Virus record (IMG/VR): IMGVR_UViG_2529293276_000003
Coordinates: 4,067-68,066 of that record
Length of the DNA stretch: 64,000 nt
Direction: 5' to 3' (one strand)
Origin: a virus
Taxonomy: Duplodnaviria; Caudoviricetes
Part shown: one piece after another, positions 1 through 64,000 of the stretch
How the letters are laid out: every line of letters starts with the position of its first letter
Position numbering within the stretch: the stretch's first letter is position 1
Notes under the pieces: model-generated
Database searches by the model: none
Seen by the model: only the letters and a program-made list of their open reading frames with translations
Told to the model about the DNA's origin: nothing
Program-made: the position numbers and the translations under genes

Positions 1-3000
1 TGATGCAGATTGTTTATCCGTTTCATCAAATATCTGTGAATAACGAGTGTCTTCGTTGCTATCTGTAGTAACCTGTGTTATATTGGTTTCGTTTGAAGCT
101 CCCACATCAGTACGAGCGGAATAGGACTGATTGTGCGTAGGACTGGTTTTGCCATCACCCTTGCCAGTACCATCTTCAAATATCTCAAATGCGGTGATCA
201 CCCAAGCATTACTGCCTTCAGCTTTCCTTAGAGCCACAAAGTAACCTTTGTGAGTAATCTTAATATTTTTTACGCCATTAGATGAATTATAAGCATCTGC
301 TGTACTGCCTTGTGCAATAGTCTCCACAATGTTGTGTGTCAGCATCTCAACCACTTCATCATAACTCATCTTATCCTTACGGATTCTTGCTTCTATGATA
401 TGACTGATGCCTTTAGCTCCTTTGGTTTTACCATTGGTTTTGATGATGCCTGTATCACCCCAAACAAAATCAATCCATCCAATATCGTTACGATACATAG
501 CACGCTTAACATCCGCTTTGGTTGTGATGGCTTTATTCATGGCTTCTGTACCACGCTTAATATTGGCTTGAACTGACTTCATAGCAGAAGCACTAAAGCG
601 AGTATCATTACTTGTTAAGGTCAGTAAATCCACAGGTGGATTATCCATGATGGTTTCAACATTTTGTACAAATGCTTTATATCCATCACCCTTAAAACCA
701 AGCACCTTAGATGCTAAGCGTACCAAGAAATCCATCACAGATGAGATGCCTTTTCTTGGTTTGATACCTAAATCAGCAAGCTCCATAGCGTAATCAATAT
801 AACGCATCATCTCAGGGTCAGTCATACCATAAGCGATAAACTCACTTAAGCCAGCATAATGATTACCATTAGTTGTATCAGCTTCTTGAGATGCTTTGAT
901 GACTTCCATGATTTGATTAACATAAGTTAAATCATCTTCTTTGGTGTCATGACGACTATGCCCATACTTTTTATTAAACGCTACATCTTCTTGCCACTGA
1001 GCCATGACAGCATCAAGCATCTTATTCAGATGATTTAATTCACTGCGTAGGTCTTGAGCGTTAGAGATGATGGCGTACTCAGTCAGAGCGTGTACAAGCT
1101 CATGATTGATAACTCGTAGCTTATTCTCATCGTTACCACTTTGGCTAAAGGTTTGGTTATCCAAAGTCAATGTATGGGTAGTTACATTATAGCTTCCATA
1201 GGCACGAGTACCATTAGGCGTAGTTACATCAGCAAACTTCACAGACATCTTGCTTAGGTGTTGGTTGGCTTTACCCATCAACATCTTATTAAGCTTTAAC
1301 TGTACTTCACTGACATTAACCAAACCTTTAATGGTTTGGTCAAGCTGTTTTAGGTTTTGGATTGTTGGCTCAGTTGGTGTACTGGACGAGTTAGTAAATG
1401 CAGCTCCCTGAGTACCGTCTGTTCCTGTACTTGTTGTGGGAAGTTGGGAAACTTGTTCTGTTGCTCTGGTGTCAGAGAGTTGTACAATTCCAGACTCGCT
1501 TGTTTGCTGTTTTGTAGTATCTGTTCTTTTGTTTGGTTCATAACTCATTACCTTAATAGTTGTATTAAGAGCCAAATCTTTTTCTAATTGATTGATTTGA
1601 TCTACAACCTTATTCTTTTCTTTAAGAGCAGTTTGACGATCAGCATCTGTTACTTGATACTCACCAAATTCACCTGCATACTGATGCAGATAAGCCAAAT
1701 TAGCTAACTGATCTAGTTTATTAAGCTCAGTATCTCTAACTTCATCAACTAGACTGGAGAGTTCTTGGGTAAGCTCAGCAAAGACTTCATTGTCATGGAA
1801 ATCTTTACGAATAACCCCATCTTTAATAAGTGCATAGCTACTTTGGATAACACTGGTTAATGCCCGTAATGACTCAAGCTGACCATGATAACTTACCAAA
1901 GCTTGGAAGGTTGCTCTGTTTTGTTGGGTAATCATATCAAGCTGATTATCAATAGCCCCAATATTTGCATCATGGACATTAATATTAATCTTCTTACCCA
2001 TAGCCATAGCAAAGGATGAGATATAACTATCCATAGACTGTGTTTGAACAGAGTTAGCCAATAGAGCTTTATCTTCAAGATGTATATGTCTTGCAGGACT
2101 ACCAAACGAAGTCGCTTGATACTTACCTGATTTATTTACCAAGAAGAAGCTGTTATTGGTCAGATTCGCTTTATCTACGAACAAAATCTCTGCTAAGCGT
2201 GTTAAACGAACCTTAGCTTTGGATTCATTATTTTGTACAGAATATACATTATGAATCTGTGCCTGAACTTTATCCATCACAGAATGGACAAGCTCTTCAC
2301 GCTCTTTATCAGATAAACCACGATAGCTAATTTCTTTAAGAGCTAATTCGTTTGCCAGTCCCCTATCTAAACCAGTCTCAACTAAAGCATTAGAGATTCT
2401 CTCTGCAACAGTCTGTATAGCACGCTCTTCTACTTCATGATACATTTGAGTAAATAACTCAACTGTACTGCTTAGTATACGCATATTGACTTTATTCTTC
2501 TCAATATAAACAGCTTCATAGTCCTGCAGTACTTCTGCAAGATATTGACCCATAGTAAAGCTATATTTATTATCTAACATAGCTTCATCTTTAGGGCTAA
2601 TCCAAGCTTCTAGCATATATTTGAGATCTAAGTTCTCATTAATAACCACTGCTTTAGGCTCATTATCAATAGTAATATCCCATTGAATAGGCTTTTGTGT
2701 CATGAATGAGAATAAACGGTCTACTGTCATTACTTGGTTTAGAAGCTTAGCTCTTTGGGTGTCATACTCTAACTGAGTCATTTGACCTGCTTCTAGGGCT
2801 TTTTTATTTGCAATATCCTGTTGAGCAGCAAGTGTAATATTATCTTGCATCTCTTTTAAGAAAGTACGAAATACAGCTTTCTTAAGTGATTTAATACCTG
2901 CACCATAGTTAAATGGAATCAAGACACTCTTAGCCACTGCTCGTTTAGTCAGACTCTTTTGTACTCTCATTAATGCACGAAAAACCTGTTTATTATGGTT

Positions 3001-6000
3001 GGCTAGATCTTTTTCTAAATTCGCATGAAACCCCATAATAAAAGCTTCTTGTGCTTTCTCATTAATGACAGCGTTCTTAAAGGCAGTATAATAATCACCC
3101 AAATTCTTATCATGACGAGCATCAAAATAAGATTTAAAGGGGTCATTAAAACTAAAAAAACCCGTGCGTAATAATAACTCTTTATAAAATGCACCATTCC
3201 AAAAGTGAGCCAATGCTGCACCGTTATTTAAACCATCAGAGCCTAAACCAAGTGATGTTGTAAAATTAGCGTGATTATTTTCTTGTGCAGTTTGAAAATC
3301 TGCCCATTCTCTTAGAGCTCTTAAAGAATTAGCTCCCATCTTCATTTCTGCAATAGCACTACTGAGATGATTCATCTCTGTAGATGAAATCTTATCACCT
3401 GCTTGTGCTTTAGAAACAATCTCTGTCGCTTTTTGGATATGCTCTTGGTTTAGGTATTCTATAAAAGCAGGAATAAGCACATAACTGGGCAGCTTATCTA
3501 CGGTAAACCCTTCTGTGAATATTTCTTTAGAACCTGTACTTTCAAAATAAACTTCAATGAAGTCTTCACTGCCTTCCATATTCTCAGCTAATGCACGCAG
3601 GAAGTAAGTCAGGTTTAATTCATCTTTAGTCAAATGTTTAGAATGAATTTCTTTACCATACTCTTTAAGCTTGCTTTGTAAAGAGTCTAATACTGATGAG
3701 CCATCTTTATTCTTAAGCTGTACAGTTACTTTAAAGTTACTAGGCTCAGCCATAGCACGGTGTAGTTTAGAAGATTGATAGTTAAAGACATTACTGTTAT
3801 AGTGCATACGACTATTAACAGCCATAAACATTGTATCCCAGTACTTACGGACACCATCTACTTTTGGTATGCTATTGATGAAATCTACAGCATTTGTCCA
3901 ATCACGCATAACAGCTTCTGCCTTACCTTCTAAACCATCACGGTCATTGATATGAGCTGTTTGTAGTTCACCTTCTTTTAACTTAGCACCAATCATCTCA
4001 AGGAAAGCATCTTCATGTTGGGAAGCCAAATTAGTTAATAGACTAAAGGTAGGTTCATTAATCACATTTGCATGGGCTTGTGCTTTAGCAACACGCTGGG
4101 CTTGTAGGTCAGTAACTGTTGCATCAGTTCGTTTGATTCTACGCTTAACATTAGCAACGCTTTCTTCTATTGGCTTAAGTGATGGCATGCGTACAGCACT
4201 AACACCACCCATAATATCTGTCAGATAGCCTGCTGTACCTTTATTGGCTTCACTGATTTCATTGATACGTTTGTTTATACCTTCACCTTCTTTATTGGTA
4301 ATAGAGACAAAACGAACAGTACCATGTGAATTAAAATCTTTTTCATCAATAACACCACGAACTTCTTCAATAGCTTTTTTATGTTTTTCACTAGAAATGC
4401 TATGTAAGTGAATTAAATCCGCAGATTGCATTGCTGATAATGCCCAAGTACCCAGTGCAGAATACAGACGAGAATCTACCGTAATAGAACCATTTTCTGT
4501 ACGCTGAATGTTTAATGTTTCAGCAATTCGTTTACCTAAATCATCAGCAACCTTGACATAACCTGAGCCAATATACTTATAGGTTTCCCACATTTCTTTA
4601 GTAATGTGAGCATTGTTTTTTTGTTCTACATCCTTACTGGTTAAACCAAGCAAAGCAAGAATATCATCACGCATATTCATAGTATGATTAGCAACGCTAT
4701 TTAGATAGTCATAAGCACCATAACTTAGTGCATCTAAAACATTACTATCAAATTCACCAGTTTGTTTATCATAGAAGTAGTTTGCCAACGCTCTGTTTTC
4801 ATAACCTTCATCCGTTGGTTTAAATACTTGTTTTAGATGCTCACGAAACTCAGCAGTAAACTCAGCAAAATCATTAATCTGTTCTCTTTGTGCTTTTGTA
4901 GGTGGCTCAAGATTTAATATCTGACTGGCTTTAACTGGATTTGTATAAAGCTCTCTGACAAAGTTTTGGATACTACTTAACGGTTTATGTAGTGTCTGTA
5001 CTTGCCTAAAGCTTGTTTTTAAGATATTTCTAACAGCTTTAGAATCCTTTGTTGCAGTAATAGGTTTTGTCAGATCTTCCTCAATATTTTTAGCAGGCTC
5101 ATTTAATTGGCGTATTTTAGCTTCAGAAGATTTAGAGAAATTACCTTCGCTATCTAAAACACTCAAAGAAGTGCTATCACTAACAATACCTAACAGTTTT
5201 GTATACGCTGTAGATTCATCTTTACTAAACCCAAAGAAATTAGTAACAGCATCCATTAAAGCATGATAAGCCTTAGTAACTTTGTTCTTACCACGAGATA
5301 CTTTAACTTGTTTTAGTACAGACTTAACATCTTCATTAAATAAACCAAGCTGTAATAAATCAGCAGCAGAATCCGTTGCTCTCATCAGTAGTGCTTTACT
5401 GTTTTCAGTAAATTTTTGATTTGGGTCAGATAAGATTTTACGCATGTGCTTACGCACATCTTTATTGATACTGTCTATTGTTAAGCGTAATTCACCCAGC
5501 TTGGCTTGTCTGTCAATAACTTCATCATCAAAGAGCGTATCAGTGTTTTGTTTACCTTCTTTTCTATTAGCATCTCTTTGTTTTTTGGCTTCAATGTTAG
5601 CCAAGGCAGTCACATGATCTAGGGTATCTAGTTCATCAGCAATGTTACCAATCTGCTTATGTACCATTGCTTGAGCAATATCACGAGTAATATCTTTACT
5701 ATCTTCACTCACACGGATAATGTCATCATCATAACTGGCTTTTTCGTCATAGCTAGTTTTGTCTTGAATCTTAACTTTAATATCAGGACTATATCTAGAC
5801 AATACACTGATTAGTGCTTGGTTTTCAGCTTGAGATTTATCTTTAGTTTTAATCTGAGATGATTCTATAGAACTGGCTAAATCACTTACTTTAACTGGCT
5901 TATTGATAAAGCTCTTTTCAATAGGCGTATTTGTAATATAAACTGTATCTTCTGCTTTGTTTTCTTCTTTTGCTTTAGAAGTAGATTCTAGTTTACGAAC

Positions 6001-9000
6001 CTGCATTGGTTTTAGTACAGTTTCTTTCGTGATTGCATTACTAGCACGGTTCGTTGGTATAGATGAATTACGCTTTACTGCAACTGCCTCTTGTGGTGTT
6101 ATAAGCTCATCTGCAGAAGATTCAGCCTCTTGGGTAGAGTTTTCTTTTGTATTGGTAGAAACATCTGTAGGAAGCGTCTTTGTCGCTTCTGTGGTGTTAT
6201 TTTGATGAGATTCAAAGACACTAAGGTCAAAACCAGTATTTGTATTTTCATCAATACCAGTTTCAGTAATTCCATTATTATCAGTAATATTAGGTGGAGT
6301 ATTATTTCCTGCATTACCGCTGTTTAAATCAGTATTTGTATTACTAGTACTATTAGTAGCTGTATATTCATTGAACTTATTTAAATCATCTTTAGAAAAG
6401 ACATGGGGTTTATATAAGTTATCTTCTTTACCAAAGGTATTCGTATCAATAGGTCGTTGAATTTCACTATGAAACTGACCATCTGCCATTAATGTACCCA
6501 TATTAGATAGAACATTAAAGACAGCTTGTGGTTGCTCTTTATATGATATTTTTTGTAGTGCTGGGTGTTTACGGAGTTCTTCTACCACTCTAGGAACAAT
6601 CGCAGCTTCACTAAACGCTGAGTTACTCATCTTGTGCTGTACAACAAAACCAGTATTAGGGTCAGCAGCCATCTGTAATAATGCACGACTAAAGTCTTGG
6701 TTATTGCTAACAGCAACACGCATAAAGTCCATATAGCGGTTAGCACTTTCAATCATAGCAGCATCTTTACCTGCCTGCGTACCATCATGCACAATGCTAT
6801 ACATATCCCCACCAAACTCTTCTATCAACTTAAGCTTCTGTTGATCATGAGCGTTGGTTGAATTGACATAGATGGGTGATTGGATAGGTGATCCAAAGAT
6901 ACCTGCTTTAATGACTTCTTTATTTTCATCAGTAAAGACATTACTTCTAACAGTAACTTGACCAGTTTTAGGGTCTTTAGCTGACCCAGTACCACGATAG
7001 ATACTAGATAAAGATACTGTTGCCATTTTACCTTCATCATTGACCTGCCTTTCACCACGCCCAAGCCAAACATAATTAGGTGTTGCCACGCCTTCTTGGA
7101 TTTTACGCTGATATTCACCCACACTACTATCACGAGCCAAAGTATCGTTATATGGGTTTGTAGGCAAACGAAAAGGTTTTCTTTGGGTAGGTACACTAGA
7201 TGGTGTTTTTGTTACAGGTGGTGTAACAGGTATAGATTCTTGTGTAGGTGTTGTTGTAGGCTCTATAGTAGGGTCTGATGTTGTAACATCAGCTACAGGC
7301 GTTTGATTAATATTTGATGCACGAGTAACTTGTACAGGCTGTTGTTGCTGAGATACGCCAGTATTAATTTGACTGAAGTCTGTTAAACCAAAGTCTGATA
7401 CTTTAACTGATTCTTTAATGCGGTCAGATGCACCATGTAACTCATAAGCTTTATCATAACCTTGTTTGATTTGATTAAGATGAGCAGCTTCTTCAATCAA
7501 ATTATTAACAAAGTTTCTTGAGATATTACTAATCTCAATAGCACCTGTTTTAGCACGCAACTCTTTTGAGATACTGCCTTCATGTACTTCCCATTCTTGG
7601 CTATCTGCTTTACGGGCAATATACAACGGCTGTTGATTTTCATCAAAGCTATCCATTGCTTGTTTAGCAGCACTCGCTTTAGATGTATGGCTTTCATTGA
7701 ATCTAGACAAGTGATTATAGTAACTGTCTAGTACGCCAATATCATCTGTCTTTAAGTACTGTACCAAACCTTGTTGGTAGCTTTGTAAACCAATATAACC
7801 ATCTTCAGCACGCTTGGCTTTTTTACCAATATAAATATCATGCTTAACATCGTCTGTATTTTTAGTCGCATTTTCTACAACACGCACTTCCTTTAATAAG
7901 CGAAGTTTCTCAGCGTGTTTTTCACTTAATGCACCTTGTTCTACCAAAATGTTAATCATGTCATCAGAGAGCATCTCAGAATAACGGATGACTTGATCAA
8001 AGGTATCTTGCTGTGCTTTACTGACTGCTTCAGACTCTACAGAGACTTGTTCTTGTTGTGAGTTAGTCTGATTATCAGCAACCTGTGCTTCTAGTGAGCT
8101 AATCTTGTCTTGCAACGCTTTTTGAGCTTCTGCTTCTTTAGTTTTGGTTTTTTCATCTTTTAATTTCGTTATTAAACTTTCTAGTCGCTCTTGTGCTGTA
8201 CGGTTATCATCTACATTTATATTACTGTTATTAGACTGACTAGAAAAAGACCCAGTGTAATTAGAGCCTAATAGACGATTAATATCAGCATGACCCTTAT
8301 CTAACTTGGCTTCATGTGTGCTAGAGTCAAATGATGCACCGCTTTTTAATTTATTTTGACCATAAGCCCAACCAATAGCAGCATGACCCCAGCGTCTGTC
8401 TTTTAAGTCAGGGTTGGCTTGTTTTAAGAAGTTACGAGTATCATAAGTACCACCTCTATACTGACTAAGTGTTATTCCACCACTTTTCATTTCTTGCATA
8501 AAAAAAGCAGCCATTGCATCTAAACTGGCTTGTGTTTGTGGAATACCTGACTCTTTAACATCAATTCCCCTATCTTTTAAAAACTTAAATAGGTTAGTAC
8601 GCCTGCCTTGTTGCCAACTGATGAAGCCAAAGTTATTAGCACCATTAGCATGGTCTGAGTGAGAACCAAACATAGTCTTAGCACTAAAGCCATTTTCACG
8701 GTTTACCTCACCAATTAAGTAGCGTGCCTGCCCATCAGTAAAGCCTGCTTTACGAAAAGCCGTATAAGTACCCATAATCAAGTCATCACGACTCTTATTG
8801 CTATTATCAATACTGAAGTTAGTTGAGTACTGAGATGTACCTGTTACTGCTTGTCCTTGTGCTTGGGTAATACCTACTTTGTCATAAATTGGTTTATACC
8901 ATCCACTATCAGGGTGTGCTTTGTATTTATCTGCTTTAGCATAATCAAAACCACCAAGGAAAGTTACACCCATTTCCTTAGCAATATTAGCTAAGTCAGT

Positions 9001-10983
9001 ATTCATGCGAGTACCAAGCTTACTGTCATCTTTAAAGTTATTAGCAACACCCATAACTTGTACGGATGCACCATTATCTTTTAGATACTTAATCTGCTTA
9101 CGGATTGTGTTTAAATCAGCCTTGGTATTATTAGATAAGCCAGTAGATAGAACGACAGTTTTACCTTGTAATTCACTCTTACTAAGTTTCGTGATGGTAT
9201 TAAGTACTTCATTAGGATTACGACCGTCTTTACTGTAAGAAGTAACACCAGCCTTTTTATATTGATTACCAAACGCATTGGCAATGCTATCACCAATGGC
9301 AATAACGCCTGTAGATGCTTGCTGTATATTAGTAGTACCAGTCCCAACACCATCCACATTAGTATATTCAGGGATTTCAGGTTGATAATTAACAGCATCC
9401 GTCAGTTGTTGGTCTGCTTGTTGTTTGCGGTTATGATAAGCTTCAGCATTTAGGTCAAGAATACGCTGTAAGACTTCATCAGAAGACATTTCTTGGGATA
9501 ACTGTAAGTTACTTACTTGTTCTAACGCAGCAACGGTATCTTGTAAGGGTTGTACTTGGTTATTAAACCAATCATTTCGCTTTTTTTGTAATTTCTCTTT
9601 TTTCTTACCATCAGGCAGTTGTGCCAGTTTTTCATCAAATTCAGTAAGACGACTCATAGCCGTTGTTAATGCTTGAGTCTGTTCAGCTTTAGCACTATCA
9701 ATATCTATCTCACCTAAAGCAGCTTTGCCTGCACTGACTTGATAAGCATAATTAGGATCATAGTTTTTGTTATTTGGGTCTGTCTTTAAAGTAGACCTAA
9801 AACCCTTAACATCCCCTACTGCTGCTTTTATGTTACCTACTATAGCAGGACCACCTGCCATACCAAAGCCTACAGCAGCTTCCATACCTGCATCTTTACC
9901 TACTTTACCCCAATCAATTTTACCTTCTTTTTGTTGTTGGTTTAGAGCAGATTCTAATGCACCTTGTACAGCTTCCTGACCTGTTTCAGTAGCTGTATTA
10001 ACAGCTGTTGTACGAGCTCTATTTGCAGAGTTAGCTAATATCCTTGAAACACCTCCATTAGCAATGATTTGTTCAGTAGAAAATGAAGAAGGCAATCCTT
10101 TACTAACAAGACCTAGACCTGCACCTGTAGCGAGATCATAAGCCATATCCCTATGCGTGCTATAGCCCTTATCCTTTGCTGTATCACCCATCTCTACAAC
10201 AGCAGATGTAACTGCTGTACCTATTCCTGCTCTTGTACTTGCTGATAAAGCTGCATTAGCTACCTTTGCAGCCCTGCCAATAGCACCTGCAGGAAGTGCT
10301 TGGGGTAAAGATGATCCAGCACCTGAAGCCAAGAGATTAGGTTTAGTTAAACTATGCCCAAAAGTAGCAGCAAATTTGAGTAAAGGGTTTTCAATATCTT
10401 TAACTGCTTCATCTACTTCAGCTTTTTGACGGTAATATTCATTAGAGTATTTTTTAGCTATATATTCTTCTATAGCCTTTGCATCATAGATTCCCAGCTT
10501 CTTTAATGCAGCTTGATATATCCCTGCATTGACAACTCGCCCTGCTATCTTCTGTTCACTCTCAGGCATTGGAATTAAAGGTTTGGAGTCTCCAGTAAAC
10601 ATAGAATAAGCGTTATTAACTGGATTAACAACATGCTGTGTAAATAGTGTATCAGCTGTTGCTAAACCACCTTGAATTAATGAGTTTACACCTGAAGCAG
10701 CACCCCATCCTGTATCAGTGAGTATGTTACCTCCGTTATGTCTAGCTGTGACTTTAGGAGAATATACAGGAGCAATCTCAGGTGTAATAGTGTTATTTGT
10801 AGCAGCTTGCTTATAAAAACTATTTTCTGAAGTCAATCGTGCAGCTTCTTCATCTGTAAGACGCTTCTGTCTTTCGCTATGGGTTTCAATACCCATCCTC
10901 TTTTGGGCTTGTTCTACTTGAGCAATATTGCGTGATTGGGCTGCTTGTAATTTTTGAAGAACTTTATCAAGATCAGTACTCAT
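1..10983 (-). CDS. N4-like virion-encapsidated RNA polymerase, polyvalent, 3'-truncated by the window edge (at least 3661 aa)
   Basis: ATG at 10983 with upstream GGATAG. Hand reading found no in-frame stop in the stretches checked, and all motifs are in one frame to position 1: VNSRMHY..YQSSKLHRAM (~3770-3820), motif A SDGLNNG (~3220-3240), motif B RAVAKSVLIPFNYG (R-x3-K-x7-YG, ~2900-2945), motif C NVHDA (~1965-1980). Located next to N4-type structural genes. Confidence 0.95.
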   Translation of the reverse strand, partial: MSTDLDKVLQKLQAAQSRNIAQVEQAQKRMGIETHSERQKRLTDEEAARLTSENSFYKQAATNNTITPEIAPVYSPKVTARHNGGNILTDTGWGAASGVNSLIQGGLATADTLFTQHVVNPVNNAYSMFTGDSKPLIPMPESEQKIAGRVVNAGIYQAALKKLGIYDAKAIEEYIAKKYSNEYYRQKAEVDEAVKDIENPLLKFAATFGHSLTKPNLLASGAGSSLPQALPAGAIGRAAKVANAALSASTRAGIGTAVTSAVVEMGDTAKDKGYSTHRDMAYDLATGAGLGLVSKGLPSSFSTEQIIANGGVSRILANSANRARTTAVNTATETGQEAVQGALESALNQQQKEGKIDWGKVGKDAGMEAAVGFGMAGGPAIVGNIKAAVGDVKGFRSTLKTDPNNKNYDPNYAYQVSAGKAALGEIDIDSAKAEQTQALTTAMSRLTEFDEKLAQLPDGKKKEKLQKKRNDWFNNQVQPLQDTVAALEQVSNLQLSQEMSSDEVLQRILDLNAEAYHNRKQQADQQLTDAVNYQPEIPEYTNVDGVGTGTTNIQQASTGVIAIGDSIANAFGNQYKKAGVTSYSKDGRNPNEVLNTITKLSKSELQGKTVVLSTGLSNNTKADLNTIRKQIKYLKDNGASVQVMGVANNFKDDSKLGTRMNTDLANIAKEMGVTFLGGFDYAKADKYKAHPDSGWYKPIYDKVGITQAQGQAVTGTSQYSTNFSIDNSNKSRDDLIMGTYTAFRKAGFTDGQARYLIGEVNRENGFSAKTMFGSHSDHANGANNFGFISWQQGRRTNLFKFLKDRGIDVKESGIPQTQASLDAMAAFFMQEMKSGGITLSQYRGGTYDTRNFLKQANPDLKDRRWGHAAIGWAYGQNKLKSGASFDSSTHEAKLDKGHADINRLLGSNYTGSFSSQSNNSNINVDDNRTAQERLESLITKLKDEKTKTKEAEAQKALQDKISSLEAQVADNQTNSQQEQVSVESEAVSKAQQDTFDQVIRYSEMLSDDMINILVEQGALSEKHAEKLRLLKEVRVVENATKNTDDVKHDIYIGKKAKRAEDGYIGLQSYQQGLVQYLKTDDIGVLDSYYNHLSRFNESHTSKASAAKQAMDSFDENQQPLYIARKADSQEWEVHEGSISKELRAKTGAIEISNISRNFVNNLIEEAAHLNQIKQGYDKAYELHGASDRIKESVKVSDFGLTDFSQINTGVSQQQQPVQVTRASNINQTPVADVTTSDPTIEPTTTPTQESIPVTPPVTKTPSSVPTQRKPFRLPTNPYNDTLARDSSVGEYQRKIQEGVATPNYVWLGRGERQVNDEGKMATVSLSSIYRGTGSAKDPKTGQVTVRSNVFTDENKEVIKAGIFGSPIQSPIYVNSTNAHDQQKLKLIEEFGGDMYSIVHDGTQAGKDAAMIESANRYMDFMRVAVSNNQDFSRALLQMAADPNTGFVVQHKMSNSAFSEAAIVPRVVEELRKHPALQKISYKEQPQAVFNVLSNMGTLMADGQFHSEIQRPIDTNTFGKEDNLYKPHVFSKDDLNKFNEYTATNSTSNTNTDLNSGNAGNNTPPNITDNNGITETGIDENTNTGFDLSVFESHQNNTTEATKTLPTDVSTNTKENSTQEAESSADELITPQEAVAVKRNSSIPTNRASNAITKETVLKPMQVRKLESTSKAKEENKAEDTVYITNTPIEKSFINKPVKVSDLASSIESSQIKTKDKSQAENQALISVLSRYSPDIKVKIQDKTSYDEKASYDDDIIRVSEDSKDITRDIAQAMVHKQIGNIADELDTLDHVTALANIEAKKQRDANRKEGKQNTDTLFDDEVIDRQAKLGELRLTIDSINKDVRKHMRKILSDPNQKFTENSKALLMRATDSAADLLQLGLFNEDVKSVLKQVKVSRGKNKVTKAYHALMDAVTNFFGFSKDESTAYTKLLGIVSDSTSLSVLDSEGNFSKSSEAKIRQLNEPAKNIEEDLTKPITATKDSKAVRNILKTSFRQVQTLHKPLSSIQNFVRELYTNPVKASQILNLEPPTKAQREQINDFAEFTAEFREHLKQVFKPTDEGYENRALANYFYDKQTGEFDSNVLDALSYGAYDYLNSVANHTMNMRDDILALLGLTSKDVEQKNNAHITKEMWETYKYIGSGYVKVADDLGKRIAETLNIQRTENGSITVDSRLYSALGTWALSAMQSADLIHLHSISSEKHKKAIEEVRGVIDEKDFNSHGTVRFVSITNKEGEGINKRINEISEANKGTAGYLTDIMGGVSAVRMPSLKPIEESVANVKRRIKRTDATVTDLQAQRVAKAQAHANVINEPTFSLLTNLASQHEDAFLEMIGAKLKEGELQTAHINDRDGLEGKAEAVMRDWTNAVDFINSIPKVDGVRKYWDTMFMAVNSRMHYNSNVFNYQSSKLHRAMAEPSNFKVTVQLKNKDGSSVLDSLQSKLKEYGKEIHSKHLTKDELNLTYFLRALAENMEGSEDFIEVYFESTGSKEIFTEGFTVDKLPSYVLIPAFIEYLNQEHIQKATEIVSKAQAGDKISSTEMNHLSSAIAEMKMGANSLRALREWADFQTAQENNHANFTTSLGLGSDGLNNGAALAHFWNGAFYKELLLRTGFFSFNDPFKSYFDARHDKNLGDYYTAFKNAVINEKAQEAFIMGFHANLEKDLANHNKQVFRALMRVQKSLTKRAVAKSVLIPFNYGAGIKSLKKAVFRTFLKEMQDNITLAAQQDIANKKALEAGQMTQLEYDTQRAKLLNQVMTVDRLFSFMTQKPIQWDITIDNEPKAVVINENLDLKYMLEAWISPKDEAMLDNKYSFTMGQYLAEVLQDYEAVYIEKNKVNMRILSSTVELFTQMYHEVEERAIQTVAERISNALVETGLDRGLANELALKEISYRGLSDKEREELVHSVMDKVQAQIHNVYSVQNNESKAKVRLTRLAEILFVDKANLTNNSFFLVNKSGKYQATSFGSPARHIHLEDKALLANSVQTQSMDSYISSFAMAMGKKININVHDANIGAIDNQLDMITQQNRATFQALVSYHGQLESLRALTSVIQSSYALIKDGVIRKDFHDNEVFAELTQELSSLVDEVRDTELNKLDQLANLAYLHQYAGEFGEYQVTDADRQTALKEKNKVVDQINQLEKDLALNTTIKVMSYEPNKRTDTTKQQTSESGIVQLSDTRATEQVSQLPTTSTGTDGTQGAAFTNSSSTPTEPTIQNLKQLDQTIKGLVNVSEVQLKLNKMLMGKANQHLSKMSVKFADVTTPNGTRAYGSYNVTTHTLTLDNQTFSQSGNDENKLRVINHELVHALTEYAIISNAQDLRSELNHLNKMLDAVMAQWQEDVAFNKKYGHSRHDTKEDDLTYVNQIMEVIKASQEADTTNGNHYAGLSEFIAYGMTDPEMMRYIDYAMELADLGIKPRKGISSVMDFLVRLASKVLGFKGDGYKAFVQNVETIMDNPPVDLLTLTSNDTRFSASAMKSVQANIKRGTEAMNKAITTKADVKRAMYRNDIGWIDFVWGDTGIIKTNGKTKGAKGISHIIEARIRKDKMSYDEVVEMLTHNIVETIAQGSTADAYNSSNGVKNIKITHKGYFVALRKAEGSNAWVITAFEIFEDGTGKGDGKTSPTHNQSYSARTDVGASNETNITQVTTDSNEDTRYSQIFDETDKQSAS

Positions 10984-11051
10984 AGTTTATCTATCCAATT
11001 ACTTAAGAAATAAAGTAAGTTTACAACTAGAGCAGGACAGATAACTAATTT

Positions 11052-11066
11052 GCGTCCGTTGGACGC
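11052..11066 (+). promoter_or_regulatory. GC-rich hairpin with 3-nt loop (GCGTCC-GTT-GGACGC), candidate phage-RNAP promoter
   Basis: Perfect 6-bp stem followed by TTTTGTGG, about 50 nt upstream of ATG 11116. Same architecture as the CCGCC-TTT-GGCGG copies. Confidence 0.35.
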
Positions 11067-11115
11067 TTTTGTGGTTTGTTTTTTATTAATTCTTTTAACT
11101 TATAGGAGTAATATT

Positions 11116-11442
11116 ATGTCTCTTACTAAAATTGATACACTCATTTCAACATTTCAAGATGCCATTACTGTATTGACAGAAATGAAAGAAGAAGTGAATG
11201 AACCTAAACCAGTCATACTACAAGAACCATCAGCTTCTACAACTGAAGTATATCTTAGAACTGAAGTACTCTACCCTTGGACAAAGCTAAAAAGATGGTG
11301 TACACAAAACCATGTACAACCAGTCAAAAAAGACCATTATGGTTTGATGATTAACCATTACCCTGCTTCAGCATGGTTAGAAGTATTTGGGGTAGATATT
11401 ATTGAGATCATGTCATTGAAGCTAATTGATGAAGCTGTATGA
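11116..11442 (+). CDS. Hypothetical protein with antirepressor-like C-terminal domain
   Basis: GGAG RBS before ATG 11116 (the track start at 11050 looks too long). C-terminal WTKLKRWC...YGLMINHYPASAWLEVFG resembles C-terminal domains of phage antirepressors. Confidence 0.45.
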   Translation: MSLTKIDTLISTFQDAITVLTEMKEEVNEPKPVILQEPSASTTEVYLRTEVLYPWTKLKRWCTQNHVQPVKKDHYGLMINHYPASAWLEVFGVDIIEIMSLKLIDEAV

Positions 11443-11498
11443 GTCAATATTTATATGGGATATTTATATATTTTATAGTTAATATAAGTACCCTTGTA

Positions 11499-11526
11499 TT
11501 GACACTGTGCACGGAAACCTTATTAT
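11499..11526 (+). promoter_or_regulatory. Sigma70-type promoter for the IrrE/membrane-protein operon
   Basis: TTGACA-N16-TATTAT, followed by the RBS AAGGGGGAG before ATG 11570. Confidence 0.65.
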
Positions 11527-11569
11527 ATACTTACACTAGCCACTGGTTTGTTAAGTATAAGGGGGAGAT

Positions 11570-12046
11570 ATGACCTATGCAGTAAATATGGCTCGTAATA
11601 TCCTAAGTACTTACTGGGATAGACAGCTGCCTATTAAGCCAGAAGATATTGCAGAAGCTTTAGGTGTAACAGTGATTTTGGATAGCGATATGGAAGACAC
11701 GACATCAGGTTCTTATAGCCTTGATGGAGATCAGCCAGTTATCCGAGTTAATGCTAACCAGCACTCAAACCGTCAGAGATTTACCCTTGCCCATGAGTTA
11801 GGACACCATGTCCTACTACATGGGGAGCGTGAAGATAGTCCTGTGACATTGTTTCGTCAAGAAGGTACAACCAATAATCTTGAGATTGAAGCCAATGCTT
11901 TTGCAGCAGAGTTACTGATGCCAAAAGGCGTGATTGATTATGTGGTAGAGAACGCTACCAAACCAACCATACAATATATGGCAGAGCAATTTTGGGTATC
12001 TGAACAAGCCATGATCTACCGCTTAAGGAATACTGGATGGCTATAA
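11570..12046 (+). CDS. ImmA/IrrE-family (peptidase M78) zinc metallopeptidase
   Basis: RQRFTLAHELGH (HExxH) and EIEANAFAAELLMP, with a C-terminal HTH-like segment (AEQFWVSEQAMIYRL). Confidence 0.92.
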   Translation: MTYAVNMARNILSTYWDRQLPIKPEDIAEALGVTVILDSDMEDTTSGSYSLDGDQPVIRVNANQHSNRQRFTLAHELGHHVLLHGEREDSPVTLFRQEGTTNNLEIEANAFAAELLMPKGVIDYVVENATKPTIQYMAEQFWVSEQAMIYRLRNTGWL

Positions 12047-12462
12047 AGCGAGAGAAGGCATTAACCACTCCAGTGATAGATGCAGTCAATGCAGAGCTAC
12101 AAACCAATCAACAACGAGCAGAACTTGAAAAGGTTCGTATGCTTTGGTTTAGAGTAGCTGTTATTGTGGCTCTAGCTATTGCGATTACATTTGCTCTATT
12201 AGCCATCCGATTAGTGTGTGCTTACATTAGGTTAACCCAATCACTTACTGTAGTGCCTGCACTAGAGTACTACTGGCATATGCCTTTGATGTTCTTACTG
12301 GCTTGCACCACTTTGGTGATCATCACTCTACATTCAGTAGCTTCCTTTGGTCAATCTAATGAAGCCAAGGATAACAATCACCCTGCTGAGAGTTTACTGG
12401 ATAAGGTCACTGAACTGTGTAATAAAGTAGTAGAGTTGATTTCAAAATCTGAGAGTAAGTGA
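12037..12462 (+). CDS. Two-TM membrane protein, translationally coupled to the IrrE gene
   Basis: 10-bp overlap with the upstream gene. Hydrophobic segments at about aa 36-62 and 82-102. Confidence 0.8.
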   Translation: MAIKREKALTTPVIDAVNAELQTNQQRAELEKVRMLWFRVAVIVALAIAITFALLAIRLVCAYIRLTQSLTVVPALEYYWHMPLMFLLACTTLVIITLHSVASFGQSNEAKDNNHPAESLLDKVTELCNKVVELISKSESK

Positions 12463-12548
12463 GTAGAGCAACTCTATTGACAGGGTTTAGCTTAATAGGG
12501 TAATCTTTTTATACTAGGTATTTATATTACTTTAAAGCCAACCAAACC

Positions 12549-12563
12549 ACCGCCAAAGGCGGT
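12549..12563 (-). promoter_or_regulatory. ACCGCC-TTT-GGCGGT hairpin (reverse copy), phage promoter or terminator
   Basis: Same 13-bp core as at 37725 and 53581, in the opposite orientation. Confidence 0.45.
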
Positions 12564-12601
12564 AATCTTATATTACTTATATTAACTAGTAGTTACTAAC
12601 T

Positions 12602-12859
12602 ATGAATAAGAAACCAGAGAAAATAACCATCAAGATTAAGAAAGAGGATTTAGGTGATCTTGATGAAATTACGATTGAAGTACAACAAAGAGAATCTGCT
12701 GTAGATAGAGTATTAAATAAATCAATAGAAGGTGCTCAATCATTACATCACAAAGCCAAAGTAAACGGCTGGTATCGTAAAATCAAGATACTAGTTATAA
12801 CTGTTTTAGTTATCTATTTAAGTATTTGGATAACAATTTTTATTGAAATACTCATTTGA
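12602..12859 (+). CDS. Small protein with C-terminal TM helix
   Basis: 85-aa ORF ending KILVITVLVIYLSIWITIFIEILI. Confidence 0.7.
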   Translation: MNKKPEKITIKIKKEDLGDLDEITIEVQQRESAVDRVLNKSIEGAQSLHHKAKVNGWYRKIKILVITVLVIYLSIWITIFIEILI

Positions 12860-12890
12860 CGCTTAGGATATTAATAGTAATATTGTTAAG

Positions 12891-12928
12891 TATATAAACC
12901 CTGATATTTATATATCAGGGTTTATATA
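12891..12928. terminator. Bidirectional terminator
   Basis: Perfect 17-bp inverted repeat TATATAAACCCTGATAT-N4-ATATCAGGGTTTATATA between convergent genes. Confidence 0.75.
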
Positions 12929-12950
12929 AAACAGTAACTCTTACTTAGAT

Positions 12951-14894
12951 CTATCTTATATTAAAATACCTAAGAGCTTTATCCAGACTTTCCTTTCCGT
13001 TCTCCACACTTCTTTCCCAACCAACAGGGGTTTTTGGTGCAGTTGAGGTTGGAGTTTTACTTTGATTTTTTCCTTTATCATTTGACTTACTCTGCTGTTT
13101 TTGTTGTGGAGATGGATTGTTAGGTACATAAAAAGGATTATCAACTTTCTCTTTTGATGCTTCAAGTGCTTCATCTAAAAGTTTAATGGTATTTGCATCT
13201 GCATATTGCTTAAATGCCTTGTTTTGATTTAAAGTTACTGCATTATCTCTAACAAACCCTTCAAGTCCTGTTGGGTATGCTGTATTAATTGCTTGTAGAT
13301 AGAGAGAGAAATCGTTAGCAGCTCTATAGAAAGCTTCATTAGCTATCTCTGTCCTAATATTATGAAGAACATTCTTATTTAAAAGTGTATATTCCATATT
13401 ATCAAGGGAATCATTCCTAGCTACCCCAAACATATCTATGATACCCCAACCATTGCCTTGATAAGCAATGTCTAGTCTACCTGCAATACCTGCCTCTACA
13501 ATTTTAATTCTCTCCACATCAGTCTTTCCATGTTTACGAGCTAAATCGAAGTAGTCTCTTAAGCGTGTATCACTTACTCCTGCATTTTTAGCTAAGTTAG
13601 GTGCTTCTTTAGTAAACCACTCACTAGAACTTACTTTAGAGCCTTGAATGTGAGAATTGTTATGTTGGGTATGTAGCTTGTTTGCATAAGCAAGTGTACT
13701 AGCTAACACCTTATTAGGATTAAATTCACCATTTTCACCGATAAACCCAAGAGCTTGCTCTTCAGTTAAACCAACACTAGTAAGCCTATTTACATTGTTT
13801 TCTTTTCTAGCTTTAACTTCCTTTGATGAACCGCCAGAGCCATCACCCCTTACATTTATACCTGCCAACTGAACGGCATGACCTTCAGAAGCTGTTTGGG
13901 CTGATACATCAATACCATATTTCTTAATATCAAGCTCTTTTTTAGCATTTTCAATAGCAGAAATAGCTGCTTCATACTCCGCTTCATTCATGCGTTTAGC
14001 ATGGAAGTCGTTATAAGCGTTCTGCTCTAGTCTCGCTAAGATGAGTGGGTTTTTTAAGGACTCAATCATCTCTGAACCATAATGAGATATTAATGCTGCC
14101 TTATCAAATGCAATATCAGCTAGTGCTTGTTTTTTAGCTTCTGAATCTTCTAGTTTATTGGCTTTAGCTTCTTCAGCTTTAAGAGCACTAATTTGAGTTA
14201 AATAAGAAATATAAGCAGATCCATATAACTTAACAACTTCATCAACATGAGCATTATCAAGTCGTACTGATTCTATTTTCGCTTTTTTATCAGCGTCTAC
14301 GATGCTTTGTAGAGATCTATTTAAAAAAGTACTACCACTAGGGTGCTTAGTCATAAATTTTTCTGTAAGGCTCTCTATTTGCTGATATATTTTATCTTTA
14401 TCAGGATGACCATCAGGTAAGAGACTTGTGGTTTTGGTTAAATTGTGGATTACATCAGCAGTATTATCAGCATCATACTGCATAACTTCTGTGGTATTTT
14501 TTCTTGACTTACTATCATAATCAATAGCATCTACTGCGTCTTTGATTAAAGTAGTATTACGACCATCTACATATTTATTAATGCTGTTTATATTAGCAGC
14601 ATCAAAACCACCAATGTCAGTACCATATTTGGTTATCAGATCGTCAATCAAGGCAGCTTTATCAGTAGTTTGAAATTGATCTAGATTCATTGCATTGATT
14701 TCTTTCTCAACTTCATTAAGTTTATGTTGCTGTGCATATTTAAATACATCAGCACCTGCTTCAGTTAGTTGTTTAAAAGCTTTGTTCTGAAGTTCAGCAT
14801 TTTTATAAGCACTATTAATGACATCAGTAGCATCAATGGCTTCTATATTTGTCCACTTAGGTGCTGTACTAAATACTGTATCAAAATTACTCAT
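12951..14894 (-). CDS. Virion ejection protein, N4 gp51-like position
   Basis: 647-aa helical protein immediately upstream of the vRNAP in the late operon. Assigned by synteny. Confidence 0.6.
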   Translation of the reverse strand: MSNFDTVFSTAPKWTNIEAIDATDVINSAYKNAELQNKAFKQLTEAGADVFKYAQQHKLNEVEKEINAMNLDQFQTTDKAALIDDLITKYGTDIGGFDAANINSINKYVDGRNTTLIKDAVDAIDYDSKSRKNTTEVMQYDADNTADVIHNLTKTTSLLPDGHPDKDKIYQQIESLTEKFMTKHPSGSTFLNRSLQSIVDADKKAKIESVRLDNAHVDEVVKLYGSAYISYLTQISALKAEEAKANKLEDSEAKKQALADIAFDKAALISHYGSEMIESLKNPLILARLEQNAYNDFHAKRMNEAEYEAAISAIENAKKELDIKKYGIDVSAQTASEGHAVQLAGINVRGDGSGGSSKEVKARKENNVNRLTSVGLTEEQALGFIGENGEFNPNKVLASTLAYANKLHTQHNNSHIQGSKVSSSEWFTKEAPNLAKNAGVSDTRLRDYFDLARKHGKTDVERIKIVEAGIAGRLDIAYQGNGWGIIDMFGVARNDSLDNMEYTLLNKNVLHNIRTEIANEAFYRAANDFSLYLQAINTAYPTGLEGFVRDNAVTLNQNKAFKQYADANTIKLLDEALEASKEKVDNPFYVPNNPSPQQKQQSKSNDKGKNQSKTPTSTAPKTPVGWERSVENGKESLDKALRYFNIR

Positions 14895-15478
14895 TACTTC
14901 GCTCCATATCTATTTAAGTATTCCCCAATGCTTTCAGGTCTAGCAATACCTGTACCTTTATTATTGGCTTCCCAATACGCTTGACGATAGCGTTGTCTTT
15001 CTTCTAGCGTATTATTCCAAGCTTTGGCTTGCATCTCATAGTTACGATTGTTATTCATCATATCATGAGCCAATGTCTGTTTAGCAAGCTTATGTGCTTT
15101 TCTAGCGTTAATTGCTTCAAGAATTGAACCTACTGCTTTTAAGCCAGTATTAAACTTTTCACCAGTACTCATTTGTCCCCAACTGTTTCTAAAGCCCCTT
15201 GTATTGTTAGATAAGCTTGATTGGATAAGACTACCTACACTACCTACCGCATTTCTCCACTGTTGTTGTTGGCTTGGTAGACCTAAACCATTGTAATTAG
15301 CATAGGGTTGGTTAGAAGTATCTACCTTAAACTTAGGTTGGGTAACTACAGTATCAGCGGGTAGGGTCATAGTAGGCACAGTAGTAGGGGCAATCGTAGA
15401 TGTATCTGTTGGGGTATTATTAGTTAAATAACTACCTACTGTTGGTACATAAAAAGGATTGGCAACAATCTCATTCAT
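14894..15478 (-). CDS. Small virion/ejection protein, N4 gp52-like position
   Basis: Synteny. C-terminal KQTLAHDMMNNNRNYEMQAKAWNNTLEERQR resembles N4-like gp52 proteins. Confidence 0.6.
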   Translation of the reverse strand: MNEIVANPFYVPTVGSYLTNNTPTDTSTIAPTTVPTMTLPADTVVTQPKFKVDTSNQPYANYNGLGLPSQQQQWRNAVGSVGSLIQSSLSNNTRGFRNSWGQMSTGEKFNTGLKAVGSILEAINARKAHKLAKQTLAHDMMNNNRNYEMQAKAWNNTLEERQRYRQAYWEANNKGTGIARPESIGEYLNRYGAK

Positions 15479-15501
15479 AAAATTTCTCCTTTGGTTTAGA
15501 G

Positions 15502-18168
15502 TTAAGTGATTAAAAGAACATCTTCAACTTGTTGTTGTATGTCTGCCACAGTTGTTAGATTAGGGGTTTGTTGTTTACTTAGTAAACCATCAGCTAAATT
15601 ACTTACTGTACCTAAAGACAAATTGACGACATTGATGTTACTATGCCTAGCATACATCATTTGAGGTGTCTCAAATAAGTTTACTTTAGGTGCATAGCTT
15701 GGCATATTAAGATACAGCTTAGCATCTTTAGCTACGCCCAAATCCAACATCTTTTGTTTGGTTTTGAGTGCTTCTGTTTTGGTTTGATACTTGACAGTTT
15801 CATCTTGGATTTGTTTATATACTTCAGCTAACTCATAAGCTTTTTGTTTGTTATAAGCATTAAATGACTGGTTTACTGCAGTCATAATATTAGGTGCGGT
15901 TATAAGCTTACTAAAGTCCCAACTTGCACCATGAGCCGCCATAACCACTGTAATAATCAGTTGTAAATAGCCAGCTAATTTGGGTGAAACCAGTCCTAAC
16001 TTAACAGCAATTTTTACTACAAAATTAATGGCAAGACTTACTGCCAATGACTTTGCTAAAGCCACTAAAGCTGCATAAGTACTGCCACCATCACCACCCC
16101 CTGTTATGATAGCAACAGCAATACCAACAATCACAGCACCAAACTTAACAGCTGGTTTAACCCAATCACGATATACCTTGACAGTTTCTTCTGTACGGGT
16201 ATGTAATTGCATTGCATACTGTAAAAGTTCATCTTGTTCATGACGAGTTAATTGTTTTAGTAAGTAAGGCATGACAGGTAAATTATGGTAGGCTAATGTA
16301 GTAAAGCCCACTACCCTACTGCCATATAGCGTTGAAGCCATTAAGGTGCTATTTTTTCCTATAGGTGTTCTTGTTGTTTTAGGTATTCTGTTATAAGGGT
16401 ATAAGTTATAGGGCACAAACCAATAGTTATCAGGTCTTGTATAAGAGCCATTCGTCTGATGGTTTATTCTGATATCCAGCAGTTCATTGGGAATATCAAA
16501 AGTACTGCCATTACTGGTATTTATTCTCTGAGCCATGCGTTCAGTACTATTTTCTAGTTCATATTCATTAACTGGGGAGTTATGCCTAATAAAATTACTT
16601 CTAAAATCATCTATGTGTTCACGGTTGTATGTCATCACCTTGAATCTGTGTGATTGAAAAGTAAACGGATTGCCCTGCTGTCTCCAAAACACAGTGTCAT
16701 CAATGCCACCATACTCTGTAGGCAGGCTATACATATAAGTAAACTGACGATAATATGCTTGATAATCAGGATTAAAGTAAGTTGCTATCCTAAACTTAAA
16801 CATCATGTAGTTATACAGATGCCAGTATTTGTGTAGTACAGGTACATCAAAATCTGATTTATCATAAGGCAACGGTACGCTCAAGTGTATCCATACATCA
16901 TCTAATTTACCCCAATCAGCACCCATACTATCACGAAAACTAGAAATTAATTCTTTAATATCATACCCAAGTACCGCTAATGCTTCTGCTGCATAAGCAC
17001 GGTCATAGGCGATACGCTCGTGGCTTTGTTTTAATTGTTCTGTGCGTCTTTGTCTATTTAAAAACAATTTACCCAATAAAGAATTTCCTGTCAGCAGTTC
17101 TGAATCTTTATCCATATCATAATCAGAGATTCGTATTGGTATTGGGTGATACTGACTGATGGGTATTGTAGTTGTGTGTTTACTAGCCAATGCCCCAATA
17201 CGATGATTTCTTAAATCAGGGATATGTTCATAGTAGGTTTGTACATTACCTTGTTTATCAATATATTCTGCACCAAACCATTCATAAGGTTTTGTATCTC
17301 GTTCATCATCAGGATAAGGGGTAGGTACATAGTTTGTAGAGATATTAGGCAGTAGTGATTTAGCATCTATCCCAATCAGCTCTGCGATAGGCATCGTGTC
17401 TTTACTTGCTACTTCTTCACGCATGATTTTATCGTAGTCTTCTTTTAGAAATTTAACAAAGGTATAAGACTCTCTAGATAAAGGTTTTACTCTTGGGTAG
17501 TTGGCTAACTCTCTAATTTCCCTTGGATTTGTTTCTAATTTTGTTCTATAAGCCCTACTATAATTGTGTGCACGACTTAAGCGATTCTTAGGGTGTAGAT
17601 AGTGATAATTAGGTTTGTTAACATAACTACTAGAACCAAGATACCACGATTGTAGGTTATAATCATTACCTACTAATACCACCACATATCTTGGATTACT
17701 TTGTATGAGTACTTCATGATTATGGTCAGTTTTATTCACTTGTCTAAATCTAAAACGCTTTCTTGCCCAAGCATCTACACTAGGCAATTCCCATAAGTCT
17801 CCATGATCTATGTGCAAAAATTTATCTATTTGGTTTGGGAATTTTTCTTTAAGATACTCTTCCGCTGCTTTTTTCCAATTTAATTGTTTTAGTGGTTTGC
17901 CTATGGCACTGTACTCACCAAAATCCCAACGATACTCACTATAGATATTTTTGGTTTGTACCAGCTCATATAACTTATCCCATCTGCTTTTTAAGCCATT
18001 TTGACTGGAAGCTAATAAATACTCATGTAAGGGTCTTTGTGAACCTTCAAATACCCATTGTTTAATGGCTTGCTTCTTAACCTGTTTTGCATCACTGACT
18101 TGACTAGGGGCATACAAAGAAGCACTGTCCGTATTTGTAAATGTCTTTTTCTTTTTTAAAAAACTCAT
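15502..18168 (-). CDS. Virion structural protein, N4 gp53-like
   Basis: 888 aa with a hydrophobic C-terminal third. Synteny between gp52-like and gp54-like genes. Confidence 0.6.
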   Translation of the reverse strand: MSFLKKKKTFTNTDSASLYAPSQVSDAKQVKKQAIKQWVFEGSQRPLHEYLLASSQNGLKSRWDKLYELVQTKNIYSEYRWDFGEYSAIGKPLKQLNWKKAAEEYLKEKFPNQIDKFLHIDHGDLWELPSVDAWARKRFRFRQVNKTDHNHEVLIQSNPRYVVVLVGNDYNLQSWYLGSSSYVNKPNYHYLHPKNRLSRAHNYSRAYRTKLETNPREIRELANYPRVKPLSRESYTFVKFLKEDYDKIMREEVASKDTMPIAELIGIDAKSLLPNISTNYVPTPYPDDERDTKPYEWFGAEYIDKQGNVQTYYEHIPDLRNHRIGALASKHTTTIPISQYHPIPIRISDYDMDKDSELLTGNSLLGKLFLNRQRRTEQLKQSHERIAYDRAYAAEALAVLGYDIKELISSFRDSMGADWGKLDDVWIHLSVPLPYDKSDFDVPVLHKYWHLYNYMMFKFRIATYFNPDYQAYYRQFTYMYSLPTEYGGIDDTVFWRQQGNPFTFQSHRFKVMTYNREHIDDFRSNFIRHNSPVNEYELENSTERMAQRINTSNGSTFDIPNELLDIRINHQTNGSYTRPDNYWFVPYNLYPYNRIPKTTRTPIGKNSTLMASTLYGSRVVGFTTLAYHNLPVMPYLLKQLTRHEQDELLQYAMQLHTRTEETVKVYRDWVKPAVKFGAVIVGIAVAIITGGGDGGSTYAALVALAKSLAVSLAINFVVKIAVKLGLVSPKLAGYLQLIITVVMAAHGASWDFSKLITAPNIMTAVNQSFNAYNKQKAYELAEVYKQIQDETVKYQTKTEALKTKQKMLDLGVAKDAKLYLNMPSYAPKVNLFETPQMMYARHSNINVVNLSLGTVSNLADGLLSKQQTPNLTTVADIQQQVEDVLLIT

Positions 18169-18193
18169 AACCTACCTATTTAAACCAATAAAA

Positions 18194-18219
18194 AAGCTAA
18201 AGTATTGCTACTTTAGCTT
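18194..18219 (-). terminator. Intrinsic terminator after the gp54-like gene
   Basis: 11-bp stem AAGCTAAAGTA/TACTTTAGCTT with a U-tract on the minus strand. Confidence 0.7.
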
Positions 18220-18247
18220 ATTATTGTAAGGACTGGTTAATTACAGA

Positions 18248-20596
18248 TTATGCTGAAGTTACCCCTGTAATGGCTGTTTCAATCACACGCCCAATATTAG
18301 ACGCATTGAGTTTATTGACATCATTAGGTACGGCTTGGTCAGCGGCATTGGTATGGTGTACTTTCCATACATCAGCCATGATATTTGCCATCTTAAGCTT
18401 ACTGTCATTATCAAAGCTCTTAGCCTGTGCTGTCAGTACTTTATTGTTCTTATCCATAACAGAGTTTGCTTTGATGTATTGACCATCTGTTTGTGCTTTT
18501 TCTGTAATGACCTTTTGGCTATATAGCTCTTTTTGGGCGGTGATTTGGGCAATCTCAGCAGGAATTCTCTCAACTTCTTTGGCTTTTACTTTCACTTCTT
18601 CACGAGCCACATTGACCTTTTGCTGGGCTAATTGCAGTTCTTGTGGTTTGATATTTTGAAGTTCATAGCGTGTCAGTTCTTTTTGGGCTTGTTGTAGATC
18701 TACTTGAGCACGATTTAAAGCCACTTGAGCATCTAGTACGGATGTTTGTTTTGTGGTTAATGCAGACTTAGCGACTTCATGTTGAGCTTGGTTTAGTGTG
18801 AGTTGTTTTTGGCTTGCTTTTAGTTCCAAATCAGGATTCACATTGGCAGTAATGGCACTGGTCTGTGCTTTTGTTTGTGCAACTTGAGCATCTAAAGCCA
18901 AAAGCTCCTTAGGCAATCTGCTGTTAATCTGCCCTGTTTGAGCGTTTGCTTGTGATACTTGAGCTGTTGTCAGTTTAACTTGTTCATCTAGTATCAATAG
19001 CTCTTTAGGCAGTCGTTTTACCAGCTGATCTACTTGTTTTGTTACTTGGTTTGTCTGTGCGTTTGTCAAGCCAGTTTGTGCATCTAAAGCCAGTAGCTCT
19101 TTAGATGTCTTACTGTTTAGTGTATTACGCTGAGCATCTACCATCAGTTTATTGGCTTCAACCAAAGCACTTTGTTTACTTTCTGTGGTGGTTTGAGCAT
19201 TGATTAAACCAAGCTGACCTGTTACCTGTGCTGTTTGTGCTTGAGTTAATTTAGTCTGTTCAACTTGACCTAATCGCTGTGTATTGACCATATCCTTTTG
19301 AGCAGTCAGCATTTCAACTTCTTTAGGAAGCTTGGCTGTGATACTGCTTGTCTGTGCTTGGATTTGAGCAGTTTGTGCATTAGCTTGGTTAGCGTTTGCT
19401 TGGATAAGCTTGGTCTGCTCTACTTCTGTTTTGATTCGTTGCGTGATTGCTTTGACTTCTTCTTGCACCTGTGCTGTTTGGGCTTGGGTTAAGGGTAGTT
19501 GTGCTCGTTTAATCTCAAGCTCACCTTGAGCAATCTGTACTTGAGCTTGTTTTACTTTTAGCTCTTCATTCATTAAAGAAATTTGAGCGGCTTTTAAGGC
19601 AGTATCAGCTTCTAGCTGTGGTACTTGTTTATCTTTTAGTATGATGTCTTTTTCCATCAAAGCAAGCTCTTTATTAAGCTTACCACTAACGGCACTTGCT
19701 TGTGCTGAAACCAAGGCTACATTAGCACCAGTTAGTTCTTGTTGTGCTTGTTCTACCAAGATATGCTGTGCTATCTGCTTCGTTTGTTCTTTGACTTGTA
19801 GGTCTTGAGATGTCAGTAGTGCAATCTCTTTTGGTAGCTTGCTTGTAATGGCTGATGTCTGTGCATTGGTTTGTCCAATTTGACTATCCAGTACTTGAAT
19901 TTCCTTAGGTGTCTTAGCTGTGATTGCGTTAGTTTGTGCCACAATCTGAGCAGTTTGTGATGTTACTTGTGCAGTTTGTCCTTTGATTTGTGCTTCTTGA
20001 GCAGTCAATAGTAGCAACTCTTTAGGTAATTTCTGAGTGAGTTGGTCTGTTTGTTTATTGGTTTGTAGTGTCTGTGCGTCAAGCAATAACAACTCTTTAG
20101 GTAGTTTGGTGGTGATATTAGACGCTTGAGCTGTTGTCAGTTTGTTTTGTTCCAACTGACCTAGACATTGTGCATCTAGCATTGCTTTTTGGCTATCTAA
20201 AATCAGTACTTCTTTAGGCAGTTTTGCTTTGATGTTATCAGTTTCTTGTGTGACTTGTTTTGTTTGTGCTTGGATTAGCAAATCTTGATACTGGCTTGTC
20301 TTGATTGTTGCATCAACCTTCTGTATTTCTTTAGCCATAAGCTGTAGTTCAACACCCAGTTTGGCTTTACTAATTGCATATTGACTACTGGTTTGTAAGG
20401 CAACTTCCATACCACGGATATACGCATTGGCATAGTCTGTTGCTCTGATTCGTTCCGCTTTAAACTCTTCATGTAAATGAACTTTTACAACATCCATCAG
20501 AACATCAAAAACGCCTGTACCGTCTAATGTCCCATGGGTGAGTTCATTAATATTAAAGTCAGGCAATGCCTGACTATTTGGAATATTTACTGTCAT
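18248..20596 (-). CDS. N4 gp54-like structural protein (probable tail tube) with expanded coiled-coil repeats
   Basis: N-terminus ELTHGTLDGTGVFDVLM...RIRATDYANAY and C-terminus ELYSQKVITEKAQT resemble gp54-like proteins. About 10 internal (K/R)LPKE-type repeats. Confidence 0.7.
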   Translation of the reverse strand: MTVNIPNSQALPDFNINELTHGTLDGTGVFDVLMDVVKVHLHEEFKAERIRATDYANAYIRGMEVALQTSSQYAISKAKLGVELQLMAKEIQKVDATIKTSQYQDLLIQAQTKQVTQETDNIKAKLPKEVLILDSQKAMLDAQCLGQLEQNKLTTAQASNITTKLPKELLLLDAQTLQTNKQTDQLTQKLPKELLLLTAQEAQIKGQTAQVTSQTAQIVAQTNAITAKTPKEIQVLDSQIGQTNAQTSAITSKLPKEIALLTSQDLQVKEQTKQIAQHILVEQAQQELTGANVALVSAQASAVSGKLNKELALMEKDIILKDKQVPQLEADTALKAAQISLMNEELKVKQAQVQIAQGELEIKRAQLPLTQAQTAQVQEEVKAITQRIKTEVEQTKLIQANANQANAQTAQIQAQTSSITAKLPKEVEMLTAQKDMVNTQRLGQVEQTKLTQAQTAQVTGQLGLINAQTTTESKQSALVEANKLMVDAQRNTLNSKTSKELLALDAQTGLTNAQTNQVTKQVDQLVKRLPKELLILDEQVKLTTAQVSQANAQTGQINSRLPKELLALDAQVAQTKAQTSAITANVNPDLELKASQKQLTLNQAQHEVAKSALTTKQTSVLDAQVALNRAQVDLQQAQKELTRYELQNIKPQELQLAQQKVNVAREEVKVKAKEVERIPAEIAQITAQKELYSQKVITEKAQTDGQYIKANSVMDKNNKVLTAQAKSFDNDSKLKMANIMADVWKVHHTNAADQAVPNDVNKLNASNIGRVIETAITGVTSA

Positions 20597-20622
20597 TTTT
20601 GATGTCCTTTATTTTGTACTAA

Positions 20623-21141
20623 TCAGTCAATAACTTCACGAGTTTCTTGTCGTTTAGCCAGCTCTTCAATCTCTTTTGGTGTTGGTAGCGGTAATTCTTG
20701 TACCGCAAATGCAGGTACTAATTTAGACTCTACAATCTTATTATTACGGTTATTTGGGTCATCTCGCTCAATAAACTGTTGGAACTGTTTATCTTTGATG
20801 GCTTTTAAGATGATATTTTCTACAAGCCAAGGTTTACCGAGTGGTACAACTCGTTTAATAGAGCCAATCACAGAGTTACCTACCTGAAAAGTCTCAAATC
20901 CAATACTGGCTTTTTGTGAGTTCATAGAAGTAACAATAACATGAACAAGTTTTAGATTTTCATCCTCTACGGCTTGGATTTGTTCAGAATTATCTGCATC
21001 TGTTTCTTTTAGCAGCTCTTGTGCTATCATCTGTTTTAGATTTTTGATGGTTACTTTACTTGGGTAAGTTAGCCCCAAATCATCTGCTTGTTCTTTTAGC
21101 TGTTCTAATTGGCTTTTATTTGTTTGGTTTTCTGTTGTCAT
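20623..21141 (-). CDS. N4 gp55-like protein
   Basis: Start moved to ATG 21141 (MTTENQ, AAGGA RBS). Contains LVHVIVTSMN...FQVGNSVIG..KRVVP, directly downstream of the capsid gene. Confidence 0.7.
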   Translation of the reverse strand: MTTENQTNKSQLEQLKEQADDLGLTYPSKVTIKNLKQMIAQELLKETDADNSEQIQAVEDENLKLVHVIVTSMNSQKASIGFETFQVGNSVIGSIKRVVPLGKPWLVENIILKAIKDKQFQQFIERDDPNNRNNKIVESKLVPAFAVQELPLPTPKEIEELAKRQETREVID

Positions 21142-21174
21142 GAGAGTATTCCTTAAATGATTTATTAAACCAAT

Positions 21175-21206
21175 AAAACATATACCCATCACAGAGTATA
21201 TGTTTT
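21175..21206 (-). terminator. Terminator after the major capsid gene
   Basis: AAAACATATAC-N10-GTATATGTTTT. Confidence 0.6.
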
Positions 21207-21218
21207 ATCTTTTACTTG

Positions 21219-22382
21219 TTACATTTTTGCAACGACTTTAAGCAGTGCAATGCGTTCTACATACTGTGGCATAAAACCATACCACCATTTTTTTGATGTG
21301 AATCCAGTTTCACCATAAGGGTCTGCAGATGACGCTGTTGCTTCACCTGCTTTTTTATGAATGGTTGTAAATTTACCATTACCCCCACCTGACTGAAAAC
21401 CAATGGTTGTAAATGCTTCATCACCCACCACCAAGAATGGAAATACATCGTATTTATTATTGGTTTTATAATAAGCAGCATCGGTTGCCTCAGCACCCAC
21501 GCCAGCCCATTTCATCATGCGTGGTACAACAATAATACGAAAACCTGCAATACGCCCTACTTCACCTTTTAGCAAGGTAGTACCTGCTGCGTATTGATGA
21601 GCAGGGATAAATGCAGGCTTGTTATGATAATCTACCATGGCTTCTAGTGTTGGGATAAGCTCAGAGCCCACATAAGCGATACGACAATCAGGGATTGTAC
21701 GAGTATCTGTAAGTCGTGTACCAGTGATAATCTTGGTTTGCTTAGGACAACGGTTCTTATCCAAATCAATACCCAACTTCACCAAATCTGCGTACTTAAG
21801 CTCCATACCATGGGATAGCTCACTGTTTTGTGTTGCTGTCCCTGCATACTTGACCAAACCAGCATTCGTCAATAGATCAAGCTGTAGCTTGTCTTCATAA
21901 ACAGTCATACAAGCATTGGTAGTTTCACGCTCAAGATGCTCTAGTAGCTTAGCATCAGAATCAAAATTCACAGCATCATTTGAGTATTCATAAAATACAC
22001 CAAACTTTTGTAGATTAGATTGAATCTCTTTACGAGTCATACCAATACGGTTTTTACGACCGCCCAATTCACCCAGTACTGGGAATTTATCTGCAATTAA
22101 GCCAGCATCATTAGATGAGCCATACAAATTACCGTTAGCGTATTTTGCTCCTTTGGCGTCCAAACCCATTTCATTAGAGTTACGGTCATCAATGACAGGG
22201 AAGTAGCGATATTGTTTAATCACTGTACCTGAAGTTTTAGGCATCGTACGGCTATCTGCCAATTGACTAAAATAAGCTTCTTCTAGTGAATCTAATAAAG
22301 CTTTGCGTTCAAAGACATGAGGATTAAGTTGGGTAGCTCCTACGCTTGTAGGGTTAGTACCATTGTTATATATAACTGTCAT
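21219..22382 (-). CDS. Major capsid protein (N4 gp56 family)
   Basis: 387 aa. MPKTSGTVIKQYRY, LGELGGRKNRIG and DPYGETGFTSKKWWYG are typical of N4-type capsid proteins. Confidence 0.92.
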   Translation of the reverse strand: MTVIYNNGTNPTSVGATQLNPHVFERKALLDSLEEAYFSQLADSRTMPKTSGTVIKQYRYFPVIDDRNSNEMGLDAKGAKYANGNLYGSSNDAGLIADKFPVLGELGGRKNRIGMTRKEIQSNLQKFGVFYEYSNDAVNFDSDAKLLEHLERETTNACMTVYEDKLQLDLLTNAGLVKYAGTATQNSELSHGMELKYADLVKLGIDLDKNRCPKQTKIITGTRLTDTRTIPDCRIAYVGSELIPTLEAMVDYHNKPAFIPAHQYAAGTTLLKGEVGRIAGFRIIVVPRMMKWAGVGAEATDAAYYKTNNKYDVFPFLVVGDEAFTTIGFQSGGGNGKFTTIHKKAGEATASSADPYGETGFTSKKWWYGFMPQYVERIALLKVVAKM

Positions 22383-22400
22383 TAGAAATTTTCCTTTGTA

Positions 22401-23525
22401 TTAGTGGAATTTTTGTTGATTATAGAATTTTAAAAACTCTTCATCAGATAGTTTTAATGGGTCAAAACCAGCATTAGATTGGCTTGTACTGCTCTTAGGT
22501 ACTGATGCTCTTTGCTTTTGTGCTTGGTTTTGACTGTTTACTTGTTCTTGATTGGCTTGTGGTCTAGGTGCAGTAAATCCTTGTTCTTGTTTTGCTACTG
22601 GTTGATTGGCTTGTAAGATACGAGCTTCTACCTGCTCATAAGCATGTAAGAAAGGAATGCCTGATAATCTACCCAACATTTTTTCATAATCAATGGCTGA
22701 CATGATTTGTTGGTAGATACCTTCATCTGCTTGTTTTGCCATTACCCTTAGGATTTCAGGATTGTCACTGACAATTGCCTTTGATTCTTTATCCCATAGT
22801 GTTGTAATGTCTGTTACCACATCTTTAAAAGTTTCATGATTACCATACAACTCTGTAATGGTATCTTCTAATGCAGAAGGTTCATTGACCACGGTTTTTG
22901 GTGTGTACTGTTCTGCTTGGTCTGTATCAAAGCTGTATAAATCAATATCAGCTTCTTTAACCAGTTTAGCAATCGCTTCAGGTTGTTTATTATATAAGTC
23001 TATAAGATAAGTGATTTTATCTGCATCATTTAAGCCATGTTGCTCTAAGGTACGCATTAACGCCAAATTAGGCTTAAGCTGTGCCATCTTTTTAGAGTAG
23101 TTTGCTCCTTGTTGCATCAAAGCAATCATATCATCAGCATTTTGTACTTGGATTTCACGACCATTGGCTTTAAAAGGCTTAGTCAGTTTTTCATAAAATG
23201 CTTGGTAATCTGTTTGCTCAGCTGGCTTATCATCAGTATTAGTATCACTGTCAGACTCTGTTTGTACAGTTTCATCATCAGTATCAGTCGCTTTGGTGTT
23301 TTGTGTATCAAGGTTACTTGATGGTTTATCAGCTTGTGTTACTGCTTCATTCACTGTCTCATCAGAGTTATCATCAGTTTCTTCTACTGCTGTTTGGATT
23401 TCATCTTGTGTTGTGTTGATTGGATTATTATCCCAATTCACTTCTACATTGGATAAATCCAGTTTAGCCAGTTCTTCATCACTTAATGTGCTATAGTCAA
23501 TTTCACTCATCTCATAGGTACTCAT
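22401..23525 (-). CDS. N4 gp57-like protein (annotated tape measure, possibly scaffold)
   Basis: Acidic N-terminus, then KPFKANGREIQV...LMQQGANYSKKM. Synteny. Confidence 0.75.
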   Translation of the reverse strand: MSTYEMSEIDYSTLSDEELAKLDLSNVEVNWDNNPINTTQDEIQTAVEETDDNSDETVNEAVTQADKPSSNLDTQNTKATDTDDETVQTESDSDTNTDDKPAEQTDYQAFYEKLTKPFKANGREIQVQNADDMIALMQQGANYSKKMAQLKPNLALMRTLEQHGLNDADKITYLIDLYNKQPEAIAKLVKEADIDLYSFDTDQAEQYTPKTVVNEPSALEDTITELYGNHETFKDVVTDITTLWDKESKAIVSDNPEILRVMAKQADEGIYQQIMSAIDYEKMLGRLSGIPFLHAYEQVEARILQANQPVAKQEQGFTAPRPQANQEQVNSQNQAQKQRASVPKSSTSQSNAGFDPLKLSDEEFLKFYNQQKFH

Positions 23526-23826
23526 CTAATGGGATAGCAGAGAGTTCTTGTAGTTGCTGTTCTGCCATTGCCCCTTGGGTTTTAATGTTTTGTAATTCAG
23601 CTTGTAGCTGACTTACCATCTCTAAGCCAAGATATAATGATGCCTGATTATCTTTATCCGTAGATAATTTAGCAACACTATCTAAAACATACTCATTAAA
23701 ATAATACATTTTAAACAAAGTAACAAAATCTTTGTTATGTTCTAAATTAGATAACGCTCTAAATAGTTGTATTTTGCGTTTTAAGGCTATCTTTTCTTGT
23801 TCTAGGGTGTCTATATCAATCATCAT
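23512..23826 (-). CDS. N4 gp58-like protein
   Basis: 104 aa between portal and gp57-like genes, with LSNLEHNKDFVTLF..YYF. Confidence 0.6.
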   Translation of the reverse strand: MMIDIDTLEQEKIALKRKIQLFRALSNLEHNKDFVTLFKMYYFNEYVLDSVAKLSTDKDNQASLYLGLEMVSQLQAELQNIKTQGAMAEQQLQELSAIPLDEYL

Positions 23827-23834
23827 ATTCTCGT

Positions 23835-26255
23835 TTATTGTTGAGCATTTGGTGGCAAAATAGACTGCATTTGAGCTTCATTAGCCATTGCTTGTTGGTT
23901 TAGGTCATGTTGTTGTAGCTGACTTAGTACATTATAATCATGCTGGTTTGCTTGACTGTCTAATAGCCCTTGTTGTTTAATCATCTCTTTTTCATTTTGA
24001 CCTTGATTAATCATGGCTTGTTTATTTAAGTCATGCTCTTGTTTTATACCACTGTCTCGCTCTACAAAGTCTAATGCTTTATTATCAGCGTCCCCTTGCA
24101 AGCTTTCTGCTCGTGCTTGTTCTGTACCCACTTTGGCTGTTTGTACTTGTGCTTTAGCAAGGTTTTCTTCTGCTTGTGATTTCATCAATTCAATCTCAGC
24201 TTGTAGTTTTTGCATCTGTAGTTGTTGTAGTTGTTGTGCCATCTCATCAGGTTGTTCTTGATAATTTTCAATCGCTTTGGCTAAATCAGGCATATTTCTT
24301 AAGTGTGCGATTTCAGATAGCATTAACTGAGTTAAGCCAGTACCTAATGTATTACCTACGGTTTGTAATAAGAAAGCCAATTGTTGTGATTTATTTTCAT
24401 TGGCTTCAGCCGTAGAGATGGTTAAAGTTAAATCAAATTCACCAGCCAAATCATCTCGTCTGATGGTTACAAACTCTTTATTTGTAATACGGACAATCTC
24501 TTTTTCAGATAAAAATTCACTGTTCATAGCCATGATGAATCTACCCATTTGGATAAATCCTTCACTGATTCGCCTTAAAATACTCATCTCTCTTTTTGAT
24601 ACCGCATCTAAGACACCACGAGCGGCAGTTGCACTATCCCCCAGATGTGATGCACTGATACCTTGCGATGAGAACGCTTTCACCCCTGATAAGCTTTCAG
24701 CTTCATTATTCATGCTGTGTACCATCATCATGGCTGAGTTAGGAATCTCAGGGAAAGTATGTGTATGTACATGTACTCTTGGGTCAAAGCCTTGGTTATA
24801 TTCATAGTCTTGTCCTGTTGAGTATTTCACTTTATTGGCAGAATCCAAAAAATTCTTAGGAAATGCTGTTTGACTGTTTGCACTTTTACCCAACAAATCA
24901 ATCATACCCCGTGTTACAGCACCTAGAATCTCTTGATTATCTCCTAAGAGTTCAGCATTAGGAATGCCCCAAATACTTTCTTCTTCAGGCAAATAATTAA
25001 AGACAACAAATGGTAGTTTACCCTTGGGAAATGGATTTTCTTCCATACGGATAATGGTATCCCCCACCCAAGCACAAACAATGGCAGTAGTTTCACCATT
25101 ATCATGAATATCCCAATATCCCCAATACTCATAAACCGTAAGCTTACGTCTTGCATTGTCTTGGAATTTAAAGACATCATCACTGGGTTTATCAATACTA
25201 TTATCTGCTTGTGATTGTTGCTCCATCAGATAACCCAAGTTTTGATAAATCCCCTGTTTTTTTAACTCAGATAATGATGATTCATAAGCATGAACAACAA
25301 ATTGAGCATTTTCAAAATTGCCACGACAAGTTGGGTCAATAAACACATTTTTAAGGTTACAAATATCTACCGTAGGCTTATTAACAATCACTCGCTTAGC
25401 TTGTTTTTCTGTAAAGCCAGCAGGTTCAGCAATATAAGGAATACCCTTTTCTACACTCATCTCATAGCCTGCTTTGACTTCATCAGCCAATGCTTCATAA
25501 CTGTCAGGTTCTGTTTGAGCTAACTGCTCTAACTGTGCTAATTGCTGATTGGCTTGTTCTTGTTGTTCTAAAGGCACAGGGACATAATTAAATAATGGTA
25601 CTTTTTCTGTGATTTGTTTTTCTTGATATACCCAGCCCATTCTTAACACACAACTGCCATTTTTAACCACCTGCCTAACAACACTATCCACCAGTGATAC
25701 TTTATTTAATTGTGTATTAAACTGTCTGTTTAGTATCAGTGCATTTTGTTTGGCTCTGTCTACATCTTCAAAGGTTAATGGTTTGACATCAAATAAATTA
25801 TTTGTAGACAAAAATGGTTCAGATAAACTGGGTGCTGTCCATTCAGATTGTTTGCGGATAAGCTTAGGGGTAATACGACTGCCTTTGTGATTTTTATCCC
25901 CAAACCTAGGAGCTTGATATAACTGTTGCCATTTTTCCAAATCACTGATGAATTTAGATTGAGCAGATTGAGCATGCTGATAATCGTGCTTTAAATCTTG
26001 AACACTAGGTTCATTAAGCCAGTTAGTTAATTTTTGTTTTTTGGTTTTAGTCATGCCGTCTTTGACAAGCTTACTATAACCATAAGCTTTAAAGTCATCA
26101 TCAGGCATACTATAAGCCTGCTTAAATTGAAGAGCCTTTGACTCTTGTGTGGGTGTTGTCATTGCACCCATCATAGCCATTAATTCATCAGGCAATGCTT
26201 GATTTGCTTGTGGGTCTTGTAATAACTGTTCTTGTAATTGTTCAGGGTTAATCAT
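23835..26255 (-). CDS. Portal protein (N4 gp59-like)
   Basis: 806 aa. PKLIRKQSEW, VYEYWGYWDI and GNAESLSG-like NNEAESLSGVKAF segments, with a coiled-coil barrel C-terminus. Confidence 0.92.
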   Translation of the reverse strand: MINPEQLQEQLLQDPQANQALPDELMAMMGAMTTPTQESKALQFKQAYSMPDDDFKAYGYSKLVKDGMTKTKKQKLTNWLNEPSVQDLKHDYQHAQSAQSKFISDLEKWQQLYQAPRFGDKNHKGSRITPKLIRKQSEWTAPSLSEPFLSTNNLFDVKPLTFEDVDRAKQNALILNRQFNTQLNKVSLVDSVVRQVVKNGSCVLRMGWVYQEKQITEKVPLFNYVPVPLEQQEQANQQLAQLEQLAQTEPDSYEALADEVKAGYEMSVEKGIPYIAEPAGFTEKQAKRVIVNKPTVDICNLKNVFIDPTCRGNFENAQFVVHAYESSLSELKKQGIYQNLGYLMEQQSQADNSIDKPSDDVFKFQDNARRKLTVYEYWGYWDIHDNGETTAIVCAWVGDTIIRMEENPFPKGKLPFVVFNYLPEEESIWGIPNAELLGDNQEILGAVTRGMIDLLGKSANSQTAFPKNFLDSANKVKYSTGQDYEYNQGFDPRVHVHTHTFPEIPNSAMMMVHSMNNEAESLSGVKAFSSQGISASHLGDSATAARGVLDAVSKREMSILRRISEGFIQMGRFIMAMNSEFLSEKEIVRITNKEFVTIRRDDLAGEFDLTLTISTAEANENKSQQLAFLLQTVGNTLGTGLTQLMLSEIAHLRNMPDLAKAIENYQEQPDEMAQQLQQLQMQKLQAEIELMKSQAEENLAKAQVQTAKVGTEQARAESLQGDADNKALDFVERDSGIKQEHDLNKQAMINQGQNEKEMIKQQGLLDSQANQHDYNVLSQLQQHDLNQQAMANEAQMQSILPPNAQQ

Positions 26256-27004
26256 ATGAATCCTTTTGTATGAAATAAGTGAGTTTGTGGTTGGTTATCT
26301 CGTTTTATGCCTTGCTGTTCCAACATCATAATTTCTTGTTGATATGCTTGGTAATATCGCATAGATTCATTGACATCACCGCCTAACTGATTATTCACAC
26401 TCCTAAAAGCCACAGAAGCAATATATAAGCCAAGTGCATTATAATAGGCTGTAGGTACAGGCAGTTTATCTGTCAGTTGTAGAGCGTCATTTATCCCCAA
26501 GACAACATGAGCATTGATTAGATAATGTGCCACATCATAAGGAGAATATAGCTGTAGCTTAGTGGGTGAAACCAAGCAATAAAAAGGGATTATTTCATTG
26601 GCTTGGTATAAAGTATCTTGTAGATTTAGCTTTAGTGCTTTTTCTTGAAATGCTTTTTCAGACAGACATTCTAAGGTCTGATGACTTAAGTCATTTGCAC
26701 TTAGGACATCATCTGTTTGAGCATAAACACAAAGCACATGATTTATCATTAATACATCAGAAGTGATATGGTGCTTTTGTGCTTGTTTTAGATCCAACGA
26801 ATGTATCCCTGCTGTTTTGGTGTGATAAGGGATATTTTCACTTTGCAAGTCAAAACGAGTAGATAGTTCTCTTAGTCCTGCTTGTAATAAGTGCATTAAT
26901 CTACTCAATTTATTGGTAGGTATTTTGCCTGTGTCTGTGTCTATTAGGTTTAAGTTTTTTAATTCAGTATTTGCTAGATAATCTAAATATTCACGCACAA
27001 TCAT
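26252..27004 (-). CDS. Head-tail adaptor (N4 gp67-like)
   Basis: 250 aa between TerL and portal, with YYNALGLYIAS and YYQAYQQEI. Confidence 0.65.
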   Translation of the reverse strand: MIVREYLDYLANTELKNLNLIDTDTGKIPTNKLSRLMHLLQAGLRELSTRFDLQSENIPYHTKTAGIHSLDLKQAQKHHITSDVLMINHVLCVYAQTDDVLSANDLSHQTLECLSEKAFQEKALKLNLQDTLYQANEIIPFYCLVSPTKLQLYSPYDVAHYLINAHVVLGINDALQLTDKLPVPTAYYNALGLYIASVAFRSVNNQLGGDVNESMRYYQAYQQEIMMLEQQGIKRDNQPQTHLFHTKGFI

Positions 27005-27014
27005 ACTGGTATCC

Positions 27015-28604
27015 TTATACGATATAACTGGATAAATTTGAGTGAGTTTCTATGGGTAATACATCTTCCCAAATCCCTTGGGTATTTTTTTGATAGTTTG
27101 CTTCTTGGCTTGGTGTCCATATCGTCATCATAGCCAGCTGACTTACTGTATCTATACCATCGTCATGTTTAGACCTAAAACCACCCACAGATGCTTGTGA
27201 GAGCTCTAACAATAGCTCTTTTAATGCTGGTGTATGTCTTTTATCTGTAGGAAAGAAAAACCGTTTTAGCTTAAAATCAGGGACAATGACATTAAATCGC
27301 TCAAGTTTAGATGTGTTTGGTTTTAAGCCAACAGAACCATCTTTACTGTTAGAAGCCAAGGTAAAAAAGATATTACGAGAAAACATTTCTCTTTGAATCC
27401 AAGGGATAAATCCAGCTTGTTGTCCTGATACTTCCACCCCTACAGATAAGGGTGAATACTGACTGACTAGTCTGAATAAATCATCTAAGTTTTTATCCAT
27501 GGTTTGTCTTGCACAAATACCATCAACCCAAAAATAATATCCCTTATGATTAACTGCCCATACAGAAATAAATGAAAAGTCTGCTGATTGTTTTTCACTG
27601 GTTGCAAAGTCAGTTGTGATATAAAAATTAAAATTATCTTTTTTATCCATGAGATGATTTGAGATATACCACTGCATATCAGTATCTAAAATTAACTTAT
27701 CATCATCACTCATAATCTGTAGCATCAGCTCTTGATAAAAACTGTCTACCTTACCCAAAGCCAGTGCTGTTTGATACTTTTCATTGACAAAATCATAAGT
27801 AAAACGGTCTTCCCAAGCACCACGAAACTCATCACGACTGCAAGGAAACTTTTCACAGACTGGATAAACATTAACTTTCCATGCCCCTGATTCCACAACT
27901 TCATATAAAGGGTCATTGGCATTAAATGGTGTACCAAGCCATATCTTTTTGTATTTTGTTGGGTGTAGTGCATATTCAATGGCTTTATGAACCGTATCTT
28001 TAATTGCACCTAATACGGTAGGACTTCTTGCATCATCATCAGAAACCAAATCGTCCATAACAGCAATCTGTGGTCGTTTACCTTTTTCTTTGACACCACG
28101 AATGCCTGATTTACCACCATATGCTTTGACAATTAAAGTCTTACCGTTAATATTCTTAAATTCCCATCTGATGTCTGTAAACTTAATCTCAGGGATATAT
28201 TTCTGTAAAAACTCACTATTTGCCCAACGGTACTCTAAGTTTTTACGCATAGACTTAACACCATTATCAATACTGTCTGTTACATAGATGGCTAAATCCA
28301 CAACCCCAAAATTAGGTAATTCACCAAATACCGCCAAATATAAAAAGAAATATTCACCCAAAAAAGTAGATTTAGCTGCACCACGGAAAATCATGTTAGC
28401 AATCTGTCTATCCCCTGAAACCAAAGAATCAGCCATCTTATAATGAATGATGGGTGTTTTATTTTCTTCACCTTCTTCACCATTAACAAGCTTAATAAAG
28501 TTCACATATTCAATGGCAAACTTACTGGGTACATAGTTTTCTAAATCACTATAATCTACTTCTTGTAACCATTCATTGACTGTTTTAGGTTGTTTATGAC
28601 CCAT
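27015..28604 (-). CDS. terL: Terminase large subunit (N4 gp68-like)
   Basis: FRGAAKST Walker-A-like motif, VMDD Walker B, nuclease motifs TTDFA and KHDDGID. Confidence 0.95.
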   Translation of the reverse strand: MGHKQPKTVNEWLQEVDYSDLENYVPSKFAIEYVNFIKLVNGEEGEENKTPIIHYKMADSLVSGDRQIANMIFRGAAKSTFLGEYFFLYLAVFGELPNFGVVDLAIYVTDSIDNGVKSMRKNLEYRWANSEFLQKYIPEIKFTDIRWEFKNINGKTLIVKAYGGKSGIRGVKEKGKRPQIAVMDDLVSDDDARSPTVLGAIKDTVHKAIEYALHPTKYKKIWLGTPFNANDPLYEVVESGAWKVNVYPVCEKFPCSRDEFRGAWEDRFTYDFVNEKYQTALALGKVDSFYQELMLQIMSDDDKLILDTDMQWYISNHLMDKKDNFNFYITTDFATSEKQSADFSFISVWAVNHKGYYFWVDGICARQTMDKNLDDLFRLVSQYSPLSVGVEVSGQQAGFIPWIQREMFSRNIFFTLASNSKDGSVGLKPNTSKLERFNVIVPDFKLKRFFFPTDKRHTPALKELLLELSQASVGGFRSKHDDGIDTVSQLAMMTIWTPSQEANYQKNTQGIWEDVLPIETHSNLSSYIV

Positions 28605-28683
28605 GATTTACTGCCCCCAGTATTACCCAAACCAAAAAGATAATAATCATTAAAACCAAAACAGTTAGTTGTAAATCATACAT
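28594..28683 (-). CDS. 29-aa hydrophobic peptide
   Basis: Hand-translated MYDLQLTVLVLMIIIFLVWVILGAVNHGS. Fills the gap between TerS and TerL. Confidence 0.45.
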   Translation of the reverse strand: MYDLQLTVLVLMIIIFLVWVILGAVNHGS

Positions 28684-28690
28684 TGGTGGT

Positions 28691-29377
28691 TTATGCTTCA
28701 TGTTCATACACCTTAGTAATCAATTTGGTTTCAGCATTTTGTTTTGCAGTTATCACACCAGCTTCAATCATGCGTCTTTGTTGTGCAGCTAATTCAGCTG
28801 TGATATTTCTTAATGCTTCAATCTCATCATTTTGTTTGATACCCACATCTAGCTCTACTTTCTTAACTTCAGGTGGTTTTAGATGCACAAGTAAACTATT
28901 AGCTGCATCACTTCTCACTTTTTCACTCATTGCATTTAGCATTAAATCAGCTTGTACATTGATTGCTTTTTGATATAAGTCTTGGTTTAGTACCCAAGTA
29001 GGTATCATGGATTGTTCTAGAATCGTATTAACTAACTTATTCTTGTTATACATAGCTACATGAGCACTCATCTCTTTAGCTGTATAACCTTTAGCAATCA
29101 TAGATTGATAACGATTTGGAAAAGTCTTAACAAAACTATCCATATTACTTTCACCCATTAGTTTATGAGTGCAGTATTTAATCGCATTAAGATAATCATC
29201 CAGTTTATATTTACCATCTTGGATTACAGAAATATAAGTCAAGAAGTTATTACGATAATCATCATATAACTCAGGATGGTCAAGAATTGTGTTAATATGC
29301 TCTAGTAAATCATCATTTACATTTTTTCTGTATTTACTAGGTAAACTCTTTTTTAGTACATCAACGGTTAAAGCCAT
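28691..29377 (-). CDS. terS: Terminase small subunit (N4 gp69-like)
   Basis: YLNAIKYCTHKLMG...SEKVRSDAANSLLVHLKPPE, directly upstream of TerL. Confidence 0.8.
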   Translation of the reverse strand: MALTVDVLKKSLPSKYRKNVNDDLLEHINTILDHPELYDDYRNNFLTYISVIQDGKYKLDDYLNAIKYCTHKLMGESNMDSFVKTFPNRYQSMIAKGYTAKEMSAHVAMYNKNKLVNTILEQSMIPTWVLNQDLYQKAINVQADLMLNAMSEKVRSDAANSLLVHLKPPEVKKVELDVGIKQNDEIEALRNITAELAAQQRRMIEAGVITAKQNAETKLITKVYEHEA

Positions 29378-29473
29378 ATCTCATCATCTATTAACTAAGA
29401 TGGAGATAATGTAACACCAATGACGAAGCCATAACAAAAATCATTAATCTATGCTTTATAAGTTTCATGTATA

Positions 29474-29510
29474 AAAAACCCCCTAAGATTTATGTCTTAG
29501 GGGGGTTTTT
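29474..29510. terminator. Terminator after the accessory operon
   Basis: AAAAACCCCCTAAGA...TCTTAGGGGGGTTTTT inverted repeat with A and T tracts on both sides. Confidence 0.75.
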
Positions 29511-29536
29511 CTTATGTAGTAAAGCTATCAGTTCTT

Positions 29537-29998
29537 TTAGTTATAAAAGCTATCAACCATTTCGTCTAACTGTCTCACTTGATCTGCGTATGAATGGTAA
29601 TTTTCTTTGCAGTCATTAGCATCTCTTACAAAAATCATAAGACTGTCAGTAATCTCAATACCCCAGTGCCTACCATTATAATCATAACCAAATTTAACCC
29701 ATTGTTTCTTATCTACATATACAGGATAACCGTCCATCCATCTTCCTGCTTTTAGATAGTTATACTGCACCTTATTATCTAAATAGGCATGATTTTTAAA
29801 GGAATTTTCTACTTCAGCAACAGATTTACCATCAATTAAGAAGCGTATAGCTTCATTAATATCACTAAAGGTGCGTTCTAACCTTTTTTGTTTGCTTTTA
29901 TCTGCCCAATCCTGTACGGATTTATTCATAGATTCAGCAGCACCACTAATGACACGGCTTATTTCTGTCAGTACATTTGCTTTATTTTTATTAGCCAT
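29537..29998 (-). CDS. Hypothetical protein, third gene of the accessory operon
   Basis: 153-aa ORF with a 1-bp overlap with the upstream gene. Confidence 0.7.
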   Translation of the reverse strand: MANKNKANVLTEISRVISGAAESMNKSVQDWADKSKQKRLERTFSDINEAIRFLIDGKSVAEVENSFKNHAYLDNKVQYNYLKAGRWMDGYPVYVDKKQWVKFGYDYNGRHWGIEITDSLMIFVRDANDCKENYHSYADQVRQLDEMVDSFYN

Positions 29999-31113
29999 TA
30001 GTACTCCCTATCTGCTCTTGTCTCATTAGGTATTTGAGTAAGCGTACCACGCTCACTGTAGCTTTCTTTATCCATACGCTCTATGTTCTCTATACGACCT
30101 GACCTATCATGAGTGGGTATATCAACCACATCTATCTTATGCTCAGGTTGTGCTGGTGTAAGTGTCTGTATATGCTCTTGCTTTGCCTTATACTCGCTTA
30201 TAGGCTCTTGGATAATGGGTAGTACTTCATTCTCCACAGGTACATAAGCAGTATAGGGTTCATGAGTAGTAGCTGTGGGTGCTGGAGGTATATACTCTTC
30301 CGCAGTAACATAGTCATCCCTTAATGCAAGATACCCAAATATAGCGATAACTACCGCTAATATCACCCAAATCCATCTATAAGAGCTACCTTGTTTTGTA
30401 GTTACTGTTGCATTTGCATTATTAATAGCTGCAAGTCTTTTTTGCTCTTCACGAGCATACTCATCTTGTATTTCAGACACACTGGGAATGGGTTTCATCA
30501 CCCATTCTTGCGTATTAAGCTCTTTAGTGCTTTCATTACTTTGTTTAACCTGCAACTGCGTAACCTGCTCTTGTAGCATTGCCACAGTATCTTTCATTTG
30601 TTGTGTAACAGTCGCTTGGTTTTTTAGGGCTTGTATCCGTGTTTGGTATCCTTGTATCAGTCCTTGCTGAGTAGTATATTGTTTATTCTGTGAAGCCAAG
30701 GTATCAACGACACTCTGAATCACCCAACTCACCCGTTGAAACATATCCTTATTGGTAAAGCGTAACAGCACAGCACCTGTACGCATCAGAGCATTTTGCC
30801 TGACCCACATATCTTGATAACGCACATAATCTAATGTGTTATAGCCACTTTGGATTTTGGTTAAGCCATCTAATTCTATTGCCAAATGATAACCCTTGGC
30901 TTCATTGAGTACCATAAAATCAATATAACGATTACCCCCTGCATCATCCACGAAGTGATACTGAGGTATGACATCACTTGGTGTTAAACCAGTAACTTGA
31001 CTTAACACCCTATCCACAAACATCTCTTCAAAACCTGCAGGATGCTTTAATTGCTCACGGTAATAATATTTCCACTGTTGCCAGTTATTAAAACGATCAT
31101 ACATCAGCGACAA
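29998..31113 (-). CDS. DUF559/Vsr-like nuclease, coiled coil and single TM anchor
   Basis: FEEMF...PQY...RYIDF...LAIELDG...LLRFTNKD at aa 28-123, Q-rich coiled coil at about aa 140-235, TM at aa 247-264. Confidence 0.75.
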   Translation of the reverse strand: MSLMYDRFNNWQQWKYYYREQLKHPAGFEEMFVDRVLSQVTGLTPSDVIPQYHFVDDAGGNRYIDFMVLNEAKGYHLAIELDGLTKIQSGYNTLDYVRYQDMWVRQNALMRTGAVLLRFTNKDMFQRVSWVIQSVVDTLASQNKQYTTQQGLIQGYQTRIQALKNQATVTQQMKDTVAMLQEQVTQLQVKQSNESTKELNTQEWVMKPIPSVSEIQDEYAREEQKRLAAINNANATVTTKQGSSYRWIWVILAVVIAIFGYLALRDDYVTAEEYIPPAPTATTHEPYTAYVPVENEVLPIIQEPISEYKAKQEHIQTLTPAQPEHKIDVVDIPTHDRSGRIENIERMDKESYSERGTLTQIPNETRADREY

Positions 31114-31490
31114 ATCTCATCATATAAAGCAGAACCCCATGAACGGGGAAATATATCATAATACTTTAGATGGCTCATTTTTTTACTATCAAGCAACCTA
31201 TTATGCTTATTGTAATTTGCCCAACTGATCGTTGCGACAGTCTTGTTTGAGCATTCAATATAGCGTTTATACAGTGTATAACTACCTTGAGCTAAACCAT
31301 CTACTTTCTTATCTTGAGCTACAAAACGCTCCATCTGTACTTCATACTTAGTCCCAGTAACTTGTTTGGTTTTACTAGGCAGTAAATAGTATTCATACCC
31401 TTGATATGAACCTAAATATACATCTGCATGGGAACTGATAGCTAATGCTAAACCAGCAGTAAACATAAATAATTTGTTAAACATAAACAT
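31104..31490 (-). CDS. Secreted protein resembling the surface-adhesin E family
   Basis: Signal peptide ending SHA-D. The pattern YIECSNKT..SWANY...YYDIFPRSWGSALYDEIC, with two Cys, matches Adhesin_E-type proteins. Confidence 0.55.
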   Translation of the reverse strand: MFMFNKLFMFTAGLALAISSHADVYLGSYQGYEYYLLPSKTKQVTGTKYEVQMERFVAQDKKVDGLAQGSYTLYKRYIECSNKTVATISWANYNKHNRLLDSKKMSHLKYYDIFPRSWGSALYDEICR

Positions 31491-31518
31491 ATCCTACAGG
31501 TGTTGTTACTGTTTCATT

Positions 31519-31547
31519 ATTATATATAGGCTTTTGGTATTTATCTA
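31519..31547 (-). promoter_or_regulatory. Sigma70-type promoter of the leftward accessory operon
   Basis: Minus strand TAGATA-N17-TATAAT, about 28 nt upstream of ATG 31490. Confidence 0.55.
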
Positions 31548-31653
31548 CCAATAATTTATTTTTAGTATATTGGACAACTTTTACCTACAAACTATAAATT
31601 GGTTTAGTCGTAGTATCCTGACAGTCAGCAACCAAAAAGTAAAGTACGCCCCC

Positions 31654-31698
31654 CTACCTAAAAGAAGAAAAAGGATTCTTATTGACTACCTAAAAGAA
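31654..31698 (+). repeat. 13-bp direct repeat CTACCTAAAAGAA x2
   Basis: Copies at 31654-31666 and 31686-31698. The core CTACCTAAA recurs at 32818. Confidence 0.8.
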
Positions 31699-31700
31699 AG

Positions 31701-31739
31701 GTCTAAGCACTGGCATGCTTAGGGTGAGCAATGTCGCTC
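31701..31739 (+). promoter_or_regulatory. Candidate early (vRNAP) promoter A
   Basis: GTCTAA-hairpin-GGGTGAGCA-N5-GCTC, a motif shared with 32869-32905, just upstream of the first rightward gene. Confidence 0.45.
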
Positions 31740-31759
31740 GTAATTAACTGGAGTTTATT

Positions 31760-32020
31760 ATGGAACAGCAAGTAAGAAAAGAAAAAGTACAAAGAACATG
31801 GTTAGGCAATGTCTTCCACGCAATCAGTAAAGCTTTTTCAACTGCAGGTAACTTAGCCACTGCTACTGACAGGGCAGCAAAGAACTACGGAGCGTTAGCA
31901 GTAACGCAAAGTAGTCGTGCTGTTAAGAAGCTAGACGCAGATATTCGTAAAGAGTATGGCGTAAGCTTAGCAGAGTTCAACAAAGAAGTTGAAGATATGG
32001 TAGATGATCTTTACGATTGA
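31760..32020 (+). CDS. Early hypothetical protein
   Basis: 86 aa, GGAG RBS, followed by a terminator. Confidence 0.8.
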   Translation: MEQQVRKEKVQRTWLGNVFHAISKAFSTAGNLATATDRAAKNYGALAVTQSSRAVKKLDADIRKEYGVSLAEFNKEVEDMVDDLYD

Positions 32021-32036
32021 ATTCAGCTATCTTAAG

Positions 32037-32075
32037 AAAAGAGTCTAGCCTAGCACTAGGCTCTTTTCTTTTCTC
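32037..32075 (+). terminator. Intrinsic terminator
   Basis: AGCCTAG/CTAGGCT stem followed by a long T-rich tract. Confidence 0.65.
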
Positions 32076-32120
32076 TTTCTTTTTTACTATTAACATTCAT
32101 TCATTTAAGGAATATTTACC

Positions 32121-32390
32121 ATGCAAGCAGTTCAAGTACAGTTACATAATCTAGTAGTTGAGTGTAGTTCAGGTATGTACCTACTCGTTAGAGATGGGCA
32201 CATTGACATAGCTGATGCAGTAGAGTCATTGTTGGAATCTGCTAAACTTTATCTAGCATATCCACCTAGATTCATAGAGAGTGAGTACTACTACTCGGTA
32301 GTACCATTATCTACTATACATCAGATTCACTTAGAATCTGATTGTGGTGATTTCACCATCAGTTTCAATCCAATAGAGATATTGGATTGA
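32121..32390 (+). CDS. Early hypothetical protein
   Basis: 89 aa, AAGGA RBS. Confidence 0.75.
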   Translation: MQAVQVQLHNLVVECSSGMYLLVRDGHIDIADAVESLLESAKLYLAYPPRFIESEYYYSVVPLSTIHQIHLESDCGDFTISFNPIEILD

Positions 32391-32397
32391 TACATAT

Positions 32398-32433
32398 AAT
32401 ACCCTAGGCGTAATGCTTAGGGTATTTTTTTTT
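32398..32433 (+). terminator. Intrinsic terminator
   Basis: AATACCCTAGGC-GTAAT-GCTTAGGGTATT followed by a T run. Confidence 0.7.
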
Positions 32434-32868
32434 ACATCAAGTCATACAAACATAACTAACTACTATCAACAACAATAACCACTACTTACTAGCTAACCAC
32501 TATCACTAACAATAACAACCAACCACTCATAAACACAAACACAAGACACAAATGCAGACAGTACAGGTGCGGTAAATGCACTGAAAAGTTTTAGCAAATT
32601 CCTTCATGCTAGTTTCAGCAACTCATAGCTACTGAAGATATTTTCACCTTTAACTCTTGACATACTTACCTTACCAAATTTAGTACCAGTTTTGAAAGTT
32701 CTGATTCTGATTAAGTTATTACCATTCATCAGCATACTTACACTTACATTGATAAGTAATACACAACACTAATTCCTAGTACAACAGCTAATTAAAAAAA
32801 AATACTTTTCCTTTGTTCTACCTAAACCTTCCCTAAACCCTACCTTCTGTTTCTCTTGCGGTCTAATT

Positions 32869-32905
32869 GTCTAAACCCTTCGGGTTTTGGGTGAGCATTA
32901 TGCTC
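32869..32905 (+). promoter_or_regulatory. Candidate early (vRNAP) promoter B
   Basis: AAACCC-TTC-GGGTTT reads C-GAA-G on the template strand, like the N4 vRNAP GNA triloop. Embedded in GTCTAA...GGGTGAGCA..GCTC. Confidence 0.5.
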
Positions 32906-32936
32906 ATTCAATCATTCATTTTATAAGGATACTGTC

Positions 32937-33176
32937 ATGACTGAATTTACTACTCGCACTAACGCCACTCCAGCTGATCGTGAGCCAGCAGATCATTATG
33001 TAAATGTCTATTTTCAAGACCGTCAGATTGGCTATCTAGTACTTGACAAATTTGTTCAATTAGTAGAGTTCTTGCAGAAAGATGAACAGAATGCAACAAA
33101 GCTTATCAAAAATTGCACAGCAACTTACCGTGAGCGTGGCAAGTCTACTGTTAGCTTTGATTTGAGTAGCTTGTAG
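32937..33176 (+). CDS. ssDNA-binding RNAPII coactivator (N4 gp2 / Drc-like)
   Basis: ADHYVNVYF, QLVEFL and terminal SFDL follow the Drc pattern as recalled. Early position upstream of RNAP1. Confidence 0.55.
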   Translation: MTEFTTRTNATPADREPADHYVNVYFQDRQIGYLVLDKFVQLVEFLQKDEQNATKLIKNCTATYRERGKSTVSFDLSSL

Positions 33177-33180
33177 TAAT

Positions 33181-33210
33181 AAAACCCATAAGCAAATGCT
33201 TATGGGTTTT
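33181..33210. terminator. Terminator
   Basis: 13-bp perfect inverted repeat AAAACCCATAAGC/GCTTATGGGTTTT. Confidence 0.75.
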
Positions 33211-33244
33211 TGTTTATGTTTATTACTTATATAAGGATCGTACC

Positions 33245-33370
33245 ATGAAAGCATATCTTATCTTCGTAACACTTGGATTCTCAACTACTGTATGGGCAGA
33301 TAATGCGGTAGAAGCTTGTAAACAAGTATCACAACAAGGCTATAGCGTAACAAGCTGCCATCCTTTGTGA
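33245..33370 (+). CDS. 41-aa early protein (not in the ORF track)
   Basis: AAGGA RBS, MKAYLIFVTLGFSTTVWADNAVEACKQV..., bounded by two hairpins. Confidence 0.6.
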   Translation: MKAYLIFVTLGFSTTVWADNAVEACKQVSQQGYSVTSCHPL

Positions 33371-33374
33371 TTTG

Positions 33375-33404
33375 AACCCATTAGGCAATTACGCCTAATG
33401 GGTT
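33375..33404. terminator. Hairpin/terminator upstream of RNAP1
   Basis: AACCCATTAGGC-N6-GCCTAATGGGTT. Confidence 0.65.
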
Positions 33405-33436
33405 TGCTTTATAGTATAGACAGTACAGGTTACTAA

Positions 33437-34354
33437 ATGAATCAAAGACAGCTAGAAATACTAATGCACCCTAAGCATATTAGAAGAGATGTTAGTGAAA
33501 TTATTATCAAAAGCTTTAGTAAACAGATAGAACAATCTGTTAAAGCTATCCATAAATGGACAGAAGTATCTGAATATGAATCTAAAAACGCTCGTAAACA
33601 AGTACTATCTACACTGGACATACATAAACTAGTAGTAGATATATTTACTACTATTACAATGGTTACTCAAAAACCATTACCGTATATATCTGTAGCTTCT
33701 CAAATAGCTATAGATAATATGTCTAAACTAGACAGTATCAAGACTGCTTGTGAATTGATTGCATTGCTTCAACATACTAAACTATATGTAATCAATAAAA
33801 ACTACGATACTAGGTTAATTGAATCTCTTGTGGTACTGCCAAAAGATGCAGAAATTACTAAGCGTATTAGACTATCTTGTTTCTTACCACCTATGATAGA
33901 ACCACCTAAGCCAGTAAACAACAACAGACAAAGCGGTTATCTAACCATCAATGATCATATTGTATTAGGCTATAAAGAGAATCAACATAATCAAAGACTA
34001 TCCCTAGATGTGATTAATACTCTGAACCAAAACAAATATGTATTAGATAACTATGTTATACAGAACTTTGAAAAACCTTGGTTTAAAGAAGTGTTAGAAG
34101 AATATGAGCTGTCTTTACTAGATGCGATTGACCAACAAAAATACTATGACCAAACTGTTACCTTTGAAAAGTACAAAGAGCAGCTTAAAGTACTAACTGA
34201 GATAATCAAAGATAAACCAATCTACTTCAACCATAAATACGATAAGCGTGGTCGTATTTATACAGTTGGTTATCACTTCAACACTCAAGGTACAAGCTAT
34301 GAGAAAGCTTGTATTAACTTGTGTAAACAAGAGCTAATCACAGGTGAATTATGA
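33437..34354 (+). CDS. RNA polymerase II subunit 1 (N4 gp15-like)
   Basis: DKRGRIY (DxxGR) motif and NTQG..YEKA, corresponding to the N-terminal half of a T7-like RNAP. Confidence 0.93.
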   Translation: MNQRQLEILMHPKHIRRDVSEIIIKSFSKQIEQSVKAIHKWTEVSEYESKNARKQVLSTLDIHKLVVDIFTTITMVTQKPLPYISVASQIAIDNMSKLDSIKTACELIALLQHTKLYVINKNYDTRLIESLVVLPKDAEITKRIRLSCFLPPMIEPPKPVNNNRQSGYLTINDHIVLGYKENQHNQRLSLDVINTLNQNKYVLDNYVIQNFEKPWFKEVLEEYELSLLDAIDQQKYYDQTVTFEKYKEQLKVLTEIIKDKPIYFNHKYDKRGRIYTVGYHFNTQGTSYEKACINLCKQELITGEL

Positions 34355-34533
34355 TTTATACATTTGATAGGTATAAAAATGTATCAGTAAATGCAAGCAT
34401 TATCATGCTTGCTAATTCAGAAAATGAATCCTACTCTGTTGGATGTTTAATAAATGATGAAACCATTGAACAAGCATTAAACAGACTTGGGATAGATTTT
34501 GATACAAGATATCCTGATTACATCATTCAATAA
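34351..34533 (+). CDS. Hypothetical protein
   Basis: 60 aa, ATGA overlap with RNAP1. Confidence 0.6.
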   Translation: MIYTFDRYKNVSVNASIIMLANSENESYSVGCLINDETIEQALNRLGIDFDTRYPDYIIQ

Positions 34534-34551
34534 CTTATATAAGGAATAACT

Positions 34552-34827
34552 ATGAAAACCAAAGTAGTGAATAAATATAAAGAACCTTATGATGTTTATA
34601 TAGGGCGTGGTAGTAAGTGGGGTAATCCTTACCCTATTACAGCTAACCAAGATAGAAAAACAGTTATTCAAGCATACAAAAAATATCTGTTAAACAGTCC
34701 AGAACTATTAAAAGATTTACATGAACTAAAAGGTAAAACATTGGGTTGTTTTTGTAAACCTAAACCATGTCATGGGGATATTTTAATAGAGCTTATAAAC
34801 CAACTGGATAAACCAAAATCTGACTAA
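34552..34827 (+). CDS. DUF4326 domain protein
   Basis: VYIGRGSKWGNPY...LKGKTLGCFCKPKPCHGDIL. Confidence 0.9.
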   Translation: MKTKVVNKYKEPYDVYIGRGSKWGNPYPITANQDRKTVIQAYKKYLLNSPELLKDLHELKGKTLGCFCKPKPCHGDILIELINQLDKPKSD

Positions 34828-34841
34828 CTTAAGGGCATACC

Positions 34842-35102
34842 ATGACAATTATCAAAGCAACCCTATACAGTTACTATGAAAAAGAGTCTATAACTTTCTA
34901 CTTTTATACTCGTAAGAGTAAGATTAAAGTAAGCAAACTTGTAGATGAAATAAGTAAACACCTGCCTATAAGTGCAGACTTCTCTAAAGAGCAATACTAC
35001 TCTAAAACAATAAAATTAGAAGAGTTATTCTACGCAAATCTAGAAAATGATGAAGGTCAATTCTTATTAACATTTGACTTGATTAACCCTACTACAATTT
35101 AA
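34842..35102 (+). CDS. Hypothetical protein
   Basis: 86 aa with RBS. Confidence 0.65.
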   Translation: MTIIKATLYSYYEKESITFYFYTRKSKIKVSKLVDEISKHLPISADFSKEQYYSKTIKLEELFYANLENDEGQFLLTFDLINPTTI

Positions 35103-35107
35103 GTGAT

Positions 35108-35133
35108 ATAAGCCTAAGGTTACTTAGGCTTAT
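35108..35133 (+). terminator. Terminator
   Basis: ATAAGCCTAAG-GTTA-CTTAGGCTTAT followed by Ts. Confidence 0.65.
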
Positions 35134-35211
35134 TTTTGATTACTTCTTGTTGTAGTTTTTGTTAGCTAAGACAGCAGTAGAAATACTACTGGCTTTCTTT
35201 ATGGAATTTGT

Positions 35212-35478
35212 ATGGAACAAAATTTTAGGTATATATGGCTATCACTCAATGACATAACTGACTCTGAAATAGATCATTTAATTGAGTTAATAGGCTTCTA
35301 CGAAAATAATTCAAAGTACATAGTTTACTATCCGTCTATGGATTTCTTCCTTTGGCAAAAAGAAGTACCTGACCTAAGTAAAGATAAACGAGACCTTGTT
35401 ACCAATTCGTTTACTGAGTTCATGGCAATAGTTAATGAGTATGTATTAAACCAAATATTAGGAATAGATTATGAATGA
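35212..35478 (+). CDS. Tandem paralog 1 (unknown family)
   Basis: C-terminal SFTEFMAIVNEYVLNQILGI. Confidence 0.75.
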   Translation: MEQNFRYIWLSLNDITDSEIDHLIELIGFYENNSKYIVYYPSMDFFLWQKEVPDLSKDKRDLVTNSFTEFMAIVNEYVLNQILGIDYE

Positions 35479-35734
35479 CAAACTTTACTCCGTAATAAAA
35501 TCCACTGATTTAAACCAAGAACATCTGGAGATATTAAAATCAGATAAAAAAATCAGTCCTTATGTTCAAAACGACGATTACATTATTTACTGCAAAACAA
35601 GAGATTACTTCTTCCTTTTTAACCTTACACCAAGTGTGCGAATACTTTCTGACATATATACGGACTCAAACCAATTTATGGAAAGAGTCGCACAATACCA
35701 ACTGAATAGCACATTAGGACTTACAGATGAGTAA
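35471..35734 (+). CDS. Tandem paralog 2
   Basis: C-terminal DSNQFMERVAQYQLNSTLGL. Confidence 0.75.
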   Translation: MNDKLYSVIKSTDLNQEHLEILKSDKKISPYVQNDDYIIYCKTRDYFFLFNLTPSVRILSDIYTDSNQFMERVAQYQLNSTLGLTDE

Positions 35735-35987
35735 CTATTATTATTACGCTATTGTAACTGATAAATTATCTAAAAAAGATTATCAGCATATTAACAATTC
35801 ATTCACTATATCTGTTAATCAACCTAATCCTACATACTTCATATATGGCTTAGAAACAAAAAGAGCTTATCTCGTTAGTTATTCATTCTCACTAGATGAT
35901 GATTTAACTATTAAGTTCTTTCCTAATCTTAAAGCCTTGATTGAAGGTATTTATACCTATCGTTTAGATAAACTAATAGGAATATAA
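35727..35987 (+). CDS. Tandem paralog 3
   Basis: C-terminal NLKALIEGIYTYRLDKLIGI. Confidence 0.75.
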   Translation: MSNYYYYAIVTDKLSKKDYQHINNSFTISVNQPNPTYFIYGLETKRAYLVSYSFSLDDDLTIKFFPNLKALIEGIYTYRLDKLIGI

Positions 35988-35988
35988 A

Positions 35989-36249
35989 ATGAGATTGCAT
36001 AGAGATCCAATTTCCATAGCTACTAATACCCTTACCAAAGAAGAAAAAGAGATTTTAGCAGAATTACTTCAGATAGATATACCTAACAACACCAAAGCTA
36101 TTGTGTACTATTTTAACCTTGATGGTGCACAATGCTTCAATTTAGAAGTTTTTGCAAGATTATATGACCTTATAGACTCACTAGATGAGTTTATAGATAT
36201 GGTGATAGAAAACAGAATGAATCTTGTGGTAGGTCTATATGCTGAATAA
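35989..36249 (+). CDS. Tandem paralog 4
   Basis: C-terminal SLDEFIDMVIENRMNLVVGL. Confidence 0.75.
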   Translation: MRLHRDPISIATNTLTKEEKEILAELLQIDIPNNTKAIVYYFNLDGAQCFNLEVFARLYDLIDSLDEFIDMVIENRMNLVVGLYAE

Positions 36250-36523
36250 TCAAATTAGGTATCTTAGTATCTTGGTAGAAAATCTGACTGAAGAAGAGAA
36301 GTCTTTACTTTGCAGAAGGGCTGTAACCCTATCATGGTCCAACCCTGAAGCTATTAAATCATTCTGCTATGTTACACGGAGTAACAATATTTACCCCTTC
36401 TGTTCAGCAACAAATGAAAAGATTGAAGGAGAATATGTTTGCTCTTCTTATCAAGAATTTAATGAATTAATTAACCTTTGGAAACTAGACAGACTATTAG
36501 GAATAAACCATGAAAGTATTTAA
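36239..36523 (+). CDS. Tandem paralog 5
   Basis: C-terminal SYQEFNELINLWKLDRLLGI. Overlaps the RNAP2 start. Confidence 0.75.
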   Translation: MLNNQIRYLSILVENLTEEEKSLLCRRAVTLSWSNPEAIKSFCYVTRSNNIYPFCSATNEKIEGEYVCSSYQEFNELINLWKLDRLLGINHESI

Positions 36524-37718
36524 TCCAATGCAGTATCTAGCCATTGATATAGCTAATCACTTTGGCTTAGATAAGTTAAATTATGAAGAGCGTATTGATT
36601 GGGTTAAAACCAATATAAATAGCCTAGAGAATATGACAGAGCAAGCAGAAGAACCTATTTTATTTGCTAAAGCAGTGCATGCTTTAAGGCAAACACAACA
36701 AGGTATACCTACAGGACATACAGTAGCATTTGATGCTACTTGTTCAGGGTTACAGCTAATGAGTCTATTAACTAACTGTAAGAGTGGAATGTCTTTAACG
36801 GGTTTGATTGACCCTAATAAGCGTTCTGATGCTTATACGCAGATTACTGAGTATATCAATTACCTGCTAAAACAAGATGGTATTGATAGTGTAGAAGTTA
36901 GTCGTAAAGATGCTAAACAAGCGATTATGACAAGCTTATATGGCAGTAAAGCTAAACCAAAAGAATTATTTGGTAAACAGTTACTACCCTACTTCTATAA
37001 AGCTATGGATGAATGTTGTACAGGTGCTATGGATTTACTATCATGGCTATTAAACTCATGGCAAGATATCCAAGTACAATCTTGGGTATTGCCTGATGGT
37101 CATACAGCATATATCCCTACGATGCAGCAAGTTACTAAAAGAGTCAGTATCAATGAGCTAAACTATACCCCAGTCGTAACTTACTATGAAAACATAGCTT
37201 CAGAGAAAGGTATTGCTAACGCTGCTAATGTTGTACACTCAGTAGATGCACTCGTATTGCGTGAATTGGTTCGTAGGTGTAACTATCACAAAGGTGAACT
37301 TAAGACATTCTTACGCTTACATACTAACGCAGAACAAACCAAACAAGTAGATGATACATTATGGATTAATGAACGATTTAAAGCCACTGGTTTCGCTTCT
37401 ATCAGCTTTATTGAAGCTATTGAATACAATAACATTACTAAGGTCTCAAACGAGCTTAGAGAAGCTCTAGCGAACATCTGTGAGCACATATTAAGTCATC
37501 CTAAGTTTGAAGTAATCACTATCCATGATTCATTTGCTTGTTCACCTGTCAATATGCAACGACTTCGTGAACATTACAATAATATCTTAGTAGAGTTATA
37601 TGAATCACACACTTTAGATGATTTACTAAGCCAAGTGTATCAAACAGAAATTACTGTCAATGTAGGAGAGAAAACATTATCAGAAACTATCCGTAATAGT
37701 AACTACGGCATTAACTAA
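36510..37718 (+). CDS. RNA polymerase II subunit 2 (N4 gp16-like)
   Basis: Motif A FDATCSGLQ, motif B RKDAKQAIMTSLYG, motif C IHDSF. Confidence 0.95.
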   Translation: MKVFNPMQYLAIDIANHFGLDKLNYEERIDWVKTNINSLENMTEQAEEPILFAKAVHALRQTQQGIPTGHTVAFDATCSGLQLMSLLTNCKSGMSLTGLIDPNKRSDAYTQITEYINYLLKQDGIDSVEVSRKDAKQAIMTSLYGSKAKPKELFGKQLLPYFYKAMDECCTGAMDLLSWLLNSWQDIQVQSWVLPDGHTAYIPTMQQVTKRVSINELNYTPVVTYYENIASEKGIANAANVVHSVDALVLRELVRRCNYHKGELKTFLRLHTNAEQTKQVDDTLWINERFKATGFASISFIEAIEYNNITKVSNELREALANICEHILSHPKFEVITIHDSFACSPVNMQRLREHYNNILVELYESHTLDDLLSQVYQTEITVNVGEKTLSETIRNSNYGIN

Positions 37719-37724
37719 CAGTAC

Positions 37725-37738
37725 CCGCCTTTGGCGGT
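37725..37738 (+). promoter_or_regulatory. CCGCC-TTT-GGCGGT hairpin, promoter or terminator
   Basis: Identical core to 12549 (reverse) and 53581. Lies 6 nt after the RNAP2 stop. Confidence 0.45.
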
Positions 37739-37789
37739 TTTGTGGCTGTTTTAAAGCCATTATGAATGAATGATTAATGTATGATCCAA

Positions 37790-37830
37790 ATGGGTAGTGA
37801 GCCAGTGGCTTGCTACCCATATTTTTTTTT
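37790..37830 (+). terminator. Strong intrinsic terminator
   Basis: ATGGGTAGTGAGCC/GGCTTGCTACCCAT stem with G-U pairs, followed by a T9 tract. Confidence 0.75.
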
Positions 37831-37959
37831 GATTTTAACCAAACCTAAAGCCTAACTACTTAAAATTCGTAAAAAAGTACTAAAGATACCCTAAACGCTA
37901 TCACTATTTTCTTGGTGCTTTTACTTGTTAATTTACATTAATAAACAGTTTAAAACAGT

Positions 37960-38133
37960 ATGAATACAACAACCTTTTTAAAGTCCCTTCCAAAAGGAAG
38001 AATTACGATTTTTCCTTCCAAAGATCCAAAGTATTGGCTCTGTGAACATATAGTAGAAGAGTTACTCACAACCTTCTATTTTGATATGGATACCCAAAAA
38101 TGGGTATTTCTTTCAGCTACTAAACTTAACTAA
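37960..38133 (+). CDS. 57-aa hypothetical protein (not in the ORF track)
   Basis: Hand-translated MNTTTFLKSLPKGRITIFP...; RBS is weak. Confidence 0.4.
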   Translation: MNTTTFLKSLPKGRITIFPSKDPKYWLCEHIVEELLTTFYFDMDTQKWVFLSATKLN

Positions 38134-38145
38134 GAAAGGTGCATT

Positions 38146-38379
38146 ATGAAACTAAACACACATGATATTAACTGGATTGTCAATGAATACCAAGCAGGAC
38201 GCACAACCCAAGAAATTGCCATTGACACTGGTATGAGTAGACAGAATGTTAAACGAGCATTAGCAGAAGCAGGTTTACTGACTTTATCTTGGTATAAAAC
38301 CAAAGAAGAAAATAAGATGCTAATTGCCTTGGCTTCTAAAGGCATTAGTAATGTAACCCAGTTGCTAGAGAGACTATAA
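38146..38379 (+). CDS. Helix-turn-helix DNA-binding protein
   Basis: YQAGRTTQEIAIDTGMSRQNVKRAL. Confidence 0.8.
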   Translation: MKLNTHDINWIVNEYQAGRTTQEIAIDTGMSRQNVKRALAEAGLLTLSWYKTKEENKMLIALASKGISNVTQLLERL

Positions 38380-38388
38380 GGAATAATT

Positions 38389-38769
38389 ATGGGCTTAGAT
38401 ACATATTTATATGCAATAGCTGAAGACAAAGATAACCGTGATGAAGAAGGTAGACGACGCTTTGAAAAGGATTTAGAAACAATTACTTATTGGCGTAAAT
38501 GTTATCCTTTATGTGATTATTTTTTATCCATGAAAAGTGATCTTCTTGATGAAGATGGGAACTATGAATACATTCCCATTACTCAAGGTGAGTTATCAGA
38601 GTTTTTAGATATAAGCCTAGACGACTACTTTAATAACTCAGTGCTGGGTGTAGATGAAGAAGATGAATACTCTAAAATGTATGATGGTGATATAGAAACG
38701 CTAAGGCAAGCTATAGACCGTATGAAACAGTTACCTAATCATAATTTCTATCTTTTTAATTGGTGGTAA
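38389..38769 (+). CDS. Conserved phage hypothetical protein (MGLD...YWRK type)
   Basis: MGLDTYLY and TYWRK motifs. Confidence 0.75.
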   Translation: MGLDTYLYAIAEDKDNRDEEGRRRFEKDLETITYWRKCYPLCDYFLSMKSDLLDEDGNYEYIPITQGELSEFLDISLDDYFNNSVLGVDEEDEYSKMYDGDIETLRQAIDRMKQLPNHNFYLFNWW

Positions 38770-38773
38770 AACT

Positions 38774-39781
38774 ATGAATATCACACTTAAGCAAGCTGAA
38801 AAGCTGATGTACCCGCTATTGAACAACAAGATTGTTCCTTTTTTACACTCCAGCCCAGCACTAGGTAAATCAAGCTTAGCTAAAACTGTTGCAGCTAAAG
38901 CCAAGTTAAAAGTCATTGATTTACGACTTACTGAACTAGACGCAAGCGACTTAAACGGTTTACCTTACTTTAATGAAGGTAAAGCACAGTATCTACCATT
39001 TAATACTTTCCCAATCCAAGGTACAGAAGTACCTGATGGGTATAATGGTTGGTTACTTCTGTTAGATGAATTAAACTCAGCATTGCCTAGCGTACAATCA
39101 GCAGCCTATAAACTGATTTTGGATAGACAAGTAGGTCAGTATAAATTACATGATGATGTTTACATTATCGCTTGTGGTAACTTAGATACAGATAATGCGA
39201 TTACCTATCCACTATCAAGTGCATTGATTTCACGATTTGCCCATTTCTACATTGAACCTAATACAAAAGAATGGACAGACTGGGCATTGGATAATGATAT
39301 TGATATTCGCATCATCTCTTTTCTTGGTTTCATGCCCAGTCATCTGTATAAGTTTAATCCTGATAGTACTGAACCCTATGCTTCACCTAGAACATATGAA
39401 ATGCTATCTAAAGTACTATCAGAACTAGAAACCATTGATACAACTCATTTACCATTACTGGCTTCATTAATTGGTGATGGTATTGCACAGGAGTTTATGC
39501 AATATCTAAAACTTGCAGATAAAGTACCTAAGCTAGAAGATATTATCAATAATCCAGAGAAGGTAGCAGTACCATCAGAGCTTGGTCTGCAATGGGCAAC
39601 CACATCGATGGTTATATCTAGTATTGATAATAGTAACTACGCTAAGTTAGAGATTTATCTAAGACGCTTCAATATGGAAATGCAAGTTGTTGCATTACGC
39701 TATATTGTTAAACAGTACCCAAACCTTGTAACTAAAACTTCAGAGTGGAGAAAAGCGTTAGCAAGTGAAATCTTTATCTAA
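38774..39781 (+). CDS. AAA+ ATPase (N4 gp24-like)
   Basis: SSPALGKS Walker A variant, LLLDELN Walker B, ACGN and ALISRF. Confidence 0.88.
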   Translation: MNITLKQAEKLMYPLLNNKIVPFLHSSPALGKSSLAKTVAAKAKLKVIDLRLTELDASDLNGLPYFNEGKAQYLPFNTFPIQGTEVPDGYNGWLLLLDELNSALPSVQSAAYKLILDRQVGQYKLHDDVYIIACGNLDTDNAITYPLSSALISRFAHFYIEPNTKEWTDWALDNDIDIRIISFLGFMPSHLYKFNPDSTEPYASPRTYEMLSKVLSELETIDTTHLPLLASLIGDGIAQEFMQYLKLADKVPKLEDIINNPEKVAVPSELGLQWATTSMVISSIDNSNYAKLEIYLRRFNMEMQVVALRYIVKQYPNLVTKTSEWRKALASEIFI

Positions 39782-39790
39782 GGATATACC

Positions 39791-40966
39791 GTGAATTTAC
39801 AGAAACTAGAAAAAGAGTTGAGTAAAGTGAAAATCATGCTGATGGGTAAACCATCAGCAGTTTTTTTAGCTTATGCAATTCTTCATGTACCTACTGTTTT
39901 TAGTAATAAAGTAGCGACAGCAGCAACGAATGGTTTACGCATTGAAATTAACCCAAAATTTTTTCAAAATTTAAACCAAGAAGAAAGACAGTTCTTATTA
40001 GCACATGAAGTCTTACATATCTTACTTAGCCATATGACACGACTAGGTACAAGAGACCAAAAGAAATTTAATATTGCTGCTGATTATGTTATTAACACAA
40101 CTTTAGTGCATCAGGGATTTACCATGATTAATGGTGGATTCTATGACAAAAAGTATCTTAATTGGTCAGTAGAGCAAGTCTATAATGACTTACCTGATGA
40201 TACCATTTCTAACCTATCTTCTAATACCAGTAATCATTCTGAAGCTGGTTTTGGTGATTCAGATATTCCTTCAAAATTAAGTACACAAGACATTATTTAT
40301 GCAGATCCTAACGAAGCTGAGAAAGTAGCACAAACAACCCAAAAAATAGCCATACAGGCTTCTTTGCAGGCTTCTATGCAAGGTGCAAGTAGTACTGTAC
40401 CCCACTGTGTACAAAGGCTATTAGATGAGCTTACAAAGCCAAAGGTAAACTGGAAAACAGTGTTAAGAAAGTATGTGTTTGACTTAGCTAAAACTGATTA
40501 TTCTTGGCATAAACCAAACAGAAGACTATTAACACATGGATACTATTTACCTTCTTTAGGTGGTAATTGTTTATCCAAGATTAGCTTTGCTATTGACACT
40601 TCAGGGTCAGTTAGCCCAAGACAATTCAATGAATTTCTAAGTGAAGTAGCCGCAGTTTTTAAACTACTAAAACCAAGAGAATTAGATATTCTGCAGTTTG
40701 ATCACGAACTACAAGACCATACAACTGTTAAATCTCTACCTCAGTTTACAACACTAAAATTTAAAGGATGCGGTGGTACTTGTCCTGAAGTTGCTGTAGA
40801 AGCTTTTATGAAAACAAACAGCAAAGCTTTATTTGTAATTACTGATGGTTATTTTTGGAATGAAGATGCTATTCCTAAACCAAGACAACCAGTAATTTGG
40901 GTAATCTTTGATAACCCAAGTTTTAAAGCACCATTTGGGAGTGTAATCCATGTCAATAGTACTTAA
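39791..40966 (+). CDS. Metallopeptidase-VWA protein (DUF2201, N4 gp25-like)
   Basis: LAHEVLH, NIAADY, MIDAS DTSGS, GGT.P. Confidence 0.9.
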   Translation: MNLQKLEKELSKVKIMLMGKPSAVFLAYAILHVPTVFSNKVATAATNGLRIEINPKFFQNLNQEERQFLLAHEVLHILLSHMTRLGTRDQKKFNIAADYVINTTLVHQGFTMINGGFYDKKYLNWSVEQVYNDLPDDTISNLSSNTSNHSEAGFGDSDIPSKLSTQDIIYADPNEAEKVAQTTQKIAIQASLQASMQGASSTVPHCVQRLLDELTKPKVNWKTVLRKYVFDLAKTDYSWHKPNRRLLTHGYYLPSLGGNCLSKISFAIDTSGSVSPRQFNEFLSEVAAVFKLLKPRELDILQFDHELQDHTTVKSLPQFTTLKFKGCGGTCPEVAVEAFMKTNSKALFVITDGYFWNEDAIPKPRQPVIWVIFDNPSFKAPFGSVIHVNST

Positions 40967-42206
40967 CAATGAACAAGAACTGGCTAAGAATGAACTGTTA
41001 GAGTTCATTCTAACGCCTAGTGAGCTTAAACAAGATAGTATCATTGTGTTATCAGGTGCAGCAGGCACGGGTAAAACAACGCTACTTAAGTCTGTCATAG
41101 ACAACTATAAAGCAATTAAAGAGTTAAATAAAATAATCAATATGCCTACCACACAAATAAGGTGGGAATTTACTGCTATGACCCATAAAGCTGCTCGTGT
41201 ATTATCGCAAGTAATTAAATTACCTGTAAATACATTACATCATGAACTTAGAATCAGACCTCTGAAATATGGGTATTATTTTTGTGGGTATGATCTATAT
41301 CTAGAACCAAGTATGGATAAGAAAATCATTGTTGTAGATGAAGCTTCTTATATAGATTCTGAAGTATTAAATTATATCTGTGAATTGGTTTCCAAAGAAC
41401 CAAAGCTACAATTTATTTTAATAGGAGATCCTTATCAATTACCGCCTGTAGGTATGGATCATGCACCTGTATTTAATGCTGGCTTTAAAACAGTACACTT
41501 AGAGCAGTCAGTTAGACAATCTAATACACCGCACTTAGCACAGACTGTAAATACACTAAGACAAGCAGCAACACAAGGTAAACTGCATATAATTAAAGCA
41601 GATAATAAAGAAGTTTTATATCTAGATAAAAAAACTTGGGATAAACAAATTATCTCAACATTTAATCAAGGTATCTCTGCTAAGGTGATTCAATATACCA
41701 ATCACCAAGTACAAGCTTCTAATAAAAAAATCAATAGACAACTTACTGGTAATCGTGAAATTAAAGTAGGTGATACTATGATTATCCATGGAAAGTTACT
41801 TGATGGCAGTATAGTCCCCTTAGATGATGAAGTAACTGTTTTAGGTATTGACGGCTATCATCCTAATGGTACATCAGAGTTACAGTTACCCTATTATGAA
41901 CTTTGTTTAGAAGATAACTCAGGCATTGTGCATCACCGATTGGTTATACAGGACCATAAAGCATATACAGGATTTGCAGCACAGCATAAGACCCTTAGAA
42001 GTGGTCCACCCTATATATGGCACTTAAGATACGCTTATGCCTGTACAGTACACAAATCCCAAGGCAGTACTTATGATGAAGTATTCATCAATTTAAACAG
42101 TTACAGATCTGTTTATAAAAATAATCCTGCCATGGCTTTGAAACTACTTTATGTTGCTGTAAGCCGTGCAAGAAACAAAGTCTATTTCACAGGAGATATT
42201 GGCTAA
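40950..42206 (+). CDS. SF1 (Dda/RecD-like) DNA helicase
   Basis: GAAGTGKT, VVDEAS, IGDPYQLPPV, YACTVHKSQGSTY, YVAVSRA. Confidence 0.93.
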   Translation: MSIVLNNEQELAKNELLEFILTPSELKQDSIIVLSGAAGTGKTTLLKSVIDNYKAIKELNKIINMPTTQIRWEFTAMTHKAARVLSQVIKLPVNTLHHELRIRPLKYGYYFCGYDLYLEPSMDKKIIVVDEASYIDSEVLNYICELVSKEPKLQFILIGDPYQLPPVGMDHAPVFNAGFKTVHLEQSVRQSNTPHLAQTVNTLRQAATQGKLHIIKADNKEVLYLDKKTWDKQIISTFNQGISAKVIQYTNHQVQASNKKINRQLTGNREIKVGDTMIIHGKLLDGSIVPLDDEVTVLGIDGYHPNGTSELQLPYYELCLEDNSGIVHHRLVIQDHKAYTGFAAQHKTLRSGPPYIWHLRYAYACTVHKSQGSTYDEVFINLNSYRSVYKNNPAMALKLLYVAVSRARNKVYFTGDIG

Positions 42207-42664
42207 TGGCAAATACAAGAGATAGAGTTCATCTAGGTATTAAGATTGTAAGGGAGATTTTAAATCCCTTACTTAAACAAAAAAATGACATCTTAACCCA
42301 GTTATTAGATAAGCATTTTGAAAGCACTGGGTCAAGAATTGCAATTTATAAAGGGGAGATCATTGCTCATAATACACAGAGTAAAGATCCCCCTAAATTA
42401 TTGCATGAATCATTAGCAGGTTATGTGGATTCCCTACATGAGACTGAAGACCGCTACAATAGTTATTTTATACAGATGAGTAGGTATATTACTCAACAGA
42501 CTCGTACACACCCCAATGAAACAGTATTTCATTTCTTTCCAGTAGAAGTATTTCAAGAATTTGCGTGTAGACCACCAGATGTTAAGCGTACTGATGAACA
42601 CATTCCTGAATTTCTCAAAGAAATTATTGCAGAAATGAAACTATTAAGGAGTTTATATGCTTAG
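42206..42664 (+). CDS. Hypothetical protein
   Basis: 152 aa, coupled between the helicase and polymerase genes. Confidence 0.75.
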   Translation: MANTRDRVHLGIKIVREILNPLLKQKNDILTQLLDKHFESTGSRIAIYKGEIIAHNTQSKDPPKLLHESLAGYVDSLHETEDRYNSYFIQMSRYITQQTRTHPNETVFHFFPVEVFQEFACRPPDVKRTDEHIPEFLKEIIAEMKLLRSLYA

Positions 42665-45164
42665 TTGTGATTTTCATGAAAAACCTGATGTTGTGATATT
42701 AATTAAAGGCAGTTATTTTGATGAAACCAAACTAAACAGATACTATGTACAGCCCCTAAGTAAATTAGGGGTTAATCAATTAATGGCAATAGAGCTGGTT
42801 TACCCTGAAAAAGGTAAATTATCTGTTGCCATTGCTCGTAAGAATATCTTAAAGCTACTACCTGCATTAGCCAATCATGGGATTAAATACTTATATGTTG
42901 CAGATGCAACCTACTTTAAAGCACTGACAGGACAAAATAAAGCAGATACACATTTAGGCTATGTATTACCTTGTAAACTCAAAGATTATGAGCACATGCA
43001 AGTTATCTTTGGTATCAATTATGGACAGCTACTTTATACCCTAAATGCAAGTACTAAACTGGATTTGACATTGCAAACATTAGCAGAGCATTACCAAGGT
43101 AATTATGTTACTCGTGGAGATATCATTAAAACTGCTTTATACCCTACTAATGATGAGATTGATGATGTACTAATCAGATTAAAACAGTACCCTGCACTAG
43201 CATGTGATATTGAAACAACTGGTTTAGAGCTTGGTAGTGAATTATATTCTATTGCTTTTGCATGGAGTCAACATGAAGGTTGTGCTTTTAAAGTAACAGA
43301 CAAAGTACAACTAAAAAGATTCTTTGAATCTTATAGCGGAGTACTTATTTTTCATAATGCAACTTTTGATATTAAGCATATTATCTATCACTGTTTTATG
43401 GATAATCCTAGGGACTTTAAGGGCATGATACATGGGTTACATACCATGTGCCGTAATATTGAAGATACCAAGATTATCGCTTATTTAGCGACTAATAACA
43501 CTCAAGGTAATATCCTTGGTTTAAAAGAGCTAAGCCATGAGTTTGTTGGTAATTACGCCATTGATGTAAAACATGTATTAAACCACCCATTAGCAACTGT
43601 CTTAGAGTATAACTTAAAAGATACCTTAGGAACTTATTGGGTATTTAATAAATATAAGCCTAAAATGCTTAGCGACAATCAAGACAGTATTTACAAAACT
43701 ATTATGCTACCTAGCATTAAGACCATCATTCAGATTGAGTTACATGGTATGCCAATGAATATGGATAAAGTTGTTGTAGTAAAAAAACAACTACAAAACC
43801 AAGCCAATGATGCTTTAGAGCAAATCTATGCTTCTGAGCATGTCAAGGCAGTTACTCATGAACTTCAAACCAAAGAGCTTGAGAAGATTAATAGTAAACT
43901 TAAAACCAAACAACATACCCTTGATAAAGTCAAAGACTTACAGTTTAAACCAAACAGTATAGCTCACCTTGCTATCTTATTATATGATTATCTTGGTTTA
44001 CCTATACTGGATTACACACCCAATAAACAACCTGCTGTTGGTGCTGGTACGATTGAGAAGCTCATTCAACATACCCAAGATGATACCATCATAAGTCTAC
44101 TGACTGCTTTACTTGAATATGCAAAAGTTCAAAAGATTTTATCTACTTTTATTCCTGCATTTGAAAAAGCACAACAAAAAGATGATTGGCATTATCTGCA
44201 TGGTTCTTTTAACCTTGGTGGTACTTTATCCAATCGTCTAAGTAGCAGTAATCCAAACTTACAACAACTGCCCAGTGGCAGTACTTTTGGTAAAACCATC
44301 AAACAATGCTTTCAAGCACCTGATGATTGGTTATTTGTTGGTGCAGATTTTAATGCATTAGAAGATAGAATTAATACCCTACTCACCAAGGACCCAAACA
44401 AGCAAAAAATTTGGATTGATGGCTATGATGCCCATTGCTTTCGTGCTTATTATTACTTTGTCAATCAGATGCCTGATATTATTAATACCAAAGAAAGTAT
44501 TAATTCTATTAAGCATAAGTATCCAGAACTGCGTCAAGAAAGTAAAGCACCCAGCTTTGCATTACAGTATGGGGGACAGTATTTTACTTTAATGAAAAAC
44601 TGTGGATTTTCTGAAAGTAAAGCCAAAGAGATTGAAACCAATTATCATAAGATGTATGAAGTCTCTAATGCTTGGACACAAAGAAAGTTAGAGCAATGTG
44701 CAAAACAAGGCTATATTGATGTTGCCTTTGGTTTACGCATCAGAACACCAGTAGTAGGTAAAACAGTACTGAATACTTCTAAGACCCCTTATTTGGCTTC
44801 AGCAGAAGCTCGTAGCGTGGGAAATGCAATTAGTGGGCAAAGCTATTGCCAACTGACAAATAGAGCGATTAATGAGTTTATGGAGCGTGTATGGGCTTCT
44901 GAATATCAGTATGACATTATGCCTGTTTGTTTAATCCATGATGCTATCTATTTAGTGATTAAAAATGATGTAGAAATCGTTAAATGGGTAAATGATAACT
45001 TGATTAACTGTATGCAGTGGCAAGAATTACCTGAAATCAGACACGATCAAATTAAATTAGAAGCAGAATTAGGTATTTTTTATCCTGATTGGTCTAATGA
45101 GATTACACTCAATAATCACAGCTCAACCAGTGATATTATCACTACATGTTCTAATAAGGATTAA
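42657..45164 (+). CDS. Family A DNA polymerase (N4 gp39-like)
   Basis: Exonuclease motifs DIET and FHNATFD; polymerase motifs GADFNALE, RQESKAPSFALQYG and IHDA. Confidence 0.96.
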   Translation: MLSCDFHEKPDVVILIKGSYFDETKLNRYYVQPLSKLGVNQLMAIELVYPEKGKLSVAIARKNILKLLPALANHGIKYLYVADATYFKALTGQNKADTHLGYVLPCKLKDYEHMQVIFGINYGQLLYTLNASTKLDLTLQTLAEHYQGNYVTRGDIIKTALYPTNDEIDDVLIRLKQYPALACDIETTGLELGSELYSIAFAWSQHEGCAFKVTDKVQLKRFFESYSGVLIFHNATFDIKHIIYHCFMDNPRDFKGMIHGLHTMCRNIEDTKIIAYLATNNTQGNILGLKELSHEFVGNYAIDVKHVLNHPLATVLEYNLKDTLGTYWVFNKYKPKMLSDNQDSIYKTIMLPSIKTIIQIELHGMPMNMDKVVVVKKQLQNQANDALEQIYASEHVKAVTHELQTKELEKINSKLKTKQHTLDKVKDLQFKPNSIAHLAILLYDYLGLPILDYTPNKQPAVGAGTIEKLIQHTQDDTIISLLTALLEYAKVQKILSTFIPAFEKAQQKDDWHYLHGSFNLGGTLSNRLSSSNPNLQQLPSGSTFGKTIKQCFQAPDDWLFVGADFNALEDRINTLLTKDPNKQKIWIDGYDAHCFRAYYYFVNQMPDIINTKESINSIKHKYPELRQESKAPSFALQYGGQYFTLMKNCGFSESKAKEIETNYHKMYEVSNAWTQRKLEQCAKQGYIDVAFGLRIRTPVVGKTVLNTSKTPYLASAEARSVGNAISGQSYCQLTNRAINEFMERVWASEYQYDIMPVCLIHDAIYLVIKNDVEIVKWVNDNLINCMQWQELPEIRHDQIKLEAELGIFYPDWSNEITLNNHSSTSDIITTCSNKD

Positions 45165-45166
45165 TA

Positions 45167-45772
45167 ATGATTCATGATAAACCCGTACTATGTACAACCA
45201 AAGAAGCCCTGTTGGAATTAAGTATTCCAACTGAAGGTTCTCATATCATACCTATACCATTAGAAAAAGTACAGAACTTGCCCTTGCATTTTATAAGCCA
45301 AGACATTGTAGATGTGGATATTATTGTAGGAGAGCATTACCCCCAAATCATTCCTTATGTTGTATTAACGACAATTAATGAGTTTTTAACTTACTATAAA
45401 TCAGACAATGTAGGTGAACAAAACCGCTCTATTGGTTTTGGTGTGCATATTACTTATGATGACCAAAAAGGCACTCTAACACAAACACTGATTCAAGCTG
45501 TTGTTAAAGATTTAAAACAAAAATTAAATTATGATACTACTGATGATTTAAACTTCCCTGAAGAAGTGTTTGTACTGGTTAAAAATGACCATCAAACCAG
45601 TAGATTACATATAGGTATTTTACTGGCTTTAGAAGTAAAATTAGATGAAGTCTTTTTAGATGAGTCTATTGCTGGTATTAAATGGCAAACATTAGATAGA
45701 TTGGTTTTGAATATAGATGAATACCAACCTTGGTCTCAACTTATTATAAAAACTTTTATAGATTCTGATTAA
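45167..45772 (+). CDS. Nudix-fold protein with a degenerate Nudix box
   Basis: QIIPYVV, SIGFGVHI and LHIGIL resemble a Nudix subfamily. The expected REL.EE is replaced by KDLKQK. Confidence 0.55.
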   Translation: MIHDKPVLCTTKEALLELSIPTEGSHIIPIPLEKVQNLPLHFISQDIVDVDIIVGEHYPQIIPYVVLTTINEFLTYYKSDNVGEQNRSIGFGVHITYDDQKGTLTQTLIQAVVKDLKQKLNYDTTDDLNFPEEVFVLVKNDHQTSRLHIGILLALEVKLDEVFLDESIAGIKWQTLDRLVLNIDEYQPWSQLIIKTFIDSD

Positions 45773-45841
45773 TTATCTAACCAATAACTACTACATATAG
45801 TGTAAAATATACAATCATCACACTATATGTAGTAGGTTTAA

Positions 45842-46087
45842 ATGTATCACCGTAAACTTGAAAAGTATAAAGAATACGAAGGTATGAAAAATGCCGTTGT
45901 AGGTAAAGGAGAGCTTATTTATGTCAGCACGCCACTTGGTGATGCTTATAGAGCACCTTGTGGTGCTTTGATTTATGACAGAGATGAAGCTCTTGAATAC
46001 GCCCATAAACTAGATATTCTTATCAGAAAAAATACCGTATTATTTACCCAAAGAAAACTTAAAGGAAAAGCTTATGAACACAAATAA
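45842..46087 (+). CDS. Hypothetical protein
   Basis: 81-aa ORF in the middle-gene cluster. Confidence 0.65.
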   Translation: MYHRKLEKYKEYEGMKNAVVGKGELIYVSTPLGDAYRAPCGALIYDRDEALEYAHKLDILIRKNTVLFTQRKLKGKAYEHK

Positions 46088-46529
46088 CCCAATTACAGCT
46101 ATTATTGATTGGTTTAAAAAAGCCAAACCACAGCCTAGTATCAAGAATATTTTTACGCAATTAGGTTGTCATTTTGAAGAGATTTCAGAGATGTTAGATA
46201 CTATTCCTGAGTGTGAAGTAATGGCAAGTGAAATGAATGACGCTGCTATTGATCTAAAGACATTAGATATTGATGTCTATGGTGAACAAATGGAAAATAC
46301 TATCTCAGCCATTGATAAAGTAGAATTGTTAGATAGTTTATGCGACCAAATCGTAACAGCATTAGGCGTAGGTTATGATTTAGGTTTTGATATGGAAGGT
46401 GCGTTATGGGAAGTCATCAAATCTAATTACTCTAAATTTGATGATGATGGTAATCCTATTTTTGATGAAAATATGAAAATCAGCAAAAGCAATAACTACT
46501 TTAAACCAAACTTAGAAAAGTATATTTAA
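46074..46529 (+). CDS. MazG-like all-alpha NTP pyrophosphohydrolase
   Basis: FEEISE, ELLDSLCDQIV, EVIKSNYSK and YFKPNL. Confidence 0.85.
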   Translation: MNTNNPITAIIDWFKKAKPQPSIKNIFTQLGCHFEEISEMLDTIPECEVMASEMNDAAIDLKTLDIDVYGEQMENTISAIDKVELLDSLCDQIVTALGVGYDLGFDMEGALWEVIKSNYSKFDDDGNPIFDENMKISKSNNYFKPNLEKYI

Positions 46530-46540
46530 TCAATCCAGCT

Positions 46541-46577
46541 AATAAAATAGCCTTAGATACTCTAAGGCTATTTTATT
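46541..46577. terminator. Bidirectional terminator
   Basis: 17-bp perfect inverted repeat AATAAAATAGCCTTAGA-TAC-TCTAAGGCTATTTTATT between convergent genes. Confidence 0.8.
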
Positions 46578-46588
46578 TATTTGTCTAT

Positions 46589-47173
46589 TTATTTATGCTT
46601 GTTAAACGCTTTTCGTAGTTTTATATGGTACTGGTTTTTAGCAAATCCTGCACCATTATACCCTTTAGCAAAAACACTCCATTGACACTGTTTTAACGGG
46701 ATAATGAGCTTATTGGTTTTAATAAAGCGAAGCATTGCATCTATCTGTGATGCTTCATCTTTATACATTGCATTAACAAATGCTTGTAGTGATGGATAGC
46801 CTAAAGATTTCCAATGAAAACCCATCACTTGACCCATACCCCATGAACAAGACTCTAATGCTGTATCACGCTCATATTTACTTGCCTGCTCTAATCTACC
46901 ATGTTGTGATGATGATAAACCATATCTATAAGTACCCCATTTTGGATAGCATAATTGGGGTTTTTCTTTAGTAAGTTTATCTCTTAGTGTGATTTTTCTT
47001 TTTTGAGTAAGTAGCCTATACATAATATGTGGTTCATACAGTATCTTAGGCAATCCATTTAAAAACCCACGACCACTTGATTCAACTTCTATCACAGCTT
47101 TGAGGCAAGCAACATCAATATCATACTGCTTAGCAAGTGCTTTAATTTGTTCCTCTGTAATTAATTTAGACAC
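46589..47173 (-). CDS. Endolysin, N-acetylmuramidase (DUF3380/Muraidase family)
   Basis: AVIEVESSG, ILYEPH, SWGMGQVMGFH and FAKGYNG. Confidence 0.92.
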   Translation of the reverse strand: MSKLITEEQIKALAKQYDIDVACLKAVIEVESSGRGFLNGLPKILYEPHIMYRLLTQKRKITLRDKLTKEKPQLCYPKWGTYRYGLSSSQHGRLEQASKYERDTALESCSWGMGQVMGFHWKSLGYPSLQAFVNAMYKDEASQIDAMLRFIKTNKLIIPLKQCQWSVFAKGYNGAGFAKNQYHIKLRKAFNKHK

Positions 47174-47181
47174 AGTTATCC

Positions 47182-47550
47182 TTATTTAAAAATAGCTTTA
47201 AAAGTTTCTTTAATTTCAGTAACGATTTGGGGTAATGTTTTATTGGTTGTAGATAGTAAGACGGCTTGATAAATAATACCAACCACAGTCATACCAAACA
47301 GTGAAGCCAACATCATAATAAATCCTTGAGAAATGGGACTTAAATGTAGCCAACCATAAAACTCAATCAACCAACTACCCGCAAAAAACCCAAATACAGC
47401 ACTGAATGTAAACTTAATCAGCACAATTAAACTTAAATGTAGCCTACCTTCTTTATCAATTTCCTCTGTCAAGGACATAGCAAAGACTGCAGCAACCACA
47501 ACAGCAAATACTTTTACAAGAAAAGATATGTCTGTTAAAGAATTTGGCAT
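47182..47550 (-). CDS. Probable holin (about 3 TM)
   Basis: Three hydrophobic segments and a basic C-terminus, directly upstream of the endolysin. GGAG RBS before ATG 47550. Confidence 0.7.
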   Translation of the reverse strand: MPNSLTDISFLVKVFAVVVAAVFAMSLTEEIDKEGRLHLSLIVLIKFTFSAVFGFFAGSWLIEFYGWLHLSPISQGFIMMLASLFGMTVVGIIYQAVLLSTTNKTLPQIVTEIKETFKAIFK

Positions 47551-47680
47551 AGCAACTCCTATCCTTGATACACAAAACATGTCTATTGTACTTGCTTTAA
47601 ACCAAAGAAAACTAATTAGATTATCTATCTAAAACCGCTCTTTGATATTCTGTTTAACTTAAACCCACTAAGGAGATTTT

Positions 47681-48376
47681 ATGACTTTATCCACCGCTAA
47701 AGTAATTGCACATACCTGCCCTACAAAAGATATACCAGCAAAAACTGCCAATGAGTTTATTGCTTATGTTGCTCGTGTATCTAACCCATCAAACCAAGAT
47801 AATACAGAGACTTCTGATAAGCTTATTAACTACTTACTAAATCATAAACACTTTAGTCCTTTTGAGCATTACTATGTAACTTTAGAGATTGAAACACCCA
47901 AAGACATTTCAATTCAGTTACTTAGACACAGAAGTTTTGTTTTTCAGGAGTTTAGTGGCAGATACCAAGATATTAACGCCATGGATAATCCATTCATTAT
48001 CCGTGAAACAAGATTACAAGATAGTAAGAATAGACAGAACTCATTAGAGAATACGGATAAAACTTTAGATTTTGCTTGGAAGTTTGCCCAAAGCGAATTA
48101 CTAAGACAAGCACAAGAACTCTATAAAAATGCACTACAACAAGGCATTGCTAAAGAAGTTGCAAGAAGTGTTTTACCTATTGGCTTAACGAAATCTCGTT
48201 TATACATCACAGGTAATGTCCGTTCATTTATTCACTATCTAACAGTACGATTAGACCCAACAACTCAAAAAGAGCATAGACAGCTTGCCATAGCTATTTA
48301 TGATGCTTTATTGCCTTACTTTAACTTAGATGCAATTGAGGAGCTTAAAGGTGCCAAAGAAGCTCAACAAGCGTAA
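47681..48376 (+). CDS. thyX: FAD-dependent thymidylate synthase
   Basis: HFSPFEH, ThyX motif RHRS...EFSGRY, KEVARSVLP and HQ-like EHRQLA. Confidence 0.95.
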   Translation: MTLSTAKVIAHTCPTKDIPAKTANEFIAYVARVSNPSNQDNTETSDKLINYLLNHKHFSPFEHYYVTLEIETPKDISIQLLRHRSFVFQEFSGRYQDINAMDNPFIIRETRLQDSKNRQNSLENTDKTLDFAWKFAQSELLRQAQELYKNALQQGIAKEVARSVLPIGLTKSRLYITGNVRSFIHYLTVRLDPTTQKEHRQLAIAIYDALLPYFNLDAIEELKGAKEAQQA

Positions 48377-48698
48377 GAGTACAAGACAAAAAGTATTTAA
48401 AGGTTATTTAAAAATACCCATAGATACAGATTGTACTACTGAAGAATTAAATGCTAAATCAGTTAGAACAGGAGACTGGATTTACCATAGTCCTAAGATT
48501 TTAAAAAAAGGTATTAAAAGACATTGGTACATTAACTTATATCTTTATAATGTGGTTGGAGAATTTACCTTAATTCAATATAAAACTGCTAAAGTAGATA
48601 AGACCCATTTTAATGCTGTCATAGACGAAGCATTAAATGAAGCCAGTGAACATCCTTTACTTGATTACAGTAAATCTTATATGACAGTGAGTTGTTAA
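48351..48698 (+). CDS. Hypothetical protein
   Basis: GAGGAG RBS before GTG 48351 (the track start is 48330). Confidence 0.55.
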   Translation: MPKKLNKRKSTRQKVFKGYLKIPIDTDCTTEELNAKSVRTGDWIYHSPKILKKGIKRHWYINLYLYNVVGEFTLIQYKTAKVDKTHFNAVIDEALNEASEHPLLDYSKSYMTVSC

Positions 48699-48946
48699 TG
48701 AAATACCAAATTAAACCCCTTAATTGGGTAGATGAATCCAGTATTGGCATGACCCATACTTATCATTATAGACCTGAGCATGACAGGTATAGACTAACGA
48801 TTGTGAATAGGATTAAACCAAATGCTCGTAATATCTTAATGGATTTTGATAGTATTGATGAGATTATAGAATTTGCTAATAAACATTATGTATTAAATAG
48901 TCATTATTTTTTGGAAAAAGTAAATGAACCCACAACAACAGCGTAA
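48692..48946 (+). CDS. Hypothetical protein
   Basis: Overlapping gene chain. Starts MKYQIKPLNW. Confidence 0.65.
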   Translation: MLMKYQIKPLNWVDESSIGMTHTYHYRPEHDRYRLTIVNRIKPNARNILMDFDSIDEIIEFANKHYVLNSHYFLEKVNEPTTTA

Positions 48947-49139
48947 GCAACTAAGGCAATTATTTGAGACTAATACAGAAGGTTATATTTTCTTAAGCCA
49001 ACTAAAGAAAATCAGTCCATCTGACCTTATGATTAGGGACATTGCTCATTATTATGACTATGTACCTGTCTATAGAAACAAGACATCAACTAAGATTATT
49101 GCATACAAACACCGTACACTGTCTGACGATATTTTTTAA
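48924..49139 (+). CDS. Hypothetical protein
   Basis: 71 aa in an overlapping chain. Confidence 0.6.
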   Translation: MNPQQQRKQLRQLFETNTEGYIFLSQLKKISPSDLMIRDIAHYYDYVPVYRNKTSTKIIAYKHRTLSDDIF

Positions 49140-49153
49140 ATTGGAGATAACAT

Positions 49154-49474
49154 ATGACCCTAGAACAAACCCTTGAACAAAGGAAAAATACCCACGGTAA
49201 TTTTAAAGAGAACAGTGCAATCAGTATGGGTTTAAAATCTATGTTCAGAGATCATGGTAATTTCTACTTTATGCCTAGATACCAGCAAGAAGCTTTAGAT
49301 ATGATTGCTCATAAAATCTCTCGCTTAATTGCTGGAGACTCTTATTTTATAGACACTTGGCGAGATATTGCAGGTTATGCTCAGTTAGTTGTTAATGAGT
49401 TATCTGATGACCCAAAAGCCACAGATGTCGTTCAGCAATACACCAAAGCAGATCAGCTAAAATTACCTTTGTAA
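49154..49474 (+). CDS. DUF6378-like phage protein
   Basis: LEQRKNTHGNF...LDMIAHKISR...DTWRDIAGYAQL. Confidence 0.85.
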   Translation: MTLEQTLEQRKNTHGNFKENSAISMGLKSMFRDHGNFYFMPRYQQEALDMIAHKISRLIAGDSYFIDTWRDIAGYAQLVVNELSDDPKATDVVQQYTKADQLKLPL

Positions 49475-49521
49475 TCCTTAATTGAATTATGATGGAGTCT
49501 CCTAATTATGGAGACTTTTTT

Positions 49522-52443
49522 ATGATTTATGTCAAAGACAACTATACGCTAGAAAATGAGCAGACAGTGATTTTACTAGAAGCTTATCCTGAAACTTTAT
49601 TTACCAACAGTAGTGATGAAGAGGCGGTACTTGAGTATTCTCATGACGGTACAAAATGGAATACTCTATTAACTTTAGCTCCTAAACAAAAACAAACTAC
49701 TGCTGTTACTTCTCGCTATATCCGTCAAACCACTCAAACAACTGTAGAAGCCAAAGCTGTAGGTAATCACATTACCCCCCTGGTTTTAGCAGGTAATCCC
49801 TTACATTCAGGGGCAGATTTTAGTAATTATATTACTAAACCTCAGTTAGACAGTGTGATTGCTAAAGTAAACGATAAAACTGCTTTATTAGCAACACAAG
49901 AACAACTACAAACCGCCACCCAAACCCAAACAAGAGCATTAACAGCAGAAACACAGCAAAGACACTCACAGATTGATACCATCAATCAAACCATCACAAG
50001 AAACAAGCAAGCACAAGATGAACTAATCAATCAAAAAGCCAATCAAACAGCACTGGCTGCTTTAGAAGCCAAAGTTACAGCAAATACAGCCAAAAACCAA
50101 AGCCAAGATACAGAGATTGCCAAGAAAGCCAATCAAGCATCATTGACAGCAGAGACAACAGCTCGCAATCAAGCCATTGAAGCAGTAAAAGGAACAATCG
50201 CAAACAATAAACAAACACAAGATGGTATTATTAATCAGCTAAGAGCTGATATGGCTACCAAAGCCAATCAATCTGCTTTAGACACAGAAACCGCTAACCG
50301 TACTTCTGACATTGCTGGTTTAACCCAAACAGTAAACACACACAAACAGCAATTAGATGGACAAATCCGTGCATTAGAGCAAAACAAAGTAGATAAAAAC
50401 ACACTCAATCAACAGCTTAATGCTAAAGCCAATCAATCAGACATAGATAGAATTAACACAACTATTGACCAAAAAGCCTTAAAGCTAAATCAAGTTACCG
50501 CAGGTAATGGTCTAACTGGTGGGGGTACACTGGCTAACTCTTTTCAGATTGTTCTAGGTACACCCAGTACCATCACCCAAAACAGTACTAATACAACCAC
50601 AGCAACCAGCCACAGTCATGCAATTGATAGAGCAACAACAACCCAAGCAGGTATTGTAACCTTATCTCATGAAACCAGCGGTACAAATAAAACAAAAGCA
50701 GCGTCTGAATTTGCTTTGGGGGAAGTCAGACGCTTAATGAATAACTTAAGCAATCCAACCAGAGACCAAACACCTAATTTATCTTTATTGACATGGTCAA
50801 GTATCACTGATAAGCCACAAAGCTTTACACCGTCATCCCATGTGCATCAAGCAAGTGACATCGCTGATCTGCACACAATATTGTCAAAATATGCTACTAA
50901 AGACGAAATCCCGCAAATCAATACTGACGGATTGACGATTGATACATCAAACTTAGCAACAAAAACCAGTGTTGAAACACTTGCAAATAAAGTAACTGAA
51001 GCTTCAGAAGCGTTAAAATCTGAAACTAAGTTACGAGCTAATTCTATTGCAGCTATTGACAGTAAAATCGATGATGAAATTGCGTCATTAAAACGCACGA
51101 AAGCTGATCTATCGCACACACATACAATGAGCGAAGTTACTGATCTAAGTGCTGAATTAGAGCGTTATGCGTTAAAAACAGAGCTAAACAATATCAGTGT
51201 TGATACTTCACATTTAGCTACTAAATCAAGTGTTAATGAGCTGTCTGAACAAATCGCTACGAAAGCTGATCAATCACACAGACATGCGATTAGTGATATT
51301 GCTAATTTACAGCATAGATTAGATAGTAAAGCACCTAATACACATACTCACAGCTTTAGTGATATTACCAATAAGCCAACGACTTTGGCAGGCTACGGTA
51401 TTACAGATGCGATCAGTAGTGATACAACAGCATTTGTTACATCTGATGCTTTAAACCGAGCATTAACAACAAAAGCATCAATCAACCATCAACATACAAT
51501 TACCGAAGTCTCCGGGTTACAAGGTATTTTAAACAATAAGTTAAATTCAAATGCGTCTGCTCGTTCTGCTCAAAAACTGACAACGCCAAGACGGATTAAT
51601 GGCATTGCTTTTGATGGCACACAGGATATTACTCTGCCTACTGCCAATGTATCTTGGTCAGCTATCAGCAATAAACCAGCAAATTTTACACCGTCAGCAC
51701 ATAGACATGCGATTGGTGATATTACTAATTTACAGCGTGAATTAGATAATAAAGCATCAAGAAATCACAGCCACACTTGGAATAGTATTACTAATAAACC
51801 AGCAAATTTTACACCGTCAGCACATACACACCAATGGTCTAATATATCTAATGTACCCAGTGCAACAATAAATAATGCAGGTATTGTACAGCTATCTAAT
51901 AGTACAAACGGCGTAAGACAAACGATTGCAGCTACTGAATTTGCTCTAAACGAAGTGAGAAAGTTGATAAACTCAAGTTCTAGACGGGGCAGTATCACTG
52001 GTGTGTTAAACAGACAATCACACAGGTATTTTTACCAAAGAAGGCATGGCACAAGTTCTACTGATGCTGTTTACTCAGATATTGATACTTTTACATTCCC
52101 TGATGGAAGGATTGTATATTTAGTACGCTTAGAAGGCATTAAGCCTGCTTTTTTTGATGTGAATACCACATCTGTGGGTGGTTCTGATCACACACCCGCA
52201 AAAATCATTAATTTACCCACAGCAATGCCTAATAAAATTATTTCAGCAATTCCACAAATTACGAGTTCTAGCTTGGGTAATACACTAAGCAGTTGTATTG
52301 TGGGTTGGGATTGGACTTATAATATTGACCCTATCAGCGGTAATACACGAAGTAAGTCACAAGTAAGAATTCAGTTTAGTGGTTATCAGGGCAATACTAC
52401 TAATAACAAAATTGATCTTAGCATCATTGTAGAGGGGTACTAA
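49522..52443 (+). CDS. Tail fibre protein
   Basis: Start at ATG 49522 (GGAG RBS). Coiled-coil shaft, repeated HxH(T/A)IS(D/E)(I/V)xxL phage-tail repeats, two AT...AGIV(T/Q)LS fibre repeats and a beta-rich tip. Confidence 0.9.
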   Translation: MIYVKDNYTLENEQTVILLEAYPETLFTNSSDEEAVLEYSHDGTKWNTLLTLAPKQKQTTAVTSRYIRQTTQTTVEAKAVGNHITPLVLAGNPLHSGADFSNYITKPQLDSVIAKVNDKTALLATQEQLQTATQTQTRALTAETQQRHSQIDTINQTITRNKQAQDELINQKANQTALAALEAKVTANTAKNQSQDTEIAKKANQASLTAETTARNQAIEAVKGTIANNKQTQDGIINQLRADMATKANQSALDTETANRTSDIAGLTQTVNTHKQQLDGQIRALEQNKVDKNTLNQQLNAKANQSDIDRINTTIDQKALKLNQVTAGNGLTGGGTLANSFQIVLGTPSTITQNSTNTTTATSHSHAIDRATTTQAGIVTLSHETSGTNKTKAASEFALGEVRRLMNNLSNPTRDQTPNLSLLTWSSITDKPQSFTPSSHVHQASDIADLHTILSKYATKDEIPQINTDGLTIDTSNLATKTSVETLANKVTEASEALKSETKLRANSIAAIDSKIDDEIASLKRTKADLSHTHTMSEVTDLSAELERYALKTELNNISVDTSHLATKSSVNELSEQIATKADQSHRHAISDIANLQHRLDSKAPNTHTHSFSDITNKPTTLAGYGITDAISSDTTAFVTSDALNRALTTKASINHQHTITEVSGLQGILNNKLNSNASARSAQKLTTPRRINGIAFDGTQDITLPTANVSWSAISNKPANFTPSAHRHAIGDITNLQRELDNKASRNHSHTWNSITNKPANFTPSAHTHQWSNISNVPSATINNAGIVQLSNSTNGVRQTIAATEFALNEVRKLINSSSRRGSITGVLNRQSHRYFYQRRHGTSSTDAVYSDIDTFTFPDGRIVYLVRLEGIKPAFFDVNTTSVGGSDHTPAKIINLPTAMPNKIISAIPQITSSSLGNTLSSCIVGWDWTYNIDPISGNTRSKSQVRIQFSGYQGNTTNNKIDLSIIVEGY
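51670..51826 (+). repeat. 34-bp exact direct repeat inside the tail fibre gene
   Basis: AATAAACCAGCAAATTTTACACCGTCAGCACATA at 51670-51703 and 51793-51826. Confidence 0.9.
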
Positions 52444-52444
52444 T

Positions 52445-53011
52445 ATGCACTATATTAATTTGATTGACGATTCAGGCAGATTTGATTTTATTCATGGCGA
52501 TTTTTTAAGTATATATGCTGATACTTCTAGTTTTATTAAAATCACTGATGAAGACTATCAAACATACTTAGCATATAGCACATCACCGTATGAGCTTAAG
52601 TATGTTGAGGGTAAAATCACATACACACCGCAGGATACAGATCATATCGCTTTAAAGAAGGCACGGCAAGCTTGGGTTTGGGAAGACATCAAACAAAAAC
52701 GCCATACCAACACCCGTGGAGGCGTATATATCAAATCTGTGGGTAAATGGTTTCATAACGATGACAGCTCTCGCACGCAGTATCTCGCTCTGCAAGTCTT
52801 GCCAAAACTGCCTGATCACCTGATGTGGAAAACGATGGATAACGAATTTGTGCCAATGACCAAAGATTTGCTCAATGAGATCGCCATGACGATGCTAACA
52901 GAAGAACAAGCAGATTTCGCTAACGCTGAAAAACACAGACTAGCCATGCTTGAATCTGATAACCCACTTGAGTATGACTACTCAGACGGATGGAGTGCTA
53001 TTTATGCATAG
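52445..53011 (+). CDS. DUF4376 tail-fibre assembly-type protein
   Basis: WEDIKQKR..GGV..GKWFHNDDSSR.QY...WKTMDN.FV...DYSDGW. Confidence 0.85.
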   Translation: MHYINLIDDSGRFDFIHGDFLSIYADTSSFIKITDEDYQTYLAYSTSPYELKYVEGKITYTPQDTDHIALKKARQAWVWEDIKQKRHTNTRGGVYIKSVGKWFHNDDSSRTQYLALQVLPKLPDHLMWKTMDNEFVPMTKDLLNEIAMTMLTEEQADFANAEKHRLAMLESDNPLEYDYSDGWSAIYA

Positions 53012-53453
53012 AAAAGTTTATTTAGCATTATATAAAGGGGGAGCTGACAAGTTCTCTTACCGTTTTTATGATGCAGTGACACGCTTTTTCACACGAGGTC
53101 AATACTCACATTGTGAGATTGCAGTACACATTCACAACAACATTTATCAGTGCTATTCATCGTCCATTCGTGATGGCGGTGTGCGTCGCAAATCAATGAT
53201 GCTCGATGACAAATGGGACTTAATCAAGCTGGATATTGATGAGTCGCAAATCAGACATTTTTACGATGCGACAAAAGGATCAGGCTATGATCTCTTAGGT
53301 GCTTTAGGTGTTGTTTTGGGATTACGGCAACATCCACACAAATACTTTTGTAGTGAGTGGTGCTTTGAAGCGATCACAAACAAGCAAGATGGCTGGCGAT
53401 TTAGTCCCAATGACTTATACGCAATAAAATCAATTTTAACTCGACGACATTAA
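53004..53453 (+). CDS. Permuted papain-like (NlpC/P60-type) phage protein
   Basis: Start at ATG 53004 (GGAG). YSHCE, YDLLGALG and YFCSEWC give the H-before-C permuted order. Confidence 0.75.
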   Translation: MHRKVYLALYKGGADKFSYRFYDAVTRFFTRGQYSHCEIAVHIHNNIYQCYSSSIRDGGVRRKSMMLDDKWDLIKLDIDESQIRHFYDATKGSGYDLLGALGVVLGLRQHPHKYFCSEWCFEAITNKQDGWRFSPNDLYAIKSILTRRH

Positions 53454-53471
53454 TGTCGGTGACATACCCAC

Positions 53472-53496
53472 AGCCCTTGTAAATCAAGGGCTTTTT
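53472..53496 (+). terminator. Terminator closing the tail cassette
   Basis: AGCCCTTG-TAAAT-CAAGGGCT followed by TTTT. Confidence 0.65.
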
Positions 53497-53575
53497 AGGA
53501 GCAAAAAAAAATGAGCGAAAATGCCAAATTACTTTAGTGCTTACCAATACAGCTATACTTATTGAAATTCATATT

Positions 53576-53598
53576 AAATACCGCCTTTGGCGGTATTT
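53576..53598 (+). promoter_or_regulatory. AAATACCGCC-TTT-GGCGGTATTT hairpin, promoter or terminator
   Basis: Third copy of the CCGCCTTTGGCGGT core, 30 nt before the replication cluster. Confidence 0.45.
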
Positions 53599-53628
53599 TG
53601 GTTTTGTATTTTATTGATGGAGCAATCT

Positions 53629-54594
53629 ATGAACTATACAAATAGGCAAAACATTCCCCTACCATTAGCAGTATTTTTAGCAACAGATAATTATGATGGT
53701 TCTGATGATGTCATTAGTGCCACAACTTTATTAAAACCAATCAGACAGATCATCCTAAGCCAAAGGTTATCCTCATTAGATAGCTTTGTAGATATTGCTG
53801 ATTTGGTTTCATCTCGTATGGGCAGTGCTATTCATACAGCCATTGAGCATGCTTGGCTTAATCCAAATGATGCACTTAAATCACTTGGCTTTAATGATAA
53901 AGTCATCTCTAAGATTAAGATTAACCCTGAACATGCAAACCCATCAGATATTAATATCTATATGGAAAGACGCAGTAATAAAACCATTAACGGTTATACC
54001 ATTTCAGGTAAGTTTGATTTTGTTGCTGAAGGACAGGTACAGGACTTTAAATCTACTTCTGTTTACACCTACCTTAATCAAACCAAAACTGATGACTATA
54101 GACTACAGGGTTCTATTTATCGTTGGCTTAATCCTGATATCATCACCAAAGATTACATGACCATTCATTATATCTTTACGGATTTTAATAAAGCAGAGTC
54201 CTTTAGGAATAAAGATTATCCCCCCAATCGTATACACAGCCAAAAGATACCACTACTTTCACTAAATGAAACACATACTTGGATTACAGATAAAGTAAAT
54301 CAAATAAAGCAGTATCAAAATACTGATGAAGCTGAACTGCCTTATTGCACTGCTAAAGACTTATGGCGTAAACCTACCCTATATAAATATTACAAAGACC
54401 CAAACAAAACAGACAGAAGTACCAAAAACTTTGATTCTATGTCTGAAGCCATTGCTTATATGACAACCAAGCATCGTGGCAAGGGTATTGTGAAAGAAGT
54501 CAAAGGACAAGTAGTTGCTTGTAGATACTGTCCTGCATTTCATTTATGTACCCAAAAAGACAGTTATATCAATAGCGGAGAATTAATTGTATGA
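53629..54594 (+). CDS. PD-(D/E)XK / Cas4-like exonuclease (N4 gp42-like)
   Basis: Start at ATG 53629. SATTLLKP, GSAIH, ISGKFD, DFKSTS, QGSIYRWL and C-terminal CRYCPAFHLC. Confidence 0.85.
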   Translation: MNYTNRQNIPLPLAVFLATDNYDGSDDVISATTLLKPIRQIILSQRLSSLDSFVDIADLVSSRMGSAIHTAIEHAWLNPNDALKSLGFNDKVISKIKINPEHANPSDINIYMERRSNKTINGYTISGKFDFVAEGQVQDFKSTSVYTYLNQTKTDDYRLQGSIYRWLNPDIITKDYMTIHYIFTDFNKAESFRNKDYPPNRIHSQKIPLLSLNETHTWITDKVNQIKQYQNTDEAELPYCTAKDLWRKPTLYKYYKDPNKTDRSTKNFDSMSEAIAYMTTKHRGKGIVKEVKGQVVACRYCPAFHLCTQKDSYINSGELIV

Positions 54595-54848
54595 AAATTA
54601 ATGATTATTTAGAGATACACCAAGATGATTTACCTTGTCATTGCCGTGTAAGTAACATTTCAAAAGAGTATGCATCACAGCATGGTGAATCTTTACTTGT
54701 GACAGCTATCGTTGTTGAACCTATGTATAAGAATATTTATCCGCACAATCAAGAATTAGCTGAGTATATGGAAGAAAACAAAGATACCTATATCCGCAGA
54801 GCTTTAGCAGATAACGGTAAATTATATGACTATGCTATTAAGGAGTAA
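54591..54848 (+). CDS. Hypothetical protein
   Basis: 85 aa, overlaps the upstream stop. Confidence 0.65.
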   Translation: MKINDYLEIHQDDLPCHCRVSNISKEYASQHGESLLVTAIVVEPMYKNIYPHNQELAEYMEENKDTYIRRALADNGKLYDYAIKE

Positions 54849-54851
54849 TTA

Positions 54852-54950
54852 ATGAGTGATGCTCATTTTATGACTTTTAGTCTTATTGGCTTAACCGTTT
54901 TCTTTTATCTCTTACATGAGCTTGTGAGTTTTTGGGGGAGAAGAAAATGA
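54852..54950 (+). CDS. 32-aa membrane peptide
   Basis: AGGAG RBS, MSDAHFMTFSLIGLTVFFYLLHELVSFWGRRK. Confidence 0.55.
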   Translation: MSDAHFMTFSLIGLTVFFYLLHELVSFWGRRK

Positions 54951-55108
54951 ATGGATTTATGACAGTAACTGCTTTGAATCTGATTCTAGTTTACTGTTTT
55001 TACTATTTTACCTTAGATGCTAAAAGCGGTATTTATATCTATACATATTTAATGACTGCTTTTATTGTTTATCGTTTCGTTCATATTTATTGTGGAAAAT
55101 TACCATGA
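54947..55108 (+). CDS. 53-aa two-TM peptide
   Basis: ATGA overlaps with both the upstream peptide and the primase gene. Confidence 0.55.
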   Translation: MNGFMTVTALNLILVYCFYYFTLDAKSGIYIYTYLMTAFIVYRFVHIYCGKLP

Positions 55109-57264
55109 AACCAATAGAAGAAATGCACTATCACCCTACTAGTGAAAGACTTGTAGAGATATTGCAAACCAAGACACAGAACAACAATCCTTTATTCTTT
55201 AGAGTGATTGTTGCTTATTATTTAGCTCTCATGGCTTCTCACATGCGTGTTAGTATCAAAGGTTGGACAGGTAAGAAAACCATACCAGTAAACCTATATG
55301 GTATTGCACTTAGCCCATCAGGCTCAGGCAAGGGACACAGTACAAGCCTTATGGAAAATGAAGTTATTAATACTTTTAAATCTGTATTCTTAGAGCATAC
55401 TTTTCCTATCACAGCAGAACAGAATTGTGAAGCCATTGCAGCTAAACGAGCTACTCGTAATGGCACTGACATTGAAGATGAGCTACATAAATTAGCTAAA
55501 GCATTTCAAGAGCTGGGTGCATTGTTATTTAGTTTTGATAGTGCAACAGTACCTGCTATTAAGCAGATGAGACAGAAGCTATTAATGGCAAATGCAGGCT
55601 CATGTAACCTACAAGTAGATGAAATTGGTGCTAACTTCAGCGGTTCTATAGAAGCTCTAACAGCCTATTTAGAGCTATATGATAAAGGTTTAATCAAAGA
55701 TAAATTGGTTAAATCCAGTGCAGAGAACACACGCTTTGAGCGTATTGAAGGCTATACACCTGCAAATATGCTCTTGTTTGGTACACCTACTAAGTTACTA
55801 GATGGTGCTAGAACTGAAGAACAATTCTATGAAATGCTTGAGATGGGTTATGCACGAAGATGCTTTTTTGGTTATGCAGATAGAGCTTCTAAGCAGACTA
55901 AGCTATCTGTAGATGAAGTCATGGCTCAGCTATTTAATGAAGATGATGATGACTTCATTGAAGAACTCTCAGACAAGTTTGGTTTGTTAGCAGACTTATC
56001 ATTAATCAATAAAACAATTAGCTTACCAACAGCATCTGTTGAGTTATTGATTGAGTATAAACTCAACTGTGAAAAAGCAAGTAGTGAGTTTAGTGAACTT
56101 GAAAGTATCAAGAAAGCAGAACTAGAACACCGTTATTTCAAAGTGATGAAACTAGCAGGTGTTTATGCGTTTATTGATCAACAAGATGAAATCAGCCCAC
56201 AGCATATTGAATATGCGATTAAACTGGCTGAAGATTCAGGTCAAGCATTTGTAAGGTTAATGACACCACAAAGACCTTATATCAAACTGGCTAATTATCT
56301 TGCCCAAACTAAAACACAAGTAACTTTGGCTGATTTAGATGAAGATTTACCATCATTTAGGGGTTCAAAAGCCCAAAAAGATGAGCAAATTATGATGGCG
56401 ATTGCTTGGGGATATAAGAATAACATTGTCATTAAAAAGTCTTTTACAGATAGTATTTTATTTTTACATGCAGATACTATCCAAGAAACCAATTTAGATA
56501 ATCTGATTGTCAGTTATACCAATAGTCCTGATATGACAAGTGATTATTTCAATGACACAGTTTCTATTGAAAACTTATCACAGTTAGTTCAAATGGCTGA
56601 TTTTCATTGGCTTAGTCATCATGTGGAGCATGGTTACCGCAAAGAAGAAAATGCCAAAGAAGGTTTTAATCTCTTGGTTTTAGATGTAGATAGTGGTACT
56701 AAGCTTACAACTGCTATGATGCTATTGAAAAAATATACAGCAATTTATTATACAACCAAACGCCATCAAGAAAATGGTGAAGACAGATATCGTATTATTT
56801 TACCTTTGAACTACACACTTAAGTTAGACTCTAAAGAATACAAAGAGCTGTATAACAATGTCATTAATTCATTACCATTTGAAGTAGATGCTCAGTGTGG
56901 ACAAAGAGCTAAGAAATGGCTGACAAATCCAAATGCACAAGTACATACTACTGAAGGTGAATTATTTGATATTTTACCCTTCATTCCTAAGACTTCTAAG
57001 AATGAAGAAAGAGAAAAATTATTACAAGATCAAAGCCAAATGGATAACCTAGAAAGATGGGTTATTAATAATACTGGTGATGGTAACCGTAATAATATGC
57101 TATTGAGATTTGCAATGATATTGGTAGATGCTGGATTTAGCTTTGATAACATCAAGGATAAAGTCATCTCATTAAACAATAAGATGGTGGATAAACTTGA
57201 TGAAATTGAGCTATATAACACCATCTTCCATAGTGTTGCTGCAAAGCTAACTTCAATAGCATAG
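55105..57264 (+). CDS. DNA primase (N4 gp43-like)
   Basis: SGSGKG, QVDEIG, DVDSG, TTKRH..DRYRIILP and PriCT-like GDGNRNNMLLRFA. Confidence 0.88.
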   Translation: MKPIEEMHYHPTSERLVEILQTKTQNNNPLFFRVIVAYYLALMASHMRVSIKGWTGKKTIPVNLYGIALSPSGSGKGHSTSLMENEVINTFKSVFLEHTFPITAEQNCEAIAAKRATRNGTDIEDELHKLAKAFQELGALLFSFDSATVPAIKQMRQKLLMANAGSCNLQVDEIGANFSGSIEALTAYLELYDKGLIKDKLVKSSAENTRFERIEGYTPANMLLFGTPTKLLDGARTEEQFYEMLEMGYARRCFFGYADRASKQTKLSVDEVMAQLFNEDDDDFIEELSDKFGLLADLSLINKTISLPTASVELLIEYKLNCEKASSEFSELESIKKAELEHRYFKVMKLAGVYAFIDQQDEISPQHIEYAIKLAEDSGQAFVRLMTPQRPYIKLANYLAQTKTQVTLADLDEDLPSFRGSKAQKDEQIMMAIAWGYKNNIVIKKSFTDSILFLHADTIQETNLDNLIVSYTNSPDMTSDYFNDTVSIENLSQLVQMADFHWLSHHVEHGYRKEENAKEGFNLLVLDVDSGTKLTTAMMLLKKYTAIYYTTKRHQENGEDRYRIILPLNYTLKLDSKEYKELYNNVINSLPFEVDAQCGQRAKKWLTNPNAQVHTTEGELFDILPFIPKTSKNEEREKLLQDQSQMDNLERWVINNTGDGNRNNMLLRFAMILVDAGFSFDNIKDKVISLNNKMVDKLDEIELYNTIFHSVAAKLTSIA

Positions 57265-57327
57265 CATCTTCCTACAGTATGGCTTTGCTGCCGTATTGTG
57301 GGTTTTCTTTTAATCACTGGAGTAATC

Positions 57328-58059
57328 ATGACTCAAATTAATGATCATTTAGTCTTAGTCTGTGGTAAATCCACAATGGGTAAGACGACTTGTTTACGCA
57401 CCCTTAGAAATCCTGAAGGTGTTATGTATCTTAACTGCGAAAATGGAAAGCGTCCCCCCTACCGTGAAGCCAATAAGTTTAAGATGTACACCATCACTGA
57501 CCCGTTTCAAGTGCATGAAGCTTTTACTTATGCAGAAACTCAATCTGATGTTCATACTATTGTAATTGATAGTCTCACTTTCTTATTAACTATGGCAGAA
57601 AAGCAAATTGTCCATACAGCCAAAAATCCTCAAAAAGCTTGGGGAAGATTTCAAAATTATATCACAGATTTAATGTTAGATTATGTAGCGAAATCCACAA
57701 AAAAGATTATCTTTACAGCCCATACAGTTGATCAAATTAATGAGGCTGAAATGGTTAAAGAGACTTTTGTGCCTGTTAAGGGATCTTTAAAAGCACAAGG
57801 TATAGAAAGCTTTTTTAATGTTATTATCTCAGTTAAGAAAATCAAAATTAATGACTTAGAAGGTATTAATACTCCTTTTTTAAATATCACAGACCGTGAG
57901 CGTGAGTTGGGATATAAACATTGTATCCAAACGAGACTTACTAAAGATACTGTAACTGAGCGTTTAAGAGAGCCATTAGATATGTGGGCTGAATCAGAAA
58001 CATTCATTGATAGTAATATTCAAATTGTTCTTGATAGATTGAATGAATACTATGGATGA
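57328..58059 (+). CDS. AAA_24/Sak4-like ATPase (N4 gp44-like)
   Basis: GKSTMGKT, IVIDSLT and IFTAH. Start at ATG 57328. Confidence 0.85.
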   Translation: MTQINDHLVLVCGKSTMGKTTCLRTLRNPEGVMYLNCENGKRPPYREANKFKMYTITDPFQVHEAFTYAETQSDVHTIVIDSLTFLLTMAEKQIVHTAKNPQKAWGRFQNYITDLMLDYVAKSTKKIIFTAHTVDQINEAEMVKETFVPVKGSLKAQGIESFFNVIISVKKIKINDLEGINTPFLNITDRERELGYKHCIQTRLTKDTVTERLREPLDMWAESETFIDSNIQIVLDRLNEYYG

Positions 58060-58121
58060 TGCTATAAAACTATCCCCTTACGCTAGAGACCTTACAAACA
58101 ATTTGGTTAAAGGAATCGTAG

Positions 58122-58643
58122 ATGAGTATCATAGAAAGTACATTAACCCATGAGTTACTAACATCTTACCTAAAGTATAACGAAACCAAAGGAGAATTTA
58201 CTTGGATTAAAAGACCCAATAAAAACATTCATCTACATACTCGTGCAGGTACAAAAAACTCTGCAGGTTATCGTGTTATTTCTTTATTTGGTAAGCGTTA
58301 TCCTGAGCATAGATTAGCTTGGTTTTATGTACATGGTGAAATGCCCAAACATGAAATAGACCATATTAATCAAATTCGTGATGACAACAGAATTAGTAAT
58401 TTAAGACAAGTTACACGTTCTGAAAACCAAAGAAATAAGACCCGTAAAGATAGCCGTGTAGATGAGATAGGTATTTGGTGGTGCAGACGCAGAAAGCGTT
58501 ATATCGCTGAAATTACACTTAATGGAAAGAAAGTCTATCAAAAATCTTTTACAGACATTGATGAAGCCATCAGTGCTCGTAAAGCTAAAGCATTAGAGCT
58601 TGGCTTCCATGAGAATCATGGTAAGACCCAAGCTCAATATTAA
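58122..58643 (+). CDS. HNH homing endonuclease with AP2-like C-terminus
   Basis: HRLAW..VHG...IDHINQIRDDNRISNLR, followed by YIAEITLNGK...F...DEAISAR. Confidence 0.92.
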   Translation: MSIIESTLTHELLTSYLKYNETKGEFTWIKRPNKNIHLHTRAGTKNSAGYRVISLFGKRYPEHRLAWFYVHGEMPKHEIDHINQIRDDNRISNLRQVTRSENQRNKTRKDSRVDEIGIWWCRRRKRYIAEITLNGKKVYQKSFTDIDEAISARKAKALELGFHENHGKTQAQY

Positions 58644-58675
58644 TTTAATCAACCAACCCAAAAGGAGGAACTATT

Positions 58676-59371
58676 ATGAGTTTTCTATCTAACCTAAGCT
58701 ACCAAGACAACATCAATGACGACAAAGATACACTAGGTGGTAGCTTTACAATTCTAGAATCAGGTGTTTATGATGCTACTGTCAAATATGCCTATCTATC
58801 ACAAGCAAAATCAGGTGCAGGTGCAGTAAACTTTGAATTTGATGTGGATGGTAAAACCATTAAAGAAACCATGTATGTAACTAACCGTGAAGGTAAAAAT
58901 TACTATGAACGAAACGGTCAGCGTAACTATCTACCTTCATTTATTAATGCTGATGCGATTAGTTTATTTACTACTGGTAAAGCTTTGTTTGAGCAAAAAG
59001 AAGAAACCAAAGTTATTAACTTGTATAACTTTGATGTTAAAAAAGAAGTACCTACTGAAGTACCTATGCTAACTGCAATGATTGGTAAAACAGTTAAGCT
59101 AGGTATCCTAAAAGAAAAGGTATTTAAACAAACCAAAGATAACTCAGGTAACTATGTAGACACTGATGAGACTCGTGAACAAAACAGTATCAATAAAGTG
59201 TTCTCAGCAAAAGACAACCGTACAGTTAATGAAGTCCGTGCAGAAATTGATTCTGCTCAATTCATGAACGATTGGCTTGAAAAGTGGGAAGGTCAAGTAT
59301 CAGATAAAACTGCTAACAAGAAACCTACTGCTTCTGCACCTGCTAAGAAAACTTCATCACTATTTGCATAA
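58676..59371 (+). CDS. Single-stranded DNA-binding protein (N4 gp45-like)
   Basis: KDTLGG..LESGVY..TVKYAY...SGA and the C-terminal KTSSLFA tail. Confidence 0.85.
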   Translation: MSFLSNLSYQDNINDDKDTLGGSFTILESGVYDATVKYAYLSQAKSGAGAVNFEFDVDGKTIKETMYVTNREGKNYYERNGQRNYLPSFINADAISLFTTGKALFEQKEETKVINLYNFDVKKEVPTEVPMLTAMIGKTVKLGILKEKVFKQTKDNSGNYVDTDETREQNSINKVFSAKDNRTVNEVRAEIDSAQFMNDWLEKWEGQVSDKTANKKPTASAPAKKTSSLFA

Positions 59372-59380
59372 GGAATTAGC

Positions 59381-59581
59381 ATGACTACACACACTATTTT
59401 AGAAACTGCACAAGATGTTATTGAATTGGTTACTGAATGGCATAAAAATAATCAATGGTTATTAAGCCAGCGTATTGCTCATACAGAGAACTTTGAGGTT
59501 GCTCAAGAGCTCCAAACGATTAAAGAGCTTTATAGCGAACTACCTTTTGAGATTCTATTTATCAGTAAGGTGGATGAATGA
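59381..59581 (+). CDS. Hypothetical protein
   Basis: 66 aa with RBS. Confidence 0.65.
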   Translation: MTTHTILETAQDVIELVTEWHKNNQWLLSQRIAHTENFEVAQELQTIKELYSELPFEILFISKVDE

Positions 59582-60099
59582 GTAACCAACCAGTGACTAT
59601 CATTGGCTTTGACCCCAGTTTACGCAACTGGGGTTATTGTATTGCAACCTATGCTGATAATAAATTAACATTTCATCAAGGGGGTGTCATTCACTCAAGG
59701 CCAAATACAAAACAAAAACAAAACCTACAAGATTTACTTTCAGCAACTCAATTATACAGCCAGTTAAAGCAGTTAATGACTACGCATAAACCTGACTATA
59801 TCGTTGCTGAATTACCTGTAGGAAGCCAATCATCAAGAGCAATGGTGTCTTATGCGACTTGTATTTCATTATGTAGTGTATTAGCATTTAATGATGGTAT
59901 TAAAACCCGCCCATTCATTAATATTCCCCCACAAGAAGTGAAAAAAACAGTGGGTAAAAAAAATGCGACTAAAGATGAAGTTATTCAGTGGGTAGCAGAA
60001 AATTATCCCGATACCAAAGGCTGGTTAGATAACTTACCTAAATCTAAAAAAGAACATATCTGTGATGCCATTGTTGCGACACATACTGCCGTTTACTAA
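59578..60099 (+). CDS. RuvC-like Holliday junction resolvase
   Basis: IIGFDPS..NWG, VAELP and EHICDAI. Confidence 0.88.
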   Translation: MSNQPVTIIGFDPSLRNWGYCIATYADNKLTFHQGGVIHSRPNTKQKQNLQDLLSATQLYSQLKQLMTTHKPDYIVAELPVGSQSSRAMVSYATCISLCSVLAFNDGIKTRPFINIPPQEVKKTVGKKNATKDEVIQWVAENYPDTKGWLDNLPKSKKEHICDAIVATHTAVY

Positions 60100-60110
60100 G
60101 GAGAACTTTA

Positions 60111-60464
60111 ATGAAAATTACTTTAGACAACATAGAACTAAACCAAGCTGTTATTGAATACTTAAACAATCAAGGGCTTAGCCTTGATACTGATAAAGTT
60201 CATATTGAAATTACATCAGAAGGTGTAAAAATTGATACGAATAAACCAAATAGACAAGAGGCTAAAGACAGTGTACAAGAGCCTGTAAAGCCTAATAAAC
60301 CCAATAATAAACCAAAAGGTAGTGATATACCAGCTAAACAAGAAAAGCCTGCTAAAGCGTTATTTAACACATCAGATGACACAACAGATGACATCTTAGA
60401 AGATGATACGCCTATGATTCCTGAAAACCAGCAAGTAGAAAAGACACGCAAGCTATTTCAATAA
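60111..60464 (+). CDS. Hypothetical protein (MKITL...LF type)
   Basis: Folded N-terminus, disordered acidic tail ending KLFQ. Confidence 0.75.
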   Translation: MKITLDNIELNQAVIEYLNNQGLSLDTDKVHIEITSEGVKIDTNKPNRQEAKDSVQEPVKPNKPNNKPKGSDIPAKQEKPAKALFNTSDDTTDDILEDDTPMIPENQQVEKTRKLFQ

Positions 60465-60477
60465 GGTGAATTAGATT

Positions 60478-60627
60478 ATGGATAAAGATAATCTAGTCTT
60501 TGCTATTACGGCTTGTGTAATAGTGTTAATTTTGTTTGTATTCATGGGTTTTTTAATAAAGTATGACACTGTGAGAGAATGTATCAGGGTAAACCCTAAT
60601 AATGCAGAAATCTGTGCACAACTTTAA
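60478..60627 (+). CDS. 49-aa single-TM protein
   Basis: Hand-translated MDKDNLVFAITACVIVLILFVFMGFLIKY...; two Cys in the tail. Confidence 0.55.
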   Translation: MDKDNLVFAITACVIVLILFVFMGFLIKYDTVRECIRVNPNNAEICAQL

Positions 60628-60709
60628 CATGAGTATAAAGAAAGTTACATTGACTATTTCAGTGGAAGACTACGAACCCTCTAGTAAAGCTTAAGTAAAT
60701 AACTAAACC

Positions 60710-60737
60710 AAAAGCTACCTAGCTGGGTAGCTTTTTT
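60710..60737 (+). terminator. Terminator
   Basis: AAAAGCTACC/GGTAGCTTTT. Confidence 0.65.
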
Positions 60738-60752
60738 AATGAGGATTTTAAT

Positions 60753-61010
60753 ATGACAGATTTAGAAATGATAGGTCAAGCCTATGTTGAGTGGTATCAA
60801 TGTAATGATAAAACCCATATAGCGAAGCAAGAGCTTAACTATTATATGGACGATCCATCACCTACGATTGGTGACTATACAGATGAGGCATTTAAAAAAA
60901 CACTCTTATCGTTAAGCAAAAACTTGATTACCTGTTTACAAGAAACTTCTAAAGCTTATGATGCGTTAGATGATATAGTGCTTAATTACCTGACTAAACA
61001 AAGAAGTTAA
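60753..61010 (+). CDS. Hypothetical protein
   Basis: 85 aa, GAGG RBS. Confidence 0.7.
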   Translation: MTDLEMIGQAYVEWYQCNDKTHIAKQELNYYMDDPSPTIGDYTDEAFKKTLLSLSKNLITCLQETSKAYDALDDIVLNYLTKQRS

Positions 61011-61014
61011 AACT

Positions 61015-61491
61015 ATGAACAATCAAACATTTAAAGCTGGTGATAAAGTTTATTATCCCCTTATGTCAGATAAAATTCTAACACTGCTAAAGCATGGTGA
61101 AGACACTGTTAATGTAGATTTGGGTGTAGGTAATTTCTTTGAGCTAAATGGAAAAAAATTTCAACATCATTTGGCTCAAAGTATCTTTCATGCAACTCAG
61201 CTTAACTATGAGCTTTTAACGAATTTATATCCACATATACAGTTTGAAAAACCAAGACCAACACCTGATACAATTGTTAAAAAGATGCTTAATGATGGCT
61301 ATGCTTATGTTATCTGTAACATCTTACTGCCCGATGGTGTAGTTAAAGATATTGTCAGAGGTTATGATGACAATTTACTCTTTGGTGAGTACGGTAACTA
61401 CGACTATGATCAGGTAATACCTTTAGATATTTATACAGGTAAAGTCATTGTAGATTATATAGATGGTAAACCAGTACTGGAAGATGATTAA
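61015..61491 (+). CDS. Hypothetical phage protein (FKAGDKVY type)
   Basis: 158 aa in the operon. Confidence 0.75.
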   Translation: MNNQTFKAGDKVYYPLMSDKILTLLKHGEDTVNVDLGVGNFFELNGKKFQHHLAQSIFHATQLNYELLTNLYPHIQFEKPRPTPDTIVKKMLNDGYAYVICNILLPDGVVKDIVRGYDDNLLFGEYGNYDYDQVIPLDIYTGKVIVDYIDGKPVLEDD

Positions 61492-61872
61492 ATGAATATA
61501 CGAAAACTGATTAGTGAACTCAAAACCCACCATACATATATTTCAGCCCTGGATACTAAGAAAAGTAAATCAGTGGCTGCTGGTATTGCTATTGCTATTG
61601 ATATTATTAAAAAGCATACAGAAAATGAATGGATAGATACCTTGGAGGAGTTACCACCTACTGGTAAACCAGTGTTACTGGCAGTAGATCTTGGTGAAGA
61701 TTCGCTTGTACCAGCCGTAGGTCAGTTAATTGAATATGATGTAAACTTCGTTGATGAATATGTTGATTTCACTGAAACCTTAGAATGGTTAAATTCAGAA
61801 GGTGATAGCTTTGTTGCTGGATTTAATGATGTTAAGTATTGGCTTCCAATCCCTGAATTTCCTAAACATTAA
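61492..61872 (+). CDS. DUF551-like protein
   Basis: WIDTLEELP...VLL...[11 protein letters not shown]. Confidence 0.8.
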
Positions 61873-61886
61873 ACCAAGGAGTATTA

Positions 61887-62972
61887 ATGTATTCTGTATT
61901 TAATCCCAACCCCAATGATGCTACCCAAGAGCCAATGTTCTTGGGTGAATCAGTGAATGTATCACGGTTTGATAAACAACGATACCCTATCTTTGAACAG
62001 CTTACAGAAAAACAAATCAGTTTCTTTTGGAGACCTGAGGAGATTGATGTATCTAAAGACCGTAGAGACTTTATTGAGCTACCTGAACATGAACAACATA
62101 TCTTTGTATCTAATCTAAAATACCAAACACTACTAGATAGTGTACAAGGTCGTAGTCCTAATGTTGTATTATTACCTTTGGTTTCAGTACCTGAACTTGA
62201 AACTTGGATTGAAACATGGGCTTTTTTTGAAAGTATTCATGCTCGTAGTTATACGCACATTATCCGCAATATCTTTAATAATCCCAGTGAGATTTTAGAT
62301 GATATTGTGATTAACCCTGAGATTATCAAAAGAGCTGAATCCATCTCAAAATACTATGATGAACTACATAGCTTATCTTTAGAGTATCAGCAAGGTAAGC
62401 AGGTAGATATGTATGAGCTAAGAAAACGCTTATATCTGTGCATTATGAGCGTCAATGTGCTTGAAGCTATCCGCTTTTATGTATCATTTGCCTGTTCATT
62501 TGCTTTTGCTGAACGAAAAGTGATGGAAGGTAATGCTAAGATTATCAAATTAATTGCAAGAGATGAAGCATTACATTTGAATGGTACACAACATATCCTA
62601 ACTTTATTGGTAAAAGAACATGAAGATTATCAGACAATTACTCAAACATGTAAAGATGAGATTTACGATATATTTGAGTCTGCTTATGAACAAGAGCGAG
62701 CTTGGATTGACTATTTATTTAAAGACGGCTCTATGATTGGTTTAAATAAAGAGATATTGACTCAATATCTTCAGTATATTACCGATATTCGTATGAGTGC
62801 CATTGGCTTAGAGCCTGTTTTTAATACCAAAAACCCAATCCCTTGGATTAATAATTGGTTATCTTCTGATAATGTCCAAGTAGCCCCACAAGAAACAGAG
62901 ATTACATCTTATGTTGTAGGTCAGATTGATTCTGATTTGAGTGATTTAGATTTTAATGATGTACAGCTATAA
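61887..62972 (+). CDS. nrdB: Class Ia ribonucleotide reductase beta subunit
   Basis: [35 protein letters not shown] and C-terminal [10 protein letters not shown]. Confidence 0.96.
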
Positions 62973-62974
62973 TA

Positions 62975-63000
62975 AGTTACCCCCTAATAAGGGGGTAACT
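62975..63000. terminator. Bidirectional terminator between nrdB and the integrase
   Basis: AGTTACCCCCT-AATA-AGGGGGTAACT. Confidence 0.75.
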
Positions 63001-63001
63001 T

Positions 63002-64000
63002 TTAATTAAAGTAACTGGCTAATTCATCAACAGTAGGGTTATAGTAAACATTTACTAAGGTTTTAATATCCTTATGTCCTGTAATTTTAGCCAGCTTTTC
63101 TACAGGGATATTTAAATCCCTAACCATCCTTGATATGGCTTCATGTCTTGTATCATGAAAATGTAAATCTTTAATCCATAATTGCTGTCGCATTCTTCTC
63201 CATATCAAATTAAAATTATCTAAGCGAATACAAAATAACCTGTCTGTTAATGGGGTAACTTGTTTTAGCATTTGTCTTGCTGTTGTATTTAAGATCACAT
63301 TCCTAGCCATACCATTTTTACTATGACTAATATGCACATAGTTTTCATGGATATGGTCTTTAGTAAGTGCTAATATCTCTCCCCTACGCATGGCTGTTTG
63401 CAGGGCAAATAAGAAACACCAACCCACTTGTTTTCTACAAGTATCAGGAACATCCCCTAAAGTATAACCTGTCCATTGTAGTATTTTGGCTTCTTCTTCA
63501 AGGGTAATTCTTCTATCCCTAGAAGCTGGTTTACTGGGTCGTTTGACTTTATTCATTGGATTGGTTTCAAAAATATATAACTCATTAATTGCATAATTAA
63601 ATACACAATTTAAAAAAGATAATTCAAGTAATACAGAACCTTGAGATACCTGTAATAAGCGTCTGTCCCTGTATGCAGATAATTGTTTGGGGGTAATTTG
63701 TGTAATTGCAGTTGTAACCAAATCAGGGTGCTGTTTCACCATAATATTAATAATACTCTCAGCTCTTTTACCGTTTTTACGCAAGCTTAGTACTTTATTT
63801 CTGTATATATCAATCACTTCTAATAAACTCAGGTTACTTTGTTCATTAAAATAAAGCAGTTCTTGGCACAGTGTATTAAACCAGTCTATACATTCTTGTT
63901 CTGATGATTTCGTTGCTGAGTATCTTTTACCATGTATCATGGTTTGGATACGATACCTACAACCCACCTGACTAATCTTAGGGATATTTTTAAGTACCAT
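63002..64000 (-). CDS. int: Tyrosine recombinase / phage integrase (start at the window edge, may extend further)
   Basis: TAMRRGEI (R), HFHDTRH (HxxR), ITGH (H) and NVYY (Y). N-terminal arm-binding-like beta segment. Confidence 0.93.
   Translation of the reverse strand: MVLKNIPKISQVGCRYRIQTMIHGKRYSATKSSEQECIDWFNTLCQELLYFNEQSNLSLLEVIDIYRNKVLSLRKNGKRAESIINIMVKQHPDLVTTAITQITPKQLSAYRDRRLLQVSQGSVLLELSFLNCVFNYAINELYIFETNPMNKVKRPSKPASRDRRITLEEEAKILQWTGYTLGDVPDTCRKQVGWCFLFALQTAMRRGEILALTKDHIHENYVHISHSKNGMARNVILNTTARQMLKQVTPLTDRLFCIRLDNFNLIWRRMRQQLWIKDLHFHDTRHEAISRMVRDLNIPVEKLAKITGHKDIKTLVNVYYNPTVDELASYFN

Follow-up and report, generated by a model that had tools for sequence, protein, structure and literature searches.

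The giant virion RNA polymerase (vRNAP) of a temperate N4-like phage of Moraxella catarrhalis contains a module of about 185 aa that is predicted to be a metal-independent endoribonuclease of the PBECR1 family with a BECR fold, and this RNase probably enters the cell with the polymerase and cuts host or defence RNA. The module lies at the left end of the window, the whole 64,000-nucleotide stretch of DNA that was analysed, and the minus-strand translation quoted in a preliminary description was present there exactly. The vRNAP-PBECR1 fusion and its proposed role were already known, since a Moraxella prophage vRNAP with PBECR1 and the injected-RNase proposal have been published (Iyer, Burroughs, Anand, de Souza, Aravind 2017, J Bacteriol 199:e00245-17, PMC5512222) and NCBI and UniRef name close relatives 'putative barnase/colicin E5 family endoribonuclease'. 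The published protein, DR90_1081 (WP_038519592.1), is likewise an N4-like vRNAP with an HExxH region and PBECR1 in a Moraxella prophage, and the role predicted for it is the same, an injected RNase acting against host transcripts or CRISPR RNA. By its published description, DR90_1081 additionally has a lysozyme/transglycosylase domain, whereas a Pfam scan of our full protein gave no SLT match; PF01464 (SLT) is present in some close relatives. Our literature search found no experimental report on any PBECR1 activity or on this fusion, and the injected-RNase role is still a prediction. What is new here is that recombination has exchanged the PBECR1 beta-sheet between phage copies that are near-identical elsewhere.

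We located the following features of the polymerase in the window:

Positions 1..10983, minus strand: vRNAP gene, first 3661 codons (ORF list, whole-record translation, phrog_2206, blastp against Presley).
Positions 1969..3810, minus strand: RNAP catalytic core, R2392 to D3005 (10-sequence MAFFT alignment; codons checked by translation).
Positions 1090..1104, minus strand: HELVH, aa 3294-3298, in the zincin-like metallopeptidase region before the cassette (motif search).

The ORF passes the left edge of the window and runs 3423 nt further, ending at record base 644 (record length 68,066 bp), so that about 1150 aa lie C-terminal of PBECR1; translation of the whole record gave a full length of 4801 aa. 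The family phrog_2206, 'virion RNA polymerase', matched the protein twice (E 1e-111 for aa 926-3484 and E 9e-177 for aa 3637-4761), and blastp with the vRNAP of Acinetobacter phage Presley gave E values of 5e-44 and 4e-102. In the MAFFT alignment R2392, D2583, K2685, Y2693, and D3005 aligned with R424, D559, K670, Y678, and D951 of N4 mini-vRNAP, which we take to be the catalytic residues of a T7-like single-subunit RNAP and whose numbering fits the N4 sequence, and all five were kept in 10/10 sequences. No direct alignment of N4 gp50 with the polymerase core was obtained by BLAST, the homology being reached via Presley and the multiple alignment. Judged by its sequence, the PBECR1-bearing protein is a true N4-like vRNAP, as had been proposed. 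Coliphage N4 gp50 and the Presley vRNAP have the same catalytic residues and the HExxH region, and their C-terminal domain shares about 25% identity with that of our protein, but they are shorter (3500 and 3492 aa versus 4801 aa), neither has PBECR1, and both phages are lytic, whereas the phage in the window is integrated and bears an integrase.

HELVH is the sole HExxH in the 4801-aa protein, and the equivalent motif begins at aa 2212 in the Presley vRNAP and aa 2228 in the N4 vRNAP; the MPTase assignment of this region is taken from PMC5512222. The HELVH zincin, PBECR1, RNAP module, and virion-gene neighbours together characterize a polyvalent protein, and proteins of this type are among the published examples (PMC5512222). 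PBECR1 is located about 450 aa past the last catalytic Asp. The domain is therefore behind the RNAP core, as first described, with the zincin region between them, but it does not end the protein: the module is internal, between the HExxH zincin region and the C-terminal domain of about 1150 aa that is common to N4-like vRNAPs.

The source of the sequence is an N4-like prophage integrated in M. catarrhalis. Close relatives of the vRNAP are encoded on large contigs of M. catarrhalis, including one of 1.9 Mb, lysogens with these prophages are common among sequenced isolates, and an integrase gene marks the phage as temperate:

Positions 63002-64000: integrase.

On the same strand, the vRNAP gene is accompanied by genes for portal, major head protein, and terminase, while a regulator, an M78 peptidase, and two small ORFs lie on the opposite strand near its start. 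A tRNA search at the left end found none. Megablast of the vRNAP gene against GenBank phages gave no match, near-identical records possibly lying outside that set, and an IMG/VR search returned two partial relatives only.

The module and its surroundings consist of the following elements, with the coordinates of DTRFS, DTRYS, the Pfam span, H3528, and T3597 confirmed by translation:

Positions 592..606, minus strand: DTRFS, aa 3460-3464, start of the module (homology onset, consensus).
Positions 502..603, minus strand: N-terminal extension of the module, aa 3461-3494 (alignment A1, 146-sequence conservation, model).
Positions 184..501, minus strand: PBECR1 proper, aa 3495-3600 (PF18809, E 2.9e-22; phrog_6398, E 1e-33).
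Positions 400..402, minus strand: H3528, predicted catalytic His, in the helix GISHIIEAR (SHI) (alignment, model).
Positions 193..195, minus strand: T3597, predicted catalytic alcoholic residue, in the last beta-strand (WVITAFE) (alignment, model).
Positions 52..183, minus strand: disordered linker, aa 3601-3644, with one 'PTH...R...GAS' unit (pLDDT <50).
Positions 37..51, minus strand: DTRYS, aa 3645-3649, start of the vRNAP C-terminal domain, backbone (comparison with other vRNAPs).

The PF18809 match reached 79.6 bits (gathering cut-off 27.6), covered profile positions 1-99 of 104, and was unchanged when the full 4801-aa protein was scanned. No other Pfam family appeared at E<=1 in the domain scan, an NCBIfam scan of the domain piece returned no family, and PDB sequences contained no relative (phmmer of the first 3661 aa; HMM of alignment A1). 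The conserved module extends beyond the Pfam span 184-501 and begins at RFS (aa 3461). Its conserved 34-aa N-terminal extension lies outside the Pfam model, has near-invariant N3474, R3477, G3478, and R3494, and was modelled as a helix over residues 11-28 with pLDDT >90.

An AlphaFold (AF2) model of the module had pLDDT 85-95 across residues 8-145 and comprised helices at residues 65-77 and 81-98, a four-stranded sheet (pLDDT 83-93), and two extra strands before it. PBECRs have been described in the colicin-like BECR group with such an architecture (preprint 10.64898/2026.08.28.747851), and the model agrees with this. The Foldseek check suggested earlier gave a qualified answer: no PDB match reached E<=0.001 (best E 0.075), and all structural matches of at least 80 residues were BECR RNase toxins, with weak Z scores of 4.1-5.2, a range in which a merely common arrangement can match. 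They were the CdiA-CT entries 7m5f, 5i4q, 6cp9, 7vmc, 8ey4, and 6d7y and colicin D (5znm); shorter matches were the toxin-antitoxin entry 7vd7 (78 residues) and BrnT 3u97 (71 residues). The tRNase toxins colicin D and CdiA-CT (5znm, 5i4q, 6cp9, 7m5f), the best long-coverage matches, resemble the module in predicted His-dependent metal-independent chemistry and in a toxin surface diversified by recombination, with no detectable sequence similarity to it.

We then examined the residues on which catalysis would depend. The H3528 column, in model helix 65-77, is His in 146/146 homologues, and R3533 is invariant across the same 146. At T3597, in model strand 133-141, the homologues have T (110), S (23), or N (13), so Thr/Ser occupies 133/146. 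The catalytic roles of His and Thr/Ser in PBECR1 are predictions from PMC5512222. Together with the profile match and the confident model, this conservation bears out the PBECR1 identity first proposed. The module could instead have lost its RNase chemistry and serve as a non-catalytic spacer that binds RNA or protein and is needed to package or eject the giant polymerase. A flanking region of N4 vRNAP is required for encapsidation (PMC5512222), and the 13 Asn-bearing homologues may include inactive family members. Against this, the window copy retains all highly conserved family residues, including H3528, R3533, D3505, and T3597, and the four alleles described below all keep His and Thr/Ser, which makes a spacer very unlikely.

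The preliminary description regarded the domain as a swappable cassette bracketed by RFS and RYS linkers. Swapping is supported by our data, while the shared bracket role of the two motifs is not. Similarity to unrelated polyvalent proteins sets in exactly at DTRFS, and across 111 diverse members the module opens with the consensus [FY]-S-[RQ]-S-[AP]-M-K (Ser 91%, F/Y 63%). At the DTRYS position, P0122, which is without PBECR1, reads TTRFSQVFDE, while P0123 reads LFSRVMEE and P0142 reads RLSQVINE. The two motifs thus differ in origin: the module itself opens with the conserved upstream RFS, whereas the downstream RYS is vRNAP backbone. We rejected RFS...RYS as a general bracket around PBECR1, since 91% of members have the upstream [FY]S inside the module, and only 8/111 (7%) have a strict D-x-[RKQ]-[FY]-S in the 110 aa downstream, compared with a background of 3%. 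Relatives have one or two copies of the linker unit 'PTH...R...GAS', which accounts for insert lengths of 219-260 aa.

Comparison of related vRNAPs, proposed earlier as a check, showed the segment present, absent, or exchanged at a fixed junction. The junction measures 230 aa in the window vRNAP versus 61 aa in the Presley vRNAP; related giant vRNAPs without PBECR1 have an empty site of 20-76 aa, and one retains a deletion remnant there. Universal presence in N4-like vRNAPs would have made the fusion ordinary, but PBECR1 was found in 0/422 N4-like GenBank records that matched the C-terminal domain by tblastn. Among the best 150 representatives of the module only 4-5 are vRNAPs, and most are non-polymerase polyvalent proteins. 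Among the latter are 'PLxRFG domain-containing' PF18809 proteins encoded by prophages in Moraxella bovis, M. atlantae, and Neisseria meningitidis. They have the same module of about 170 aa (52-67% identical), with the same x-[FY]-S-x-S-[AP]-M-K start and the same PTH...GAS linker end, but they are without RNA polymerase or vRNAP C-terminal domain and join the module to further domains of polyvalent proteins, such as PF18798, PF18819, and PF18858. These results demonstrate that the module is a lineage-restricted insert that was gained, lost, and exchanged among divergent vRNAPs and other polyvalent phage proteins. Presence or absence at a fixed junction, uncoupling of cassette identity from the flanks, and recombination patches support its description as a swappable cassette.

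The same distribution bears on a housekeeping role in cis, in which the domain would trim or process the early transcripts made by the vRNAP, or clear RNA from hairpin promoters, and spare host RNA. Its covalent link to an RNA polymerase, about 450 aa after the last catalytic Asp, fits such a role. However, absence from the 422 records and from related giant vRNAPs indicates that PBECR1 is dispensable for vRNAP function; one lineage lost it by deletion, the module occurs mostly outside polymerases, and the hypervariable sheet would be unexpected in a housekeeping processor. We consider the in-cis role unlikely.

The variable part of the module was then located:

Positions 217..339, minus strand: hypervariable patch, aa 3549-3589, end of helix 2 and first three strands of the sheet (70 close relatives).

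Within M. catarrhalis, the protein varies most at aa ~3549-3589, where the 70 close relatives show four allele types, and the 100-aa segment 3501-3600 had the lowest identity of the whole protein in 8/13 compared alleles. DNA identity across the patch steps from 100% to 28-42% and back to 100%, recent swaps have breakpoints within the PBECR1 domain, and one patch allele was also found on a divergent vRNAP backbone. The four allele types arose by recombination; diversifying selection driven by point mutation was rejected as the sole cause because of these steps in nucleotide identity. His and Thr/Ser are retained in all four alleles while the remaining sheet is replaced, indicating selection on the predicted catalysis. 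Variability limited to the RNase sheet is the signature of a conflict effector.

Such diversification, an exchanged toxin patch in a near-identical protein, resembles that of CdiA-CT and colicins. It would suit a weapon for kin competition or superinfection, a polymorphic-toxin-like RNase directed against cells with a related prophage, in which resident allele-specific inhibitors drive the four alleles; the temperate lifestyle and the frequency of lysogens speak for this reading. BECR toxins are usually paired with cognate immunity proteins. The preprint 10.64898/2026.08.28.747851 likewise describes cognate immunity proteins for these toxins. At the three loci compared, no immunity gene candidate adjoined the module or either end of the vRNAP gene; the record stops, as do the contigs of two relatives, 220-640 bp past the vRNAP stop codon. 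Prophages with allele A and those with allele B share 92-98% identity over the 10 kb upstream, and the opposite-strand genes beside the vRNAP start do not track the allele, being common to A and B and mostly missing in C. With three loci, this is a weak test for immunity genes. Polymorphic toxins combine a C-terminal toxin with an immunity gene, whereas here the domain is internal and no small gene co-varied with it at the three loci. Similarly, colicin D and CdiA-CT are C-terminal, have an adjacent immunity gene, and pass from bacterium to bacterium, while the module is internal, has none nearby, and would be delivered by the virion. Allelic swapping is the only feature that resembles polymorphic toxin systems, and the weapon reading is rather unlikely.

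We return to an RNase that acts on host or defence RNA. N4 vRNAP is packaged in the virion and injected along with the DNA, from which we infer that the polymerase would carry the RNase into the cell and that this enzyme would cut host or defence RNA at the onset of infection. The neighbouring zincin might release the RNase domain after entry; N4 vRNAP is injected unprocessed (PMC5512222), and such release is therefore speculative. The swapped sheet may alter substrate choice or help to evade a host-encoded inhibitor. As a separate matter, an active RNase made late in infection would have to spare the phage itself, which counts against this reading. Tentatively, the injected RNase may be a recombining, polymorphic-toxin-like 'warhead', with at least four sheet alleles on vRNAP backbones about 40% identical, that retargets RNAs or escapes allele-specific inhibitors of hosts or resident prophages.

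The insertion site, the deletion and empty-site variants, and the four sheet alleles in a constant 4801-aa protein constitute a natural experiment on the target of PBECR1 and the selection acting on it, and inducible material exists because lysogens are common in sequenced M. catarrhalis isolates. Should the alleles prove to have different RNA targets or inhibitor sensitivities, they would give a view of how virion-delivered effectors evolve and possibly yield sequence-specific RNases. If the 'warhead' reading is true, PBECR1 would be the first known virion-delivered effector with specificity switching at the population level.

The minus-strand translation quoted in the preliminary description, which had placed a PBECR1-type RNase domain at the left end of the window, was recovered exactly from window 1-720. 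A Pfam scan of the translated piece gave PBECR1 (PF18809) as its sole match (profile positions 1-99 of 104; E 2.9e-22; 79.6 bits versus a gathering score of 27.6), and no second Pfam family appeared in this piece even at E<=1. The domain is therefore real, and a chance match is excluded.

Positions of the domain and of its reading frame (the first five checked at codon level; aa numbers refer to the full-length virion RNA polymerase, vRNAP)
Window 592-606, minus strand: DTRFS, aa 3460-3464
Window 184-501, minus strand: Pfam PBECR1 span, aa 3495-3600
Window 400-402, minus strand: His of SHI, H3528
Window 193-195, minus strand: Thr of WVITAFE, T3597
Window 37-51, minus strand: DTRYS, aa 3645-3649
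Window 1-10983 and, beyond its left edge, record bases 644-4066, minus strand: vRNAP ORF, cut by the window edge, stop side at record base 644

The source is an IMG/VR "provirus" of 68,066 bp with 92% estimated completeness, of which the window spans bases 4067-68066. Translation of the whole record gave a vRNAP of 4801 aa, which exceeds N4 gp50 by about 1300 aa. Because the ORF continues beyond the left window edge to record base 644, the PBECR1 domain is internal, with about 1150 aa of vRNAP C-terminal to it. The PHROG family phrog_2206 ("virion RNA polymerase") matched aa 926-3484 (profile 569-2279, E 1e-111) and aa 3637-4761 (profile 2256-3360, E 9e-177); the two matches converge at a single profile position, and the PBECR1 segment is the insert between them. 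By blastp, aa 2061-3428 and 3659-4761 aligned with residues 1084-2314 and 2376-3446 of the Acinetobacter phage Presley vRNAP, leaving a junction of 230 aa in our protein versus 61 aa in Presley. Most of the protein's extra length precedes the polymerase core, whose start is at about aa 2060 versus about aa 1084 in Presley. With its last 1084 aa, the protein matched the vRNAP genes of 422 N4-like phage records in GenBank, sharing about 25% identity. In a multiple alignment, R2392, D2583, K2685, Y2693 and D3005 were the conserved counterparts of five N4 mini-vRNAP catalytic residues, which we take to be R424, D559, K670, Y678 and D951; the letters agree with the N4 sequence. The same-strand neighbours are N4-type virion genes (virion structural protein, major head protein, portal and large terminase). 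The sole HExxH motif, HELVH at aa 3294, corresponds to the zincin-like region that sits downstream of the N4 polymerase module (PMC5512222). Along the protein, a long N-terminal region is followed by the RNAP core (about aa 2300-3050), then by the zincin region, next by the PBECR1 module (aa 3461-3645) and last by a C-terminal domain (aa 3650-4801).

We then aligned the module with 19 short homologues and predicted its structure. The model had a pLDDT of 85-95 across module residues 8-145, with the final 40 residues disordered, and comprised a helix (11-28), two strands (32-38 and 42-46), a helix carrying the His (65-77), a further helix (81-98) and four strands. Foldseek gave no match to this model at E<=0.001, the top hit being Serratia CdiA-CT 7m5f_C (E 0.075). 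In a Foldseek-independent structure search, Z reached at most 5.2, and all matches covering at least 80 residues were BECR RNase toxins.

Structural matches of the module model
CdiA-CT 7m5f: Z 5.2, 91 aa
CdiA-CT 5i4q: Z 5.2, 87 aa
CdiA-CT 6cp9: Z 5.1, 90 aa
CdiA-CT 7vmc: Z 4.7, 99 aa
CdiA-CT 8ey4: Z 4.3, 81 aa
CdiA-CT 6d7y: Z 4.1, 81 aa
Colicin D 5znm: Z 4.9, 82 aa
BrnT 3u97: Z 4.3, 71 aa
Toxin-antitoxin entry 7vd7: Z 4.9, 78 aa

The remaining matches covered 42-72 residues and were chiefly beta-propeller and other beta-rich proteins. Taken together, the matches point weakly and coherently to a BECR fold for the modelled module. A search of 1.84 billion representatives returned 535 matches at E<=1e-3, from which 146 diverse homologues were used for conservation. 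H3528 was invariant among them; R3533, D3505, G3509 and W3594 were at least 98% conserved; and position 3597 was T in 110, S in 23 and N in 13. The window's copy retains all five conserved residues and T3597, and its predicted active site is intact. The PBECR active site had been described as a His in the N-terminal helix with a C-terminal Thr/Ser (Iyer et al. 2017, PMC5512222), and a 2026 preprint (10.64898/2026.08.28.747851) assigned PBECRs to the colicin-like BECR group, with extra strands preceding the His-bearing helix.

To follow the segment among relatives, the zincin flank, the cassette and the C-terminal flank were each compared on their own.

Identity to the window's vRNAP in three separately compared parts
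Moraxella catarrhalis and M. canis proteins: zincin flank 93-100%; cassette 62-99%, insert 219-260 aa; C-terminal flank 91-99%
Distant giant vRNAPs P0122-P0125 and P0142-P0172 (M. marmotae, M. atlantae, metagenomes): zincin flank about 23-31% where measurable; cassette absent, 20-76 aa at the junction (empty site); C-terminal flank about 24-35% where measurable
Other vRNAP lineage (P0074, P0077, M. lincolnii P0082, P0086-P0091): zincin flank 25-31%; cassette 54-77%; C-terminal flank 22-25% where detected
Moraxella and Neisseria non-polymerase polyvalent proteins: zincin flank no similarity; cassette 52-67%; C-terminal flank no similarity

P0122 lacks PBECR1 yet retains a TAYDLFEE last-strand remnant, the PTH...GAS linker and TTRFSQVFDE, and is therefore a deletion derivative. 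The fragments P0174 and P0181 carry the module, and the start of their C-terminal domain is 81-82% identical to that of P0122. These comparisons document that the module was gained, lost and transferred at this single junction, and the proposal of a swappable cassette is supported by segments present, absent or exchanged there. In the wider clade, giant vRNAPs (P0044-P0046, P0049, P0066, P0068, P0069, P0074, P0077, P0122-P0172) carry differing extra Pfam domains (SLT PF01464, peptidase M15C PF13539, VanY PF02557, phage lysozyme PF18013, NADAR PF08719, PF21867, PF18798 and PF18812); the vRNAP evidently carries a varying load of effectors, both cell-wall and conflict types.

The module is lineage-restricted and far from universal in N4-like phages. 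A tblastn search with the module as query against 50,697 GenBank phage records matched six, one Acinetobacter and five Helicobacter phages, none of them in an N4-like vRNAP. Among the 150 best module-carrying representatives, just 4-5 also contained vRNAP regions, the others being different polyvalent proteins or short proteins, so modules fused to a vRNAP are the minority. That PBECR1 processes transcripts of its own phage in cis is quite improbable, given that the module is dispensable and its contexts are mostly non-polymerase. In the Acinetobacter phage vB_AbaM_ABMM1, gene 77 (locus L003, 5443-6384) encodes a 313-aa protein whose terminal PBECR1 module shares 50% identity with the window's; it is annotated as "tetratricopeptide repeat protein", the RNase domain having been missed, and its architecture recurs in phrog_6398.

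The domain had also been described as bracketed by RFS and RYS linkers. Both motifs are present, one on each side, but they do not form a general bracket. Similarity to unrelated polyvalent proteins starts exactly at x-[FY]-S, and 111 diverse members begin with [FY]-S-[RQ]-S-[AP]-M-K (Ser 91%, F/Y 63%), with [RKQ][FY]S at the start in 21% versus a background of 0.8%. The upstream RFS is the module's first conserved element rather than a neutral linker. The downstream DTRYS belongs to the vRNAP backbone, as vRNAPs without the module read TTRFSQVFDE, LFSRVMEE or RLSQVINE at that site; a strict downstream bracket occurred in 7% of members versus 3% background and was rejected as a general rule. 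Between domains of the polyvalent proteins P0071-P0073 (metagenomes and genomes), D-[IV]-[RK]-[FY]-S, more fully D-[IV]-[RK]-[FY]-S-[LR], occurred 3-5 times per protein versus 0.9-1.8 expected from shuffling, often within repeated acidic stretches. It is a possible junction or processing signal of polyvalent proteins; PMC5512222 does not mention it, and we found no paper on it. Behind PBECR1 (window 52-183, minus strand) lies a disordered linker unit of about 32-39 aa, G..PTH..PT..R...GAS, present once in the window and twice in many alleles (P0004, P0009, P0017, P0036, P0065), which accounts for the insert-length classes. The unit also trails the module in polyvalent proteins from Neisseria and Moraxella, and the RNase-less P0122 retains it.

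We scanned 13 M. catarrhalis alleles in 100-aa windows across the whole protein. The results showed that aa 3501-3600 was the lowest-identity window in 8 of 13 (43-64% versus mostly at least 90% elsewhere); P0027, for example, had 64% there and 97-100% in nearly all other windows (one 91%). Secondary variable windows were aa 1-100 (window about 10684-10983; 60-65% in P0064 and P0065) and aa 3101-3200 (window about 1384-1683; 27% in P0017 only). Within the domain, variation was limited to about aa 3549-3589, the end of helix 2 and strands 1-3, while the His helix, the GWIDFVWG hairpin and the GSNAW...T anchor were constant. The 70 close relatives fell into four types, A (17, with the window), B (43), C (8) and D (2), with 45-58% pairwise identity between types. 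The DNA of A and B was 100% identical to about aa 3500, then 83, 70, 73, 42 and 72% per 60-nt step, and 100% again after about aa 3600; A and C were 95-100% identical to about aa 3540 and then dropped to 28-57%. Steps of this kind mean that the patch was replaced by recombination with divergent copies, at breakpoints located within the domain. In its patch, type D shares 94% identity with P0181, whose backbone shares just 38% where the C-terminal domain starts. This population-level hypervariability of the PBECR1 sheet is new in this analysis. A non-catalytic spacer is a most improbable reading of the domain, as the catalytic residues are conserved in all four alleles. A role as a toxin in kin competition, countered by allele-specific immunity, is also unlikely; the limited flanks covered contained no candidate immunity gene.

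The close relatives, 4300-5260 aa in length, come from M. catarrhalis and M. canis, and some of them are encoded on large contigs. The right end of the record carries a tyrosine integrase (PF00589, E 2.6e-18; window 63002-64000, minus strand), adjoined by a ribonucleotide reductase small subunit (61887-62972, plus strand). Taken with the relatives on large M. catarrhalis contigs (1.9 Mb in one case), the integrase shows that this N4-like phage is temperate; PMC10654107, which catalogues Moraxella N4-like proviruses, had already reported this. The record ends 643 bp past the vRNAP stop codon (record bases 1-643), and two independent relative assemblies (L007, L008) break 219-264 bp past it; a prophage junction or repeat may lie just downstream, where no tRNA was found. 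An opposite-strand set (window 11050-12859, plus strand) separates the start of the vRNAP gene from the virion genes; it comprises a small ORF resembling a regulator (phrog_4936), a peptidase of M78/IrrE type (PF06114, E 2e-22), a 141-aa ORF (phrog_25359) and an 85-aa ORF. This set is variable, being present with an indel in the allele-B relative L007 and reduced to the regulator in the allele-C relative L008.

Iyer et al. (2017; PMC5512222) used the N4 vRNAP as a search query, described PBECR1 in the vRNAP of a Moraxella prophage (DR90_1081) and proposed that phage-delivered PBECR RNases stop host transcripts or hit CRISPR RNAs, and NCBI and UniRef name several close relatives "putative barnase/colicin E5 family endoribonuclease". 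Thus neither the fusion nor the function proposed for it is new, and the preliminary description restated a published computational prediction; we found no experimental work on any PBECR1 in the literature. The observation in that description is confirmed and its interpretation is supported. By analogy with N4, the vRNAP and PBECR1 would be packaged and injected together, and the RNase would cut RNA early in infection, possibly after release of the module by the adjacent zincin; the recombining sheet may set target choice or inhibitor escape. The exact anatomy and the recombining four-allele sheet provide a clean experimental handle.

Follow-up and report, generated by a model that had tools for sequence, protein, structure and literature searches.

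A predicted SGNH esterase and a gp13-type lysozyme in tandem within the virion RNA polymerase of a Moraxella prophage: a candidate unit for de-acetylating and then cutting the bacterial cell wall

The N-terminal third of the giant virion RNA polymerase (vRNAP) of a Moraxella prophage holds, between low-complexity linkers on both sides, a module of two domains, a compact predicted esterase of the SGNH type and a lysozyme domain of the phi29 gp13 type. We favour, with modest confidence, a reading in which this module is a periplasmic entry unit, whose predicted esterase would remove the 6-O-acetyl group of MurNAc and whose muramidase would then cut the strand. Such a 'de-O-acetylate then cut' action is the best-supported and most economical reading of the module. 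It is based on the two folds, the conservation of catalytic-type residues, purifying selection, the wall-hydrolase company kept by the SGNH family and the patA-patB-ape1 genes of the host. From these we infer an esterase activity directed at peptidoglycan that would precede the cutting of the strand, in a vRNAP that would be ejected in the manner of N4.

The window, by which is meant the whole stretch of 64,000 nucleotides that was analysed, opens within a single open frame on the minus strand (1–10,983) encoding residues 1–3661 of the vRNAP. The gene extends past the left edge of the window, and its full product, taken from the 68-kb record, is 4801 residues long. Residues 3638–4761 of this product match positions 2257–3360 of the PHROG 2206 profile, 'virion RNA polymerase', with an E value of 2.4e-283, which bears out the identity given to the protein in the initial annotation; phrog_19273 also matches it, over the full length. 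Judged from its sequence, the giant minus-strand frame encodes a Moraxella prophage's virion RNA polymerase of the N4 type. Two further giant proteins, P0007 and P0051, are 25–29% identical to it over most of the length, the Pfam domain vRNAP_dom_2 being present in P0007. The two-domain piece itself is 98% identical to its counterpart in Moraxella catarrhalis CCUG 353, 90% to that in M. canis and 38% to that in M. boevrei, and a megablast search of 50,697 phage records, a set from which close relatives may be missing, returned no match to the module region. Ahead of the first N4-alignable block, the vRNAP has some 357 residues more than the PHROG profile, a surplus of approximately the size of the esterase–lysozyme module.

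The first domain, a predicted compact SGNH-fold (GDSL-type) esterase, has refined limits of residues 559–700 (8884–9309, minus strand), and it is only this region of ca 140 residues that is common to its relatives. When 1.84 billion cluster representatives were searched exhaustively with HMMER, at least 254 reached E ≤ 1e-3, 55 of them E ≤ 1e-10; clusters of the family were defined at 50% identity. The motifs IAIGDSIA, KDGRN, VVLSTGLSN and KAHPDSGWY, from which the domain had initially been recognised, are present in the translation of the first 1200 residues where they had been placed (with GDS at 9286–9294), and they coincide with invariant or near-invariant columns of the family across 143 aligned domains, the set to which all conservation counts refer. 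Such agreement goes well beyond chance. Block I, G564-D565-S566 (9286–9294, minus strand), contains the predicted nucleophile Ser566, with G in 143/143, D in 142/143 and S in 138/143 of the domains, while Gly587 of block II is kept in 135/143. Block III, G615-L-S-N618 (9130–9141, minus strand), which is spelled G-x-S-N and not G-x-N-D, provides the predicted oxyanion-hole residue Asn618 (N618 in 140/143, G615 in 143/143). Block V, D685-K-Y-K-A-H690 (8914–8931, minus strand), provides His690, the predicted general base, which is kept in 136/143. The atypical D-x4-H form of this last block, flagged from the start as a sign that the domain could be inactive, is real. Three residues before His690 stands Tyr687, where 125 of the 143 relatives have the Asp of a classical D-x-x-H, and the nearest Asp, D685, is five residues before the histidine. 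Two diverged relatives, P0004 and the M. boevrei copy, have this DKYKAHP variant too.

Searches with Pfam on residues 541–740 gave chance-level matches only (Csa1, CutC, KxDL), and the GDSL models PF00657 and PF13472 had no match in the vRNAP at E ≤ 1. Among 60 relatives, GDSL matches occur in 2–3, where they may lie outside the SGNH domain. The family as a whole falls outside current Pfam models. Nothing meaningful was returned by phmmer with the SGNH piece against PDB sequences; the family profile, searched against the PDB, matched SGNH chains only, weakly (E ~0.01) and with blocks I and V aligned correctly. An AlphaFold2 model of the domain, built from a 38-row alignment, has a core pLDDT of >90, falling to ~81–83 in the loop that carries the histidine, and displays a three-layer alpha/beta/alpha fold with a parallel sheet. 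With this model, Foldseek returned 83 PDB matches at E ≤ 1e-3, of which the top-ranked are SGNH/GDSL enzymes; the nominal best is the OatA transferase domain, tied with many esterases. Neighbours in the ESM Atlas are GDSL-like clusters, among them viral ones of ~140 residues. The first domain is accordingly modelled as having an SGNH fold, and the original SGNH assignment is upheld by the conservation of the family and by this predicted fold.

A low-complexity linker (residues 701–727; 8803–8883, minus strand), with pLDDT values below 50–70 and alignment columns that are mostly gaps, leads to the second domain. Past it the translation gives AFRKAGFTDGQARYLIGEVNRENG, FGFISWQQGRRTNL and LDAMAAFFMQEM, which are the lysozyme motifs that had been reported there. 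The domain, a lysozyme of the phi29 gp13 type (Pfam Phage_lysozyme2), has refined limits of residues 728–906 (8266–8802, minus strand), and its model has the helical fold of gp13-type lysozymes. The Pfam match is marginal, with PF18013 scoring 28.3 bits on a 200-residue piece (731–930) against a gathering cut-off of 28.2. The predicted catalytic acid, Glu763 (R-E-N-G-F; 8695–8697, minus strand), is the only invariant Glu in a 10-sequence alignment and ends helix 2 of the model (model helix 25–39); in gp13 and GH184 the catalytic glutamates, Glu45 and Glu41 respectively, also sit at the end of helix 2 (PMC10394673). The Phage_lysozyme2 assignment with a putative catalytic Glu is in this way confirmed, PF18013 being at threshold and Glu763 invariant. 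In PrgK MUR, a gp13-type domain, muramidase activity has been measured (bioRxiv 10.1101/2024.02.15.580431). By tblastn, 17 records of Acinetobacter phages have the domain in a tape-measure or tail-tip lysozyme protein, at 35–39% identity and E values down to 4e-23, and further phage records beyond Acinetobacter also match it; the tape-measure proteins of the Acinetobacter phages have the homologous lysozyme without an SGNH domain. There are no homologues of similar length to the lysozyme piece at E ≤ 1e-5, so the domain seems to occur mainly inside longer proteins.

Both domains are under purifying selection, with dN/dS ~0.1. Against the M. canis copy, the SGNH domain has a value of 0.105 and the lysozyme one of 0.099, as compared to 0.168 for the whole 390-residue piece including linkers, and all the putative catalytic residues are kept.

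The company of the SGNH family is largely that of wall hydrolases. Among 60 full-length members, the Pfam partners are SLT (9), Phage_lysozyme2 (8, with E values down to 2.5e-15), Phage_lysozyme (3), M23 (3) and VanY (2), along with single instances of VgrG3_C, CHAP, Hydrolase_2, SLT_2, M15 and PG_binding_1, and the only partners outside peptidoglycan cleavage or binding are a few GDSL matches and one to T4SS. A lysozyme of the vRNAP type accompanies the SGNH domain, in either order, in 9 of 150 representatives (local jackhmmer). The carriers in Moraxellaceae likewise have wall-hydrolase partners, and a stand-alone member of the family adjoins an SLT gene. With regard to the proteins in which the domain resides, the family is found in three diverged giant vRNAPs, in a protein at the tape-measure position of a Mu-like prophage of Helicobacter pametensis, in a large protein encoded beside T4 baseplate-hub genes and in a T4-like cyanophage, in whose host we know of no wall O-acetylation. 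Cultured phages, searched by tblastn with the family members P0005 and P0081, gave only the H. pametensis prophage and weak matches in Salmonella and Escherichia phages; P0003, P0004, P0007 and P0011 are encoded on metagenomic contigs. From such sequence contexts, the pairing of esterase and hydrolase is not special to vRNAPs, and the family resides mostly in tape-measure-like proteins and others of the tail or baseplate region. It may be, moreover, that the wall-hydrolase company marks the class of protein and not the substrate, such hydrolases being common in ejected phage proteins.

Peptidoglycan O-acetylation serves mucosal pathogens as a defence against lysozyme, and is also used by bacteria to control their own lytic transglycosylases; we know of no prior treatment of whether, or how, an entering phage must contend with it. 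According to a review that counts M. catarrhalis and M. canis among the 'known and hypothetical' producers, the modification blocks lysozymes and keeps lytic transglycosylases from acting (PMC6174289, Table 1). The suggestion that the host be checked for patA/patB gave a positive answer, in that M. catarrhalis has three genes in a row encoding an MBOAT protein (PatA-like), a DUF459/PatB-like protein and Ape1. The PatB-like gene matches NF045704 (E 7e-98) without reaching the equivalog cut-off; the Ape1 gene has Ape1_N (PF22753; E 1.8e-40) together with GDSL.

Across 401 Moraxellaceae genomes, the SGNH domain is present in 9 and Ape1_N in 41, and the two coincide, Ape1_N being found in 8 of the 9 SGNH carriers versus 33 of the 392 non-carriers (Fisher p 5e-8, uncorrected for phylogeny). 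This association is confounded by genus, since Moraxella-like genomes are where both Ape1 and these prophages tend to occur. The eight Ape1-positive carriers have the SGNH domain in different proteins, from 254 to 4967 residues in length and with different partner hydrolases, which speaks for a link to the host. On the other hand, the association fades once conditioned on the lysozyme. In 27 Ape1-negative Moraxellaceae genomes a homologous lysozyme is present and the SGNH domain is not, and three Ape1-positive genomes have the lysozyme and lack the esterase; among genomes with the lysozyme, the esterase accompanies it in 2 of 5 Ape1-positive versus 1 of 28 Ape1-negative ones (p 0.053). M. boevrei is a counter-example to the O-acetylation link, in that its draft genome, despite encoding a protein with the lysozyme followed by the SGNH domain, gave no MBOAT, PatB or Ape1_N, the acyltransferase-type genes found being two plain AT3 only. 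A class-level sample of 400 Gammaproteobacteria genomes contained no SGNH carrier besides the host.

In the sequence of events that we propose, the vRNAP, packed in the capsid, would exit via the short tail ahead of the DNA. Once in the periplasm, its SGNH esterase, by means of Ser566, His690, Gly587 and Asn618, would take the 6-O-acetyl groups off MurNAc, these being the lysozyme-blocking groups that PatA/PatB of the host would have added. The adjacent gp13-type muramidase, through Glu763, would then cut the glycan strand, giving a local hole for the passage of the ejected protein and the DNA. In N4, a few copies of the vRNAP are held above the portal and leave through the tail ahead of the DNA, injection of the genome is reported to depend on the N-terminal domain, and the tail is too short to reach across the periplasm (PMC4496689). 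Standing against the entry-unit reading are the replacement of the D-x-x-H Asp by Tyr687, the cases of M. boevrei and the T4-like cyanophage, and the three Ape1-positive genomes that have only the lysozyme.

An SGNH fold is also compatible with the main rival reading, an esterase of the lipase, phospholipase or lysophospholipase type, which would act on lipids of the outer or inner membrane or on the lipid anchor of a lipoprotein and help the ejected protein across the membranes, with the lysozyme alone handling the wall. The cyanophage and M. boevrei fit such an enzyme better. We nevertheless hold it to be unlikely, as the partner domains target peptidoglycan and none of them is membrane-active or lipid-binding, the domain is nearly confined, within Moraxellaceae, to Ape1-positive genomes, and at ~140 residues it is minimal, lids being typical of lipases. 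Tyr687 and the less sure modelling of the histidine loop raise, in addition, the prospect of a domain that is catalytically weak or dead in this vRNAP, and that would bind glycan for the muramidase or act as its spacer. This is improbable in our view, given that the Ser, the His, the Gly of block II and the Asn of block III are all intact, that the DKYKAHP variant is shared with diverged relatives and that the domain is under purifying selection; a Ser-His dyad, furthermore, suffices in some SGNH esterases, those of the CE2 family.

The structural match to OatA could be taken to mean that the domain is an O-acetyltransferase like OatA-C or PatB, altering the wall after entry, for instance to exclude other phages. 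To this we attach very little weight, since many esterases tie with OatA in that comparison, no acetyl-donor partner is present (neither MBOAT nor AT3 is fused or adjacent) and a transferase fused to a muramidase would counteract it. As regards other substrates for an esterase, a surface glycan (LOS or capsule) was considered and is unlikely, because the capsid encloses the domain up to the moment of ejection and because M. catarrhalis, to our knowledge, has neither a capsule nor an O-antigen.

The preferred reading, in which the esterase unblocks the wall for the muramidase, invites comparison with several known systems. Ape1 of Neisseria, which the Moraxella host also encodes, is likewise of the SGNH fold and is a periplasmic serine esterase; by analogy, the phage domain would share its role of removing the MurNAc 6-O-acetyl group and thereby enabling glycan-cleaving enzymes. 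Unlike Ape1, the phage domain is without Ape1_N (PF22753, searched for in the vRNAP), is of ~140 residues as against ~400 and would be delivered by the virion; hhalign of the family profile against the host Ape1 detected no relation. The C-terminal domain of OatA (S. aureus 6wn9/6vjp, S. pneumoniae 5ufy) is 16% identical to the phage SGNH domain, a likeness tied with that of unrelated SGNH esterases. OatA adds acetyl and has a membrane AT3 donor domain as its fusion partner, whereas the phage domain is without a donor partner. With phi29 gp13 (PF18013), a tail-knob protein in which a lysozyme is joined to an M23 peptidase, the phage lysozyme shares 10% identity, and here the lysozyme is joined to a predicted esterase in a polymerase.

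For SGNH domains in virion lysins, the closest earlier case is Gp44 (Tal) of Staphylococcus phage phi11, a wall-degrading virion protein with a C-terminal SGNH domain, of a phage whose host O-acetylates its wall. That domain is, however, of a different and larger type (its HHpred match is the carbohydrate esterase 2WAO), belongs to the baseplate protein of a siphophage of Gram-positive bacteria and has a putative activity. SGNH deacetylases are also known from the tail fibres or spikes of N4-like phages, gp63.1 of G7C being one such protein. Others are those of the N4-like phage Possum and its relatives (PMC9569702), which place an SGNH esterase in a Schitoviridae virion, as here. These fibre and spike proteins are external and receptor-binding and deacetylate surface polysaccharide, whereas the vRNAP domain is capsid-internal and would meet its substrate only after ejection. 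The vRNAP DR90_1081 of a Moraxella prophage (Iyer et al. 2017, PMC5512222) is of one kind with the protein described here, and the two probably share a lineage; both have an N4-like RNA polymerase fused to lysozyme, PBECR1 and metallopeptidase domains. Iyer et al. described such 'polyvalent proteins' and proposed that their lysozymes breach the wall at entry, with no SGNH, GDSL or esterase domain being mentioned (PMC5512222).

The initial annotation knew of no earlier account of the pairing within a vRNAP. This holds for the SGNH domain and for the idea of the pairing, and does not hold for the fusion of lysozyme and PBECR1 to a vRNAP, which had been published (Iyer 2017, PMC5512222). Literature joining virion RNA polymerases with SGNH returned tail-fibre deacetylases and none on a polymerase. 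What is new, though unproven, is the SGNH family, its occurrence in vRNAPs and the notion that the wall is unblocked and then cut. Extending the idea from the module to the family is more tentative, albeit plausible: the compact SGNH family, with at least 254 clusters at 50% identity, may constitute undescribed, virion-delivered peptidoglycan O-acetylesterases, a counter-measure to wall O-acetylation carried beside whichever wall hydrolase is ejected, with human mucosal pathogens among the hosts (Moraxella, and a Helicobacter prophage).

Should the SGNH domain be a wall de-O-acetylase, it would represent a new class of enzyme among virion-associated lysins, and its action would account for how muramidase-bearing phages infect hosts that O-acetylate their walls. 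It would also be a small, portable 'unblocking' domain of ~140 residues, of possible use as a helper to lysins against lysozyme-resistant bacteria. For the N4-type vRNAPs themselves, it would give a function to part of an N-terminal region that is required for injection and is otherwise without an assigned role.

The N-terminal region of the virion RNA polymerase (vRNAP) is longer than that of the N4-type profile. In the profile alignment of this region (window 8194-10983, minus strand), residues 925-1190 of the protein correspond to positions 568-814 of the N4-type profile PHROG 2206, such that the vRNAP is longer than the profile by some 357 residues upstream of residue 925. The module formed by the SGNH esterase-type domain and the phi29 gp13-type lysozyme is 348 residues long, approximately equal to this surplus, and it looks as if it had been inserted as a cassette into the N-terminal region of the vRNAP. 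A further fused stretch lies at residues 3495-3600 of the same protein (window 184-501, minus strand), a fusion for which there is precedent in a Moraxella prophage vRNAP (Iyer et al. 2017, PMC5512222).

The SGNH domain is also found in other phages and prophages. In the Mu-like Helicobacter pametensis prophage BK070131, an 892-residue protein (L001:2438-5116, plus strand), in which the domain shows 40-52% identity, is encoded at the tape-measure position, with tail genes on one side and gp45/gp47-like baseplate genes on the other. In T4-like marine phages the domain is carried by proteins of ~1200 residues, as in Synechococcus phage S-H38 (L002:1273-4863, plus strand) and the metagenomic P0011 (L031), and the gene of one of this pair is adjoined by the baseplate-hub genes T4_baseplate and Gp51_C. 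Some family members (P0035, P0010, P0016 and P0138) contain two SGNH copies in tandem, and a single 1110-residue polypeptide of the Moraxellaceae genome G189 (L022:4386-7715, minus strand) combines four wall-directed domains, M23 peptidase, VanY, SGNH and CHAP.

A counterpart of the module occurs in an 836-residue protein of M. boevrei DSM 14165 (L021:4477-6984, minus strand), where the order is lysozyme then SGNH, the reverse of that in the vRNAP; both proteins have the DKYKAHP variant of block V. The wall O-acetylation and de-O-acetylation genes patA, patB and ape1 were sought in the draft genome of this strain, and none was found.

N4-like phages are usually viewed as strictly lytic. The N4-like element studied here, comprising the whole window, is classified by IMG/VR as a provirus, and near-identical or related copies are present in M. 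catarrhalis and M. canis. One such element, N4-like and encoding a virion RNAP, is embedded in a large bacterial contig, contig_7 of M. catarrhalis CCUG 353 (L005), at 415323-436492 of 454583 bp.

Follow-up and report, generated by a model that had tools for sequence, protein, structure and literature searches.

We have analysed a 64,000-nt stretch of viral DNA (the window), which belongs to a temperate N4-like (Schitoviridae) phage of Moraxella carrying an integrase gene at 63002-64000 (phrog_1, E 9e-49). Eight ORFs lie in the window between RNAP1 and RNAP2, the genes for the two subunits of the phage RNA polymerase RNAPII. The features of this region are the following:

33437..34354, + strand: RNAP1, RNAPII small subunit (N4 gp15-like), bordering the slot on its left side (phrog_2166 "N4-like RNA polymerase", E 5e-58)
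34351..34533, + strand: c60, 60-aa ORF overlapping the RNAP1 stop, with an internal LNRLGID string; outside the family by profile
34552..34827, + strand: DUF4326 protein (PF14216, E 1e-26)
34842..35102, + strand: c86, 86-aa ORF with no relation to the p1-p5 family
35108..35140, + strand: terminator-like hairpin with an 11-bp stem and a 4-nt loop, then a T run
35212..35478, + strand: p1, 88 aa, pI 4.2; Gly codon GGA at 35461 acts as the Shine-Dalgarno (SD) sequence of p2, with the ATG 10 nt downstream
35471..35734, + strand: p2, 87 aa; Gly codon GGA at 35717 acts as SD of p3
35727..35987, + strand: p3, 86 aa, pI 7.9; Gly codon GGA at 35979 acts as SD of p4
35989..36249, + strand: p4, 86 aa, pI 4.4; Gly codon GGT at 36232, which is part of TAGGT and lies 7 nt upstream of the ATG of p5
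36239..36523, + strand: p5, 94 aa; Gly codon GGA at 36500 acts as SD of RNAP2
36510..37718, + strand: RNAP2, RNAPII large subunit (N4 gp16-like), final cistron of the coupled chain (phrog_2051, E 2e-131; PF00940)
37725..37830, + strand: two terminator-like hairpins with T runs (37725 and 37790), closing the p1-p5-RNAP2 unit

The genes p1/p2 and p2/p3 overlap by 8 nt, p4/p5 by 11 nt and p5/RNAP2 by 14 nt, with p3 and p4 being spaced by 1 nt. The hairpin at 35108..35140 divides the unit running from RNAP1 to c86 from that running from p1 to RNAP2. A preliminary description had reported five overlapping or abutting ORFs of 86-94 aa at 35212-36523, with a shared C-terminal motif. All five were found there on the + strand, the motif strings that it quoted matched letter for letter, and its observation of five related small genes between the RNAPII subunit genes was confirmed.

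The relatedness of the five proteins was evident in pairwise Smith-Waterman comparisons (1000 shuffles), which gave z scores of 9.2 (p1-p2), 8.1 (p1-p4), 7.4 (p1-p5) and 6.8 (p2-p4), the weaker pairs scoring 3.6 (p4-p5), 3.2 (p2-p3) and 2.4 (p3-p5); three adjacent small ORFs used as control stayed below 1.6 throughout. In a leave-one-group-out test, the profile built from four ortholog groups scored the fifth at 43.8 (p1), 32.6 (p2), 21.3 (p3), 32.5 (p4) and 29.4 bits (p5), while the top score of 2000 shuffles did not exceed 14.2 bits. The resemblance of the five proteins is far above that of shuffled sequence. The most diverged paralog, p3, was the weakest scorer, yet clearly within the family. 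Each paralog has its own orthologs (63-100% identity) in N4-like prophages of Moraxella catarrhalis, whereas identity between paralogs is 15-35%, with the hydrophobic pattern and the predicted secondary structure being retained, also across lineages. The identical p5 protein by itself occurs on 157 contigs. The genes p1-p5 are therefore genuine protein-coding tandem paralogs. The family profile detected no sixth copy across the whole window; c60 was considered because of its LNRLGID string and rejected (z < 1, no HMM match).

We have then searched for relatives of the family. No match passed the curated cut-offs of Pfam-A, PHROGs v4 or PADLOC (the best Pfam E-value, 0.0045, was under the gathering score), and PDB sequences gave none at E ≤ 10. 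A profile search of 1.84 billion protein representatives returned 10 matches at E ≤ 0.001, all from the family's own lineage save one repeat artefact. Megablast of the locus against GenBank phages gave no match, and the IMG/VR scan with p5 found solely a near-identical contig. GTDB genomes scanned with the single RNAP2 sequence gave no match, whereas the alignment-based scan did. In the ESM Atlas, p1 had no usable match and p5 matched unnamed viral clusters only (0.79-0.80, inside the chance range). No RNA run containing the locus was found, the top word share being 0.05 in a groundwater metatranscriptome. Judged by these sequence searches, the family is lineage-restricted and previously undescribed, with members of about 86-110 aa.

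The AF2 model of p1 (pLDDT 83.7, pTM 0.74) shows the order beta-alpha-beta-beta-beta-alpha, and the family is accordingly predicted to consist of small alpha/beta proteins. The C-terminal helix packs on the sheet in this model, as an element of the fold. Modelling of p3 alone with its 8 orthologs gave the same order of secondary structure, but at a pLDDT of 40.7, which makes the model unreliable. No solved fold relative of the p1 model was found in the PDB (top Foldseek E 0.5), and no anti-defence protein (Ocr, Ard, Acr and similar) was among its PDB fold matches; the top VIA match, the antitoxin ATfaRel2 (Z 3.6), was at noise level and was rejected. N4-like phages are therapy candidates and transcription models, and nearly all their early ORFans are uncharacterised. 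The present family is a testable one, with a confident predicted model that lacks a solved-structure relative.

In the C-terminal LG(I/L) motif (TTA-GGA-ATA and similar), the codon for Gly is invariant and coincides with the SD of the next cistron, the distance to the following ATG being 10, 10, 10, 7 and 10 nt at the five junctions. The array would thus constitute a translationally coupled chain ending at RNAP2. This embedding of SD sequences in C-terminal Gly codons is a new observation, which would explain part of the C-terminal motif. All five paralogs follow a rule under which the protein ends in hydrophobic-hydrophobic-(G/N)-(I/V/L) inside its final 14 residues and a GGA or GGG codon for Gly precedes the ATG of the following gene by 6-13 nt, p4 having GGT inside TAGGT in its place. 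As the SD of the next gene lies inside each gene, duplicating one unit copies a gene together with a downstream start signal. For motif-based function calls in packed phage operons this is a caution, because a conserved Gly codon can be the next ribosome-binding site. Sequence features further suggest that p1-p5 and RNAP2 form one transcription unit between hairpin terminators. Matches resembling sigma-70 promoters did not exceed those in shuffled sequence (28 vs. 30.7), none being distinctive, and the word (A/T)AGACAG(C/T)A, present upstream of p1 and RNAP1, was not enriched (5 seen vs. 3.6 expected).

Near-identical phages differ in the number of family copies, which ranges from 2 to 5. The full p1-p5 array is present in the window and in one relative (L003), and p1 is the sole paralog found in every relative examined. 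A 28-aa in-frame deletion affects p3 in four relatives (L004-L007), p2 and p3 are frameshifted in another (L012), and p2 is absent from two (L014 and L015). A further relative (L013) has p1 and p2 only, RNAP2 following p2 after a 70-nt untranslated gap. Throughout these relatives with lost or broken p2, p3 or p3-p5, RNAP2 is 93-99% identical. Relatives lie in Moraxella contigs of 0.4-2.3 Mb, and such Moraxella proviruses have been reported (PMC10654107). In the same slot, a prophage of Moraxella sp. ZJ142 holds seven full copies and a truncated one, to which p5 is the closest window paralog; its RNAP2 is 59% identical (local search). The ZJ142 array is a separate expansion, and the coupling of the array to RNAP2 is seen in two lineages. 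The nearest outgroup (L016, RNAP2 67% identical) lacks the family and has in its slot genes for 61-, 62- and 124-aa proteins. The family is likewise missing from M. macacae, in which the RNAP1-RNAP2 gap is 3 bp, and from the remaining N4-like loci carrying this polymerase, the search having covered a total of 98 loci. The extensions found at the RNAP2 N-terminus in relatives, considered as possible fused family members, turned out to be DUF4326 or other unrelated domains; DUF4326 is fused to the RNAP2 N-terminus in related Moraxella phages (P0081 and P0067).

The preliminary description had also proposed an expanded, fast-evolving family without recognisable relatives, combining a constant docking helix with a variable face, and had named anti-defence proteins, host-factor inhibitors and RNAPII specificity subunits as candidate functions. 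The expansion and the lack of recognisable relatives agree with the paralogy tests and the database searches. The fast evolution was borne out by dN/dS values of 0.51, 0.56, 0.38, 0.36 and about 1.1 for p1 to p5, p5 being the highest in the array, against 0.16 for RNAP1 and RNAP2, in small samples of 3-6 recombining sequences per gene. Within p2 and p5, the middle segment reached a dN/dS of about 2; the N-terminal segment is conserved in these two, and in p2 the C-terminal segment as well. The contrast between conserved ends and a variable middle therefore stood, but the constant docking helix, as worded, did not: conservation of the C-terminal Gly needs no docking partner, since the next gene has its ribosome-binding site at this codon. 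The raised dN/dS could reflect relaxed constraint instead of diversifying selection. Four of the five paralogs are acidic (pI 4.2-5.1), p3 being the exception.

The gap between RNAP1 and RNAP2 is a known cargo slot, on record as the "G7C-type" organisation, with zero to eight spacer genes that are described as unrelated and frequently code for homing endonucleases (Amgarten et al. 2017, PMC5418858). The locus studied here has this organisation, its genes being placed between those of the RNAPII subunits, but the Moraxella spacer differs in containing tandem paralogs of one undescribed family coupled to RNAP2. Among 92 N4-like loci, the gap measures 3-4677 bp (median 609). Tandem arrays of small proteins occupy it in other, uncultured N4-like phages as well (L069, L070, L047, L064 and others), there with the C-terminal motif PxEF(R/K)xxLLLLG(V/I), and the spacer is thus a recurrent nursery of such arrays across the whole virus family.

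With moderate confidence, we regard p1-p5 as lineage-restricted accessory cargo, most likely early host-interaction proteins that diversify rapidly. They would be carried in the variable RNAP1-RNAP2 spacer, transcribed in one unit with RNAP2 and translated in a coupled manner through the SD codons of LG(I/L). Early in infection, they may act as dispensable binders of host or competitor factors, serving host takeover or counter-defence. The aromatic strand and both conserved helices would then provide the scaffold, and the sheet and loops of the variable middle the specificity surface; the early timing, the ability to bind and the kind of target are what we infer. An accessory role is favoured over that of an obligatory RNAPII subunit, because p2, p3 or p3-p5 are lost or broken beside a nearly unchanged RNAP2. 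If the proteins were counter-defence or host-shutoff factors, the paralog sets of the various Moraxella phages would track host strain differences in a human respiratory pathogen. A polymerase-related role is an alternative reading of the coupling to RNAP2 that both lineages show. The paralogs would then be accessory or specificity factors of RNAPII, functional analogues of N4 gp2 or LUZ7 Drc (gp14), which bring the split polymerase to middle promoters, and separate sets of promoters might be served by separate paralogs. The two known cofactors are small early proteins, clade-specific and mutually unrelated (PMC7145618), so a third unrelated one is conceivable; N4-like clades use unrelated cofactors, many having no gp2 homologue, and N4 gp2 is likewise acidic (pI 5.2; PMC7145618). 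In the window, no gp2 or Drc homologue was recognised, and the small early ORFs match no annotated PHROG family. We nevertheless consider this role unlikely, given the absence of the family from the outgroup, M. macacae and the other N4-like loci, as well as the losses just mentioned. Moreover, gp2 and Drc are encoded by single-copy genes upstream of RNAP1, outside the slot, whereas the Moraxella proteins are multi-copy, individually dispensable and located within it, and no fusion of the family to RNAP2 was seen, unlike DUF4326. Drc is basic and dimeric (PMC7145618), probably differs in fold from the Moraxella model, and was not among the PDB matches listed for the p1 model (Foldseek, VIA); the family HMM showed no similarity to N4 gp1-gp14 (best E 0.24, gp2 E 1.3).

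The array might also act mainly in cis, as a coupled ladder controlling how much RNAP2 is translated, or when, in relation to RNAP1; the proteins encoded in it would then do little themselves. The SD placement within the upstream C-terminal codons, 7-10 nt before each ATG, with that of RNAP2 inside p5, the dN/dS of about 1 of p5 and the tolerated changes in copy number would all fit. Purifying selection on p1-p4 (dN/dS 0.36-0.56) and a structural pattern kept between paralogs and lineages point the other way, and the RNAP2 that starts 70 nt after p2 (L013) indicates that coupling to p5 is not required, which together leave a purely regulatory ladder quite improbable. That the genes are expressed from the prophage, for conversion or superinfection exclusion in the lysogen instead of during lytic growth, is suggested by the integrase, the relatives inside Moraxella contigs and the published proviruses (PMC10654107); we give this slightly less credit still, as the genes lie within an early-middle polymerase operon, between terminators and with no distinctive sigma-70 promoter, and similar arrays occur in many N4-like contigs showing no sign of lysogeny. 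The Moraxella family could, rather doubtfully, be a diverged branch of a pan-Schitoviridae slot superfamily that includes the PxEF(R/K)xxLLLLG(V/I) arrays and has a common function. The two groups are alike in slot, size range and tandem coupled layout, and neither matches Pfam or PHROG. In both, a hydrophobic-hydrophobic-(G/N)-(I/V/L) ending of the C-terminal helix falls in the final 14 residues, EF stands upstream in the helix, and the Gly codon of the other arrays (GGA/GGG) is also the next SD; the p1 model, in addition, resembles small proteins of Acinetobacter phages. Against common descent, hhalign gave about 1% and the HMMs E > 0.1 in both directions, the F-to-G spacing is 14 residues against 8, with a different helix length, the other arrays lack the Moraxella N-terminal helix motif, and their Trp-rich motifs are missing from the Moraxella proteins. 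The shared ending is explicable by convergence, through a helix C-cap combined with the embedded SD. It is improbable, in our estimate, that all Schitoviridae slot arrays form one ancient, hyper-diverged superfamily whose conserved C-terminal helix has the split RNAPII or the host RNA polymerase as its docking partner. Were it so, the proteins would be interchangeable transcription modulators (promoter-class selectors or host-RNAP inhibitors), and their linkage to RNAP2 would be functional, not accidental.

The Acinetobacter phage proteins that resemble the p1 model, those of the N4-like Presley and VB_ApiP_XC38 among them, are small and uncharacterised, several being found per phage. Their BFVD models gave weak to moderate Foldseek matches (E 2e-3 to 0.3), with TM values of 0.4-0.6 that are modest for so small a fold, and no sequence-level signal linked them to the family. 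By length, a tentative mapping puts most of them downstream of RNAP2 and outside the slot. Among cultured phages, Presley and VB_ApiP_XC38 are those most closely related to the Moraxella proviruses.

The window is of the N4-like type (Schitoviridae) and comes from an IMG/VR record of 68 kb (bases 4067-68066) that is classed as a provirus. It encodes an N4SSB-like protein and, on the minus strand, a giant virion RNA polymerase ORF, together with the following features:

33437-34354, RNAP1, small subunit of the split middle polymerase RNAPII (phrog_2166, E 5e-58)
34552-34827, free-standing DUF4326 gene, in the slot that separates the genes of RNAP1 and RNAP2
35108-35133, + strand, terminator-like hairpin with T run
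35212-36523, + strand, p1-p5, five tandem ORFs of 86-94 aa
36510-37718, RNAP2, large RNAPII subunit (phrog_2051, E 2e-131; PF00940)
37725-37820, + strand, two terminator-like hairpins with T runs
63002-64000, minus strand, tyrosine integrase at the window edge (phrog_1, E 9e-49)

The five ORFs and every motif string quoted for them in the preliminary description were located in the window. Pairwise Smith-Waterman comparisons among p1-p5 gave z-scores against shuffles of up to 9.2, with three small ORFs nearby, used as controls, all below 1.6. When profiles were built leaving out one ortholog group at a time, the left-out group scored 43.8 (p1), 32.6 (p2), 21.3 (p3), 32.5 (p4) and 29.4 bits (p5), and none of 2000 shuffles exceeded 14.2 bits. 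Together, these scores confirmed that all five ORFs are paralogs, as had been proposed, including p3, the weakest. Each has a separate ortholog group in related prophages and dN/dS was below 1 for p1-p4, which shows the ORFs to be coding. Profile search detected no further family copy in the window.

No family had been recognised from the sequence, and p1-p5 were indeed without match in Pfam, PHROGs, PADLOC and PDB sequences. The HMM search that had been suggested was run with a profile of 38 members against 1.84 billion representatives. The ten matches at E <= 0.001 contained no characterised family: apart from one repeat artefact, they comprised the five ortholog groups, two derivatives with deletions, and two diverged members lying side by side on a metagenome scaffold of 1 kb. 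The p family is a real, cleanly defined, lineage-restricted set of ORFan paralogs, in a slot already known for variable cargo.

Copy number, also suggested as a check, differed between Moraxella catarrhalis relatives with 93-99% identical RNAP2. The window and locus L003 carry p1-p5, L004-L007 have a 28-aa in-frame deletion in p3, L012 has frameshifts in p2 and p3, L013 retains p1 and p2 only, and L014 and L015 lack p2. The sole paralog intact in all compared M. catarrhalis loci was p1. This analysis adds a second expansion, in the same slot of a Moraxella sp. ZJ142 prophage (RNAP2 59% identical). It consists of eight copies, seven full and one truncated (85-110 aa; family HMM E 1.6e-10 to 3.4e-4; z against p5 up to 14), with the C-terminal “CNSxxEFxExV...LLGI” of the p family. 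The slot genes of L016, the nearest outgroup (RNAP2 67% identical), encode unrelated proteins of 61, 62 and 124 aa. A search of 98 N4-like loci, which came mostly from IMG/VR and GTDB genomes scanned with an RNAP2 profile, found family members in the ZJ142 loci alone. From the loss patterns, the ZJ142 copies and this search, the p family is therefore limited to a subset of Moraxella N4-like prophages, in which it has expanded separately and has often been lost.

A second slot family, unrelated to p1-p5, links a ZJ142 protein of 136 aa (L017, 2140-2550) with the 124-aa protein of L016 (4566-4940) that adjoins RNAP2 (z = 19). L003 (6541-6825), L004-L007 and L013-L015 have an extra 94-aa gene between a 126-131-aa gene and an AAA ATPase; it is absent from the window and had no family HMM match.

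The + strand of the early region (31400-38500) contained 16 terminator-like hairpins with T runs, against 3.0 expected; those at 32034, 32398, 32887, 33181, 33373, 35108, 37725 and 37790 split it into short units. The hairpins at 35108-35133 and 37725-37820 enclose p1-p5 and RNAP2 as a single unit. At its successive junctions the “LG(I/L)” codons read TTA-GGA-ATA, TTA-GGA-CTT, ATA-GGA-ATA, GTA-GGT-CTA and TTA-GGA-ATA, which places (T)AGGA or TAGGT 7-10 nt upstream of the following ATG; the Shine-Dalgarno (SD) sequence of RNAP2 lies within p5. Hence the codon of G84 (p1 numbering; Met aside, the family's sole invariant residue) doubles as the SD of the next cistron, an explanation of the most conserved residue that is new to this analysis.

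This embedded-SD rule generalises to other N4-like slot genes. We have compared 53 slot genes from ~20 N4-like phages with C-termini in hydrophobic-hydrophobic-(G/N)-(I/V/L). Of the 34 cases with GGA or GGG as the Gly codon, 32 had an ATG 6-13 nt downstream, whereas of the 19 with GGC, GGT or Asn, 17 either lacked a next ATG or had it 17 nt or more away, preceded by a separate SD located beyond the stop (Fisher p 8e-10, the 53 cases not being independent). At other Gly positions of these genes GGA and GGG made up only 40% of codons. Since Gly and Asn are classical helix C-cap residues, the protein probably requires G/N at this site, with the SD function superimposed.

Part of the “in-register” C-terminal motif of the preliminary description thus has a nucleic-acid cause; the remainder, S-x-x-E-F-x-E-x-V...L-N, stands as a protein-level signal and is predicted to belong to a core helix in the p1 model. 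This AF2 model, obtained with the family alignment, was rated confident (pLDDT 83.7, pTM 0.74). Along the chain it has strand 7-11, helix 17-27, strands 36-40, 45-49 and 61-64, and helix 67-83, so that the three motifs described earlier correspond to the first helix, the second strand and the C-terminal helix. Among solved structures no relatives were found (best Foldseek E 0.5, best VIA Z 3.6). BFVD gave matches of modest quality (TM 0.4-0.65) to a number of small uncharacterised Acinetobacter phage proteins, including multiple proteins from each of the N4-like phages Presley and XC38; this predicted likeness may serve as a lead only.

The gap separating RNAP1 from RNAP2 ranged from 3 to 4677 bp (median 609) across 92 N4-like loci, in agreement with the “G7C-type” organisation, in which zero to eight spacer genes separate the two subunits (PMC5418858). 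That description does not include the tandem paralog nature of many large spacers (L039, L069, L070, L060, L024, L047, L064, L075 and others), so the recurrence of tandem coupled arrays in this slot across Schitoviridae is an addition. In uncultured N4-like phages such arrays, of 60-160-aa paralogs, span 1336-5175 of L069, 2330-4096 of L070 and 2583-5950 of L039. Many of the encoded proteins, which had no match in Pfam or PHROGs, terminate in “PxEF(R/K)xxLLLLG(V/I).” The C-terminal end pattern was present in 64/206 small slot ORFs, compared with 60/1621 small ORFs in the flanks of the polymerase genes and 5/206 shuffled slot ORFs. The Moraxella family differs from these arrays in helix length and N-terminal motifs, and comparison between them detected no homology (hhalign probability ~1%, HMM E >0.1 both ways). 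Common ancestry, though possible, is unproven; convergence by way of the C-cap and SD suffices for the shared ending.

Homing endonucleases are known to target this polymerase locus (PMC5418858). The RNAP2 of Acinetobacter phage XC38 (L009, 5554-7628) is annotated as two pieces with an endonuclease gene between them and an HNH gene after.

The family had been described as fast-evolving, and median pairwise dN/dS (NG86; 3-6 recombining sequences per gene) bore this out: 0.51 for p1, 0.56 for p2, 0.38 for p3, 0.36 for p4 and 1.1 for p5, versus 0.16 for RNAP1 and RNAP2. The middle third had the highest dN in all five paralogs and a dN/dS ratio of means of ~2 in p2 and p5. Ratios were lower in both terminal segments of p2-p4, and ~1 at the C-terminus of p1 and p5, at low divergence. 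With so few, recombining sequences, these rates can at most hint at positive selection. An acidic pI (4.2-5.1) is shared by four of the five proteins.

p1-p5 could act as RNAPII cofactors, as two lineages show linkage and coupling of the array to RNAP2, no homologue of the known small cofactors gp2 (N4) or Drc (LUZ7) was recognised in the window, and N4-like clades are known to use mutually unrelated cofactors (PMC7145618). However, close relatives with the same polymerase lack the p family, single paralogs are dispensable (p3-p5 are all gone in L013), and the gp2 and Drc genes map upstream of RNAP1 rather than between RNAP1 and RNAP2. Moreover, fusion to RNAP2 is seen for DUF4326 but never for the p family. 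Most likely, p1-p5 are accessory proteins that would be made early and bind variable host or competitor factors. We favour this reading because of their orphan status, copy-number flux, raised mid-protein dN/dS, acidity and position in an early-middle unit.

In related phages DUF4326 is joined to the RNAP2 N-terminus (proteins compared: P0081, P0067, P0088, P0091, P0096, P0097, P0100 and P0106), which suggests that it is functionally linked to RNAPII. One such fusion is the 497-aa “DUF4326 domain-containing protein” from Moraxella bovoculi, which over its first 89 aa shares 84% identity with the DUF4326 protein of the window, and N4 gp12 is likewise a DUF4326 protein. Other relatives have RNAP2 N-terminal extensions of a different kind (130-148 aa).

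The named p1-p5 orthologs came from M. catarrhalis assemblies (contigs up to 755 kb), and relatives lie within Moraxella contigs of 0.4-2.3 Mb. The closest cultured RNAP2 sequences, from Acinetobacter N4-like phages, are ~40% identical. A temperate N4-like phage fits the integrated Moraxella proviruses already reported and placed beside the Acinetobacter genera Exceevirus and Presleyvirus (PMC10654107), so that the lifestyle itself was known. P0042, a 158-aa protein on contigs up to 466 kb, fuses p1 residues 1-53 in frame with the C-terminal portion of the N4SSB-like gene (35212-35370 to 59030-59368 in the window). Such a join implies a ~23.7-kb deletion and thus, in some genomes, defective remnants of the prophage. 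The ZJ142 element was found twice with identical slot sequences, in a 2.27-Mb chromosomal contig (L020) and separately (L019, 45.8 kb); the latter could be an excised or replicating form, or an assembly duplicate.
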